In this document: positions 1-64,000 of the stretch, piece after piece
Numbering within the stretch: the stretch's first letter is position 1
Layout of the letters: every line of letters begins with the position of its first letter
From: a virus
Length of the DNA: 64,000 nucleotides
Strand: one strand, 5' to 3'
Virus record (IMG/VR): IMGVR_UViG_3300011335_000809
Coordinates: 1-64,000 of that record
The notes under the pieces: generated by a model
Seen by the model: the letters and a program-made list of their open reading frames with translations, nothing else
Told to the model about the DNA's origin: nothing
Database searches by the model: none
Position numbers and translations under genes: made by a program

Positions 1-58
1 CTGCTTCTTTAACCTGTGGTTTGGTTAAATCTTCAATAATTTGAGTCAAACGTATCAT
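1..58 (-). CDS. 5' end of a gene running off the window (MIRLTQIIEDLTKPQVKEA...), putative head-packaged protein
   Basis: ATG at 58-56, 4 nt after a TATTTATA motif; N-terminus resembles the M-x-x-L-x-x-L/I-x-E family seen elsewhere in the window. Confidence 0.6.
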   Translation of the reverse strand, partial: MIRLTQIIEDLTKPQVKEA

Positions 59-83
59 AATATATAAATATACCAGACAAATA

Positions 84-112
84 AAAAACCCCGCTTATTT
101 CTAAGCGGGGTT
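84..112 (-). terminator. Intrinsic terminator after tail sheath
   Basis: AACCCCGCTTA-tttc-TAAGCGGGGTT hairpin with U-tract on minus strand; near-identical copy at 54915-54941. Confidence 0.8.
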
Positions 113-133
113 CGTTATTACATTTAACTCAAA

Positions 134-3100
134 TTAGGAAGAAAATTGAGCGCCCGTTGGTAGAATGTTGAAATCGAGGATAATGAATTCAGCGGTTCTA
201 GTTGGTTGGATGTAGATTTGTCCGTAAAGAATATTACGATCAATCAAGTCAGGAGTATTATTTTCAGCGTCCATCTTGACTTGGAATGCGTAGATACCGT
301 TACGTTGTTGTACTGATTCCAAGTATGGAGTTACAATACTCAAGAAACGATTTCTTGTAGAAGCAACGTTTTGTTCGAATACCAAGTAGTTGCTTGAACT
401 TGCGATAAACTTCTTCAAGTTGATCAACAAACGACGTACATTGATACGATCCAAAGCGCTTGGGGCGATTTGTAGAGTCTTTTGACCCCATACACAGATA
501 CCTTGACCGGGGAATGCTGCGATTGGATTCACACGACCTTCGTACAAGGTATCACGTTCACCGTGGGTTACACGATCAAGTACTTGTACAGCGGTTGCGA
601 TACCACCACGGTTTAGACCTGCTGGAGCGTACCATTCAGCAGCGGAGTTATCGTTAGCAGCGTAAACTGCTGGTAATACCACTGAAGGAGGAACACTAAT
701 AATCTTGTTGGTATTAGTATCTAGGATTTTAACCCAAGGATAATAAGTACCTACATAGTTACTATCAATTGTAGCAACACTGTTAATTGCTGCGTCAATC
801 AATCCTACTGTTTGATTACTTGCTGGAAACACTACGTTATCCATAATGTAGAAACAATCTTGACGAGTTTCACACATATTGATAACCAATTCAGTTACAT
901 AACTGTGTTGTTCACGGAATATACCTGGAGTTACAATCAAGTTGATATCAAATTCATCTGGATTACCGATTGCAGCAATAGATTGCTTATAAGCGATACT
1001 ACCAGGACTATTGATATTTGTACAATCTAAACCTTGTGTATTACCAGCTGTAATATTACCACCCACATTGATTGGAATTGCTGGCCATTGACCTTCAAAT
1101 CCGCCTTGGAATCCAAGTACGAACTTACGTAGTCTGACATATGTAGATTCATTTACAGCGTCGTAAATACTTGGAATACTACCACTCAATGTTGGAGATA
1201 GTAATGATCCTGTACTCACGTATGTACCCTGAGCATAGAATTTACTATTTGTTGTACCCCATACCTTATCTTCTAAATCGAAGTCGATATTTGCACCATT
1301 ACTATCAGTTGATCCATAGTATGGCAATGGCTTGAAGTATTGCTTAGTGTTATTTTCTACACCTACACCAAATGAAGATGTTGGATATAGAGCTTGAATT
1401 TCAGTGTCAGTGCCTGGTACACTACCAAATACTGTACCTGATGGATACTTACCAGGCCCTAGACCGTAGATACTTGCCTTACTGTATTGTATAGCAGGTA
1501 CATAACTACTTGCAGTACTATCAATAGGTGTACTATATGATTCAAATCCGTATGGTACGCAACTTACTGGGTAAGAAACGTCACTGGCTTCGATTCTGAT
1601 ATACTTACTTAATGTGGTAAAATCACCGAATTGAATTATTTTACCAGCATAAGTGATATATGCATATCTGTTACCAATTCTACGAGCAACATAGTTTGCG
1701 GATTCTGGATCCAAATTCAAGTTTTGATAGATTTCCAAATACTTTGGCTTCTTATCAGTATCACTATAAGCACGTACTGCTAGTGTGAAACTACCCCATT
1801 CACTGCCTGGGACAGTACCAGACAACTTAACGTTGCTGATTTCAATCTTGAACTTAGTGTTACTTAGTGTGCCATCACTCAAAGTATGAACTTTGAATAA
1901 TTTGAACTTAGTTGGTGAAGCGGCTACATCAGCACTACCTTTGAATGGAGCAATCTTTTGACTGTAGATCCAAGGGGTAGAAGCATTGGTGATACTAAAT
2001 TGACTATCACCGCTATTTAAATCAGTACTATATTGATCGACAAACTTTAGAGGTTCGCCAACAATTGAACTTCCTGATAGATTGGTTGTACCTACTTGTA
2101 GTTTCCATCCATAGGCACTTGTCTTTTCAGCTACGAACTTCTTGATGCTATCTTCGAATAGAACGTAGTTGTAAGCTGCTTCAACTTTTTGACCAGCAAC
2201 TTGTTTATTAGGATTGCCAACTGTTGGATCCACACCAAATACGTCTTTGATGTAGTTATTATCATTTTCATTCAAGCTGAAATCATAGTAACCATATGTA
2301 CCAGCACGTGTAACACCAGCGGCATTTGTATAACTATACTTCAATGCCAAGTTGTAAACATTGGAATTAGGATCAATCACATTCTTATATGGGAATGTAC
2401 TACTTGTCAATTGACTCAATGTTGAGGTATTGAAACCAAATACCTGATAATCACTGGTGAATTCTGATGAAGCATTTTGAGTATTTGCTAATACTGACAA
2501 GATCATTTTTTGACGACCTGTTAGTATTGGATTACATTGATCTGGACTTGCATTATCTTGACTTGTAAATGCGCCGCTATACTTACCGAAGTCACCACTT
2601 ACTACGCCTCTTACTTGTAGACCGGCTACACAAGTTCCAACACCACGTAGTGAATGGAAACTACCACTTTGGAGTGCTAGTGTTGTGCCAGCTTCTACAT
2701 TGAAGTTTGTTAGATTGTAAACGATACTACTACTGAAGTAAGATGAACTTACTAGGCCAACCGTTGTTGTACTTTCATCGAATGCAGTAGCAATTGCTGT
2801 TTCAGCATCTATATTTGCACCTTGTAAACTTGAAGTTAACAAGAAGAATTTAGTACCAACTGGCTTTGCATTACCATTTGCGAGCGTAGATGTGCTGAAT
2901 TTGCGTACCAATAGTCCAGATGAAACTGTACCGATATCAACTGTTTTATTAGCATACAAGATACTACCACTCAACTTACCTACACCATCAACGTCATCTT
3001 CGGTTACGCCACTTGTTAAAGCAGCTGATCCGAATTTTACATTTAATGATCCACTTATGATCATTGTTGAAATGTCAATTCGTTGTGTCAACTGAATAGA

Positions 3101-4048
3101 AGAACTTAATCCCGTTCCACTTAAACTTGCGGTTGCAAAGGATATATTTTGATTTGCGGCTTTAGCAAAAACTAGTCCGAATGTATCTGGAGCATTAAAA
3201 GAAGATGTCAAATAACTATTGGAAGTGCTGGTATCAAATGTTAATTTTAGCTTAGCCGATGATGCGCCGCCAACTGTAACACTACCGTTTATATTTGATT
3301 TTTCAAAATCAAATGCGGCCAATGCGTGGTTGATAGAACTGCCTGGCTTTGCTACTTTACCACCTCTAGCTACTACTGAACTGCTAAACAATTCATAATG
3401 TCTTGTGGAAACAACTTTAAATACTTTACCCAAACTGGATGAAGTTGACAAAGAAGCTGAAAGTGCGCTTGAACCTGCCAAACTACCTAAACTTGCTAAG
3501 AAAGAAGCAATTTCAGCAGTTGTTGATCTTGTAAATGTAGCAGATCCTGTTATACCACTGCCAACTGAACCTTTAATTGCAGCTGAACCAGTAATACTAA
3601 TAGGAGTACTAGTTTGTTGATATATTACATTTGATGTATAATCTGTAGTATCAATATACATAAATGAAGATGTGGTGATAGCACCTTTATCAGCATTTCT
3701 GTCCCAGATACCTGGTTGAGCATATACAATCAACGGATTTTTTTGCCAATACCCAGTAAGACCACCTACACGAACAACGGTAACTATACCTTGTTGTAGT
3801 AGATATTCTTTGGCTGTGTATGGTCCATAATATACACCATCGGCGACACCGAATCTTGTTTCCAAGTCGGATACGTCGGTTATTGTATTTGGAAAAAACG
3901 CTGGACCATCAGCGAATGGAGCTATAATTGCTCCTCCAATGTTTGATACTCCTTGAGCCAGACCGGAGAGGTCATTTTCACGTGTGAATACACCTGGGCT
4001 TACTATATTTTGTGTTGGGGCGAATCTACCGCCTTCAGTTATTGCCAT
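134..4048 (-). CDS. Contractile tail sheath protein (T4 gp18-like) with large insertion
   Basis: N-term SPGVFTRENDLS; C-term WYAPAGLNRG, LYEGRVNPI, VWGQKTL, RINVRRL, IYIQPTRTAEFIILDF sheath motifs. Confidence 0.95.
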   Translation of the reverse strand: MAITEGGRFAPTQNIVSPGVFTRENDLSGLAQGVSNIGGAIIAPFADGPAFFPNTITDVSDLETRFGVADGVYYGPYTAKEYLLQQGIVTVVRVGGLTGYWQKNPLIVYAQPGIWDRNADKGAITTSSFMYIDTTDYTSNVIYQQTSTPISITGSAAIKGSVGSGITGSATFTRSTTAEIASFLASLGSLAGSSALSASLSTSSSLGKVFKVVSTRHYELFSSSVVARGGKVAKPGSSINHALAAFDFEKSNINGSVTVGGASSAKLKLTFDTSTSNSYLTSSFNAPDTFGLVFAKAANQNISFATASLSGTGLSSSIQLTQRIDISTMIISGSLNVKFGSAALTSGVTEDDVDGVGKLSGSILYANKTVDIGTVSSGLLVRKFSTSTLANGNAKPVGTKFFLLTSSLQGANIDAETAIATAFDESTTTVGLVSSSYFSSSIVYNLTNFNVEAGTTLALQSGSFHSLRGVGTCVAGLQVRGVVSGDFGKYSGAFTSQDNASPDQCNPILTGRQKMILSVLANTQNASSEFTSDYQVFGFNTSTLSQLTSSTFPYKNVIDPNSNVYNLALKYSYTNAAGVTRAGTYGYYDFSLNENDNNYIKDVFGVDPTVGNPNKQVAGQKVEAAYNYVLFEDSIKKFVAEKTSAYGWKLQVGTTNLSGSSIVGEPLKFVDQYSTDLNSGDSQFSITNASTPWIYSQKIAPFKGSADVAASPTKFKLFKVHTLSDGTLSNTKFKIEISNVKLSGTVPGSEWGSFTLAVRAYSDTDKKPKYLEIYQNLNLDPESANYVARRIGNRYAYITYAGKIIQFGDFTTLSKYIRIEASDVSYPVSCVPYGFESYSTPIDSTASSYVPAIQYSKASIYGLGPGKYPSGTVFGSVPGTDTEIQALYPTSSFGVGVENNTKQYFKPLPYYGSTDSNGANIDFDLEDKVWGTTNSKFYAQGTYVSTGSLLSPTLSGSIPSIYDAVNESTYVRLRKFVLGFQGGFEGQWPAIPINVGGNITAGNTQGLDCTNINSPGSIAYKQSIAAIGNPDEFDINLIVTPGIFREQHSYVTELVINMCETRQDCFYIMDNVVFPASNQTVGLIDAAINSVATIDSNYVGTYYPWVKILDTNTNKIISVPPSVVLPAVYAANDNSAAEWYAPAGLNRGGIATAVQVLDRVTHGERDTLYEGRVNPIAAFPGQGICVWGQKTLQIAPSALDRINVRRLLINLKKFIASSSNYLVFEQNVASTRNRFLSIVTPYLESVQQRNGIYAFQVKMDAENNTPDLIDRNILYGQIYIQPTRTAEFIILDFNILPTGAQFSS

Positions 4049-4127
4049 AATATTAATATCCTTTCAAAGTTATATTTAATTTATAAATATAACTGAAAAA
4101 TCGAAGAACTAACTATTTATTATATCT

Positions 4128-6272
4128 TTAAATTTTTTGTTCTATTAATAACTGGTCAATAACATCAATAACCATATTCGGAGTTATTTCTTTGGTACAT
4201 TCAAATTCCTCTTTTTTATCTGATTTTGGACACCATTTCCAATTTCCCTTATCAAATAAAGAATCATTCCAACATCCCGTACATACCGAGTGATTTTGCA
4301 CTCTGTATGGAGTTTCAAATTCAGCATATGGATAAGAAAACCCACTAATAAGTACAACTGGTTTTTTAACCGCCCAAGCTAACCAAGATAAACCAGATGG
4401 TAAACCAATGAAAAATTCGCTGTGGTATATCTGATTCATACGATCCACAAGCGGTTTATCTCCTGTATAATCCAACGCATTGGATGGCATATTGTTGATA
4501 CAATCTCGTCCATTACCAAATACTTTATGTTTATCGATACAAATTACTTCAAAATTTTTGGATTTAAGATATTCGATTACTTTTTCCCATCCGCCTTTAT
4601 TATTCCAATATTTGGCCTGACAAGTACTTTGTGTCGCGATGGTAACATATCTTTTCTTCAGTGGGCGATCTTTGATTTGAAAATCAATCAAAGGTACTTC
4701 TGGTTCATATCGTAATCCCAGATAATCACTTGCTATTTTTTGAAGTGGTTGTTTTCTAGGATCAGATTTACATCTATCATTGTTTGCACCATTTTCATCA
4801 ACATAATATCCCAATTTGTAAGTAGCAAATATATCCGATACAAATTTGTTATTGCCAACAAATTTAATCTCAGGATACTTGTTCTCAAAAATATTTTTTA
4901 AAGGTAATTTTACGTAAAGATCACATTCGTGTTTTTTTCTGAATTGTTCTATGATAGGCATCCAAGCTAATTGATCACCTAAAGAAAAACTTTCATATTC
5001 AATCAATACCTTTTTATTCTTTAAATTAAATTTATAAGTTTCTACCAATTCATTTGTCTTATTATCTTTAATATGAATTTCATAAGGAATGTAATATGTA
5101 AAATTACAACTTCCCCACCAATTGTGTTTTAAATCAGTTTCATACTTAATTGTGTCGTCGTCACTATTATAGAATGTTACGTGAAAACTTTGATCTGTAT
5201 CCAACGGGTTGTCTACTTCTATCTTAGCAGCGTCATTGAATGTATATTTAAATATAGCTTTTGTTTTAATACTTTGTTCATTCTTTTTTATATTTTCATA
5301 AACATTAATATGACGGATAGCAAATAATCTTTCGGTATAGTGATCGTATAAATCAATTAATTGATATACCCGATTGAAGTAAGAATTTTCGTTTGCGGAT
5401 TGAAGTGCTTTATTTTTATATGTGTCATAGTCACTGACTATATTTTGTATAGCAGATTTTATTTGTTCTACATTACGTTCGACAACAATCATACCATCAT
5501 ATGATTTTTCTTCAAATGTACCTACTATAGGTAAACCACAACTCATTGCTTCTAACAAAGTTAAATTGGGATGACCAGCTTCCAATTCAGATGGATGTAA
5601 AAATATAGAGTGGTCATTGTATAAATCGATTAATTGTTCTTCGTTTAAATCAAATAATTTAGTAAGTTTATCATACTGATTTAATTCAGTATCCAAAGTA
5701 TCAAAGAATTTTTTATTATTCGATGGACCAGCGATTGTGATTGGATATCCTAATTCTTTAGCCGATTTGATTGCATATGTAAATCCTTTTCTATCATAAG
5801 ATTTATCATTGGCATATCCATTATTTGCAACACATAACAATTTATTTACTGGATTCTTATTATTTCTACATTTGAATACGGTTGTATTAACCGCGTGCGA
5901 AAAGTAACGTAGTTTCTTACTACCAAAGTAATCAACTAAATATTTGGCTGGACAAGTTGATATTACACTGTTCTCGATTGCTTCTAGATTCTCTTTATAG
6001 ACAACGGAGTTTTTACCATACAAGTAAGCGTGATGATCGTGTAAACTGAATATATATGGTATACCACGTTTATGACACTCGTTAGCAAGATTTGCTACGT
6101 GAACGTGTACAATTACATCATCTGCATATTGAATTTCATTGAGATATTTTATCTGACAGTCCAATCCCTTATTATTTAATAATTGATGATAATCCCAAAT
6201 AATTTTTTCAATTGCTCCCCATCCATTGGGTGGAATAGGCAATAACCCCAGATTAACTTGTATAATTTTCAT
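4128..6272 (-). CDS. GT4-type glycosyltransferase fused to autotransporter strand-loop-strand O-heptosyltransferase-like (Aah/TibC) domain
   Basis: N-term PPNGWGAIEK and LLEAMSCGLP; C-term SLGDQLAW, TQSTCQAKYWNN, FIGLPSGLSWLAW, ISGFS, CTGCW...WCP...ECTK. Confidence 0.85.
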   Translation of the reverse strand: MKIIQVNLGLLPIPPNGWGAIEKIIWDYHQLLNNKGLDCQIKYLNEIQYADDVIVHVHVANLANECHKRGIPYIFSLHDHHAYLYGKNSVVYKENLEAIENSVISTCPAKYLVDYFGSKKLRYFSHAVNTTVFKCRNNKNPVNKLLCVANNGYANDKSYDRKGFTYAIKSAKELGYPITIAGPSNNKKFFDTLDTELNQYDKLTKLFDLNEEQLIDLYNDHSIFLHPSELEAGHPNLTLLEAMSCGLPIVGTFEEKSYDGMIVVERNVEQIKSAIQNIVSDYDTYKNKALQSANENSYFNRVYQLIDLYDHYTERLFAIRHINVYENIKKNEQSIKTKAIFKYTFNDAAKIEVDNPLDTDQSFHVTFYNSDDDTIKYETDLKHNWWGSCNFTYYIPYEIHIKDNKTNELVETYKFNLKNKKVLIEYESFSLGDQLAWMPIIEQFRKKHECDLYVKLPLKNIFENKYPEIKFVGNNKFVSDIFATYKLGYYVDENGANNDRCKSDPRKQPLQKIASDYLGLRYEPEVPLIDFQIKDRPLKKRYVTIATQSTCQAKYWNNKGGWEKVIEYLKSKNFEVICIDKHKVFGNGRDCINNMPSNALDYTGDKPLVDRMNQIYHSEFFIGLPSGLSWLAWAVKKPVVLISGFSYPYAEFETPYRVQNHSVCTGCWNDSLFDKGNWKWCPKSDKKEEFECTKEITPNMVIDVIDQLLIEQKI

Positions 6273-8281
6273 TGTGTAACTTCGATAGAACCGTTAATAT
6301 CTATGTCTTCTAATCGTCTAAACGACTTTTTATAACTCTTCAATAAAATTTTATTTTGATCGTACAAATTGTTTTCAATTTCGTAGAAGTTATCATTTTC
6401 AAAATCATTTGTCAAATAAAAGCAAACTTTATCTACTACATCGTAAGAGTATTTGTTAATAACTTCCCCATTCTTTTTAATTATGATTTCATTTATTCTA
6501 CCATCTATCTTATTATTGATATAAGTTAAAACTCCAAACTTATTTACATTCTTCATTCTCAATACCGATAGATATTCCACCATTGAAAATAAATTATTCT
6601 TACTATTACTCAAATATGTTTCTTCATTATTTGCATAATCTATATGTAAAACGTTTTTATGAGAGATTAGTTTATTATAATAAAATTGTTCCAACCCGTT
6701 TGAAATATTCTTTGTGGTAACAAAATTCATATACGTTTCGGGTGTATAATATTCAAAATTTTCCAAAAAGAACTGAGTATTAATACCGTGAAATACAGTT
6801 TTAAATGTATCTCCCTCAAGTGCTTTATCATAAAAGAAAAATGCTTTCTTATTTGAGAGTATTTCATCAACGTCATATAACTTTGAAAAATCCGAATCTG
6901 AAATAACCATATCATAATTAAAGCAAATTGCATTTTTATATCCGATTTTATTTGCTAAAGATATACCATTATAATAATTTACTAATACAGCTAGTCCGTG
7001 ATAATTGTCACAGTCAGATGGTGGAAAATACAAACTAATTTTGGTATTGTTAGAATCATATGTCCATCTATTATAAAAGTTGTGTTTTAAAATAGGATTA
7101 TTTGAGTCATAAACATAGTGATCAGCTGATTGTTGTAAACTTACACTAGCCGGATAGTGTGATGACAATAAAACTTTATAACCAGCTTTTTTAGCTTGAT
7201 TAATTGATTCCAATGTTGTATCTTCTATAGCTTTGAAGTTTGGATGTGTAGATATAACAACCACTGTATCTTTACTTGCAGTTTTATTTGAAACTACATT
7301 GACAACCTCCAAATCAGAGATCATTCCCAATTTATTTTTTATAAGTTTAACATTGCGGTTGAAATTGGTTTCATCTAAATACTTTATATTTTCAAACACA
7401 TTATATCGGTTGAGATAAACGGGTAAATTATATAATAGAGATGGTATATTATAAGAAATTGCTTCTTTAATTACAATTGGAGCTGTTTCTTTATCGGTAG
7501 CGTGTCCTCTACTGGTGAATAGAAACAAATCCATACAACTATAGAAGTTCTCTACATCTTTTCGTTCACCCCAGACTTTAACGTTCGTTGGCAAATTTTC
7601 CAATATAGGTTGCCAATATGTTTTAAAATTATCGGCCATATTACCCAAACAATGAAATTGAACGTTTTCTTTTTCCATTGATCGAGCATATTCTATAAAT
7701 TCTTTTTGATTTTTCCGTGGCGTAAATAATCCAACATGCAATACATGTTTTTTAGTTTCATCCAATCCCAAAAAGTTTAGTCCCTCCGTTCTATTTTTTC
7801 TACGTTTAACTGCGATTGGATACTCAATGACTGCCGTGTTTACATTTAACGATTCGAGGTTTTGTTTTTGATAATTACTTACAAAGGCAAACTGATCTGG
7901 AAAAACTCTTTTTCTCTTAGGATCAAAACTGCTATCGTGTGATGTTTCAACGATAAAATATTCTCTGTCTTTATTATAGAGTTTAGTTGTCAAATTAACG
8001 TCCATAAAATACTCTGGCATTTCCTCAAGATGAATAATATCAGGCTTTATATCATCAATCAGTTTAAATAATTCAAACTTATTTGATGAAAGTGTATAAA
8101 ATCTTCGTCCGCAGATTTTTTGAAGTTGTTTTCGTTGTACTACTAAAACTCCTCCTGTAATATCATCGTATTCAACGCAATATATTTCATAATCATTTAT
8201 CAATGATTGTATCTTTTTTAACAAAAATTGAGGTAGTCCGCCCGTGGACAGATGTGGCGCTATAAACAATATTTTTTTCAT
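6269..8281 (-). CDS. GT4-family glycosyltransferase with additional C-terminal domain
   Basis: HLSTGGLPQ, VGLFTPRKNQ, DLFLFTS...PIVIKEA motifs. Confidence 0.85.
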   Translation of the reverse strand: MKKILFIAPHLSTGGLPQFLLKKIQSLINDYEIYCVEYDDITGGVLVVQRKQLQKICGRRFYTLSSNKFELFKLIDDIKPDIIHLEEMPEYFMDVNLTTKLYNKDREYFIVETSHDSSFDPKRKRVFPDQFAFVSNYQKQNLESLNVNTAVIEYPIAVKRRKNRTEGLNFLGLDETKKHVLHVGLFTPRKNQKEFIEYARSMEKENVQFHCLGNMADNFKTYWQPILENLPTNVKVWGERKDVENFYSCMDLFLFTSRGHATDKETAPIVIKEAISYNIPSLLYNLPVYLNRYNVFENIKYLDETNFNRNVKLIKNKLGMISDLEVVNVVSNKTASKDTVVVISTHPNFKAIEDTTLESINQAKKAGYKVLLSSHYPASVSLQQSADHYVYDSNNPILKHNFYNRWTYDSNNTKISLYFPPSDCDNYHGLAVLVNYYNGISLANKIGYKNAICFNYDMVISDSDFSKLYDVDEILSNKKAFFFYDKALEGDTFKTVFHGINTQFFLENFEYYTPETYMNFVTTKNISNGLEQFYYNKLISHKNVLHIDYANNEETYLSNSKNNLFSMVEYLSVLRMKNVNKFGVLTYINNKIDGRINEIIIKKNGEVINKYSYDVVDKVCFYLTNDFENDNFYEIENNLYDQNKILLKSYKKSFRRLEDIDINGSIEVTQ

Positions 8282-8284
8282 AAT

Positions 8285-9247
8285 TTACTTGTTGAGGTAG
8301 ATAGTATTCATATGCGATAGATTATGATCCAAAGCATTTTCGTTGTGATTCACGTTATACCCTAAATTTTTAAATCTATTAATTATCTTTGAAACATTTG
8401 TACCATCATTGTTGTGAAACTCGAAAAATATACTGTGAACATTTTTAAAAAAATCGTCACTTGTATTTTCAAAAAACATATATTCAGACCCCTCAATGTC
8501 AATTTTTAAATACGTTGGTAATTCCAAGTTATTTTTTTCTACAAATTTTTCTAAATTAATAGCATCCACTTCGAATGTACCGGTATCACTAATACACGAC
8601 CCTACAGTTGATTCTGTAGTGCCAAAATTTACTTTTTTAAATTCTCCATTAATTGCATTATTAAATGTCGTTGCATTTTTTCCATACTTATCTAAGTTAT
8701 ATCTCAGATGTCCAAAAATTTCTGGATGAGGTTCAAATGCATATATTTTTTTAACATTATAATTAGAGCATGCGATTGAGAACGCTCCTATGTTAGCTCC
8801 TAAATCGTAGACAACATCATCGTCTTTTATTTTAAAATTGTCTAAGAAATAATTATCATTAAAAAAGGTATGGTATGACGGATATGTGACATCCCAATCT
8901 TTAGATTGCAAATCTAAACATCTGAACTTTTTAGTACCGTGATAGTTTTTGCTAAACAAAAGATCATTATTATTTACGTCCCTAATTTCTATGGAGAAAC
9001 CAGGATGAGTTTTATTAAAAACTTCTTTTATAAAAGATAAATGATTATTATATGTCCACAAATCATACCCAACTGTACAATTATGATACATCACATTTGA
9101 TATTAGATTTGAATCTAAACTTCTTATTGTTATCAAGAATTCACAATTAGTATTGATATTATTTATGGTTTGAAATAATCCATCTTCTGAAATTTTAATA
9201 GTTATGTTTCCGAATTTTTCTAGATAAATTGTATCTGATAAAGACAT
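8285..9247 (-). CDS. FkbM-family SAM-dependent methyltransferase
   Basis: VYDLGANIGAFS, YAFEPHP, LKIDIEGSE, FFEFH; start moved to the Met at 9247 that abuts the upstream stop. Confidence 0.85.
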   Translation of the reverse strand: MSLSDTIYLEKFGNITIKISEDGLFQTINNINTNCEFLITIRSLDSNLISNVMYHNCTVGYDLWTYNNHLSFIKEVFNKTHPGFSIEIRDVNNNDLLFSKNYHGTKKFRCLDLQSKDWDVTYPSYHTFFNDNYFLDNFKIKDDDVVYDLGANIGAFSIACSNYNVKKIYAFEPHPEIFGHLRYNLDKYGKNATTFNNAINGEFKKVNFGTTESTVGSCISDTGTFEVDAINLEKFVEKNNLELPTYLKIDIEGSEYMFFENTSDDFFKNVHSIFFEFHNNDGTNVSKIINRFKNLGYNVNHNENALDHNLSHMNTIYLNK

Positions 9248-9248
9248 A

Positions 9249-12200
9249 TTAAATATATACCACTTTACTAAACCCATTCTCTTTTTTTATTTCTACTTGA
9301 TTGTCAACCATATCACGCATTTGATCCAAATGACTAATTACCCAAATAAAATCAAATTGATGTTTTAAATAGTTAAATAACGCTCCCATTTGACCCAGAT
9401 GATCACTGTCAGCGCATCCGAAACCTTCATCGATACAAATGATATTTGGTCTTGGTAAATTGCTAATATTAATCAGCGCGACTCTAATGGCTAGACCACT
9501 CACAAACTTCTCCATACCACTAGCCATTTCAAGAGGCCACTGACGGTCATCATATACGATATTAGTCATAATGTTTTTACCGTCAGTTTGAAGTGTAATT
9601 GTAAATTCTACCAACTGTTGAAGAATGTTGTTAACTTCTTTTTCAATTTCTGGTAGAGTTTTAGTTATGATTTCATATGGAATGCCATCACGACTAACAA
9701 CGGTTGTGTAATGTTTAAAAGCTTCATAACTAGATTCAAGTTCTTTTACTTTTTGTAACTGATCGGTTATATTTTGATATTGTAATTCAAGTCTTCCTTT
9801 TTCAGTAGAAGACGAAAACAACTTTGAATTAATAGACTTAATATTTGAGTCAAGATTTTTAATTACATCTTTTTGAACACCAATTTCTTTCAATGTGGTA
9901 TTGTTATTTTCAATAATATCTTTATTTGTATAAAATATATTGATATTATCAGTTACAATTTTGACCTTAGCTTGAATTTTAATTAGATCATTTTCCAATT
10001 TAAGAATTGTATTCGAAATTATACTTTTATTTTTGTCAAAATTTACTTTTTCTAGATTTATCTTCTGACATTCTTTAAATTTGGATTCCACGTCGCCACA
10101 CCCATCCAAATCCAACTTTAGTGCATTATATTCATCAAAGATAATTTTGGCCTTAGACTTATCATTGTCCAATTCAGCTTTAACTTTAATTGCATCTTTT
10201 ACGAATACGTTATTAACACAATATGAACAATTTGGATCGTATTTATGATCCTCTAATTTTTTTAGTTTGTCCATTTTGTTTTTTACAACGATCTTGAGAT
10301 TATTCAATTCATTAGTTTTATTATCAAAATTTTGTTTTACCTGTTTGTATCGATCATAATCTTGATCAATATCTTCACAGTTTGATAGTGATGAAGATAA
10401 TGTTGAGATCTTTACTTCAATATCTTTCAATTTATCTTTTTGATTTTTGATATTACCATTGGTTTGTTCAATCTGACTTTCAATGTTTATCTTATCACTT
10501 TCTAAATCTGAAATATTAAAATCAAAACTTACTGTTTTGGTAATGTTATTAGATAATTCCAACAACGCATTGTTATGCGTCTCTTTCAAGAGCTCTTGAT
10601 TCTTTATTTCATCATTATACTCTGTGATTTTAGTATTATTATAATCTATACTACCAGATACAACTTCTAACTCCTGAATAAGTTGATCTTTGCTTATATT
10701 CTTTAATAATGTATTTGTTTCTTTAAACTTATCGTTTGCAATCGTATAAAGTTGATCAAATACATCTAATCCCATAAACTGACACAAAAGATCTTTACGT
10801 TCTGTTTGGCCCAAATCGATAAATGATCCAGCTTTGCTATTTTGAATACTCAGTACAGTAAGAATAAAGTCTTCATACGTACCAACATAATCTCTAATGA
10901 TGTCATTGGTACTACGCCGAGCTTCTCCGTTCAAAGGAGACTCATTTCCATTCTCCATCTTATAGAATTTAACTTCTACTTTAACATTTCCTTTTTTATC
11001 AGCCTTACCTTCACGTTGGATAAAATAATCAATTCCGTTTACTTCAAAATTAAACTTACAACGAAAACTCATTTTTTGAGTATTCAATACGTGAACCGCT
11101 TTGTACCCTTTACTGAATTTATCAAAAATACAAAACGCCAAAGCATCCATAATACTTGATTTACCACTAGCATTTGGTGCAAATAGTCCAATGGTACCAT
11201 TCAATTTAGCAAAATCAATTACATTTCCTTCGCCGTAACTAAACATATTATCAAACTCAAATTTCTTTGGTTTCCATCGAATGTTCTTGGGTGCTTTATC
11301 TTTGGGTACTTCTTTATTGATGGTCTTATTGAGATCCTTTACCATCTCAATTACAGATTTATCAATGTTTTTAGATATCAAATTATCTTCAATTAACTTG
11401 TTTTGATAATCAACGTCAAAAATGTTATGTATATCAAATGATTTACCTGAATTTAAATTTATATCGTTTAACGAGTCATCTGCTCTAACATATGTAGTTT
11501 CAACGAGAGTGGATTTACTCTTGAGATCATTTACAACCTCTTTTAACTGTGACGGAATAGATTCACGACAAATGATTCGAATAGTAACTTTTTTAGGAAT
11601 ATCAGAAATATCGGTGATTAACTTGCCTTTATCTACTTCAACCGTATAATACCCATATTCATTTACAAGTTCATAATGTTTATAAATCTTATGCTTTAGA
11701 TCCCACATAAGGAATCCGTGACCCTTAAGGTCTTCACCATGATTCTGTTGAATCATAGATCCAGCATATACAATAACGGGCAATGATTCATTTTCGTCAT
11801 ACTCTTGCAACATTTGATGCTTATGAATATCACCGAGCATTGCGATATGATGTCCATTAAATGTTTCATTTGTGACGGATCTATTATTAACAGTATAACC
11901 AATGTCGGTTACAGCATTGTATACTGGTCCGTGAAACAAAGCGATGTGGTGATCAGTTTCGTCACGATATTTAGTTGGAATGTCCTCATATTTAACATAT
12001 TTTTCAGGCGCATCCCAATCAAAAACACTGAGATTATTAAACAAAATGTTTTCGTAACGATAAACATCTGTCTTTTTTAGATAATATAAATTGGGATGAT
12101 TTAATGCATCAACAATTGGCGTAATACAATCCAATCTGGATTTATTAGCAAGAGTAGCATCATGATTTCCAGCTGTCAAAATTACAGGAACTCTATCAGC

Positions 12201-12440
12201 ACAACTTTTTAGAAAATCACTTCCTAGTTTGACGCACTCAGGACTTAGATCAGATTTATTGTGAAATAAATCTCCAGCAATTACCAGAATAGCGTCTAGT
12301 GTTTTTGCTTTGTCCAATGCTTTATAAAGCTTTTCAAATACCAAAGTATATTCATCGTGGCGTTTTGTTAAACGAATATGAATATCAGCAATATGAATCA
12401 CTGAATTAATTTTTTTATCCGTGCTTTTTAATACAATCAT
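9249..12440 (-). CDS. Fused SbcD/Mre11 nuclease - SbcC/Rad50 ATPase (gp47-gp46-like)
   Basis: DIH, GDLFH, GNHD, GDIH, YAGS phosphoesterase motifs; Walker A NASGKSS; coiled coil with CSYC zinc hook; ASGMEK signature; IDEGFG; ISH. Confidence 0.92.
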   Translation of the reverse strand: MIVLKSTDKKINSVIHIADIHIRLTKRHDEYTLVFEKLYKALDKAKTLDAILVIAGDLFHNKSDLSPECVKLGSDFLKSCADRVPVILTAGNHDATLANKSRLDCITPIVDALNHPNLYYLKKTDVYRYENILFNNLSVFDWDAPEKYVKYEDIPTKYRDETDHHIALFHGPVYNAVTDIGYTVNNRSVTNETFNGHHIAMLGDIHKHQMLQEYDENESLPVIVYAGSMIQQNHGEDLKGHGFLMWDLKHKIYKHYELVNEYGYYTVEVDKGKLITDISDIPKKVTIRIICRESIPSQLKEVVNDLKSKSTLVETTYVRADDSLNDINLNSGKSFDIHNIFDVDYQNKLIEDNLISKNIDKSVIEMVKDLNKTINKEVPKDKAPKNIRWKPKKFEFDNMFSYGEGNVIDFAKLNGTIGLFAPNASGKSSIMDALAFCIFDKFSKGYKAVHVLNTQKMSFRCKFNFEVNGIDYFIQREGKADKKGNVKVEVKFYKMENGNESPLNGEARRSTNDIIRDYVGTYEDFILTVLSIQNSKAGSFIDLGQTERKDLLCQFMGLDVFDQLYTIANDKFKETNTLLKNISKDQLIQELEVVSGSIDYNNTKITEYNDEIKNQELLKETHNNALLELSNNITKTVSFDFNISDLESDKINIESQIEQTNGNIKNQKDKLKDIEVKISTLSSSLSNCEDIDQDYDRYKQVKQNFDNKTNELNNLKIVVKNKMDKLKKLEDHKYDPNCSYCVNNVFVKDAIKVKAELDNDKSKAKIIFDEYNALKLDLDGCGDVESKFKECQKINLEKVNFDKNKSIISNTILKLENDLIKIQAKVKIVTDNINIFYTNKDIIENNNTTLKEIGVQKDVIKNLDSNIKSINSKLFSSSTEKGRLELQYQNITDQLQKVKELESSYEAFKHYTTVVSRDGIPYEIITKTLPEIEKEVNNILQQLVEFTITLQTDGKNIMTNIVYDDRQWPLEMASGMEKFVSGLAIRVALINISNLPRPNIICIDEGFGCADSDHLGQMGALFNYLKHQFDFIWVISHLDQMRDMVDNQVEIKKENGFSKVVYI

Positions 12441-13348
12441 AGTTTAACCATTAATTTAAATTTGTACAGTAGACTCTCATCCATTCTAACACCGCTGTGT
12501 ATGGTTTGCCAAGTCTTTTCGTGACCTAATTCATTTGGATCCTTACCATCAGGTCGAATCAGATAAGTTTCTATATTATTCTCAAGTAAAAAATCACAAA
12601 TTCTCAGACTTGATGTTAATGCATCGTTATCCAAAAGTACATTTACTCTGGGTGGTTTATTTTCTATCAACTTCATTCTGAGTGTTTTGGATAAAGTTTT
12701 ACCAAAAAGAGGTATCGCATTATATTTTACAGACATAGCATCAAATACGCCTTCAACCAATGTAATCGGTTGATTAAAATCTGTAAATAACTCAAATCCT
12801 ATAATATCCTTGCTACCGTCACACAATCTATATTTTAAATACCCATCACAAAATGATCTACCACAATAAAAGTTAAGTTTTCCTGTCGAGTCATACGATG
12901 GTACAATAATCCTATTGACAAATGCGCCACTATTACAATAGCCAATATTATATCTAACTATATCAAGTGTAGTTATGTTTCGATTTAAACAATAACTCAA
13001 AGCACGTTTATATTCAATGTCACTATTTGATTTACATAAAGGTTTAAACTCATCTGGTAAATTTAATATCTTTTTTTCTTCTTTTACTACAACGTTATTT
13101 CGTTTTGGTGCATCTTTACATAAAATATCATAATATTCTTTAGATGCTTTTACTTTTTTAAGAAGACTATAAAAACTTTTTCCGCTAAAATTACACACCC
13201 AACATTGATAAAACCCAGTTTTGGTGTTTATATTTAACTTCCGTTTATGATGTTTGCAGTTGGGACAAAAAACAAGAATTTCTTCACCTCCCTTTTGGAC
13301 GTGAACTTTTTGTTTAAATAATCTTGATAGAGTGTCAACCACAGTCAT
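12437..13348 (-). CDS. DNA primase (zinc finger + TOPRIM)
   Basis: CPNC...CWVC zinc finger, RIIVP, LVEGVFDA, LDND, KDPNE. Confidence 0.88.
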   Translation of the reverse strand: MTVVDTLSRLFKQKVHVQKGGEEILVFCPNCKHHKRKLNINTKTGFYQCWVCNFSGKSFYSLLKKVKASKEYYDILCKDAPKRNNVVVKEEKKILNLPDEFKPLCKSNSDIEYKRALSYCLNRNITTLDIVRYNIGYCNSGAFVNRIIVPSYDSTGKLNFYCGRSFCDGYLKYRLCDGSKDIIGFELFTDFNQPITLVEGVFDAMSVKYNAIPLFGKTLSKTLRMKLIENKPPRVNVLLDNDALTSSLRICDFLLENNIETYLIRPDGKDPNELGHEKTWQTIHSGVRMDESLLYKFKLMVKL

Positions 13349-13377
13349 TTTAAACACTATAACACATATTCTGTAAT

Positions 13378-13890
13378 CTACAACTTTTTATATAAAGAAC
13401 AAACTATACCATCGTACATATCGCCGTTTCGTTCATCCCAATTACCTTTTTTATTTAATACTGTAAATTTGGTAATATCGGGTAATATCTTTTCAAGTTC
13501 TATTTTCACAAAGTCTTTTGATTTAACACCTTTAATTCTACACTTACCAAACAACTGTTTGCGCATAGTATTAACTGATAATAGATTTACCTTGACTTTA
13601 AAGTGTTCTTCAATAATGTAAGCAAACACTGCATTGTGTCTGGCTAATGTGATTATAACTTGTTGTGATGTGAATCCGCCAGCAAATCCACTAAGAGCAG
13701 CTTCTAAATTAATGGCAGTGACATCTTTGATTAACTGATTCTTTTCCAATTCAGATATAACAAAATAAGTTTTTTCTTTCGTCATTTCAAACTTTTTGGT
13801 ATCAATATAACCAGCATCCAAGACTTTACCGTCTTTACTAAATGCCCAACCTGTAACTGATGTAGATGAATCTAAACCTAATATAACCAT
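13378..13890 (-). CDS. RuvC-like Holliday junction resolvase
   Basis: ILGLDSSTSVTGW, INLE, DMYDG RNase H-fold acidic motifs. Confidence 0.8.
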   Translation of the reverse strand: MVILGLDSSTSVTGWAFSKDGKVLDAGYIDTKKFEMTKEKTYFVISELEKNQLIKDVTAINLEAALSGFAGGFTSQQVIITLARHNAVFAYIIEEHFKVKVNLLSVNTMRKQLFGKCRIKGVKSKDFVKIELEKILPDITKFTVLNKKGNWDERNGDMYDGIVCSLYKKL

Positions 13891-13902
13891 TTAAAATACA
13901 TA

Positions 13903-14211
13903 TCAACGAAAATATCGTTTCGTATTAAATCCTGGTAAAGTATCGGAGTAATTCAACGCTGTCGTGTTGAAATTTTCTTCTTGATTATCGACGGATGTAA
14001 GAAATCCTGGATTAACTGTATATTTACGAGATTTTTGTGAATAACCCATCGATCCTTGTAATCCATCCAACATAGTACCACCTGGTATAAATCTGGTAGC
14101 TTTATATGCATTAAACGCGCCACCAGCTTTTTGTTTGGCTAGAAATCTAGCTTCCAAGTTGGTCTTTAATGATTCACGGTCAATTACTTTTGCGTCTGGT
14201 GATGTTGCCAT
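13903..14211 (-). CDS. Hypothetical protein
   Basis: 102-aa ORF in operon context, TATTTATT motif upstream. Confidence 0.7.
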   Translation of the reverse strand: MATSPDAKVIDRESLKTNLEARFLAKQKAGGAFNAYKATRFIPGGTMLDGLQGSMGYSQKSRKYTVNPGFLTSVDNQEENFNTTALNYSDTLPGFNTKRYFR

Positions 14212-14240
14212 ATATTTGTTCTATTATATAATAAATATAA

Positions 14241-16817
14241 TTAAGTGTCCCATTTAACAGAAATATTTATCGGAATTTCACCCGTATTTTTAATTGGTTG
14301 TGCTAATTTAGCCACTGCGACCAAGTCACATCCACTGTATAATCCAACTGTGGTTATATATGGCGCTAAGTAAGATCCGGTTGGATCGACCGATGAACTA
14401 TATTGATAATCGAAAAATGGTTGTTTGACATAATTCTTAATTGATTTGCCTGTTTGATTATCTAAGAATCTAACGATGTCATCGTAATTATTACGATTAC
14501 TTAATGTAGTCAAATAAGATTTATAGTTAGTGAAATTTAATTTTTCGATGAAATACTTCCACATCATTTTGCCATCATTAATATCCACCTTACCATTACT
14601 GTCTATGTCCAAATTCTTATCCGCCAATATATTTTTTAAAGTTGGCGTTAATAGATTCGTATTGTAGTCTATATAAGATGAAGTATAGAACCCAAAGATG
14701 TTTTGTTCTATATCATTGGATATCATATTCAAATACCATTTTTCAGAACCCGGAGTAACATTCTTATAATTTATATATCTCAAAATTATATCCAAATTTT
14801 CAAAATTAAATGTATTCTTATTAAATACACAGTAATTTATAAGAGACGATGTTGTAGATGTAGGATTAGTGGATATATTAAATTCACCAGGCATTACTGT
14901 ACAAATATATTGTTTTTCATAAGATGTTATGAGTGTTCTGTAATCCATATACAATGACGGTTGATTTGGATCGACAGGATCTCTTGTTAACAAATTCAAT
15001 GTACTGCCTGTATTATTCAAAATCAAACTATTATTGTTATAAAAAATATTGCCAACTGGATAATTTGTCTTTAAGTCCGAACTATCGTATATATAAACTT
15101 TACCAACTATATCAGTATATGTTTCTGTCTCCATTTGCAAAGCAATTTTTGTTTCGACACTACCACTGGCATAAACCGTATCTTCTATTTGAAAATATAT
15201 AACATCAGACGATTCAGTGCAATTCTCAGGATTAAATGATGATGTATTTACATAACTCGGATCACTATAACTACCTGATTCAGTTATCAATGGAATGCTT
15301 AAATATAAATCGTCGTTTAATGGAATAGGAGATCCAACTATTAAATTTGGTTCTGATAAAGCTACTGAATATCCAAACCCACTAAATGGTTTATTATACT
15401 CTTTTCTTTTAGCGATGGGATCTGTAGTAATCTGTGTTACAATAGAATTACTAACATTATAATATAAACATTGACCGCAATAACTTGATTCTCCATAATC
15501 ATTTACATCATAGAATTTATCGTAATATTTAACCGAACTAGAAATATAAAGCGAGCTAAATGGGAAATATGGTTTAGGTGAACCAATTAACACTTTATTA
15601 TTGTGAGTTGAAACTGAATATCCCATCATATTATCTTTGAAGGTTATTTCATCGCCATAAAGTTTTTTAATAAAAAGGTACTGATTGGATCCTGTTGGAC
15701 ACAATCCGTTTTCATAAATATAAGTCGCTCCTCTTTGTCTCAGTGTCGTAGATCCTGAATATTCGTAGTATAGAAGATCATTAGGTGAACCCACTGTTAA
15801 AACGTTTTTATGTATGGATACAGAATAACCAAATCTATTTTTTTTCTGAGCAGCCGACAAACTTCCTGATGGGTATAAATCAAATTCAAATCCATCCAAT
15901 TTCAAATATTCAGATCCTGTTATATTTTGGAATCTCTGAGATAACCGCCAACCGCCGGATCCAGATGTAAATAAAAATACCTTGCTAGCTGATACTTGGT
16001 TAGATCCAACTACTAACTTATCTTCATTGTATTTGTCTAGACACACACTGAAACCAAACGACGATTGATGTGGGTCTAAAGTAAGACTACTACTTAATGT
16101 TTGTACCAAATTGTAGTTATTATTTACATTCTTAAAGACATAAACACGTCCTCTACCATTATTATAGCCAGGCGCACCTACCGCTAAATAATTGTTTGAA
16201 ATACTAACAGATTTGCCAAATTGAGAATTTATGGATGATGTTAAATAAGCAATTGGAGTTGAGCTTATTTGATAAGTACTTGTGGTTTCTTTAATGAACT
16301 CAGTAGACTTAGCCGTTATACGTCCGTTTTCATATATATAATTTGGGTCTATTTCGTATATATTTACTTGATTTTGTGTGAAGAAATTTTTAGTATCGAT
16401 ACTTTGACTTAGTGAAATATCACTTGCTGCGAGGAAATAGTCACTAACATCCAACGATTCTCCATATTTGCTTTGATAAACAAATTTAGTATTATTTTCA
16501 ATTGTTAAATAACTACAGGATGAATTTATATTTGGTAAACTACCACTATTAGCAATTAAAGAACTTGTATTTACCGTACTACTACTTTGTTCAGTATAAT
16601 ATGGGGTCAACAAATTTAAATTTTCGTTGACTAAAGTTTTAATTACTTTGTAATTTGATTCAAATTGATTTTTACGAATTAAAAATATTTGACCTTTACG
16701 GGAAAATCCCTCTGAGTAATCCCAGTTTTTAGTTGGAGGATTTCCTATTGCTATTATAGTGCCATTAGTAGCAACGGAGGTTCCATATCGTTCGTTATAT
16801 ATGTTAATTAAACTCAT
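14241..16817 (-). CDS. Virion protein with FG-GAP/beta-propeller-like repeats, EF-hand/dockerin-like loop and tail-collar-like C-terminus
   Basis: Repeated FGxSVS...LAVGAP; DIDSNGKVDIND; C-term YITTVGLY...LVAVAKLAQPI. Confidence 0.7.
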   Translation of the reverse strand: MSLINIYNERYGTSVATNGTIIAIGNPPTKNWDYSEGFSRKGQIFLIRKNQFESNYKVIKTLVNENLNLLTPYYTEQSSSTVNTSSLIANSGSLPNINSSCSYLTIENNTKFVYQSKYGESLDVSDYFLAASDISLSQSIDTKNFFTQNQVNIYEIDPNYIYENGRITAKSTEFIKETTSTYQISSTPIAYLTSSINSQFGKSVSISNNYLAVGAPGYNNGRGRVYVFKNVNNNYNLVQTLSSSLTLDPHQSSFGFSVCLDKYNEDKLVVGSNQVSASKVFLFTSGSGGWRLSQRFQNITGSEYLKLDGFEFDLYPSGSLSAAQKKNRFGYSVSIHKNVLTVGSPNDLLYYEYSGSTTLRQRGATYIYENGLCPTGSNQYLFIKKLYGDEITFKDNMMGYSVSTHNNKVLIGSPKPYFPFSSLYISSSVKYYDKFYDVNDYGESSYCGQCLYYNVSNSIVTQITTDPIAKRKEYNKPFSGFGYSVALSEPNLIVGSPIPLNDDLYLSIPLITESGSYSDPSYVNTSSFNPENCTESSDVIYFQIEDTVYASGSVETKIALQMETETYTDIVGKVYIYDSSDLKTNYPVGNIFYNNNSLILNNTGSTLNLLTRDPVDPNQPSLYMDYRTLITSYEKQYICTVMPGEFNISTNPTSTTSSLINYCVFNKNTFNFENLDIILRYINYKNVTPGSEKWYLNMISNDIEQNIFGFYTSSYIDYNTNLLTPTLKNILADKNLDIDSNGKVDINDGKMMWKYFIEKLNFTNYKSYLTTLSNRNNYDDIVRFLDNQTGKSIKNYVKQPFFDYQYSSSVDPTGSYLAPYITTVGLYSGCDLVAVAKLAQPIKNTGEIPINISVKWDT

Positions 16818-16818
16818 A

Positions 16819-17517
16819 CTATGTATTCAATAAATAATAACCCAAACCATAAGTACCTTGGTTTTCTACAGTATCTTCATTTCCGGTGGTAAATTCGTAA
16901 CTATTAATGAAATGAGTTCCACCTAATATTAAATTGTGATTACCATCGTCTAATATGTTGGAAACAATATCTCCTGATTGATTATATATCACAACTGAAT
17001 TTCTTTTAATGCCGTCGCCTGTTTGAGAAACGGACAATCTATACAACGAAAAATCATTGGTTAAATCTAATTTAGTGCGTTGGTGATCATAATCGTCAAA
17101 TCCAAACACATTGTAACTATTGTTGTAATTATTATAATACATTTTATTTATTGTATTATAAATTTGACCTTTATAAGTTCCATTAATATTTACAGGATTA
17201 ACTGTTGGATTCCAATTGGCACTTGACGATGGATAAAAAATAGAACTTGAATTTACATATTTACCAACTGAAAAATCAATTTGTGAGGATTCCTCAAATT
17301 GCGTAATTGCTAAATATACATTATTTACTGTAACTCCCTCACAACTTCCTGATTTATTGTTGTCGCACGTAATATAAGACAATTGTATAGGAAATATACC
17401 ATCATCAGTACCATCTGTACCAGAAATAAGATTATTTAAAACGTTATTAAACGTCTTTTCTTTAGAAACAGTAAATCTTGTTACTAGTACGTCTTGTGTT
17501 TTAAAAAATTTGATCAT
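16819..17517 (-). CDS. Putative virion structural protein
   Basis: 232-aa ORF within baseplate cluster; late-type motif upstream. Confidence 0.6.
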   Translation of the reverse strand: MIKFFKTQDVLVTRFTVSKEKTFNNVLNNLISGTDGTDDGIFPIQLSYITCDNNKSGSCEGVTVNNVYLAITQFEESSQIDFSVGKYVNSSSIFYPSSSANWNPTVNPVNINGTYKGQIYNTINKMYYNNYNNSYNVFGFDDYDHQRTKLDLTNDFSLYRLSVSQTGDGIKRNSVVIYNQSGDIVSNILDDGNHNLILGGTHFINSYEFTTGNEDTVENQGTYGLGYYLLNT

Positions 17518-17553
17518 TCTATTATAAATAGAATAAAAACAAACTATTATATA

Positions 17554-18672
17554 TTAGAAATCAATCCGCACCTTAATCAATAATTCGTTATCAAAAGATT
17601 TCATTGTAGGCTGACTAATTTTACCAATTGCCAATAATTCATTGTTATCATTATACAAACCGACAGAGGTAATATAGGTTCTTGGGTTATTGATCAAATC
17701 TTGATAAATAATAGTTCCTTTAGTCAAACCATCATTTCCATCGGAAACAAAAGTTGGATTATTACTATAATTAAATTCTTTATTTTTTACACGAATAAAG
17801 TAATTTGTAGACGGTACAAATTCAGATTTTCTGACTCCCATCGTTGATTTGGATCTTCTAAGAGCATTATAAAAATCTCTTGTCCACACTTTCCAATATC
17901 CACTTCGATTTGTAGAAGTTACGCTATTAGAATAATTAGCTCTATTTAAAATTTGTTGTCCGGATGTAATGCCAACATATTTGTCTAAATTTATCGCATT
18001 AAATACGATGACTCCGTTTGATGGATATACCAACCCTATACCAGCATAAACCGGTGATCCATTTTTTAAATAAGGCGTAGCAATTCCATTTTTAATTGAT
18101 CCTGAAATTAAGTTATATGAATTTTGTTGTTTATTCACCACCTGTGAATCGTCAATAAATGTAAATTTCTTAGGACCAACTGATCCACTAAAAGAAATTT
18201 GTATTTGACCCGCGTCTATTTGATCTTTAAATTTGTCAGCGGCATAATTTATCACATAAATAGCCGCACTATCAACGATATTATCTACGCTTCCAGATGC
18301 AAAACTGAAAAGAGTATCGCCTGGTTGTAAAAGCGTATTTCTATATTGAGAATAGATGACTTTTGATTCGTTCGTCAATACCGGAGACGAATAAGTGGTG
18401 ATATCGAATAGTGAACTACCGCTGTTTACATAATCGCCATATGCTATATCAAAATATAAATCTCCACCTGAGTAGATATCAAGATAATATTGACCGTTTC
18501 TTACATCATATGGGCTAGAACCTGTAAGTTGATTAGCTTGACCAGTAACACCTGATTGTGTTACAAACGTAGATTGACTAACAAATAAACTGCCAGTTCC
18601 AAATAAACCAGAAGATACTTGATTTATTCTACCCACCACGATGTCGTCATTATTAAATTTATTAAATATCAT
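17554..18672 (-). CDS. Putative baseplate/virion structural protein
   Basis: C-term YITSVGLYNDNNELLAIGKISQP paralogous to the C-term of 14241-16817. Confidence 0.65.
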   Translation of the reverse strand: MIFNKFNNDDIVVGRINQVSSGLFGTGSLFVSQSTFVTQSGVTGQANQLTGSSPYDVRNGQYYLDIYSGGDLYFDIAYGDYVNSGSSLFDITTYSSPVLTNESKVIYSQYRNTLLQPGDTLFSFASGSVDNIVDSAAIYVINYAADKFKDQIDAGQIQISFSGSVGPKKFTFIDDSQVVNKQQNSYNLISGSIKNGIATPYLKNGSPVYAGIGLVYPSNGVIVFNAINLDKYVGITSGQQILNRANYSNSVTSTNRSGYWKVWTRDFYNALRRSKSTMGVRKSEFVPSTNYFIRVKNKEFNYSNNPTFVSDGNDGLTKGTIIYQDLINNPRTYITSVGLYNDNNELLAIGKISQPTMKSFDNELLIKVRIDF

Positions 18673-18674
18673 AA

Positions 18675-19316
18675 TTATGTTGTTGTTGGAACTTTAACTG
18701 TCACTGTAATGGATGTATTACCACCACTTTCATTGCCGATAATTGTAATATTTGTGGTTGTGGTTTTAGACAAACCAGCATTTGGGACAAATCTAAATTT
18801 GTTACCTACTACTACTTGAGAAGTTTGTGACGTTAAATCTCCTGAAAAAGTAGGAATTGTTGCACTGGTTGAATTTAAACTATTTGTTTCGGTTACAACT
18901 AAAGTACCAACGTTTTTATTTGCCAAAATTGCTGTATATCCAAGAGTAACATTGTAAGTTGGGTTTGTACTGGGACTAATTAAAATCTCCCCGGTGTAAT
19001 CTCTATCTACAGGAATTACACTTTGAGCTACACTTATAGTTGGTACAGATGTTATTCCGTCATTCAAAGTTACTAACTTATACTTCATTGACTGTGACTC
19101 ATCTGTAATCGGTTCCATAATAGGAGTATTGCGAATTGCTATATCGTAATATGCACTGCCTAATGGATGATTTGGATTAAACTGGGTGTAATCAATTTCA
19201 TCATCAGCCAAAGCAAAGGCTGTAATGTTTAATCCACCCGTTTTTGCGAGGATTTCTCTTCCCTTTTTAGTCAATACAGCATTCACTGTAAGAATGTTGT
19301 TATTTAAATATGCCAT
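18675..19316 (-). CDS. Putative baseplate/tail-collar-like structural protein
   Basis: N-term AVLTKKGREILA...ITAFALADDEIDY typical of myovirus baseplate/fibre-attachment proteins. Confidence 0.65.
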   Translation of the reverse strand: MAYLNNNILTVNAVLTKKGREILAKTGGLNITAFALADDEIDYTQFNPNHPLGSAYYDIAIRNTPIMEPITDESQSMKYKLVTLNDGITSVPTISVAQSVIPVDRDYTGEILISPSTNPTYNVTLGYTAILANKNVGTLVVTETNSLNSTSATIPTFSGDLTSQTSQVVVGNKFRFVPNAGLSKTTTTNITIIGNESGGNTSITVTVKVPTTT

Positions 19317-19362
19317 ATATAATAATTATTGATAAGTTTTAATTTTTACTCAAAAATATGAA

Positions 19363-22300
19363 TTATAAATTCATTATGTATCTTTCTAAACTTGCACTGG
19401 TTAATAAAGAAGCGGTTAATGGTAATTGTGTGAATAGTGAGTCGGTATTACCAATTGATCCGGTTGTATCACCATATGAAGGAGCATTGTTAGTTTCGAT
19501 ATTCAAACTTAAAAATCCAGGTATGGTAATAACAGGCGCACTTCCATTTGTAACACCGTCTCTATTTACAGTACTATTTTTATCGTTTTTACCCTTAATA
19601 TAAGTATAATATGTAATGTCTCCGTTTGTACTCAACTTCAACCCATTTGAAAGTATAGTCTTAGAACCACTTACAGCTTGATATTTCGTTCTGCTTCCGA
19701 CGAATGAGAACTTACTTAAGTGTCTATTAGAATATCCCGTATTAAACACGCCTTTATAGTAGTTTTTTAAGTATTTACTTCCAGTAACTTGAACGTTAAA
19801 TCCTATATAATTAGATGTGCCGGAAGTACCTGATGTACCGGACGTACCGGAAGTACCTGATGTGCCGGACGTGCCTGATGTGCCGGACGTGCCTGATGTA
19901 CCTGATGTACCTGATGTACCTACAGAATATCCTGAACCTGAACCAATAACTTGAACTTCATCAAACGAAGAAGTAAATGTTACTAAAAATCCATTGTTAT
20001 TAACAGATTGATAATAATCTTTTTTGCCTACATTAACCGTGTCTCGTACATTATATCCATTCGAATCGATATATACATACTTCCCATACTTTGCATAAAT
20101 AAAATCACGATCATCTATCACATCTTTAATTTCTAGACGAGAGTAATTATAAGTATTTTTATCTTGGGTGATATCGTTAATGTATGAACCGGTTACAATG
20201 GCAAAACTTGATGTGTTGTTAGTATTTAAAAATGATGAAGTAAACGTTGCCTTGTTGTTAAATTGTATGTCGAATTCGTTATTTGTTAAAAATTCGACAT
20301 CTCTGTAGTTAAACTTTTTACGTTCAAACAAGCTTGGTTCTAATAAAATACCTGTCAACAAATTAGATCTAGCTGGCTTTAAATTTTTTACAACATCAAA
20401 TATAGAAAAATCAATGTAGAATTTATATGTACTGTAAAATTCCTGTGGGTATATATATTTTTCATTTATTTCACCAAATTCACGTTGTAACTTAGTCAAC
20501 CCATCGTAATTTTGTTTGTTTAAATTTTGAGGTTCACCTATAATATCGGCTATACCATCTAGGCCTATAAAATTCTCTATTTTTTGATTTAAATAGTTAT
20601 ATGGGCTTATAAAAAATCCTGATAAGATAGAATCATCACCTAAACTGTCTTGTATTCTCGTCGAATAATCATACGGCGTTAAATTAGACAAAGCTATTTC
20701 CGTTATTTTATTGATTTTACCATTAATTTTGTAATTTGGCCCAAAGTTATTGGTGTTTATAGTTTGTTTGAGATCGATTTTATCAAATTGATATGGAAAT
20801 TGATTAATCATTACATTCGAACAAGTTGGATAACTATAATACTTTTCCTTTTGTCCGAAATTATAAGCAAAGAATTGGGTCTGATAATAAATATTTTGAT
20901 TATCTACAGTTGTAATAATCGATGTAGGTGAATACAAATCTACAGGCGTATCAAAACTCCATAAATAAAACAAATTAGAATAAACATTTTCTTTATTTGG
21001 TATTGATATTGAATCTAAATTATAAGAATGTTCGTCGAAATATTCATTATTAAGTGGTTCTTTTAAAATTTTAATTTTATCCAAATTTCCTATAAACGAA
21101 ACAGAAGACGAATAATTACCTATATAATAGCTGCCCGATGAAAAATTCTTGTTTGTATTATAATTTATAATTTTACGTTTTGTCGATGAGAAATTCTTAA
21201 CACTTCCGTCATATTGATTAATTGATAAACTATATACGTATGGAATTAATTCTTTTGATGACTTAATAAAATAAGAAGAGGTTAATATTGTTTTTTGAGA
21301 TGCTAATGTGACGTAATTGTTATCGTCTTCCACCACATAATCATTGTCGTCTTCTATAATAAACGGGGTAACCGTATTAGTAATTTTACTTGAACTAACA
21401 ATCAACTTATCGAAATCCCCAAGAACAGGTTCACGCTTTAACATAGCAGTGAAAATGTCGCCGTTCAATAATGGCATTTCATTTAATGTCAAACTGGACG
21501 TGATGTTACCCAATTCATACGGGTGTATTTCAAATACTAATTGACCACTGTTAACTTGCTTTGATTTTTTTATAAATAAATTCCAATCGGATTTTTTATT
21601 TCTAAATTTCGACATCAATTGTATCTTGTCGCCGAAATTATAATTGGTCGATTTAAATCTAAAAGAAAATTCAATCGTGGATATACCATTAAACCGTGAT
21701 GTGTATTCTGTGCTACTAGTGAATGTATTAATATTGGAGCCAGATGCATAGTAGCTACTAGTGATATAAATAAAATCACTACTAGTATGTTGAAAATTCA
21801 AGAAATTATTTTCCTTGAAATCCGTCATATAAATAATATCGTCGTATACGAAGTAGTTGTCACGATTAGAAAAAGCGTCAGCACTTCCATACTCTCTAGT
21901 GGATATTAATCCAGCTGGAATACCAAATATAGTACGTATCATTTCAAATGAATTAATAGTACCCTTGGCTTTATATACAGATGAAATATTATTTGCGAAC
22001 CTATTTAAAATTGATTTTGTATAATCAAAATAAGAAGCGGAATTATAACTTGAAATTTCCTGGTTATTGAAATATAATTGATTTAAATCACTCTGTGAAA
22101 ATTTGCCAATGTCAATCCCCCAGTTAAAACTATTCAATAATTCATCTATATAATTCTTTGGATAGTAATTTGAATCATCATTAGAAATAGGATATGCTTT
22201 AGGAAACTTCTTAATGAATACTAATATATTATCGAAAAAATGACCTGTCATCGCAGTGAATTTTATGTAATCTGCGGAATCTGAGTCATCCTTGACATAT

Positions 22301-24018
22301 TCAGGAAGTTGATATACCAAACTATTATAGTTCTCCGAATCATATGTAATAGCTTCGTCGATTTTGACATCTATACTAGATGAATTAAAAAACAAATAGG
22401 ATTCGTACTCATCAAATGTATCCAGTAATGTGATTTGTTGAGCTGTCTTCTGATTAACCAACTGACTATAAGAAGATGAAATTGTTGCACTTGTATTTGT
22501 TGCGGAATTAATAGTCGATATCTTAACAGATTCAAGTTGATTATAATCTCTGATCTTATTCTTAGCAATTTTAGTACGCAATTCAGCTGATGAATAATTA
22601 ATAAAATTATTAAAATCTGTATAATCAATATATAAATCATTATACTTTTCTTTTAATCTTATCTTCGATTTATCTAAAGTAAACGCGTCATTACTTTGAT
22701 ATCTTTGTGTGGATGGATTTACCGTATTAACTTGAACATCAAAATTTATATCGTTTAAAAATACTTTTCTTGATATCTTTGAAGTAAATAAGTTAACTTT
22801 AAAATAAATTGGAGCAATTGATATGTTTGATATCCAACACGTAGATTTTATATTATATTGAGACGGTAGTGGGGCATCTAATTTTACTTGTACGTTAAAA
22901 GTGTCATCTATTGGATTTAAATAATTTGTATGATCTAGAATTTTTATTAAATTTCCATTGTCGAAATTTAATGCGTTCTTATAATAACCATAATATTTTG
23001 TTCTATAATTTTCCAATAAACTGGTTACGTTTGGTAATATCCAGTCAGTATAAATTGTTCGTTCAAACAACCCCAATATATTTTGTAAATCAATATCGTT
23101 TATAGAACTTTTTTGCAATACTCTGTCTTGTGATACTTTTAATGTGATGATTCTGAAAGACTCCAGTATTTCTTGACTGGTAAATTCTATATTATTATAT
23201 GTGTATATGAAATTGTTAATTTGTTCCTGTACACCTGAAAATTTACTTGTCTGTAAAATCGTATTATCAGTATCATTATTTAATTTAATGATAGAGTTAT
23301 ATCCGACGTATGTTGATGTTATAAATTCTTGCAGTTCCGCTTCACTTTTAAGACCCAACTTCAAACAAATATCTACATAATTATACTTATCTTTATTTAA
23401 CAGAAAGTCTTGTTCAATTGGATTGTTTTTGATAATCTCAATTAAATCTTGATATATTCTTAATAACAAATATTTTTTATCAGCGAATGCTTTTATCTTG
23501 ACAACATCTAATCTAGATGATTCATTTTTTGTTGTATCAAATGCATAAGACAATCTTATCTCGGTTCTACTGGGAGATATTTCTTTTATAACTAATTTAT
23601 TTGTCGGATTACCAGCTATATTTCTAATTGGGTTATATAACAAATAATACAAACCTGGTCCAACTCCACTAGCATTTAAATCAAATTGTGGATGTAATAA
23701 AATATCATCTCCGTGTGATACAATATTTGTAAATGGATTTGCAAATTTATACGATCTCAGTGTATTGTTAATATCTCTATAACTCCCTTGTAATACAGAA
23801 TATGTAATTGATGGGATTATTCTATTAAAATTTACAAATTGTTGATTGTTGTTATAAAGAGTAAATTCAAATAAATCGTCATCTGATTCTCCGTAAAATA
23901 CATCCTTATTAACCAATTGTTGTTCGTACAAAGACTGTAAATTGGCATTGAAATAAGATGCACTCGTAATACCCTTATTCAAATCATTATCATTTATTGT
24001 CAAATAGTCGTAGGGCAT
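19363..24018 (-). CDS. Large virion/baseplate wedge-like protein
   Basis: 1551 aa; LPEY..., YKAKGTINSF..IFGIP, LKPARS motifs of baseplate wedge-like proteins; location in baseplate cluster. Confidence 0.65.
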   Translation of the reverse strand: MPYDYLTINDNDLNKGITSASYFNANLQSLYEQQLVNKDVFYGESDDDLFEFTLYNNNQQFVNFNRIIPSITYSVLQGSYRDINNTLRSYKFANPFTNIVSHGDDILLHPQFDLNASGVGPGLYYLLYNPIRNIAGNPTNKLVIKEISPSRTEIRLSYAFDTTKNESSRLDVVKIKAFADKKYLLLRIYQDLIEIIKNNPIEQDFLLNKDKYNYVDICLKLGLKSEAELQEFITSTYVGYNSIIKLNNDTDNTILQTSKFSGVQEQINNFIYTYNNIEFTSQEILESFRIITLKVSQDRVLQKSSINDIDLQNILGLFERTIYTDWILPNVTSLLENYRTKYYGYYKNALNFDNGNLIKILDHTNYLNPIDDTFNVQVKLDAPLPSQYNIKSTCWISNISIAPIYFKVNLFTSKISRKVFLNDINFDVQVNTVNPSTQRYQSNDAFTLDKSKIRLKEKYNDLYIDYTDFNNFINYSSAELRTKIAKNKIRDYNQLESVKISTINSATNTSATISSSYSQLVNQKTAQQITLLDTFDEYESYLFFNSSSIDVKIDEAITYDSENYNSLVYQLPEYVKDDSDSADYIKFTAMTGHFFDNILVFIKKFPKAYPISNDDSNYYPKNYIDELLNSFNWGIDIGKFSQSDLNQLYFNNQEISSYNSASYFDYTKSILNRFANNISSVYKAKGTINSFEMIRTIFGIPAGLISTREYGSADAFSNRDNYFVYDDIIYMTDFKENNFLNFQHTSSDFIYITSSYYASGSNINTFTSSTEYTSRFNGISTIEFSFRFKSTNYNFGDKIQLMSKFRNKKSDWNLFIKKSKQVNSGQLVFEIHPYELGNITSSLTLNEMPLLNGDIFTAMLKREPVLGDFDKLIVSSSKITNTVTPFIIEDDNDYVVEDDNNYVTLASQKTILTSSYFIKSSKELIPYVYSLSINQYDGSVKNFSSTKRKIINYNTNKNFSSGSYYIGNYSSSVSFIGNLDKIKILKEPLNNEYFDEHSYNLDSISIPNKENVYSNLFYLWSFDTPVDLYSPTSIITTVDNQNIYYQTQFFAYNFGQKEKYYSYPTCSNVMINQFPYQFDKIDLKQTINTNNFGPNYKINGKINKITEIALSNLTPYDYSTRIQDSLGDDSILSGFFISPYNYLNQKIENFIGLDGIADIIGEPQNLNKQNYDGLTKLQREFGEINEKYIYPQEFYSTYKFYIDFSIFDVVKNLKPARSNLLTGILLEPSLFERKKFNYRDVEFLTNNEFDIQFNNKATFTSSFLNTNNTSSFAIVTGSYINDITQDKNTYNYSRLEIKDVIDDRDFIYAKYGKYVYIDSNGYNVRDTVNVGKKDYYQSVNNNGFLVTFTSSFDEVQVIGSGSGYSVGTSGTSGTSGTSGTSGTSGTSGTSGTSGTSGTSGTSNYIGFNVQVTGSKYLKNYYKGVFNTGYSNRHLSKFSFVGSRTKYQAVSGSKTILSNGLKLSTNGDITYYTYIKGKNDKNSTVNRDGVTNGSAPVITIPGFLSLNIETNNAPSYGDTTGSIGNTDSLFTQLPLTASLLTSASLERYIMNL
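19813..19920 (-). repeat. 9-nt tandem repeat encoding (Gly-Thr-Ser)x12
   Basis: Synonymously varied GGT/GGC ACA/ACG/ACT TCA/TCC units. Confidence 0.95.
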
Positions 24019-24019
24019 A

Positions 24020-24496
24020 TTAAGAAGTTAATGGTAAAAATGGATAGTCGTCGTCAAAATCTGAAAGAACTTTTCCTTGTCCCAATTTGATTCTCAAACC
24101 AATAATTTCGTTTTTCATAGCAGAGATAACTTGTTTATCATCGTTATTTTCGTATTTTTCGACCAAACTATTTACTGTTTGATTTAAAATTCTATTTTCT
24201 TCGATCAAATTATTATACTGAATTATAACATCTGTCAAATTTCTTTTTTCTTCGACTTCGGATGTTTGTAATTCATTGAATGATACAGTTGATGTATCAG
24301 CGATTTTGCTTTCATTATATAAAAAACTTTTAATTGGCAATTTAATATAATTGAATTTGCCTTCAAATGATTGTGATATGTTGTAAACTAATTGGTCATT
24401 TCCAAAATCATCAAAGTTATTTTGAAACGTACCAAAGTCTTTAAATGCTTGTATATCACTTAAAGATATATTATATACTAATGGTATATTTGCCAT
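24020..24496 (-). CDS. Hypothetical protein with coiled coil
   Basis: 158-aa ORF tightly packed in operon. Confidence 0.7.
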   Translation of the reverse strand: MANIPLVYNISLSDIQAFKDFGTFQNNFDDFGNDQLVYNISQSFEGKFNYIKLPIKSFLYNESKIADTSTVSFNELQTSEVEEKRNLTDVIIQYNNLIEENRILNQTVNSLVEKYENNDDKQVISAMKNEIIGLRIKLGQGKVLSDFDDDYPFLPLTS

Positions 24497-24497
24497 A

Positions 24498-26390
24498 CTA
24501 ACGAGTTATTTTAAATATTTTTCCAGTATCAACGATGTCAACTGTTCCATCTTTGTACTCCACCTTAATAAATACTGTTAAATAACGTTCTTGAGGTAAT
24601 CCACTAGTATTTAATTTAAAATAGTTACCATACGATGTATCACAACTTAATTTACTATACTCATCAAAGTTAATTAAAACCTCCTCAGATTCAGCATCTT
24701 TTACCATATAATAGGAAGAAGTTGGCAAATACTTAGGAGTGACCATTGCTGGTTGTTGATATGCTTTATTAAATGATTTTAGAGGATACTTATCTCTTGC
24801 AAAAACAAATATTTTAGCAACACTACCAGCTTTATACGCACTGTTTAATGTCTGTAATGTAATTAGATTTTGTATAGAAGATGACACTGGTTTTAAACTA
24901 CCTGTGTTAAATACAGCGTCATTCCAACCGACATCAATATATGGACTATAAATTGTATTGGTGTCTTTGCTGAAGAACTGTAACAATCCATTAGTTGGTT
25001 GAAGAGGAGGTGTACTTATTTCAAATGAACTCAATAACATAAGTCCCTGATTTGGAATACAACCACACAACCAAGAACGCACAATTTGTGTTATATCCAT
25101 TGATATATCACTTTGATTACCATAACTGAATGACTGACTACAAATCAATCCACCGTTTACCAATGATGGAAACGAAGTAGAGTTGCAAATCCATTTTGGT
25201 TTATTCGTATAAGAAGTTGGAACTTTATAATACCAAGTACCACCTTGATTTTGAAAACTAGCACTTGAATATGAAGATGTTAATAGATAATTTACTTGTT
25301 GATAACTATTTGTGATTTTATTACCATACCATAAATTACTACCTGAGTAACTTCTATTGTTCCAAGTAGCACCCAGTTGAGAACCATCGTCTGCATATCT
25401 ACCATTTCCATTTTCCCAACTTTGACTTATTGGATAAGCATATATAGAGTAATTTAACGGGAGATTTCTCATACCACATGCTTTTAAATTGAGTGTAAAT
25501 TTTAACTTAGAACTACTAATTTCGTTCTTAGAAATAGACTGACTCAATGTAGTTAAATCAAACTTAATTAATGTTCTGCTAAACTCAGGATAGTTTAAAT
25601 ATGTAGCTGTCGAAGGAGATTTAAAAGACCCACTATATTTACCTTTGAAGTAACCGGCAAAATTTGTGACATCAGCGTAATACAATTTACTGGAGGTTAA
25701 AGTTTCTATATATAACTTAGAAGTCGAACCACTGAAACTTCCTGTAAATGATCCTGAATTAAAAGCTCTTACCGGAGAATAAAAACTGGAGCTACACGGT
25801 ATGCCTGTGTTTGATTTCCCTAATATTCTTCCTCTTAAATTTTTAAAGCTTCCTGTACCTGTCAAAGATGACGTTAATGGACTTGTTGTGTATGTGCGTT
25901 TGTTTACTTTTAAATTCGTGAAAAAACTACCAACTCTTACAGAACCAGAAAAACTACCTGTACTCCAACTTCCTGTAAAGAATGAGTAACTGGTTATATT
26001 CATACTACCTGTAAATGATCCGGATGCATAATTTGCTGATCCAGAAATATAAAGTGGTTTTTTTGGGTTAGTAGTTACATTGGATAGTCTACCTGTAAAA
26101 TTAGCAATAAATGATGTATTTGGTATTACCGAAGATGTAAGATTAAAAGCATACCACTTACTACCGGAATAAATGAACAATGAAGATGTGGTGTATGCCA
26201 ACCATCCATTATTACCATATGAAGAGGCAGTAAGAGGAGCAGTATGCCAATTTGGATCTGTGTACACAGTTTTTTTGCCTGCGTTTGACGCATATATTTC
26301 TAATATCTCGTCTATTCCAAAATTTTTGTTTTGGAATTTGTTAGAATTATTAATATAAGTGTCTTGAGATGGATAAATGAAAATATGCAT
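24498..26390 (-). CDS. Virion structural protein with GSF(T/S)GS repeats and DNRLRE-like domain
   Basis: DTYI...NFG.DEILE, SRTLIKFDL, AYPISQSW, DITQIVRSW..NQGLML pattern. Confidence 0.6.
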   Translation of the reverse strand: MHIFIYPSQDTYINNSNKFQNKNFGIDEILEIYASNAGKKTVYTDPNWHTAPLTASSYGNNGWLAYTTSSLFIYSGSKWYAFNLTSSVIPNTSFIANFTGRLSNVTTNPKKPLYISGSANYASGSFTGSMNITSYSFFTGSWSTGSFSGSVRVGSFFTNLKVNKRTYTTSPLTSSLTGTGSFKNLRGRILGKSNTGIPCSSSFYSPVRAFNSGSFTGSFSGSTSKLYIETLTSSKLYYADVTNFAGYFKGKYSGSFKSPSTATYLNYPEFSRTLIKFDLTTLSQSISKNEISSSKLKFTLNLKACGMRNLPLNYSIYAYPISQSWENGNGRYADDGSQLGATWNNRSYSGSNLWYGNKITNSYQQVNYLLTSSYSSASFQNQGGTWYYKVPTSYTNKPKWICNSTSFPSLVNGGLICSQSFSYGNQSDISMDITQIVRSWLCGCIPNQGLMLLSSFEISTPPLQPTNGLLQFFSKDTNTIYSPYIDVGWNDAVFNTGSLKPVSSSIQNLITLQTLNSAYKAGSVAKIFVFARDKYPLKSFNKAYQQPAMVTPKYLPTSSYYMVKDAESEEVLINFDEYSKLSCDTSYGNYFKLNTSGLPQERYLTVFIKVEYKDGTVDIVDTGKIFKITR

Positions 26391-26391
26391 A

Positions 26392-28377
26392 TTATACTAC
26401 CAATCCTTTTATATCGTTGTCAGGATATTTAATTTCAAATACTGATGGGTCTTTTGATGGATAGAGAATATTATTTTGTGTAGCAATACTTACGTTATAT
26501 GCTATAGGTGAATAATTACCATCGTCAATTGTTAAATTCTTAATCTTCAACTCAATTACAGATTGGACTCCTTCGTTTTTCATTATTTCAAAATTGAGTT
26601 GACTGAGATTTATCGGTTGGTTAAAACTAATATTATCAATATTCAAATAGTTTTTTACAGATTGAATACAATTATTTAATACGTCTCGTTTATTAAAACC
26701 AGTGAATACTGTAATTTTAAAATCCAATCCTAAATTGATAATATAACCATCAATAATATTAATTTTATCCGTGAGGATTTTGAAATTATTTAGATAGCTT
26801 ATTAAATTTTGCAACGTAGCGGGATTCAATGTTGTCAAATTTTTATTAACATCATACCCTAACAAATAAAGATTGTTTGTAAATGGATTACTCGCTTCTA
26901 AAAACTTTCTTCTATCCAATGGATTTAACGGATTTAAATCTAATGCTTCATTTCCGCCTTCAGTTATTACACCTTTTATTAATTGGTTATATTGAATACG
27001 TCTATTTGAATTGCTTTCAACGTATGCTTTTGAAATATTACCCAAATAAGTTGGCAATGAATACACTCTTAGTAGAATATCATCAGAAGTAACCATTCTA
27101 TTTTGAGAAGAAAAGTTTAATATAGCATTTTGGCGTATTTCCTCATTTGTATCTGCATCATTACCGCCAGTTGATGAAAGTGGATTATTCACTCTCAGTG
27201 AATTTTTAAAATTGTTTAACAGAATAACTTCGCTATCAGTTAAACCGGTTACATCATTTAAATAGTCAGTACTAGCAATCTTATTTATTTCATCAGAATT
27301 TACATTCGAATCTAAACCACCACCAACGACGTAATTAACTGTCAATGTTGTATTTGATGGAGACACGCCATATGAATTGGCCTTTAATACATTTGTACCA
27401 TCTAAAGATATATTTAAATTCTTTAAATTGGATAAAGCTACACCGACATTGGTTGGGTTTGGTATAATAACTGTATTTTCATAATTTTCCGTATTTGCTC
27501 CAAATTGAATATAAGTAAAATTATTCTGATCCACAGTTGTGATAAATCTACGTTCAGTTCTTAGATATTTTAAAATCTTAGGAGTTTCATTTCTATATGG
27601 TGATAATGTTTGATTGGTAAGAGGTACATTATCAATTAAAAGTGGAATTGTATCCTGCGCTAGATACTGGGTTTCATAGTAATTGTTTCCATTAGAATCT
27701 ACCACACTGATTATTTTAACTACGTTGGTTTCATCTAACTTTATTTTCAAAAATGATTGTGGGTCTCCAACACTAAATGTTTTTGATATTATTCTACCAG
27801 AATAACATTGCGTAGATTTCTTAATCAAGTAAAATAATGGCGCTCCTGTATTATCACGATTGTAAACACTTATTTGTCTTGGGGAAAATAAAGTGTCTTG
27901 ACTAAAATCTACACTTTCTTCGACTATAAATGACACACCTGATACACTAGATAGTTGCGTATATGGTTTTAGAATCAAGCAGTATCGTTCATCAGGTACA
28001 TATTCGCCATTAACGCCCGAAGTACGTGTAGCGGGCAACAATTGAAACAATTCTACATTAGTGGATGATACTGAAGATACTTTCGGTTTATATCCCAAAA
28101 ATTGAGCTTGGTTTATAATATTTTTACGTTCACCCGCAAATTGAATAAAACTTTCTTTAAATTGATAATCGGTGTAATATGACAATACATCTCCCACAAA
28201 AGCCGCTTGTTCGATGAAGATTTGGCCTGGGGAACTTTCACTGAAATCTTTATAACTTTGTGGATAATACTGTTTAGTGAAATCGATCAGTTGTTGTTTT
28301 AAAGAAGTAAAATCACGATTTAAATACAAAACGTCTTTTGTATTAGCCTTGAATGTTTTGTTAATTAATTGTTGCAT
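26392..28377 (-). CDS. Baseplate wedge subunit (T4 gp6 / baseplate J-like)
   Basis: YLNRDF..LK..L, DFSESSPG, GDVLSYY.D, GG.DADTNEEIR, QNRMVT.DD. Confidence 0.88.
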   Translation of the reverse strand: MQQLINKTFKANTKDVLYLNRDFTSLKQQLIDFTKQYYPQSYKDFSESSPGQIFIEQAAFVGDVLSYYTDYQFKESFIQFAGERKNIINQAQFLGYKPKVSSVSSTNVELFQLLPATRTSGVNGEYVPDERYCLILKPYTQLSSVSGVSFIVEESVDFSQDTLFSPRQISVYNRDNTGAPLFYLIKKSTQCYSGRIISKTFSVGDPQSFLKIKLDETNVVKIISVVDSNGNNYYETQYLAQDTIPLLIDNVPLTNQTLSPYRNETPKILKYLRTERRFITTVDQNNFTYIQFGANTENYENTVIIPNPTNVGVALSNLKNLNISLDGTNVLKANSYGVSPSNTTLTVNYVVGGGLDSNVNSDEINKIASTDYLNDVTGLTDSEVILLNNFKNSLRVNNPLSSTGGNDADTNEEIRQNAILNFSSQNRMVTSDDILLRVYSLPTYLGNISKAYVESNSNRRIQYNQLIKGVITEGGNEALDLNPLNPLDRRKFLEASNPFTNNLYLLGYDVNKNLTTLNPATLQNLISYLNNFKILTDKINIIDGYIINLGLDFKITVFTGFNKRDVLNNCIQSVKNYLNIDNISFNQPINLSQLNFEIMKNEGVQSVIELKIKNLTIDDGNYSPIAYNVSIATQNNILYPSKDPSVFEIKYPDNDIKGLVV

Positions 28378-28778
28378 TATATATTATTGTTTGTGATGAT
28401 CACTTCAGTTGTCGATTTTAATTCTTTGTAACTAAAGGCTACTTTTATAAATATTTTATTATAATTATTATTTACAACATCATTTTCCAATAATTGAACT
28501 TTAACGTCTTCAACTATTATACCATTCATAAATCTATTTACATCATTTTGAATAAGATTTACTAACATCGGTAACATTTCACCCAATTCATTTTGATCAA
28601 ACAATACTTTATATAATGAAGAACCAAATGCATTATTGAACCTACGTTCTCCAGGTTTGGTTAATAAAAGATTGCGTATATTACTAGAAACTTGAGAAAT
28701 AGTATCAGTATTTGTTTCAAAATAACCATCTTGACCCAATCTAAAAGGTATTTTAAGTCCTAGTGCTTTTTTAGCCAT
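28377..28778 (-). CDS. Baseplate gp25/GPW-like protein
   Basis: NIRNLLLTKPGERRFNNAFGSSL motif. Confidence 0.88.
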   Translation of the reverse strand: MAKKALGLKIPFRLGQDGYFETNTDTISQVSSNIRNLLLTKPGERRFNNAFGSSLYKVLFDQNELGEMLPMLVNLIQNDVNRFMNGIIVEDVKVQLLENDVVNNNYNKIFIKVAFSYKELKSTTEVIITNNNI

Positions 28779-28780
28779 AA

Positions 28781-29260
28781 TTAAACCTTAGACTTCTTAC
28801 TATCCACTGCTTTTAGTAAAGCCCGATAATCTCTGTTTATCGCTGAATAAACTCCTTTTACAGGAGCAGGAGCATTTTCAGGCACTTTGGTCTCTGTTAT
28901 AACTTCTTGTGTACCACCTCCATATCCGCCCATCATACTAACCATACTACCTTCTTGTGGCACACCACCAGTGGTTTGGTTTAAAATATCATTCAACATT
29001 GGGTTACTGGTATACTTTACAAACTTCTTTGTAGGTTTAACTTGTTCCTCAACAACATCAGATTCATTCATCACATCCAATTCTTTTAGAATTTGTTGTT
29101 CCAAATCAGATTCAGATGAAACAGCTGATTTTTTCTTGGCTTGAATAACTTCTTTAGAGAATATTTCTGCCAATTGAAGTTTAAGTTCAGATTGTACTAC
29201 ACTTCGTACCTCTTGTTGTACCGTTTTCTTAATGAATTCTTTTAATATATCTATTTTCAT
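28781..29260 (-). CDS. Hypothetical phage protein
   Basis: 159-aa ORF; N-term LKEFIKKTVQQEV. Confidence 0.7.
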   Translation of the reverse strand: MKIDILKEFIKKTVQQEVRSVVQSELKLQLAEIFSKEVIQAKKKSAVSSESDLEQQILKELDVMNESDVVEEQVKPTKKFVKYTSNPMLNDILNQTTGGVPQEGSMVSMMGGYGGGTQEVITETKVPENAPAPVKGVYSAINRDYRALLKAVDSKKSKV

Positions 29261-29313
29261 ATTATTATATATAATTATTAACCCAAACTAGATTTAGGTA
29301 AATTTAATAATGC

Positions 29314-30525
29314 TTATACGATTTTTATATTAGATGGTCTTGGTATCTTGACTATCTTAATACGAGGTGTACTAGGTGGCTTTGGTATATTTGGTTTAGG
29401 CATATCCTTCTTTATGCTGGCTAATTTAGCCGCCGCTGCACCAACTGCTCCTCCTGATACAGCTCCAATTAAAGCACCTTTTCCACCCCCAACTATTCCA
29501 CCTATTCCAGCTCCTAATCCACCGCCAGCTAAAGCTCCTCCTGTTACACCTCCGACGGATAATCCGGCACCAAGTGCAGTACCACTCAATCCGCCTATTA
29601 ATGCTCCTTTACCACCCCCAGCTAAAGCCCCTACTCCAGCACCAAGAGCACCACCTAATAACCCACCTTTTAACCCTTTGGCTAATTCGGAAGTGGATTC
29701 AACCATACCTGTTTTAGCATTTACAAATTTATCATTTCCAGCTATAGATTCAGGACTAAACTTATTAGGCGACCAATCCTTACCCAAACCATCCGGTTTA
29801 CCAATTGCACTTTGTGTTTTATCAGCTGCACTTTTAACTTGAGATGTAGCACTACTTGCTGCGTCCTGGGCTTTTGAGGCTGCTTGTTGTGCTGCATTTG
29901 CATCTAACCCCTTTACTTCTTGTGTTGGGAGTTTTATGTTAGGATTATCTACTACAGGAGCTTTGTTAACTACTCCTGATATCGTTTGTGTAGGTGGTCC
30001 TACTAAAGCAGGATCTGGATCGGTAAATGGATCTTGTCGTTCCACTTTTATACCTTTACCAGAACCACTAAGTTGATCGGATAGTGTTCGTACAAGAGAT
30101 TCTCTTGCTTCTTTAAACGCATAAAGAAAAGCTTCTTCAGGAGTTTTACCTACAGAAATTAAACTTTTATTGGCAGCAGCTATAATTACTCGTAAAGTTT
30201 TACCAGTTGACGTTATTCTTGGAACTTTAACATCTCCACTCAAAACTAAAAATACTCTAAAAAGACCCGTAAGTTCGTCACGGACTGTTGTTGAAAAGTT
30301 TCCATTTAAATCAAAACTCCATTCATTTGGAAATCTTGCGTCCGGAGATAAATTTCTTACGGGTACATCAAATACAGATGAAGCTGATTGATCAGTTTTT
30401 AAATTTGGATTAACAAGATCAATTTTAGAATAAAAAGCATTTATTGCTTTTCTATATTCATTAGCATTAAATACTGCGCCATTCCAAGGCACCACTTGTG
30501 TATAAGATATATAATAGTTACTCAT
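29314..30525 (-). CDS. Hypothetical protein with tandem glycine-zipper helices
   Basis: GGxxGAGxGxxxGGGKGALIG repeated near C-terminus. Confidence 0.7.
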   Translation of the reverse strand: MSNYYISYTQVVPWNGAVFNANEYRKAINAFYSKIDLVNPNLKTDQSASSVFDVPVRNLSPDARFPNEWSFDLNGNFSTTVRDELTGLFRVFLVLSGDVKVPRITSTGKTLRVIIAAANKSLISVGKTPEEAFLYAFKEARESLVRTLSDQLSGSGKGIKVERQDPFTDPDPALVGPPTQTISGVVNKAPVVDNPNIKLPTQEVKGLDANAAQQAASKAQDAASSATSQVKSAADKTQSAIGKPDGLGKDWSPNKFSPESIAGNDKFVNAKTGMVESTSELAKGLKGGLLGGALGAGVGALAGGGKGALIGGLSGTALGAGLSVGGVTGGALAGGGLGAGIGGIVGGGKGALIGAVSGGAVGAAAAKLASIKKDMPKPNIPKPPSTPRIKIVKIPRPSNIKIV

Positions 30526-30555
30526 TATATTTAATTAATTACTCTTTTTAATCTA

Positions 30556-32241
30556 CTAGGACTGAAATTCAAATTCAACTTGTACTGGACCTTCACGGCG
30601 ATTTCTACCTTTGAAATCACCCACAACTCCGGCTCCTGTAACAGTATTTATTACCACTGGATCTTTACATTCGCCGCCACTTCCAATTGGTTTAACTCCA
30701 TTACTACCAGGCGCATATCCACCACCTGTTACGAATACTCGTCTACTTAGTGTTTTATGTAAATTATCTCTTAATAATTGTAGTTTAATTTGTTGTACAG
30801 GTATTTGTGTTTGATCTGGATTAGCGTCCTTTGTATTTTCAGGAGTTGCATTTCCTGATCTAGGATGTGTATGTGGATGTGGGTGTACGTGATGATGCCA
30901 ATGAACGTGGTCCAATAACCAATTACAAAGATCATACATCCAGTCTACAGTTGTTTGACCTAATAATGCTGGTTCATTTGTTTCGCCATATTGTCCCAAA
31001 AATATTTGCGGCGCATTTATAGTAGCGGTATTATTTGTAGTTATAACTACGTTGTCATTAGCGTCCACTGTATATTCACTATCAGTGGTTACGGCATACC
31101 TTTTTTTACTAAAATGTAGTGTTTCCGCAAATCTACTACTTAGTACCAATCTATCTGTATTTATTACTACTTGATCGCCGTTTAAAGTTGGAAACTTAAA
31201 TGAGGTCGAACCTTTAGGGTTGAATCTTATTTGTTCTTCGGTTGGTTCTCCATTTGACGTTATACCAAATATACTTTTATAAACTGTAGTTTTCCACTCA
31301 CTTGATGTTTTGCCACTTGTTAACTGAATGGTAGATCCATCGTTATTAATATCTTCTGGTATTTGTCCGCCAAAATTCTTTTCAACCGGTGTAATTTTAG
31401 GAATAGGTGGCAATTTAGGATGTAATTGTTGTGGTTCATCTAAGGCAATATTTCGTTGTCTATTTCTAATAGTAACTTTAGGATTACCATATCCACCGCC
31501 AATTGAGTCTTTCAATAAATTGCCATTTAAATCGTAAGATGAATATATACCTTTATCATTTTGTCTATTATCATCATATGCACTAAATCGAATTGACTGA
31601 CCAAATCTACTTTCTATTATAGTATCACCTTCATTTTTCTTAACCAATCTTATAAATGGATTTGAAATAAAATATTGTCCCACGTATCCTATATTATTAT
31701 ACTTCGAATAAATTGGAGCTGATGTATAAGTGGCTCTATTACCATCAAAATAAAAAGGTACAGCCGGCTTTCCATCTTCACTATATACTGTTTCAACTGT
31801 ATAATCAATATTATTGGGGAAGTTGAATTTGTTTAATGGTTTACTATAGTAATAATTGTTTCCAACCTTTTGCACCAATACCAATTCATTAACCAGTGGA
31901 TATTGTGTGATAGTTTGTTCAAGTGGTATAGCCCAAGGTAATTTTTCAACCGATGACTTTTTTTCTTGTGATAATATTCTTACTTTAGCACGACCAATAT
32001 AAGAAAAATCCACATCGTTTTCATTTGCTGGTTCATTCTTATAATTAAGCGGAACAGTTTGTGGATTTATTTTTTGTTTATAGGCATCTTGTAATTTTAT
32101 ATGAGTTTCGTCGAAAATTACATCGACTACTACAGCAAGTTGTATGGGTGAACGAATATCAACCAAATCTTTTATTTGCTGATCATTTAGTTGTGGTGAT
32201 TTATTTGATTTGGATACGTCTGTGCTTACCATATTATTCAC
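30556..32241 (-). CDS. Baseplate central spike/hub (gp5/gpV-like)
   Basis: OB-fold-like N-term (GRAKVRI, PWAIPL, YPLVNELV), EGDTIIESRFGQSIRF, beta-helix-like C-term, EPALLG, His-rich tip. Confidence 0.75.
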   Translation of the reverse strand: MNNMVSTDVSKSNKSPQLNDQQIKDLVDIRSPIQLAVVVDVIFDETHIKLQDAYKQKINPQTVPLNYKNEPANENDVDFSYIGRAKVRILSQEKKSSVEKLPWAIPLEQTITQYPLVNELVLVQKVGNNYYYSKPLNKFNFPNNIDYTVETVYSEDGKPAVPFYFDGNRATYTSAPIYSKYNNIGYVGQYFISNPFIRLVKKNEGDTIIESRFGQSIRFSAYDDNRQNDKGIYSSYDLNGNLLKDSIGGGYGNPKVTIRNRQRNIALDEPQQLHPKLPPIPKITPVEKNFGGQIPEDINNDGSTIQLTSGKTSSEWKTTVYKSIFGITSNGEPTEEQIRFNPKGSTSFKFPTLNGDQVVINTDRLVLSSRFAETLHFSKKRYAVTTDSEYTVDANDNVVITTNNTATINAPQIFLGQYGETNEPALLGQTTVDWMYDLCNWLLDHVHWHHHVHPHPHTHPRSGNATPENTKDANPDQTQIPVQQIKLQLLRDNLHKTLSRRVFVTGGGYAPGSNGVKPIGSGGECKDPVVINTVTGAGVVGDFKGRNRREGPVQVEFEFQS

Positions 32242-32575
32242 CTTTACTGATTGTTATAACTTCTTCCATCAATTGTTTACGTTCGTCTTCACTTAATATC
32301 ATAGAAGAACCTTCGCCGCTAGCTTCACCTTTAGCCACTAAACGTTGTACAACAGATGCTAACTTAACTAACTGTTCATCGTTTTTAATGCCTACATCAT
32401 AGTAATCTTTAATCATAGGAACTATGATAGTAGCGTCATTGATAGTTTTAATCAAACTTCGTAACTCCGATATTAATATATCAATTTGATCCTTTTTACT
32501 CTCTGAATTTTTCACTATGTCCTTACAAAGACCCGAAAAATTCTTTCCTTTGTAAATTTCAAAATTTAAGTCCAT
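32234..32575 (-). CDS. Hypothetical phage protein
   Basis: 113-aa helical ORF, TATTTATA 5 nt upstream of ATG. Confidence 0.75.
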   Translation of the reverse strand: MDLNFEIYKGKNFSGLCKDIVKNSESKKDQIDILISELRSLIKTINDATIIVPMIKDYYDVGIKNDEQLVKLASVVQRLVAKGEASGEGSSMILSEDERKQLMEEVITISKGE

Positions 32576-32590
32576 ATATCTATAAATAGA

Positions 32591-32615
32591 AAAACCACTC
32601 CGTTTGGAGTGGTTT
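32591..32615. terminator. Intrinsic terminator
   Basis: AAACCACTCC-gttt-GGAGTGGTTT hairpin. Confidence 0.75.
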
Positions 32616-32632
32616 ATTTGTTTTGTTTTGTG

Positions 32633-33640
32633 TTATACTTTACCGCTGTCTATGTAATTTTTCATAACTACATTTTGATATGATTTCATTTTATTAATGA
32701 TTTTAGTAATTTGTTGTGTTTTACAATTACTTAATTCTCTTATATATAAGTACAGTGTTTTTTTATTAAAATTTTCAATTCTATCACTACTACGAAATAG
32801 TTCAATTACTGCATATGCTATATTAAGATCTTTTTGTTTGGTGAATATCTTTGTTAGATTTTTTTCCCAATAGTTAATTAACAATTTCATAAACTCCTGG
32901 GTTTGAATGGTCTTATGATGTACATCTTCTGTTTGCAAACAAACGCAATCGTCGCCTGGTGTGTCACTGATATCTACGTGTTGATTAAATCTTTTATAAT
33001 TGTTATTATTATGAAATATCAAATAGTTTTTAGCAACAATACTGAAATAACTAAAAGCTTTGCCTTTACCCGCTTCAAATTTGTGCATATTAGAAACCAA
33101 ATGAGTCACAGTTTCTTTTTGAATTTCCAACGGACTATTATCAAAATAAGTAAATTTAAATGTATTGAATATGTTTTCAACTAATTTATCAAAACTATAC
33201 TTTATACGATTTTCATATATTTCGTTTCTTATTACCATATCTGTCGCTAAATTATACTCAATAATTGCTTCTTCTGTCTTTTTAGAAAAATAAATTTTTT
33301 CCTTCTTGTTTCTACCCCGGCGTTTTTTTCTAACATCTGTTAATTCTTCTACTTCTTTATTAATAGCGTTTAAATCATTAATTACTATTATATCTTTACT
33401 GGTAATATTTCTTGGAACATTAATTTCAGATAAGTTTTTAGATTCATATGTAATATCTAATTTTACTTTATTTTTTTTAGCCGGTTGATTTTTAACTACT
33501 TTTTTAAAAGATGTTATTTTAGTTGGTTTTTTGATTTTTTTGTTAACACTATTTACCATAGAAGTAATTTTACGTTTTTTATCTGTTACTACTTTAGTCG
33601 TTTTTTTATTTACAACTTTACTTTTTTTTGTTTGTTTCAT
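32633..33640 (-). CDS. Putative phage sigma-factor-like protein with Lys-rich N-terminal extension
   Basis: KFEAGKGKAFSYFSIVAKNYL resembles sigma70 region 2.3-2.4; YFSKKTEEAIIEYN N-terminal motif. Confidence 0.6.
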   Translation of the reverse strand: MKQTKKSKVVNKKTTKVVTDKKRKITSMVNSVNKKIKKPTKITSFKKVVKNQPAKKNKVKLDITYESKNLSEINVPRNITSKDIIVINDLNAINKEVEELTDVRKKRRGRNKKEKIYFSKKTEEAIIEYNLATDMVIRNEIYENRIKYSFDKLVENIFNTFKFTYFDNSPLEIQKETVTHLVSNMHKFEAGKGKAFSYFSIVAKNYLIFHNNNNYKRFNQHVDISDTPGDDCVCLQTEDVHHKTIQTQEFMKLLINYWEKNLTKIFTKQKDLNIAYAVIELFRSSDRIENFNKKTLYLYIRELSNCKTQQITKIINKMKSYQNVVMKNYIDSGKV

Positions 33641-33653
33641 TCAAGTAATAATA

Positions 33654-33935
33654 TCAAACGTTATCGGTTTCTTCTTCTTTCACTTTTTTATTCAAAGAGT
33701 TAATTGTTTGTTTTAAATCTGAAAAAAGAAAACCAACGTCGTCATCTTTTTCAAAGATACCACGGTTATCAACGTCTTTCAATTTATTATAAGTATTTTC
33801 TACCGATTTTTTAAAGTTTATTATCCAGTCTTCCAAAATGTCAATCTGGTTAAATAACTTTTTCAATGTGATTAATAAAAACACATTAACTGCTACCGAT
33901 ATAAACAGTAATATTAATAATAAAATTTCAATCAT
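33654..33935 (-). CDS. Small single-pass membrane protein
   Basis: Hydrophobic N-terminal 22 aa followed by coiled coil. Confidence 0.7.
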   Translation of the reverse strand: MIEILLLILLFISVAVNVFLLITLKKLFNQIDILEDWIINFKKSVENTYNKLKDVDNRGIFEKDDDVGFLFSDLKQTINSLNKKVKEEETDNV

Positions 33936-34071
33936 TGTCTGTAGGTAGTTCGTCGTCCACTTCCACGAATTCTGAGATATAATCTAAAGCGTCATTCAAT
34001 GTTTTCCAACACGATTCGTCGTATGATCTTTTGATCAACTTATACAATTCTTTAAGTTCAGTTTCATCCAT
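33928..34071 (-). CDS. Small hypothetical protein (47 aa, MDETELKELYKLIKRSYDESCWKTLNDALDYISEFVEVDDELPTDND)
   Basis: Translated by hand; fills the gap and overlaps the next gene's start. Confidence 0.6.
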   Translation of the reverse strand: MDETELKELYKLIKRSYDESCWKTLNDALDYISEFVEVDDELPTDND

Positions 34072-34127
34072 GCTTATAATTACATATATATGTAATCGTG
34101 ACAAATCGATAAAAAAATTATTTTAAA

Positions 34128-35162
34128 TTAAAAACTAAACATACCTCTTACTCCTGTTTTACTTTTCCGATTAACTATTTTCTCAACCTCAACAGGCTTC
34201 TCCACTATACGTTCAACTATTTTCTCAACCTCAACAGGCTTCTCTACTATACGTTCAACTATTTTCTCAACCTCAACAGGCTTCTCCACTATACGCTCAG
34301 CCGTTGAATGTGTTGGTTTGTTGTCAGACTCATCTGTAGATTTTTCTTGTTTTTTGTATAATTCATAATTTTTGTCTTCTTCGACATAAACCTTTTTTGT
34401 ACTTATATTATACGCCAATAATAATACGACGGCGAGTGGATCAAATACAGTAATAAGCACCACAATGAACCATTTTACCACATTTTGAATGGTTGTATTA
34501 AATTGATCGGCGACGAATTTAAACGTTATAATATCTTTCTTCTGACTATTATCTACTTTTAACTTGAAAATAGCATCATCAACAGCTGTTGATTTAGCAC
34601 TATAGGTTTTGATTTTATCATTTTCGTTTTCTAACTGTTTATTAAGATCTGTAATTTGATCGTTAATTTGATTTTGAATATTTTGTAGTTGAATTGGATT
34701 TCGTGCAATTAGTACATTTGTAAGCACTTCATTTAATCTATTTTCCTGACTACTTCTTAGCGTATACAGTTTTTCTATAGATTTTTTTGTAGACTCAATT
34801 TTACTGATCTCTTCTTTTTTCTGAGATTCCAGTGTTGAAATTTTATTCAATGATAGTTCAGTTTCTAAAGATGATTTTTGAAAAGCCGCCGTTAAAAATC
34901 CAAATACACCCAATGATGTTATAGCCATTAATGAGAATACGGCGGTTATCATATAGATTCTCATTAGAATATTAGCACTATTCCAGTATCTAAATAACCA
35001 AGAAGTTGTTACCAATTTACCAAGTTCTAATGAGGATGCCATTATCATAACAGCAATCGTAGCGCCTGAAAATAATAATCCTATACCATATACGCTAAAA
35101 TAAGCAGCACATCCTGCGATTAAAAGTGATGTAAATATTACCAAATGTTTAAACTGTATCAT
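34128..35162 (-). CDS. Multi-pass membrane protein with coiled coil and VEKPVEVEKIVERI repeats
   Basis: Three N-terminal hydrophobic segments, coiled coil, VFDPLAVVLL segment. Confidence 0.75.
   Translation of the reverse strand: MIQFKHLVIFTSLLIAGCAAYFSVYGIGLLFSGATIAVMIMASSLELGKLVTTSWLFRYWNSANILMRIYMITAVFSLMAITSLGVFGFLTAAFQKSSLETELSLNKISTLESQKKEEISKIESTKKSIEKLYTLRSSQENRLNEVLTNVLIARNPIQLQNIQNQINDQITDLNKQLENENDKIKTYSAKSTAVDDAIFKLKVDNSQKKDIITFKFVADQFNTTIQNVVKWFIVVLITVFDPLAVVLLLAYNISTKKVYVEEDKNYELYKKQEKSTDESDNKPTHSTAERIVEKPVEVEKIVERIVEKPVEVEKIVERIVEKPVEVEKIVNRKSKTGVRGMFSF
34174..34294 (-). repeat. 42-nt tandem repeat (about 3 copies) encoding ERIVEKPVEVEKIV
   Basis: Directly visible repeat. Confidence 0.85.
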
Positions 35163-35184
35163 ATCTATAAATATCTACAAAATA

Positions 35185-35215
35185 AAAACCCCATTCAATT
35201 AAATGAACGGGGTTT
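35185..35215. terminator. Intrinsic terminator after hsp20
   Basis: AAACCCCATTCA...TGAACGGGGTTT hairpin. Confidence 0.65.
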
Positions 35216-35235
35216 AATATAACCTTGACTGAATA

Positions 35236-35718
35236 TTACTCAATCTTTATTTTTTTGGTTTCTGGAATTGTAGGTTTGATCTTTGACAATGTAACCTTTA
35301 ACAACCCATTTTCAAATTTTGCAGATGGATTTTTTCGATCAATTTGATCGCCTAATGTAAAACTTCGTTTGAAATTGCTATGTTTCAGTTCTCTACGAAT
35401 ATACTTTCCTGTAAATTCCCTATCGTCAACCTTTTTAATCTTTTGACCACTGATAGTAAGAACATTTTCTTGTACATCAACTGAAACGTCTTCTTTAGAA
35501 AGACCAGGAATTTCCGCTAGAATTTCTACACGGTCATTGTAATCAACAACATCTACACGGGGATAACTTTGTTTTTCAAAAAAACCAACGCCCAGTTCTT
35601 TATTTAATTCTGGGAAATGTGCCGCGAATACTTCATCGAATACACGGTCAAATGGCGTTAAAAACTCATCACGATCAACGTGACGTAATGCAAACGGACT
35701 ATATTTAATTACTGACAT
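35236..35718 (-). CDS. Small heat-shock protein Hsp20/alpha-crystallin
   Basis: YPRVDV, AEIPGLSKEDV, LTISG, FKRSFTL, AKFENGLL, IKI C-terminal motif. Confidence 0.95.
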   Translation of the reverse strand: MSVIKYSPFALRHVDRDEFLTPFDRVFDEVFAAHFPELNKELGVGFFEKQSYPRVDVVDYNDRVEILAEIPGLSKEDVSVDVQENVLTISGQKIKKVDDREFTGKYIRRELKHSNFKRSFTLGDQIDRKNPSAKFENGLLKVTLSKIKPTIPETKKIKIE

Positions 35719-35850
35719 ATATTTACCTTTCTTTTAATAATTCTATTGAACTTATTAACCTAATAGCCTCACTCGAGCACTATAGTGAATAACACATCTG
35801 TGTCATTCAAGAATATATATGACATAAATTCAGAAAAATGTCAATATTTT

Positions 35851-38736
35851 TTATCCAGCGGACGAAACTCCGCCTGTTTGACATAAATTAATGTAATTTT
35901 CACTATCTACATTATTATTGTTTCTTCTCAAAAATAAGATATAAAAATTTGCATTTCCTAATATAGGATTGGTTGTTGTAACCGTGTAAGTGCCTGAAAA
36001 TTGACCTGATGCACCTGGTGTACACACATATTCTTGTCCACCCGCTGGATCCAAAATCCAATTGATACTAACTGAATAACCATCTTGTGTTATACTTGTT
36101 GGTAATGTACATCCTGAATTTGGCAAAGCATTAACAACTGCTTTGGCAAAAGTTTTATCAGCTGATGTACCAGTTGTATATGCAATTGTTACCACCGTTC
36201 TAAGTTTTATTTGCGTCCAACTTTCCAACATACTGGGATTGTAACTTACACATCCTAAATTACTTGTTACAGGCGTAACTACAGGAGGTGCTACTGGAGT
36301 AACAACTTCTTTTTTACATTTATTTTTATCTGATAAAAATGCAATTGTAATATTTTCAGATGTTTGGTTATATCCTGGTGGAAGAGTGAATACAGCTTCA
36401 TTTTTTATATAAACATATGTTGGTTGATTTGAATTTGAATAATTTACAATTCCGACTCCTATACTTATTTTTTTAGATTTATATGGTTCAATAGAAATAG
36501 GAGATTGAGGATCAATTGTAACAGGCAATAACAAAGAATTTAATACACTACCATCGTAATTTGTCCAATTTTGATTCAACGTAATTGTCATTGAATCGGG
36601 GTTGTTATTTGTAATTACAAAACTTCCTGTATGTTTTATTTGTGTTAAAAGTGTAGGATCACATATTTGTGGAGATGTAGATGTTCCACAAGTACAATTT
36701 ATAGAATTTATTCCATCCCAAGATCCTATATTTCGTGGCCAATTTGGCGTTTTCAATGCGGTGACAACACAACTACTTTTATCAGATGAAAAATAAAAAT
36801 AAGATTGCTGAATTGAGTTTATATAATAATTCGAATCTGTAGTTGCGGTAAATGGACAAATTAAATGTACACTAGTCGGTTGACTTGGATTATTATAATT
36901 GTTTTTTCCAAATGACACTGATATTTTTTTACTTTCGTTTGGTTGTACTATGATCGGTGAATCAGGATTCATCTCAATAGGAGTAAGTAAAGAATCTATA
37001 GCAGTTCCATTTATTTGATTTTTCCAATTATTTTTATCAAATGTAAGTGTCATTGGTTTAATAGACATGTTGTTTGTTATTATAAAACTACCACTATGTC
37101 TCACTTGAGTTGTAGAAGATGGATTTGATACAATCTGAGCTGAATTTGGATTTGAATTGCAAGATAATTCATCTATTGATATATCTTGCCAAAAACTTGG
37201 ATTGGGCAAATATTGTTTGAGAGGCAAACTTATATTACAAGAATTTTTATCAAAACTAGCTATAATCTCGCAATTTTGATATTGTGGAGAATATCCTAAT
37301 GGCAAAGTCAAATTTACAGAACCTTTTACGGTAAAGATTTTTGGTTGAAGTTCATTTTGATAATTAGATAACCCGAAACCAATGCTAATTTTACGTGTAC
37401 TGTTGGCCAAAATAGAAAACATTCCAGTTGGTGCAAAATCAACTGTACTAATTAACGAATTTAAAGGAGTTCCATCTAAGTTAGTCCAAGTCGGACTTAT
37501 AGTAGCTAACATCTCCGCATTGTTATTATTTGTAATTATAAAACTACCACTGTGTTTTATTTGAGTGGTCGAAGTCGGATTACATACTGGCTGAGTATAA
37601 CCATCACCGCAATCTAAATAACCACATCTTGGTCCTGTAAATGAAATATTGGTTGGGAAGTTACCAACTAATGTTGGTGATGTTGCACACGATGATGCAT
37701 TTGAATCTTGGGTGCCTAAAATGTAAAGTGTAATTTGACCAAATGTGGATGTATTTTCAAACGAATACGCGTATGAAGGATTTGTTCCACCTGAACTAGT
37801 AGCGGTTACCAATCCAGTGTAAAAATACCCAAGTGGGCCATCAGGTGTAGCTGATTTTTGTAAAATCAATCCGTCAAAGGACAGTGTTCTATTGTGTCCC
37901 AAATTGTCTTTATAGGATATAACTGGCAAAAGTTGTTCACTCGATTTATAAGTCGTAATATTTGGATTCTGTAATAAACTATTTAAGTTATTTAATATGT
38001 TAGACAAATCTGTTATCTTTGTATTTGTATAACCATTGGATGTTTTATCACTATTGATTTTTTGAAACAATAAAGAACTTGCTATAGATAAATCTGCAGC
38101 CGACATTGTGTATGTATAGGTGGTATTATCAACAACAGTACTTGTACAAGTGCCTATAAACATACTAGATGTAAATGCATTTGACAAACAATCCTTAGAA
38201 ACCAATTTATACGCTTTTGTATTAACCAAATTATAAAATGATTCAATATTATCACCAGATTTAGCGTAAGAAAACATCTTATTCCACCCAGAATCCACAA
38301 TAGGTGTAGTGATATTTGACTTGGAGTATAGTGTATATTGATAAACTTTGTCTTGTATATTATTGGTCAAAAAGTTATTATTTTGTACTACACTAGGAGA
38401 ATAAATTTTAACAGTAGCGACACCAGTTGAAGCGGCTACACTAAAAGAACTACTTATATAAGAGGCGCCATAAAATTCACTAAACTTTATAGGCCGTCTA
38501 TTGTCTTTATTTATAAAACCAACGCCTATAGCCTTTGTTATATTAATCGTACTTGAATCGTTGTTTGAATTTCCGATTCTATTTTCCAATTGATAATAAC
38601 TTTGTGATATAGAAAAATTATTTGAGCCTGGATTATAAAAGTTGCTTAATAAACTATTGATCGAAAGATTTTCGCTATTATTTGTTTCGCTTTTGAAACT
38701 CAATGGGCCAAACCTGTTTAATATATTGACAGACAT
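35851..38736 (-). CDS. Putative tail-fibre-associated adhesin with three Cys-containing ~150-aa repeats
   Basis: P.xxTQ(I/V)(K/R)H(S/T)GSFxITNN...SKKISI repeated three times; directly downstream of tail fibre genes. Confidence 0.6.
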   Translation of the reverse strand: MSVNILNRFGPLSFKSETNNSENLSINSLLSNFYNPGSNNFSISQSYYQLENRIGNSNNDSSTINITKAIGVGFINKDNRRPIKFSEFYGASYISSSFSVAASTGVATVKIYSPSVVQNNNFLTNNIQDKVYQYTLYSKSNITTPIVDSGWNKMFSYAKSGDNIESFYNLVNTKAYKLVSKDCLSNAFTSSMFIGTCTSTVVDNTTYTYTMSAADLSIASSLLFQKINSDKTSNGYTNTKITDLSNILNNLNSLLQNPNITTYKSSEQLLPVISYKDNLGHNRTLSFDGLILQKSATPDGPLGYFYTGLVTATSSGGTNPSYAYSFENTSTFGQITLYILGTQDSNASSCATSPTLVGNFPTNISFTGPRCGYLDCGDGYTQPVCNPTSTTQIKHSGSFIITNNNNAEMLATISPTWTNLDGTPLNSLISTVDFAPTGMFSILANSTRKISIGFGLSNYQNELQPKIFTVKGSVNLTLPLGYSPQYQNCEIIASFDKNSCNISLPLKQYLPNPSFWQDISIDELSCNSNPNSAQIVSNPSSTTQVRHSGSFIITNNMSIKPMTLTFDKNNWKNQINGTAIDSLLTPIEMNPDSPIIVQPNESKKISVSFGKNNYNNPSQPTSVHLICPFTATTDSNYYINSIQQSYFYFSSDKSSCVVTALKTPNWPRNIGSWDGINSINCTCGTSTSPQICDPTLLTQIKHTGSFVITNNNPDSMTITLNQNWTNYDGSVLNSLLLPVTIDPQSPISIEPYKSKKISIGVGIVNYSNSNQPTYVYIKNEAVFTLPPGYNQTSENITIAFLSDKNKCKKEVVTPVAPPVVTPVTSNLGCVSYNPSMLESWTQIKLRTVVTIAYTTGTSADKTFAKAVVNALPNSGCTLPTSITQDGYSVSINWILDPAGGQEYVCTPGASGQFSGTYTVTTTNPILGNANFYILFLRRNNNNVDSENYINLCQTGGVSSAG

Positions 38737-38750
38737 ATATCCTATATATA

Positions 38751-40241
38751 TTAAGATTCGATCTTATTTTTTAGTTCTTGAACTTCTTTGTGTAGTTCTT
38801 GAATAGATTTTAGTAGCAATGCGATAAATGGATTATATTTTACAACTTTATATCCTTCAAGATTTTCAATTACTAAATCAGGATACAATTCCTCAATTTG
38901 TTGTGCAATAACACCAAAGTCTTTTTTTCCATTTGACTTCCAATTAAATTCTATTGGATGTATTTGATTAACTTTGGATAAAGCATTTTCTATAGTTTTA
39001 ATGTTATCTTTAAGTCTTATGTCAGATGAAGCGAATGTGGAAAGTGCAACTATATCACCTCTCACGTCCAATTGACCGCTGCCACTTACACGTAACAATT
39101 TTGTTTGACTGCTACCTGATGTAATTAAAAATACATTAGTATTTGGGTTATAGCTTGTTGGCCAACCAGTGGATCCACTTAAATGTAAGTGTAATTGAGC
39201 ATTTACATAATCAGAACTTACTATATTACCCACACTTAATAGTCTTTGTCTTACGCCTAATACACCCCATCCAGATTTACCGGAGTGCCAAATTACATCT
39301 CTGCCTGGTAAAGCTGATGAATTTATATGAGATCCCGAATAATAAATTGCAAAATTAGCAGCAGTTCTTAAATAATTGTTAGAAGTTTGTAATCCCAATC
39401 CAGACACAGATTGTCCCGATGACGAATATTGAATAATTTGTTCGCCTACTGATGAAAATTGTAGAGGGTTATTAACTGTGATTCTCCCCGCAGGCATACT
39501 TCCGAGGTTATTGATACTTGAATTTCTTACAATATAATTTGTAGAAGTTAAAGCCGATGTGCTTGTCCAATAAGTAAATTGATTTGAAGTGCCTGTTCCA
39601 GATACTAATCCTCCTAAGTTCAAAGCATACGATGCTGTTTTAGCACAACTAGCTGTACCATAAAATGCTACTTTTCTATTGACATTATAATGATTTGAAG
39701 CACTAATATAACCTTTTATACTAGCTGAAACACTTCCTGAAAATTGTCCTTTTAAAATTCCATTAAAACTACCGGTCGATTTGGAGTTTTTACTAATAAT
39801 TGAACCATACAAACTTCCGCTAAAACTGCCACTAGCGTTTGCTTTTTTAGTTAATATATAACCACTGAAACTACCACTCAATGATCCGGAGGTTTTAGAT
39901 TTACCTGTAGTCGATCCGTTAAAGCTGCCTGTAAAACTACCTGTATTACTGCCGTTAAAATTTCCACTAAAACTACCGGAGTGTTTTCCTTTAAAGCTAC
40001 CTGTAAAACTACCTGTAAATTTACCACTTAATGTTTTCGCAGATCCGGAAAAACTTCCTGTGTATGAACCCGTTGTCGATGATAAAAATTTTACAATATC
40101 GCCTAATGTACTTTTTCGAGAGTATAAGTCATTGGACGATCCGGATTCAATTGTTAAGATTAAATCCTTAGCTGTTAATGTGTTGTATCTTACAAGATCA
40201 CTAACTTTTACTTGTTGTATTAAATTACAGGTAGTTGACAT
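38751..40241 (-). CDS. Tail fibre with C-terminal intramolecular chaperone (peptidase S74)
   Basis: SDIRLKDNI...GVIAQQIEELYP...LLKSIQEL; GSF(S/T)G repeats. Confidence 0.88.
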   Translation of the reverse strand: MSTTCNLIQQVKVSDLVRYNTLTAKDLILTIESGSSNDLYSRKSTLGDIVKFLSSTTGSYTGSFSGSAKTLSGKFTGSFTGSFKGKHSGSFSGNFNGSNTGSFTGSFNGSTTGKSKTSGSLSGSFSGYILTKKANASGSFSGSLYGSIISKNSKSTGSFNGILKGQFSGSVSASIKGYISASNHYNVNRKVAFYGTASCAKTASYALNLGGLVSGTGTSNQFTYWTSTSALTSTNYIVRNSSINNLGSMPAGRITVNNPLQFSSVGEQIIQYSSSGQSVSGLGLQTSNNYLRTAANFAIYYSGSHINSSALPGRDVIWHSGKSGWGVLGVRQRLLSVGNIVSSDYVNAQLHLHLSGSTGWPTSYNPNTNVFLITSGSSQTKLLRVSGSGQLDVRGDIVALSTFASSDIRLKDNIKTIENALSKVNQIHPIEFNWKSNGKKDFGVIAQQIEELYPDLVIENLEGYKVVKYNPFIALLLKSIQELHKEVQELKNKIES

Positions 40242-40243
40242 AA

Positions 40244-40786
40244 TTACTTCCAGGCGTAAATTTTAATATACCACTTTGACGTATCAATATTGTATTGTGA
40301 TATTACATTAGTACTATTATTGTAATCATATGTGGTAATACTAGTGAAAGTGGGTACTATTACTAATATATTACTTGAATGTGAAACAACACTGCATATT
40401 GGTTTTGTTTCATTATTAAAAAATGAAGTTACATCAACTTCTTGGTTTATAACAAATCTACCGTCATTTGCTTGACAATTTAAAACCACTCTTACTAAAG
40501 ACGGTGTTGAAGAAAAACCATGCGAAAAAGAAAATACATTTCCCAACAAATATGTATAAAAACTATTTGAATCAGTTGTGGTGTTAAATAAAGACGTTGT
40601 ATAACCAGATATACCATCTGAATTAACATAATCTTTTAAATCTGATAAAGTAGATTTTCTGGAATATTTTGATCCACCTGTATTTTCTATAAGCATCAAT
40701 TGATCCGACGCTTTTATATTATTATAGCTCGCAAGATCACTGACTTTTATTAATTGAACATTTAAACTATTACACGGAGTTGCCAT
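40244..40786 (-). CDS. Putative tail fibre-related protein
   Basis: N-term paralogous to 38751-40241 (C..L...KVSDL..YN...YSRKSTL.D). Confidence 0.65.
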   Translation of the reverse strand: MATPCNSLNVQLIKVSDLASYNNIKASDQLMLIENTGGSKYSRKSTLSDLKDYVNSDGISGYTTSLFNTTTDSNSFYTYLLGNVFSFSHGFSSTPSLVRVVLNCQANDGRFVINQEVDVTSFFNNETKPICSVVSHSSNILVIVPTFTSITTYDYNNSTNVISQYNIDTSKWYIKIYAWK

Positions 40787-40805
40787 ATTTTATAAATATA
40801 AACTA

Positions 40806-43178
40806 TTAGGAATAAGAAGCTGCGATTCTATTAATAAGAATTTCACTGCCCATCAATACAATGGAATATAGATCTCTGGACCCATTTGATGGATTAGATG
40901 CTGCACCACTTGGCCACTTTAAAGAATTGGTAGTACCAGTGGCCCACGTAAATGATGTTCCGCCACTATTATTATAGAAATATAAATAACACACTTTCTT
41001 CTGTGTGAGATTTACATTAAATGTTTGAGCGGCTGTAGCTGTTAGATAAATCATATCATAATCATCAAAACTCAAATTAGTTGTTGCAGCTGCAATAGTA
41101 GCACTTACAGTTGTTTGATCTTTTTGATAATTGCCTTTAAAAGATCCAGTTATGATAGCACTATCTGTTTTGGAAATAAACGAACCATTATCAACTTTGA
41201 TACTTCCATATGAATATATCTTGCTACCACTGATGGATCCATACGCACGCATATCACCGCTACTGGATACATAAAATGTATTTGCGAAACTACTTGATCC
41301 ATATTGGACTAATATTGCAGTTTGTTTATTTTCTACACCAACTGGTGCTCCGCCAACAAAATTACCAGCTAATACTGATCCAGCAACGTTCGCTGCTTGA
41401 TTACTACCACTAAACATTCTGATTTGCAACTTAGCACGTAAATACTTATTTATAGAACCAGTTGGCTCTGATGGAGGTTGTATGCCTATACCAACTGAAC
41501 CATCTCTTGCAGCTGAATCAGTCTGAATATATGGCCAGAAGTAAAAACCATTACGTACTTGTTTTAGTGCAACCATTACGCCACCTGTATCCGATGTTCT
41601 TGTTGTAATAGTACTATTTTTAAGATGATAGGATCCTGTAGTAATACTCAATGTCAAACTACCACTAGTAACAGATGATATAAACCATTGATCTTGATTT
41701 GGATATTTGGTTGATCTGTTTTTATTTTGTAATACAAATCCAGCTGTACTATATATACCAGATCCTCTATTTACTACAAAAAGATTGGATTGTGCATATT
41801 TAGACGAAGCTGATATATAAAAATTAATTTGTCCAGATTCATTTTTATAAAATAGTGGAGACGTTGTTAATCTATTACCATCAAAATATGGTACAGCACT
41901 TGAACTATTTAAAGATCCTTTTAATAAATAAGAGGATGTTAATGAAGTAGTTGCTGAATCGGCGGATATGGCGTATAAAGCATTATCAACTGTTCCAAGA
42001 ACAGTTGCAGCTCGCAATGCGTATGAAGCACTAGTGGTTCTAGTAGAATAACTACCACTTATAGCTTTACTTGAAGTACGTGCGTAACTACTTGAAAAAG
42101 AAGAATATTTTAAATTGCCATTATAAGAATAACTAGCTGTGCCGTTTGATGTTAAATTAGACCAATTCAAATATGAAGCTGAATCTGCAGTAGTTGACAT
42201 ACACATACTTGAAGTACGTGCGTAACTACTTGAAAAAGATGATAACTTACCCACCCCATTATAAGAATAACTGGATGTGCCTACAAATAATGGAGATTCA
42301 ATATATACACTGGAATATATACTAGCAGCGGATATATTGTTAAATACACTTGTACCTGTTGTAGATGTTACATTGCCTGTTAATTTACCTTTTAAACTAC
42401 CGGTCATTGAAATATTACCACTGCCAGAAAATCTTCCTGAAAATCCATTTACGGAATAAATCTTTGACCCTGATATAATTGAAGGTACTGTTGTTCCAAT
42501 TGAAGAATTGTTAATAGTAACACCTCCAATTGCACCAGCATTTATAGTAATGTTATCTATCTCAGCATTTGTAACGTATAAATTATTATTTATGTCTACA
42601 TTATTAAAAGAACTTTTACCTGTACCAACCGTTACGTTGCCTAATAAACGTCCTTTTAAACTGCCTGTTACACCAATACTAGCTGTAATTTGTTCAATCT
42701 TAAACGGTGTATTTTCAAGATTCAATCCACTTGGATAATCTAAAATTGTTATTTGACTATTTATACCATTTCCTGTAAACGAAATATTACCCCCGCCGCC
42801 AATTGATTGATTAACATCTATCGTCTTTGCATAAATTCCCAAAAACGTTGGTGATGCCGGATTGTATCCAATAGTAAGATAATCGCTTACTATAGCTCTT
42901 TTAAATAAATTTGGTACCTTTTGACTTATGACGGAATAGTTATCACTTTCAAAACTTCTGAATGAACCTGTGTATGTGTTGTTTGGACCTGCAAAATTTA
43001 AACCGTTAAATGATGTTAAAAGATCACCTGTCTTTTGTACGAAACTATTGACAGTAGATTTTTTAGTTGAGTTGCTACTTACACTTTGTATGATTAAATA
43101 ATCATTGTTTCCAATATTACCAGATGTTAATGTTGGTAATTCGGGAACGGTTCTACCTTGATTGGATACTATCGCCAT
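40806..43178 (-). CDS. Putative tail fibre protein
   Basis: Ser/Gly/Thr-rich beta-repeat architecture (GSLKG.L.GNV, TASYS/ASYA repeats), C-term LKWPSGAA...DLYS. Confidence 0.7.
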   Translation of the reverse strand: MAIVSNQGRTVPELPTLTSGNIGNNDYLIIQSVSSNSTKKSTVNSFVQKTGDLLTSFNGLNFAGPNNTYTGSFRSFESDNYSVISQKVPNLFKRAIVSDYLTIGYNPASPTFLGIYAKTIDVNQSIGGGGNISFTGNGINSQITILDYPSGLNLENTPFKIEQITASIGVTGSLKGRLLGNVTVGTGKSSFNNVDINNNLYVTNAEIDNITINAGAIGGVTINNSSIGTTVPSIISGSKIYSVNGFSGRFSGSGNISMTGSLKGKLTGNVTSTTGTSVFNNISAASIYSSVYIESPLFVGTSSYSYNGVGKLSSFSSSYARTSSMCMSTTADSASYLNWSNLTSNGTASYSYNGNLKYSSFSSSYARTSSKAISGSYSTRTTSASYALRAATVLGTVDNALYAISADSATTSLTSSYLLKGSLNSSSAVPYFDGNRLTTSPLFYKNESGQINFYISASSKYAQSNLFVVNRGSGIYSTAGFVLQNKNRSTKYPNQDQWFISSVTSGSLTLSITTGSYHLKNSTITTRTSDTGGVMVALKQVRNGFYFWPYIQTDSAARDGSVGIGIQPPSEPTGSINKYLRAKLQIRMFSGSNQAANVAGSVLAGNFVGGAPVGVENKQTAILVQYGSSSFANTFYVSSSGDMRAYGSISGSKIYSYGSIKVDNGSFISKTDSAIITGSFKGNYQKDQTTVSATIAAATTNLSFDDYDMIYLTATAAQTFNVNLTQKKVCYLYFYNNSGGTSFTWATGTTNSLKWPSGAASNPSNGSRDLYSIVLMGSEILINRIAASYS

Positions 43179-43198
43179 AATATATTAATAATTATTAA

Positions 43199-43909
43199 TC
43201 AACCGAGGTTTTTTAGTTTTTTTAATATAAATTTTACTAAACCACTTCGAACAATGTCTTCTTCATCAAATCTGAATACATAAATTCCATTGTTTCTACT
43301 TTCTTCATCGTCGAAAATGTTCATCGTTGGCACAAATCCACTTTTACCATTAATATCACTTTGATCTGGATCGCCACAGATAAATAACTTACTGAATTCA
43401 CCCACACGTGTGATCAATGTTACTAGTTCTTTTTTAGTCATATTCTGCGCTTCATCTGCTACGATACATTTAGCATTCCAACTTAAACCACGTAAGAAAT
43501 TGATTGGGAATCCATGAATACGTTCCTCTTTTTTCAATTTATCAATGTCGTGTTTTGGCAACAATTCTTCTAATTTATCTATCAATGGTTGGATGTATGG
43601 ACTCATTTTTTCATCCATTTCACCCGGCAAAAATCCTAATTTATTATCGCTGCTTTCAACTATACTTCTAACATATACAATTTCACTCACTCTCTTATGA
43701 TTCAACAAGGTTAAACCTGCTAATATGGACGTATATGTTTTGGCAGTTCCAGCTGGACCGGAAATAAAGACTAGTTTGGTTGTTTTATTTTGTAGTAAAT
43801 TTAATAATTCAATTTGTTTAGGTGTAAGTTGTCGTTCATCTATTCTAACTGATTCCTTAATTTTTTCGTTTTGGTGAACCTTTGGACTTGTGTCTTTTTT
43901 CTTGTTCAT
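43199..43909 (-). CDS. phoH: PhoH-family protein
   Basis: GPAGTAKT, LGFLPG..DEK, FLRGLS, DEAQN, TRVG, GDPDQSD, DIVRS. Confidence 0.95.
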   Translation of the reverse strand: MNKKKDTSPKVHQNEKIKESVRIDERQLTPKQIELLNLLQNKTTKLVFISGPAGTAKTYTSILAGLTLLNHKRVSEIVYVRSIVESSDNKLGFLPGEMDEKMSPYIQPLIDKLEELLPKHDIDKLKKEERIHGFPINFLRGLSWNAKCIVADEAQNMTKKELVTLITRVGEFSKLFICGDPDQSDINGKSGFVPTMNIFDDEESRNNGIYVFRFDEEDIVRSGLVKFILKKLKNLG

Positions 43910-44210
43910 TTTTTTGGTTTAGTTGTTGTTTAATATTTAAAACACGTCCGCAATGTTCATATGTCTCAGATGAGATATAGTAATTATAAATATTATTTAA
44001 ATTACTTTCAAATGAATCACGGACTAATACTACTATGAAATCAGAATCTTTAAAATTAAAGACCTCTATCGCATTCAAATTGTTTTTCACCGCATAACAT
44101 ATTGACGAAACAACTTGTTCCATCAATTTAATTTTATTGACTTTAATCAAACTCTCCATCTGACTATAGTCAGATGGCAAAGTTAATGAAGAGTATTTAT
44201 CTATCATCAT
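43857..44210 (-). CDS. Hypothetical protein
   Basis: 117-aa ORF overlapping phoH start. Confidence 0.65.
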   Translation of the reverse strand: MMIDKYSSLTLPSDYSQMESLIKVNKIKLMEQVVSSICYAVKNNLNAIEVFNFKDSDFIVVLVRDSFESNLNNIYNYYISSETYEHCGRVLNIKQQLNQKNEQEKRHKSKGSPKRKN

Positions 44211-44231
44211 ATATAAGTATATAAAAAAAAA

Positions 44232-44259
44232 TAAAGACGTTACCGAAGTAACGTCTTTT
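44232..44259. terminator. Intrinsic terminator
   Basis: AAAGACGTTAC-cgaa-GTAACGTCTTT (UUCG loop on minus strand). Confidence 0.85.
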
Positions 44260-44280
44260 CACAATCAATTTAACCACCTC

Positions 44281-44514
44281 TTACTTTTTCTTTTTCTTCT
44301 TTGTTGGTTTACTGTCGTCGGTTTCGACATTTTCTATTGCTGGTTTGGTTGAATTTAACTGATGTAACTTTTTAGTGGATGAATTTTTCCAAGAACGAAT
44401 TGTTTCCGGAGACGCATCTACGTATGTTTTGCTTAGCTGTAACAAATCTAGTACTTCTTTTTCTGTACTAGCTGCATTAATCTTCTGTTTCAAGCCAAAT
44501 ATATTACCACTCAT
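44281..44514 (-). CDS. Small basic hypothetical protein
   Basis: 77 aa, coupled to upstream ORF, followed by terminator. Confidence 0.7.
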   Translation of the reverse strand: MSGNIFGLKQKINAASTEKEVLDLLQLSKTYVDASPETIRSWKNSSTKKLHQLNSTKPAIENVETDDSKPTKKKKKK

Positions 44515-44705
44515 TATTTACCTTTCACTTCTACAATTTCAATTTTAGACCCATCTGGCCATCGATTAAGAATCGAAGACCAATGATCATATTCAGTTTT
44601 AGCTTCAACTTTGGATCCATATTCTAAATCTGAAACTCGTCTACCATCACGTAGAATTACGTACTTAATATTGCTATCCATAATACTATCACTTTTAACT
44701 GTCAT
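44514..44705 (-). CDS. Small hypothetical protein
   Basis: 63 aa, downstream of sigma70-type promoter. Confidence 0.65.
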   Translation of the reverse strand: MTVKSDSIMDSNIKYVILRDGRRVSDLEYGSKVEAKTEYDHWSSILNRWPDGSKIEIVEVKGK

Positions 44706-44782
44706 ACTAATTTATACTTTAATATTTAAACGTGGTAATATACTCACAAGTTCTAAGATTACCAGCCTTAGAACATAATCTG

Positions 44783-44811
44783 ATAATACATACAAATAAC
44801 ATCTGTGTCAA
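44783..44811 (-). promoter_or_regulatory. Sigma70-type promoter
   Basis: TTGACA-17-TATTAT. Confidence 0.65.
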
Positions 44812-44856
44812 CTTTATTTTAATCAACATTTATTTACATCTATATATTTATTAAAT

Positions 44857-46788
44857 ATGATATCTTTATTGGGGGAAAATCAATGGTTAAATCCGAATTT
44901 ATCTAAACGAGAGATTGATAATTTTAAAAAATCCGAATTTACATTCAATCGAATGCTAAATGAATTAGCTATTCTACACGAATGTATAGAAAATAACACT
45001 TTACATTTAGCAGAATTTAAACTAAGTGTTGGTACTCGTAAAACATTAAGAGAAATATACAAACGCAATCAACAAATTTCAGACATATCACTGTTAGTAG
45101 AAGCCGCTACAGATCCAGTATCAACAGCTGATACTTCAAAAAATATATTATCACTGATCAATAAATTTCACGGTGATAATAAACAATATCTAGATAATGT
45201 TGGCTCCGATGTGAGACTAAAAGACACATCCATACCAAAAAATATTGGAGCCGAACCAAGCATCATTCAAAAGGCTGCATTAAAAACAAAAGAATTAGGT
45301 GGTAAAGCCGGTCAGATTGCAATGAACCTATTTCAATCGATTGTAGTAAATGCATTAAATAGATTTGTAAGTTGGTCGTCTTCATTAAAATCAGATATAT
45401 TGGATGCTAAAAAACAAGGATCAGCTTGGCAAATGATAATGTCCAAATTGGGTCCAAGTATGAAGATTGCAAAAAGAGCATCTGATGGTACCATAACATA
45501 TGAGAATGATTCTTCTGGAAAATCAACTCTTGATCAATTACAAAATTTTACAAAATTAAATCCAAAGTGGACCAATACAATAATCGGTTTGTTAATTAAC
45601 ATCACAAAAATGTTATCGGTATCATTCGCGGGTGCTACTGTAGGCACATCATTGGCAATCGGCGTTTTAGTTGGTTTATTAATAAGAACAATTGCTGGTC
45701 ATTATCTCAAAAAAGAATCTTGGGGAGATGCGTTTAAAAAGGCATTAGTAGTCACAGGTTTATCATTGGTTGGTGGATCACTTACAAAAGGATTATTTAG
45801 TTACTTCAAAGGCGGAGGATTCATTGATGGAGCTAAATCTTACTTTACAGGAGATGCGGCGCCTGCTATATCAGATAAAAATGACGCATCAAGTAGAGAA
45901 ACTGCAGATAATTTCTATAATTCTGTAGGAGAGAGGAAAATGAATCAAGCTATTAATGCAGTAAAAGGCAAAGCTAATTTCGGAGATGTTATAACTCATA
46001 GAGATACTGACTGGAGTAAAAGATTGGAAGATGCTACAGGGCAGGAGGATCCAGATGCATATTTAAAATTTTTAGGGAATGCTGCGGCTCAAGGCGATGA
46101 AGCTTCAAAGAGAGAGCTTTTAGGTCTGTTAAAACAAGCAGGTCCTATGCCTAAAGCTGATTTCGATGAGTTAAGTAACGCCTACGGGTTAGATGATAAT
46201 CAAAAAATGGCTTTTATTAAGTTGTTTAAAGTGAAGAGTGATGTAGCATCACAAGCCGTAACACGCACAGCAACTGGTGCTGCACAATCCCTAAAAGAAC
46301 TTGGAAAACTCGCACTGGGCGGAGATGCAAAAGCAGCAGATGCCTATATGCAAAAGTTTTTGGTAGGGGGTAAAGGAGGCGAAACTCAATATAGAATCTT
46401 GAAGACTGCATTTGATGCTGGCATCATCGACAAAGAAAAGTTTTTCTCAGGTGTTGGAACACAGACACTTAATTTGAGGGCTGAATTAAGAGGATACGTA
46501 CCTGTGAGTATCAACGGTGTGAGTGTTATTGATTATTTAACACCCAAAGAAGCATCAAATGCATATGCAGCTATGAGTGTGGCTAAATCGATGGGAAATG
46601 TAGTTGATGAAGATGCTTTAGCTAAGCTGGCTGCAAAAGCTGGAAAGGCAGTAACAAACGCTGTTAATATGAGTCCGGAAGATGACCTTCGCCTTGAAGG
46701 AAACCAAGTAACAAACGTTGTTGATACAGCTTCTAAGGCAGTAAAAGAATCATTATACAAGACGCTGATTAAAAAACTATATATATAA
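44857..46788 (+). CDS. Hypothetical protein with central hydrophobic helices, putative head-packaged/ejected protein
   Basis: 643 aa, several L/V-x-E motifs, hydrophobic segments around aa 240-325. Confidence 0.7.
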   Translation: MISLLGENQWLNPNLSKREIDNFKKSEFTFNRMLNELAILHECIENNTLHLAEFKLSVGTRKTLREIYKRNQQISDISLLVEAATDPVSTADTSKNILSLINKFHGDNKQYLDNVGSDVRLKDTSIPKNIGAEPSIIQKAALKTKELGGKAGQIAMNLFQSIVVNALNRFVSWSSSLKSDILDAKKQGSAWQMIMSKLGPSMKIAKRASDGTITYENDSSGKSTLDQLQNFTKLNPKWTNTIIGLLINITKMLSVSFAGATVGTSLAIGVLVGLLIRTIAGHYLKKESWGDAFKKALVVTGLSLVGGSLTKGLFSYFKGGGFIDGAKSYFTGDAAPAISDKNDASSRETADNFYNSVGERKMNQAINAVKGKANFGDVITHRDTDWSKRLEDATGQEDPDAYLKFLGNAAAQGDEASKRELLGLLKQAGPMPKADFDELSNAYGLDDNQKMAFIKLFKVKSDVASQAVTRTATGAAQSLKELGKLALGGDAKAADAYMQKFLVGGKGGETQYRILKTAFDAGIIDKEKFFSGVGTQTLNLRAELRGYVPVSINGVSVIDYLTPKEASNAYAAMSVAKSMGNVVDEDALAKLAAKAGKAVTNAVNMSPEDDLRLEGNQVTNVVDTASKAVKESLYKTLIKKLYI

Positions 46789-46789
46789 T

Positions 46790-48418
46790 ATGAACGAAAT
46801 AAATTACACCAAAGAGTTGTATAAAGAATTTTTAAATGAAGCTGGTTTTTTAGATAAATTAAAAGGATCAGTGGGCTTAGGTGGAAAAAAAGAATTGTCA
46901 CCTAACGATCTAGAAATTTTGGATAAAAATGTAGATGCTCTTTTAACTAGTATTGCAAGTGAAATAGGATCAACCAAAGAAAATCTTATTAATGATCTCA
47001 CAAATGGGCCAAGTAAAGATTTAATTACCCCCGAAATAATTCAATATGCAACACAGTTAATAGATTTATCAAATAAGATTAAATCGGTAAGAAGTACAAC
47101 AGGCACTGCTGGTACAACAGGCACTGCTGGTACAACAGGCACTGCTGGTACAACAGGTACAACAGGCACAACAGGTACAACAGGTACAACAGGTACAACA
47201 GGTACAACAGGTACAACAGGTACAACAGGTACAACAGGTACAACAGGTACAACAGGTACACAAGGAAGATCTGGATATCAAAGTAAAAGTATTGATGATT
47301 TAAATTTTGGTGATGATATTGGAGATGGTACTATATTAAAACAAATAAATGTAAGTAAAATAAAACAAGATTTTGATAATTTATATAACAGTTTGCCAGT
47401 AGATGCCAAGAATGTTTTAAATAATATAACAAATGATAGTAAAATAATACCTAAAAATATAGAATTGCCTATTAGACCTCCTGTTATAAGAACTCCTCCT
47501 GTTATAACAGAAATAGATGAACTTTCTTATTGGGATGATAATAGTAAAAAAAGTGAATTTATAAAAAAGTTCGAAACAATAATTAATGACATTGCACCGT
47601 CATTAGGTATTAAACCATATGATCTTAAAAAACTTTATATTATTTTACATAAAAATGCCGTCGGTGACATTTTCAATAAATTATTTGCTTCGTATACTAC
47701 ATTAAAAGCTGGCAAACCTATAGAAGATGCTTTTTCAAAGGTACCATCACCAAGTGATCCAGGCACACCAGGCACACCAGGCACACCAGGCACACCAGGC
47801 ACACCAGGCACACCAGGCACACCAGGTGTAGATGAAGATAAATTGACACCGGATGAAATAAATAAATTTGGTGCTTATTATTCACAATTAATAAGAATTC
47901 AATCCGAACTTAAAAAAGGATTGAGCAAAGAATTGCAATTGAATAAAGGTGTAAGTAGATATTTTTCCACTTTACAAAATTCATTGGAATCATTAAGACT
48001 AATTGATTTTATTTCAGTGGAAAATAAACCTATAGCAAAAAAATTAAAGAAAAAATTTATCAAAAGATTTTTATGGGAATTGAATAATACTCCTTCAATT
48101 TCTCAAGTCAAAGATTTAATTGGTAAAATAAATGAACAAGAGTCGCCCGAGAGTCTCGGCAAGGCGGTGGAAACTGGAATCACACCTTCTTCTAATTTAT
48201 TAGCACAATCTACATCTATAATCGAAGCTATAAAGAAAAGTTTACCCTCAATGATAATGTTACTAAAAGAACTCTCAAAAAGTAAAATTTCTTCAAACGA
48301 GGATAAAATGTTAATGGGCGTTTTAAAGAAATTCTTAAAAGCGATAGTTAATAAAAATACACAAGATTTAGTAATAGATCCCAAAGTAAAAAATCCAATA
48401 GATTCTTTATCAAAATAA
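46790..48418 (+). CDS. Hypothetical protein with GTT/GTA and PGT repeats, putative head-packaged protein
   Basis: 542 aa; FLNEAG, VITEID, KINEQE motifs. Confidence 0.7.
   Translation: MNEINYTKELYKEFLNEAGFLDKLKGSVGLGGKKELSPNDLEILDKNVDALLTSIASEIGSTKENLINDLTNGPSKDLITPEIIQYATQLIDLSNKIKSVRSTTGTAGTTGTAGTTGTAGTTGTTGTTGTTGTTGTTGTTGTTGTTGTTGTTGTTGTQGRSGYQSKSIDDLNFGDDIGDGTILKQINVSKIKQDFDNLYNSLPVDAKNVLNNITNDSKIIPKNIELPIRPPVIRTPPVITEIDELSYWDDNSKKSEFIKKFETIINDIAPSLGIKPYDLKKLYIILHKNAVGDIFNKLFASYTTLKAGKPIEDAFSKVPSPSDPGTPGTPGTPGTPGTPGTPGTPGVDEDKLTPDEINKFGAYYSQLIRIQSELKKGLSKELQLNKGVSRYFSTLQNSLESLRLIDFISVENKPIAKKLKKKFIKRFLWELNNTPSISQVKDLIGKINEQESPESLGKAVETGITPSSNLLAQSTSIIEAIKKSLPSMIMLLKELSKSKISSNEDKMLMGVLKKFLKAIVNKNTQDLVIDPKVKNPIDSLSK
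47096..47260 (+). repeat. 9-nt tandem repeat encoding (Gly-Thr-Thr/Ala)n
   Basis: GGTACAACA units. Confidence 0.95.
47759..47827 (+). repeat. 9-nt tandem repeat encoding (Pro-Gly-Thr)x7
   Basis: CCAGGCACA units. Confidence 0.95.
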
Positions 48419-48469
48419 CATAATATAATAATTTACAAAAACAATTATTAGATATGTATCTAAAATATT

Positions 48470-48754
48470 ATGAGTGATGTTACTAAATTTACAGATCAAG
48501 AAATGCAAGAAATCGCAATCGTTCAATCCAAATATCAACAGAAAATATTTGAACTTGGACAATTACAATTGGAAGAAATTGAATTGGAACAAACCAAAAC
48601 TGAATTAACTGATCGTAGATCAGCTATTCTCGTCGAGTGGAAAGATATTCAAAAACTAGAAGAAGGTCTACTTAATAATCTAGCTACAAAATATGGCGAT
48701 GGCAGTCTCAATTTAAAAGACGGTACATTTAAACCCGCCCCCAAACAACAGTAA
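48470..48754 (+). CDS. Small coiled-coil phage protein
   Basis: 94 aa, C-term KYGDGSLNLKDGTF. Confidence 0.75.
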   Translation: MSDVTKFTDQEMQEIAIVQSKYQQKIFELGQLQLEEIELEQTKTELTDRRSAILVEWKDIQKLEEGLLNNLATKYGDGSLNLKDGTFKPAPKQQ

Positions 48755-48756
48755 TA

Positions 48757-48788
48757 AAAAACCCGGTTTTTACACCGGGTTTTGTTTT
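48757..48788. terminator. Bidirectional intrinsic terminator
   Basis: AAAACCCGGT...ACCGGGTTTT between convergent genes. Confidence 0.8.
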
Positions 48789-48972
48789 ATTTAGTTGGGT
48801 CTCCAGACGAAGCTTCTTCTACTATAGCTTTAATTTCAGATTCAATTTCTTTCATTCGGTCTTTGTATCCACTAGCTACATCCTTAAAATCTTTCTTAAC
48901 GTGCAAGAGATCTTCGGTTAATTGATACACTTTTTTTTCGGCTTCGGTCTTTGTTAGTTTAATATTACTCAT
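48787..48972 (-). CDS. Small coiled-coil hypothetical protein
   Basis: 61 aa, overlaps upstream stop. Confidence 0.65.
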   Translation of the reverse strand: MSNIKLTKTEAEKKVYQLTEDLLHVKKDFKDVASGYKDRMKEIESEIKAIVEEASSGDPTK

Positions 48973-49379
48973 AACTTTTTTAAATCTATAATTTTGCTTA
49001 CTGATTCTATCGGTATATAACTAGTAACATAATTGCCAGTATCTACATTTTTTAAATCAGGTAACTTACTTTTATCTATTACAACCACTATACCTTCTCC
49101 CTTGTCTCTGTAGTTGACCAATGCAAACCTAGCTGCCAATTTAAAATCACTTGCTAGATAACTACCCACAATGTTTCTGGTATTTCCCCTACCTTTCGAA
49201 GTAACTTTACCAGTACTCTTTAAAATATTATACTCCTTCTCAGACATTCCTCTATAAAGTTTAGTACTATCTGTAGGAATTTTATCCAATTCATCAGCAA
49301 TATACTTTAACTTTCCCGTTGGATCCCATACTAGATAATCATATATGCTAGATTCGTATAATAAACTATATCTTTTCAT
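48969..49379 (-). CDS. ADP-ribosyltransferase-fold-like protein (tentative)
   Basis: LYRGMS...SYLASDFKLAARFA...VVVID; start re-assigned to MKRYSLLYE after TATTTATA because the longer ORF overlaps tmRNA. Confidence 0.5.
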   Translation of the reverse strand: MKRYSLLYESSIYDYLVWDPTGKLKYIADELDKIPTDSTKLYRGMSEKEYNILKSTGKVTSKGRGNTRNIVGSYLASDFKLAARFALVNYRDKGEGIVVVIDKSKLPDLKNVDTGNYVTSYIPIESVSKIIDLKKL

Positions 49380-49424
49380 CATTATATAAATATACATATT
49401 CAAAATATAAACTTTGAATAAAAA

Positions 49425-49809
49425 TGGTGGAGATGGCGGGGAGTCGCACCCCGCGTCCATAAAAAATTATTACTGCCAGACTACACGTTTATATATTTTA
49501 AATTGTTTGGGGTAATAATAAAAAATATCTAAAAATATTACCCTTAAGATTTACCATTTTCTCAGCCATTTACGCAAATCAAATATTTGGCCCAGTCCAA
49601 TAATTTACACCCAATACAACTATCAGACTTCATTGTATTGAATGTGCAACAACTTAGGCTGCAAGGGCTACAACGTCATCATAAGAGAAGTCATAGCTAA
49701 CTACGTTATCTTCAGCAGTTAATTTTCAATAGAACTTTTAAAGAGGCCAACTATTATCCTCTACGTGCCTAACAATAGATATTTATCTATGTCGAATCTA
49801 CACATCCCC
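49425..49809 (-). ncRNA. ssrA: tmRNA; tag (A)AEDNVVSYDFSYDDVVALAA* at 49716-49654
   Basis: 5' GGGGAUGUGUAGAUUCGAC, 3' T-arm ...CAUCUCCACCA, G3-U70 pair, tag ORF ending ALAA. Confidence 0.95.
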
Positions 49810-49838
49810 ATAAAATTTAAAAGAACTAAATATAAGTA

Positions 49839-51170
49839 TTATCCAAATACTTTATATTTCTCAGAATTAAAAATGTGAGTCTCATATCCTATCACATATT
49901 CACTATAGTGGTTTAACCATCGATGATATCCTTTACCTATCCATAGTTCACACGCCATACGATGGTCTGACATATCTCCATTATACATCGTATCCACAAA
50001 AGTCAAAGATAAATTTGGCAATCGGTTTATATATTCACAATCACTCCACCAAAAGTTTCCGGAATAATAATTTCTATATTCCTTTTGTGGACTAACATAA
50101 TGTGTAACATACAATCCACCCACGACATCATAATTTTTATTCTTTAATGCGTCAACAGATTTTTGCCAATTATCTATATTTAGATATTCTAAACAATCAC
50201 GCCAAGACTTTAAAGAATCAGTTTGTATTACTTTAGATGTTCCTTTTGAGTGATAATATAAAACACATCCATTAGGATTTAGCTTGCAGTAATTCTGCAA
50301 ATTAATTAATGTATTATACTCAAATTTATTTGTGGTATAACGAACAACTTTTACTTTTATATCTTTATCATAAGAATCCACAATCTTAAGAAAGTTATAA
50401 TACTCTTCATCTGATTCTGAATATACACCACAAAAATAATGATCGCACCTATTGTATAATCCAGAGTTTACCACTCTTTCAAATTGATTCTTTATTATAG
50501 ACACCCAATCATTTTTAAGATAATTATGTGAAAATATTGACACAGGATAATTTTTAACTATTCCAATTCCACCCCAAGATTCATATCTTTGGTTCTTCAT
50601 AATCGAATGAAATAAATTATCAGTGGAATAATCGTTCGTAGCTTTATCCGATATAAATTCGTAACTGTCTATATATTGAGTTTTGATCTCATTCCAAAAC
50701 TTGCTCACCAAAATATTGTTACCTTCATTTTCAGGACTTGATACAACATCATGAAATCCCAAATAACCATCTGAATTTAATAATTGTTTAAACTTTAAAT
50801 AATCAGACTTTACACCATCGTATGAATGATCGCCGTCTATAAAAATAAAATCAAACTTAATATTAAGAGATTTTAAATAATTGATTGTATCATTGTTAGT
50901 GGAATCTGAAATTATATATTCGTAGTTTGAATACTTGCTTTTGAGTAAATCAAAATTAGTATTATGCTTTATATCAATCGTTATAACTTTATCAAACAGT
51001 TCACACAATCCAGCTGCAAAACCTCCATAATTAGATCCTATCTCCAACGCGATTCTTTTTTTGGCGTTTGCATTTAAAAAATCCAATAAAGCTTTGAATT
51101 CTTCGGGTTTTTGTTCAATGTTAAATTGTAAACAAGAATCCCATATATTTGGAAAATTATAACCATTCAT
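49839..51170 (-). CDS. Class I SAM methyltransferase (Methyltransf_24-like) fused to glycosyltransferase-like domain
   Basis: LEIGSNYGG, DFIFIDGDHSYDGV, FHD; C-term LYYHSKG...YSGNFWW. Confidence 0.75.
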   Translation of the reverse strand: MNGYNFPNIWDSCLQFNIEQKPEEFKALLDFLNANAKKRIALEIGSNYGGFAAGLCELFDKVITIDIKHNTNFDLLKSKYSNYEYIISDSTNNDTINYLKSLNIKFDFIFIDGDHSYDGVKSDYLKFKQLLNSDGYLGFHDVVSSPENEGNNILVSKFWNEIKTQYIDSYEFISDKATNDYSTDNLFHSIMKNQRYESWGGIGIVKNYPVSIFSHNYLKNDWVSIIKNQFERVVNSGLYNRCDHYFCGVYSESDEEYYNFLKIVDSYDKDIKVKVVRYTTNKFEYNTLINLQNYCKLNPNGCVLYYHSKGTSKVIQTDSLKSWRDCLEYLNIDNWQKSVDALKNKNYDVVGGLYVTHYVSPQKEYRNYYSGNFWWSDCEYINRLPNLSLTFVDTMYNGDMSDHRMACELWIGKGYHRWLNHYSEYVIGYETHIFNSEKYKVFG

Positions 51171-51177
51171 AATAATT

Positions 51178-51251
51178 TGGAGCGGGTAGAGGGAATCGAA
51201 CCCTCACATCAACCTTGGCAAGGTCGAAGGCTACCACTACATCATACCCGC
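51178..51251 (-). tRNA. tRNA-Gly(GCC)
   Basis: Cloverleaf, loop UUGCCAA, CCA end. Confidence 0.95.
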
Positions 51252-59087: not shown

Positions 59088-59164
59088 TGGCGCACCCGGA
59101 GGGACTCTAACCCCCAACCTTTCCGGTAGAAACGGATGGCTCTATACAATTGAGCTACGAGTGC
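59088..59164 (-). tRNA. tRNA-Arg(UCU)
   Basis: Loop UUUCUAC, CCA. Confidence 0.9.
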
Positions 59165-59241
59165 GTTAAAATGGTTAGTAACTGTTCTCACCAGTGATCA
59201 CTGAGTAAAAGGAATTGAACCCAACAATTACTAACAAAAAA

Positions 59242-59319
59242 TGGTTGTCCCGATTGGATTTGAACCAACGACCTTTGTGTTATCAACACACTGCTCTAAA
59301 CCAACTGAGCTACGGGACA
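59242..59319 (-). tRNA. tRNA-Ile(GAU)
   Basis: Loop UUGAUAA, CCA. Confidence 0.93.
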
Positions 59320-59375
59320 ATTGAAAAATAATAATTTTGGCGATATTAAACATTCTCGTTCATATTTATAATTGT

Positions 59376-60221
59376 ATGAAGAATATAACACCCACAGATA
59401 AAATTGTCAACTTAAAAAGTAGAGATCCAATTGAACTTGAATGTTACGAATGTAAATCAACTTATCAACACGCAAAACATCGTTATTTATGTTATAAACT
59501 TAAAGGAAAATTATCAGGATGTTTTTGCACACAAAAGTGTGCTATGACATACAAAAGTAAATTAAAAAATATAAATACTAACTGTGAATATTGTAAAAAA
59601 GATATTACTAAAAGTTTGAATCAATATAAAAAATCTAAATTGCATTTTTGCTCAACTTCTTGTTCCGCAACACATTGGAATAAAATTCACCATCCTATTA
59701 GGATAACAAAATCAAAAAGAACGGTAAAACTACCTATATTATTAACTTGTACAAATTGTTTAAATCAACATTATAGAAAATATTATAAATCAAGTAAAAG
59801 TGGTACCAATTTTTGTACTAGATCTTGTCAATCAATTTATGCAAATAAGACTTGGAATAAGTCTTCTAGGTTTGGAATAAATAAAAGTCGTTGTGAAACT
59901 ATATTAAAAAATATTATTTTAAATGAATTTCCAAATTTACAAATTATTGAAAATGATAGAACTACAATTAAAGGCGGATTAGAAATAGATTTACACATAC
60001 CAAGCAAAAATGTTGCAATTGAATTAAATGGTCCCTGTCATTATATTCCTATATTTGGTACAAAAGAACTAGAAAAAACACAAAATAAAGATTTATTAAA
60101 AATTGAATATTGTCAAAATAATAACATTAAACTTTTCGTAGTTAATGTGATGGGATTAAAAAATCAAATACAAACATTAACTGATGTATTTAATACTACA
60201 CTAAAATCACATTTAGTGTGA
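59376..60221 (+). CDS. Free-standing homing-endonuclease-like protein (zinc-finger repeats + Vsr/DUF559-like nuclease)
   Basis: CxxC...FC(T/S)xxC repeats; SRCE...LEIDLHIPSKNVAIELNGPCHY...D..K; antisense to tRNA array. Confidence 0.75.
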   Translation: MKNITPTDKIVNLKSRDPIELECYECKSTYQHAKHRYLCYKLKGKLSGCFCTQKCAMTYKSKLKNINTNCEYCKKDITKSLNQYKKSKLHFCSTSCSATHWNKIHHPIRITKSKRTVKLPILLTCTNCLNQHYRKYYKSSKSGTNFCTRSCQSIYANKTWNKSSRFGINKSRCETILKNIILNEFPNLQIIENDRTTIKGGLEIDLHIPSKNVAIELNGPCHYIPIFGTKELEKTQNKDLLKIEYCQNNNIKLFVVNVMGLKNQIQTLTDVFNTTLKSHLV

Positions 60222-60224
60222 AAG

Positions 60225-60296
60225 CCCTCCATACGAGACTCGCACTCGTTACTACATCGTGACAGGATGTTATGATAACTCATTCAACAATGGAAG
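60225..60296 (-). tRNA. tRNA-Asp(GUC), CCA not encoded
   Basis: Stem ACAUC/GAUGU, loop CUGUCAC, G73. Confidence 0.85.
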
Positions 60297-60460
60297 AAAA
60301 ATAAATTGGTGCTGTGCTCTCCACGCCGTCTCTGTGTTTTACCGAATGTACCGGTCGGCAGTCACTTATGGGGTCAGTTACCCATTACTAAATTGGCAGT
60401 TAGTTTAATGTGTCTTTACAGAAAAGATTTAACTACTAACTGTTCAGTGTTAGCTGAAGA

Positions 60461-60538
60461 TGGTGGATGCGGTGGGATTTGAACCCACAACCTTTCGGGT
60501 AAGAGCCGAATACTCTGATCCAGTTGAGTTACACATCC
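60461..60538 (-). tRNA. tRNA-Lys(CUU)
   Basis: Loop CUCUUAC, CCA. Confidence 0.93.
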
Positions 60539-60577
60539 ATAAAAAATTGTATCTAATATTGTCAACGAACTATAATC

Positions 60578-60605
60578 ATCTTACCACACTTTATTCTTCC
60601 GTCAA
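60578..60605 (-). promoter_or_regulatory. Internal sigma70-type promoter in tRNA array 2
   Basis: TTGACG-16-TAAGAT with TG extension. Confidence 0.65.
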
Positions 60606-60765
60606 CAACTTTCTTAAAAAATATTCTGAACAAATCAACTTTATTTGAGTGGTAGCTGCACCCACTCTCCGTATTCCCAAATTAACCGTCTGGCCACATT
60701 CAAGGGCTTTCACTTGGATAGTTGATACCGGAGTATAGTGTTGTCTTCACCTAGTTCAGAAAAAA

Positions 60766-60883
60766 TGGTGGGCTACGACTGGACTTTCACCAGTAAACGA
60801 TACAACCTTTCACTCAGGAACATACCCTCCTTCGGTTATATCAGCGGAGTCATCGCCGTGTCTTATATTTCCACCACACGCCC
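60766..60883 (-). ncRNA. 118-nt tRNA-like RNA with branched insert in anticodon arm
   Basis: GGGC/GCCC-A-CCA acceptor, D-arm, GCGAU/AUCGU stem enclosing two hairpins, T-arm ACUGG/CCAGU. Confidence 0.7.
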
Positions 60884-60892
60884 ATAAAAAAA

Positions 60893-61150
60893 TCTTAATG
60901 TCGCTCACGTACTGCGACTCTCACGGCCTCATAATGCGATGTGCGGGTGGCCGTTGTGCATTCAAACAAATCTACCTCGCCTACTTTTTACGATATTGAA
61001 CTGATTTAGCGACTGTTGTACCTGTTCGGCCCTTCCACCGACTCACGTTTTTTATGGTTGCCCATCGCATTGTTATACAACAGTTTTATTTTCAGCGTTT
61101 ACGTATATCCTTAGTTATCTTGATATGTTTCGTATATACACCAATTAAGA
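60893..61150 (-). ncRNA. ~260-nt structured ncRNA candidate with long-range pseudoknot
   Basis: Closing helix plus several 6-9 bp helices; GC-richer than flanks; between tRNA genes. Confidence 0.6.
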
Positions 61151-61154
61151 AAAA

Positions 61155-61230
61155 TGGTCCCAGTTGTTGGTTCCGCCCCAACCTCTATTCGTCTTCAGCG
61201 AATCGCTTTCACTAGGTTAGCTTAACTGGG
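61155..61230 (-). tRNA. tRNA-Phe(GAA)
   Basis: Stem AUUCG/CGAAU, loop CUGAAGA, CCA. Confidence 0.88.
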
Positions 61231-61243
61231 ATTATAAATTAAA

Positions 61244-61323
61244 TTGACAAGTCAAAGGAATCGAACCTTTTCGGCACAGCATCACTGCACCTTTACCACG
61301 CCCTGCGCACTAGCACCTGTCAA
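61244..61323 (-). ncRNA. Aberrant tRNA-like RNA or pseudo-tRNA
   Basis: UGACAGGU/ACUUGUCA stem, perfect T-arm AAAGG-UUCGAUU-CCUUU, non-canonical middle, no CCA. Confidence 0.5.
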
Positions 61324-61329
61324 AATCAC

Positions 61330-61477
61330 GATGTATGGTTGGATTCGAACCAACGGCTACTTTTACAACCATTAACATATAATTAATGGAATTTTTATTT
61401 ATTACAACCTAACATAAGATTTTTACGGGCTTACCCCATAGTTAGGTACTCTGCTCTGCCAACTGAGCTACATACAA
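61330..61477 (-). ncRNA. ~148-nt tRNA-like RNA with two-hairpin insert
   Basis: Canonical UAGCUCAGUUGGCAGAGC D-arm and GUUGG-UUCGAAU-CCAAC T-arm; UGUAUG/CAUACA acceptor. Confidence 0.7.
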
Positions 61478-61486
61478 TGTTTAAAA

Positions 61487-61572
61487 TGGTGGGGTATGTA
61501 GGTAATGCGCCTACCGAGCCTTTCAGCGCCAGATTTACAGTCTGGACCATCTCTTTAATGGTATAATACCCC
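61487..61572 (-). tRNA. tRNA-Tyr(GUA)
   Basis: Loop CUGUAAA, long variable arm, CCA. Confidence 0.9.
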
Positions 61573-61703
61573 GAAAAATTTAACGTCATATGTTTGTTTC
61601 ACCATATGACGGTGACTGAGGTTCTTCTTTCACCGTTACGTTCTAGTTATCCTCACCTATGCACAGGTAGAACGGCATTAGTCACTTCAGAAGACTTATA
61701 AAA

Positions 61704-61779
61704 TGGCTCCAAGAGAGGGCAACGATCCCCCAACCTTTCGGGTAACAACCGAATGCTCTACCAATTGAGCTATCTTGGA
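61704..61779 (-). tRNA. tRNA-Asn(GUU)
   Basis: Loop UUGUUAC, G73, CCA. Confidence 0.93.
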
Positions 61780-61801
61780 ATTAAAAATTAAAAATGTTTA
61801 C

Positions 61802-61970
61802 TGGATTTCAACGAACGTTCCATCTACTAATCATAACCTCGTCAGATTATAACATTCAATGTCTATCAGTGTCAATACATTACTTACTACTTCAACTATT
61901 GATTCAGATTCGAACTGAATTACTCCCGCTTATTCGTGCGGTTGTTTTACCAATTAAACTACGTTCGTTG
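61802..61970 (-). ncRNA. tRNA-like RNA with ~80-nt insert between T-arm and 3' acceptor strand
   Basis: CAACGAACG/CGUUCGUUG 9-bp helix, canonical D and T arms, 8-nt anticodon-like loop. Confidence 0.7.
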
Positions 61971-61995
61971 CCTTCACCTAATGTATTTGAAAAAA

Positions 61996-62070
61996 TGGCA
62001 AAGTGGGTGGGTAACGCTCCCACATAAAGCAGTTTTGGAGACTGCTGCATTTCTTGTCTGCCACCACCTT
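61996..62070 (-). tRNA. tRNA-Trp(CCA)
   Basis: Loop CUCCAAA, G73, CCA. Confidence 0.9.
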
Positions 62071-62129
62071 GTTAAAATGGTATCTCCACCGTTAATATTT
62101 CAGTGGCCGTACCTGTTACTCTCTGTAAA

Positions 62130-63200
62130 TTACGAAATTAATGTTGTTGATTCAGATTTTTTCTTTGCTTCTCTAACAGAGACATAATTGATGGTATTTT
62201 CAATTGAAATACCCACTTGTTCCGAAAGACGCAATCCACGATAATATTTTGTAGGAATTCCAACATACTCACTCATAGCTATTTCTTTACGTGTATCCTT
62301 GATAAATTTCATATTTTGAATTGGATACAAATTGTTATATCCAATTGAAGTTAGAATTCCATTACCAAATAAGTTCATATGATAATCCGTAATTACATTG
62401 TAATATTTAACTTCTTCCATCACTACACTCTTTTTTATCAAGATTATTTCTTCACCTTTTACATTAAATGTAATAGTGCCAATCGGTGTATCACTTGTCA
62501 TCGGATAAGTAAATTTACCAGCCTGTTTATTAAAAATACGATGTTGTACAATTGTCTTTAAATAAGAACCATCACTAAATTCCAATAGATTGTATTTGGT
62601 TGTTACTTCTGGCTGCTTTATATACAAAGGTTTTGCCGTATCAAACTTCGCTTCGTCAAAATTCCACACAATAATATCGTCGATATAATCAATGTCTTCA
62701 ATTGCTTTGGTTGTACCATCTGACAATGATACCAAAGTGCCTTCTGCTAAACACACAGAAACATATATCGATATATCTGTACCATATGCTGTTCCATTAA
62801 CATTTGTTGCAAATGCTCTAATATAGACTAGACCATTTGTTGGGCTTATGTTCTGATTGCTACACGAAAATGATCCAATTGAAGCCGTAGGATCCACATA
62901 AGCGGAATCTGTTGGAAGTGTTGGGTTTGGAGAATTGCTTGCTACGAATCCTCTAGATAATATCGGTGAATTTCCATCAGATACTACTGTTCCTACGGCG
63001 CTAAAGTCGTAAAAAGCGCCGCCACTAGCACTATCTGTGGTCACGACTGGCAGTAGCGCCTGTAACGCCGATTCTTCTTGTTGTGCACCACCTGCAATTT
63101 GTTCTTCATATCCTCGCATCATTTTGGAATAATTTTGCATTATTTCGTGTAAGGGTAACTTTTCTTTGTTCTGTTGATAATAAGTCTGCCAATGTATCAT
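62130..63200 (-). CDS. Fn3/Ig-like domain + Hint (intein-like) domain protein
   Basis: YIRAFATNVNGTAYG; CLAEGTLVSLSDG..KAIEDI (block A), TIVQHRI (block B), YYNV...LFGNGILTS (F/G without HN). Confidence 0.8.
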   Translation of the reverse strand: MIHWQTYYQQNKEKLPLHEIMQNYSKMMRGYEEQIAGGAQQEESALQALLPVVTTDSASGGAFYDFSAVGTVVSDGNSPILSRGFVASNSPNPTLPTDSAYVDPTASIGSFSCSNQNISPTNGLVYIRAFATNVNGTAYGTDISIYVSVCLAEGTLVSLSDGTTKAIEDIDYIDDIIVWNFDEAKFDTAKPLYIKQPEVTTKYNLLEFSDGSYLKTIVQHRIFNKQAGKFTYPMTSDTPIGTITFNVKGEEIILIKKSVVMEEVKYYNVITDYHMNLFGNGILTSIGYNNLYPIQNMKFIKDTRKEIAMSEYVGIPTKYYRGLRLSEQVGISIENTINYVSVREAKKKSESTTLIS

Positions 63201-63230
63201 ACATATATATATCCACCAACAATACTAAAA

Positions 63231-63305
63231 TGGTAGCCTATGCCGGTGCTGCCCCGGCTACTCTTGGATGAAAGCCAAGTGACTTAGCTGGTTGTCGAAT
63301 AGGCC
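63231..63305 (-). tRNA. tRNA-Glu(UUC)
   Basis: Loop CUUUCAU, CCA. Confidence 0.9.
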
Positions 63306-63312
63306 ATTAAAT

Positions 63313-63390
63313 TGGTGCTTCAGTGAGGATTCGAACCCCAAACTCAATGTCCGTAGCATTGCGTGATATATCCATTTTCACCACTGAAGC
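63313..63390 (-). tRNA. tRNA-Arg(ACG)
   Basis: Loop CUACGGA, CCA. Confidence 0.93.
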
Positions 63391-63396
63391 ATAAAT

Positions 63397-63472
63397 TGGG
63401 GTGATATACGAGTGCTGCCCTCGTTCCGTGAGTTTCACAAACTCAAATGCTAACTGTTACACCAATATCACC
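63397..63472 (-). tRNA. tRNA-His(GUG)
   Basis: G-1:C73, loop UUGUGAA, CCA. Confidence 0.92.
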
Positions 63473-63484
63473 ATTACTATAAAT

Positions 63485-63560
63485 TGGAGCCGAAGACAGG
63501 ACTTGAACCTGCAACCTGAACTTTACAAAAGTCCTGCTCTGCCAATTGAGCTACTTCGGC
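63485..63560 (-). tRNA. tRNA-Thr(UGU)
   Basis: Loop UUUGUAA, CCA. Confidence 0.95.
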
Positions 63561-63610
63561 GGTCTAAATTTTCTTTGCTTATTTACTTATAACAATAACC
63601 TCAGTTATGT

Positions 63611-63742
63611 TATTATCGCCCTATAGGTTCTGTATTTCAGCATAACACCTACGGACCAATCAATTGATTTTCCCAGTTCTCACCTTATCATCGGTCTTTC
63701 CGACTCACTGGCGGAGGCTCAACAGATGGAGTTTCAAGCCCT
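63611..63742 (-). ncRNA. Conserved two-hairpin leader element of tRNA array 2
   Basis: Second copy of the 53576-53672 motif. Confidence 0.7.
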
Positions 63743-63758
63743 TCCTTTATCTTCTATC

Positions 63759-63876
63759 AGTCTATCATAACTTTCGTCATTGTCAACCGACTTTTAAAAT
63801 TTCTTTTTCATCATCCAATGAACTACTACCTTCGTTCACTGTTTAACTACTTTACCACACCTTCAAAGAACGTCAA
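63759..63876 (-). promoter_or_regulatory. Tandem sigma70-type promoters of tRNA array 2
   Basis: TTGACG-16-TAAAGT (63876-63849) and TTGACA-16-TAGACT (63786-63759), both with TG extension. Confidence 0.75.
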
Positions 63877-63886
63877 CCACAAAAAT

Positions 63887-63917
63887 AAAAAAACCGTCAC
63901 TTTTTAGTGTGACGGTT
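63887..63917 (-). terminator. Attenuator terminator 2
   Basis: AACCGUCAC/GUGACGGUU + U-tract; 5' arm alternatively pairs with 63953-63967. Confidence 0.8.
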
Positions 63918-63948
63918 GATATTGTTTTGAAGTTACCTAAGTTTGAGT

Positions 63949-63999
63949 CTATACAATATCACCGCCAACACATTCACAATTCGTAAATGTATCCCAACG
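63949..63999 (-). CDS. 3' part of putative leader peptide ...RWDTFTNCECVGGDIV* (start outside window)
   Basis: Hand translation; last codons form the antiterminator 5' arm; frame inferred. Confidence 0.55.
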   Translation of the reverse strand, partial: RWDTFTNCECVGGDIV

Positions 64000-64000
64000 T

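Follow-up and report, generated by a model that had tools for sequence, protein, structure and literature searches.

A feature at the edge of the stretch of phage DNA analysed here, a short minus-strand reading frame followed by an intrinsic terminator (module 2), probably constitutes a working leader-peptide transcription attenuator that gates read-through into a large tRNA array (array 2); from comparative sequence analysis and in silico folding, we put the probability of this reading at about 0.6. The window, by which we mean the whole stretch of DNA analysed, comprises the first 64 kb of a 115.6-kb IMG/VR record with a G+C content of 33%. The record is rated as 34% complete by CheckV and is thus a fragment of a phage of roughly 300 kb. 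The source is a giant tailed phage from a lake. Neighbouring genes encode baseplate and tail-fibre proteins, and comparison of one baseplate protein places Microcystis phage Mel-JY01 nearest among isolates (41% identity), with the Flavobacterium phage immuto group at 36%. These carry only one and three tRNA genes, respectively, and therefore provide no cultured model. The window contains two tRNA arrays, both on the minus strand. The principal features of module 2 and the array that it precedes are as follows.

63949–64000, minus strand: leader ORF 2, codons 10–26 including the TAG stop, from the sequence and the frame read; the ATG lies outside the window.
63967–63993, minus strand: hairpin P, a candidate pause hairpin inside the ORF, 11 bp, −9.8 kcal/mol, from the predicted fold and covariation.
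63953–63966, minus strand: region 2, the antiterminator 5′ strand, codons 21–25, from the fold and nucleotide conservation.
63911–63925, minus strand: region 3, the antiterminator 3′ strand, overlapping the terminator 5′ arm, from the fold and pair counts.
63880–63917, minus strand: intrinsic terminator with a 9-bp GC-rich stem, an 8-nt loop and a T-run, from a terminator scan and the fold.
57376–63560, minus strand: tRNA array 2 (Thr, His, Arg, Glu, Trp, Asn, Ile, Phe, Lys, Asp, Ile, Arg, Tyr-like, Cys), from ARAGORN, Rfam and relatives.

Leader ORF 2 encodes MRVQYTHIKRWDTFTNCECVGGDIV (25 sense codons) and starts with an ATG that is not preceded by a Shine–Dalgarno sequence. Re-reading of the minus-strand frame from 63999 gave R W D T F T N C E C V G G D I V and a stop, as in the original prediction, which was made from the letters of the window and also anticipated an in-frame ATG within 5–25 codons, additional codons drawn from the H, Y, K, I, R, T set and a TATATAT-like box upstream. 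The part beyond base 64000 was read from L001, an own-genome locus that extends past the window, and bears out these expectations. The ATG is located 9 codons upstream of the window edge, at genome coordinate 64026 (L001 1827), which extends the peptide by M R V Q Y T H I K, and an AT-rich box, TATATATT, ends 6 nt 5′ of the ATG. The frame has a start and is closed upstream and so is not the tail of a long CDS. The lack of a Shine–Dalgarno sequence is shared with the rest of the record, as no such signal was detected upstream of its 131 larger ORFs, where the share of G is 6–15% over positions −12 to −2, with an excess of A at −3, −5, −6, −11 and −14. A Shine–Dalgarno-free, A-enriched start context of the type described for Bacteroidota and some cyanobacteria resembles that of this phage. 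Pfam returned no match for the two ORFs located upstream of leader 2.

The site 5′ of leader ORF 2 is conserved, with an AT-rich hexamer ending 7–13 nt before the ATG in 36 of 36 module-2 versions and a TTGAYD −35-like hexamer in 26 of 36. From this conservation we infer that the site is used as a promoter. It was not among the hits listed by a consensus promoter scan, and the promoter-like hits across the region (15, compared with 16.6 in shuffles) were not above chance. The idea that TATATATT marks a widespread phage promoter class was rejected as unsupported: the genome contains 30 copies versus ∼37 expected from base composition, and the box occurs within 40 nt upstream of two of the 131 larger ORFs. 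Transcription would start at the conserved promoter-like site, and, since its AT-rich box ends 6–8 nt before the ATG, the message seems to be leaderless or nearly so, which would fit the invariant ATG. Translation of such a near-leaderless message without a Shine–Dalgarno sequence is assumed in what follows.

Hairpin P begins at the third position of the Trp codon and reaches codon 20. Region 2 follows directly and mimics the 3′ arm of the terminator, the stem arms of which are AACCGTCAC and GTGACGGTT (hairpin part 63892–63917). RNAfold pairs regions 2 and 3 through 14 bp with one bulged A, and a fifteenth U–A pair is possible, in agreement with the 15-bp antiterminator that had been proposed to capture the terminator 5′ arm. 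The calculated stability of the antiterminator is −17.4 kcal/mol versus −13.8 kcal/mol for the terminator. In the fold of the full-length leader, region 2 is instead paired with early codons (region 1) and the terminator is formed, with a total of −39.2 kcal/mol; the whole-leader fold energy corresponds to a z score of −4.3, and none of 200 shuffles was as good. Terminators of this family are found at only two sites in the 115-kb record, both beside tRNA arrays.

The effect of a translating ribosome was modelled by hiding a 28-nt footprint around each A-site codon and folding the transcript up to the terminator loop. In these in silico calculations, A-site positions at codons 2–17 give the antiterminator as the best fold and positions at codons 18–26 abolish it, a pattern that recurs in most relatives. 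The predicted outcome is the logic of classical attenuation and is consistent with the earlier suggestion that a ribosome at the stop would favour termination. In the mechanism that we propose, the hairpin within the ORF may hold the polymerase until the ribosome arrives. A free-running ribosome at the stop would mask region 2, so that the terminator would form and the transcript would end ∼135 nt from its start. A ribosome stalled on any of codons 2–17 would leave region 2 free to pair with the terminator 5′ arm, and the polymerase would enter the tRNA genes. As codons for 11 of the 12 array-2 amino acids lie within codons 2–17, a shortage of any of those charged tRNAs should raise array-2 transcription.

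Relatives were collected by scanning viral and metagenome contigs for a shared 21-mer, the leader and the terminator pattern and were filtered for the RNA element that lies downstream. This yielded 59 module-2 loci, corresponding to 37 distinct versions and ∼13 peptide types. All of these loci retain the antiterminator strand as well as an inner hairpin whose stem shows compensatory changes, and all have the terminator, with tRNA-Thr behind it. On average, pairs of versions are 84% identical in the ORF, 89% in region 2 and 97% in region 3, compared with 47% across the spacer and 64% in the loop of the terminator; part of regions 3 and 4 was fixed by the search pattern itself. The stem of hairpin P has at least five different sequences among the relatives. 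No match to the module was returned by blastn among 50,697 deposited phage genomes. A weak model hit that suggested a third leader (L007, 5169–5302) was rejected, as an ordinary gene ends there with a similar terminator.

Support for the predicted helices was assessed by counting paired cells in alignments. RNAalifold applied to a plain MAFFT alignment recovered the terminator alone, as the ORF is misaligned through indels; we therefore turned to explicit structures and to an alignment fitted to a model. In the plain alignment 91% of cells are paired, compared with at most 52% in slid controls. In the model-fitted alignment (40 distinct rows), hairpin P and the antiterminator together have 90.5% of cells paired versus 25–52% in slid controls, and eight of their pairs are changed on both sides, a number that was reached in none of 500 shuffles. 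Taken separately, hairpin P has 88.9% of cells paired and four of nine counted pairs changed on both sides in this alignment, which is biased towards the modelled hairpin P, and the antiterminator helix, which is outside the model, has 92.3% of cells paired. The region 1:2 helix is less well kept, with 79.5% of cells paired and several columns about half unpaired. The region 2 block G[GA]CGG..GATATTGT is preserved as nucleotides across a frame shift (GGC GGT to GCG GCT) or with a stop (GGC TGA), as expected of an RNA strand that must pair. A distant type (L029) has the peptide MIITRTANKNHYWFNNKTDRSDDC, and the end of its ORF, GAUGACUGUUGA, is complementary to its own terminator arm, UCAACCGUCAU; this type and module 1, the counterpart of module 2 before the other array, build equivalent competing helices of other letters.

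Much of the ORF lies within these predicted helices, and its variable columns (11, 7 and 13 at codon positions 1, 2 and 3, respectively) are weakly coding-like. Both observations would be compatible with an untranslated RNA switch, or with a small RNA ending at the terminator, in which the open frame is a by-product of constraint on the RNA sequence. We regard this explanation as very unlikely. All 37 versions contain an ATG ORF of 23–27 codons without an internal stop, as do all ∼13 peptide types, and this length is retained despite large sequence change; insertions and deletions are frame-preserving multiples of three (two lineages have +6 nt, one has +3). The relatives also show synonymous changes (CGT/CGC, AAA/AAG, ACA/ACG/ACC and GTA/GTT). 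An Rfam E-value search of 50000–64000 returned tRNAs only, plus a sub-threshold hit (30.6 bits versus a gathering score of 55) that is caused by the terminator, so that no Rfam family speaks for this alternative. These features favour a translated leader within an attenuator.

The window holds a second, paralogous unit that precedes array 1, in line with the original prediction of an array-1 architecture replicated with a complementary amino-acid set.

53788–53841, minus strand: leader ORF 1, 17 codons, MNLISQPSQASQLPSGS, a homologous unit, from relatives.
53730–53788, minus strand: module 1 switch, with region 2 at 53776–53788, region 3 at 53750–53762 and the terminator at 53730–53760, from the fold.
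51178–53547, minus strand: tRNA array 1 (Val, Pro, Leu, Ser, Gly, Gln, Ala, Gly), from ARAGORN and relatives.

The order of elements in module 1 is a promoter-like site, ORF 1, a terminator of the module-2 family, a sigma70-like site and a conserved RNA element. Its inner hairpin takes in the stop codon, and region 2 is located directly after the stop. Masking in silico predicts the antiterminator at codons 2–15 of 18. Relatives of module 1 comprise 16 distinct versions with seven distinct 17-codon peptides, plus a fused form in L015 (1–215) and L016. In the latter two, the array-1 leader is joined in frame to an ORF of ∼65 codons with the same promoter-like site upstream, and both retain the tail ..SEPSQASQLPSES, the stop and the switch; the fusion counts against the attenuator reading. 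Within leader 1 (53806–53824), the hexamer AGTCAA, which corresponds to Ser-Gln codons, occurs twice, 9 nt apart, and is readable as a direct repeat.

Among the relatives, ARAGORN reveals a stable division of amino acids between the arrays, with V P L S G Q A in array 1 and T H R E W N Y F K D I C in array 2. Array 1 of the relatives contains two Ser species and two Gly, and array 2 often adds Thr-CGU and Gln-CUG and sometimes Val-UAC. Canonical copies of all 12 array-2 tRNA kinds are present in close relatives (ARAGORN). In array 2 of the present genome, which is interrupted by ORFs, default ARAGORN identifies Thr, Arg-ACG, Trp, Asn, Asp, Ile, Lys and Arg-UCU. Phe and Cys were found by relaxed ARAGORN only, His as an Rfam match only and Glu by eye only; the His, Glu, Phe, Cys and Tyr tRNAs are non-canonical in this genome. 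The array-2 tRNA list given in the original prediction is thus confirmed by default ARAGORN for Thr, Arg-ACG, Trp, Asn and Asp, and its remaining members rest on relaxed settings (Phe and Cys) or visual inspection (Glu).

Array 2 has several unusual components. The tRNA-like genes for Glu (UUC; 63225–63300) and His (GUG; 63400–63471), both on the minus strand and with anticodons read by eye, have a normal acceptor stem, an encoded CCA and an odd T-loop, GGCAGCA, and are missed even by relaxed ARAGORN; the His gene scores 37 bits in Rfam. Relaxed ARAGORN also reports tRNA-like genes with insertions of 54–115 nt at or near the anticodon loop (58886–59081, 61330–61477 and, outside array 2, 51674–51862, all on the minus strand), one of which is Tyr-GUA-like and 196 nt in length. 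In array 2 of the relatives L003, L022, L032, L033, L119, L128 and L148, ARAGORN places a tRNA with the four-base anticodon CUCU in an 8-nt loop at a shared position between His and Arg-ACG. A 356-residue ORF (62130–63200, minus strand) splits the array between Glu and Trp; its middle part is intein- or Hint-like, by eye only, and Pfam gave no match for it.

The codons of each leader match the array that follows. All 12 array-2 amino acids are present in codons 2–19 of leader 2; codons 2–17 include 11 of the 12 at one to three codons each, and the twelfth, Glu, is codon 18. By composition statistics chosen post hoc, after the data had been seen, and replicated in two modules before matching arrays, no 18-residue window of the phage's larger ORFs contains all 12 (0 of 25,043), the probability under independent draws is 1.8e-5, one of the 599 short ORFs (15–35 codons) in the genome holds the full set, and the run of 13 consecutive array-1 residues in leader 1 has a frequency of 7.6e-4 of windows. 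Array-2 amino acids account for 14 of the 16 codons in the sensing window of leader 2, and array-1 amino acids for 12 of 14 in that of leader 1. The two exceptions in leader 2, Val (GUA) and Gln (CAG), have no array-2 tRNA here; some relatives carry Val-UAC and Gln-CUG in array 2. Leader 2 has six array-1-type residues, four of which fall beyond the sensing window, among the final eight codons, whose sequence is dictated by RNA pairing. Leader 2 samples both Arg codon families and both Thr codons, leader 1 samples both Ser families, and substitutions among the relatives are largely within each array's amino-acid set. Neither leader 2 nor its relatives contain tandem runs of a regulatory codon, the one to three codons per amino acid being scattered; this departs from the classical design and, together with the promoter-like sites ahead of the tRNAs, is the main caveat to the attenuator reading. 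No consistent covariation was seen between the leader codons ACC and CAG and the presence of Thr-GGU and Gln-CUG in the array of the same phage. Short ORFs are common in AT-rich DNA, as the 599 in this genome illustrate, and one could adjoin a terminator by chance; in view of ∼60 conserved loci, the structure controls and two matched paralogous modules, we consider this extremely unlikely. Taken together, these sequence comparisons support the interpretation advanced in the original prediction.

Residue order, besides identity, is conserved in leader 2, and this would also fit a peptide-specific role. In the tna operon, termination is Rho-dependent and the Trp-to-stop spacing in TnaC is fixed. 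Module 2 resembles TnaC in having a short leader with a Trp residue, which is essential in TnaC, and in that the position of the ribosome near the stop would decide downstream termination. A TnaC-like arrest-peptide sensor, in which the Trp-containing peptide would stall the ribosome in response to a ligand or general translation stress and not to particular tRNA supply, could account for the conserved order and for the invariant Trp and near-invariant I-[KN]-R and T-x-F of all module-2 peptides. Module 2 differs, however, in its intrinsic terminator, in implying no ligand and in a Trp-to-stop spacing of 11–16 residues among the peptide types. Tunnel-specific arrest at a stop would be intolerant of such variation, so module 2 is not TnaC-like in this respect. 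Leader 1 has no comparable motif, yet shares the same RNA layout, and the use by each leader of its own array's amino-acid set would be left unexplained. An arrest peptide is hence quite unlikely, and sensing of tRNA supply by an attenuator would account for the composition of both leaders.

Between the terminator and the first tRNA, the following features were found.

63849–63876, minus strand: sigma70-like site P2a, TTGACG, 16 nt, TAAAGT, with TG before the latter, from a promoter scan.
63759–63786, minus strand: sigma70-like site P2b, TTGACA, 16 nt, TAGACT, from a promoter scan.
63611–63744, minus strand: conserved structured RNA element before the first tRNA, holding a 21-mer common to array 1, from comparison.

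P2a is homologous to the sigma70-like site after the array-1 terminator, and 29 of 36 versions have at least one sigma70-like site in this interval. These sites, which the original prediction did not weigh, mean that array 2 may be transcribed without passing the attenuator; with such independent transcription, the attenuator may add a conditional share. The structured RNA element, of ∼100–130 nt, lies ahead of both arrays (63611–63744 and 53576–53672, minus strand) and has no Rfam match. The invariant 21-mer common to its two copies recurs in 17 other viral-contig stretches. In L018 the RNA element is present without the leader and terminator, and in L018, L024 and L027 the leader and terminator are paired with a different RNA element.

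RNA-library contigs from two lake metatranscriptome studies, which carry no strand or end information and are possibly carried-over DNA, run from the tRNA side through the promoter-like sites and into or beyond the terminator. They leave most of leader ORF 2 uncovered and have no usable ends. These contigs provide a weak hint in favour of the attenuator.

The promoter-like sites behind the terminator in 29 of 36 versions, together with the conserved sequence and order of the peptide and one RNA-library contig that ends near the start predicted for P2a, might also be expected of an ordinary small peptide gene whose own terminator insulates the tRNA operon. Expression of the operon would then depend on the sigma70-like sites, and pairing of the ORF end with the terminator arm would have no part in regulation. 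This arrangement is unlikely on several grounds. The antiterminator strand is kept at the nucleotide level across frame changes, and in two paralogous modules of different letters; the stop codon is always in or beside this strand. The peptides, of 17–27 residues, match no family, and their amino-acid composition corresponds to the tRNA array downstream. Finally, the module stays before tRNA-Thr even where the intervening RNA element is replaced (L018, L024 and L027). A regulatory pairing, and with it an attenuator, is the reading that we prefer.

Multivalent attenuators are known from enterobacteria, in which the thr leader responds to Thr and Ile and that of ilvGMEDA to Ile, Leu and Val; trpL, hisL, pheL and pheST are further examples of attenuation. 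Module 2 shares with the thr and ilvGMEDA type a short leader ORF (its translation here being presumed) and an intrinsic terminator whose 5′ arm is also used by an antiterminator, the two structures being mutually exclusive. The stop is likewise placed so that a terminating ribosome masks the antiterminator strand, the inner hairpin occupies the position of the pause hairpin and more than one amino acid would be sensed. The two differ in the genes regulated, which are tRNA genes here and biosynthetic or synthetase genes there, so that the products of module 2 would feed back directly on decoding of the leader. They also differ in that ∼12 amino acids are represented here at one to three codons each and not in tandem runs, in the seemingly leaderless message, in the promoter-like sites between attenuator and genes, and in the phage-borne location, where two copies share out the amino acids. 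A T-box recognises a single uncharged tRNA by direct binding, independently of translation, and its targets are synthetase or amino-acid genes. Module 2 would resemble T-boxes in coupling read-through to the charging state of tRNA, but neither a T-box nor any other Rfam family matches it.

Our searches of the literature for leader-peptide or attenuator control of tRNA genes or arrays yielded nothing relevant apart from the Anabaena array papers, and the Anabaena array is the nearest published biology that we found. The trn operon of Anabaena sp. PCC 7120 is a long tRNA array induced by translational stress (PMC8421152), and TrcR, a ribbon-helix-helix repressor, binds direct repeats over its −10 box (PMC10272220). 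The 2021 paper on this operon makes no mention of attenuation, a leader or a terminator (PMC8421152). Both systems involve an accessory tRNA array that is, or in the phage would be, more expressed when translation is impaired; in Anabaena a repressor acts at the promoter, whereas an RNA/ribosome switch, with no repressor site, is proposed here.

By the same mechanism, module 1 would act on array 1 through its Ser, Gln, Pro, Ala, Leu and Gly codons. We tentatively suggest, at somewhat less than even odds, that the two modules form a phage feedback circuit in which each array is gated by a leader that polls nearly every tRNA encoded by it, with the amino acids split over two sensors, so that depletion of any of these tRNAs would turn that array on and a sufficient supply would turn it off. 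As the element is only ∼135 nt in length, it is testable in reporter constructs. Large phage tRNA sets are currently thought to serve in matching codon usage, in replacing degraded host tRNAs or in escape from anticodon nucleases. If the proposed circuit is correct, phage tRNA expression would be demand-driven, with a sensor that reads the decoding speed of the codons served by each array, and depletion through host shut-off or host anticodon nucleases would switch the array on. The leaders would then offer a direct handle for testing tRNA depletion during infection, and attenuation would be extended to tRNA genes themselves, to a roster design of one codon per tRNA and to leaderless messages.
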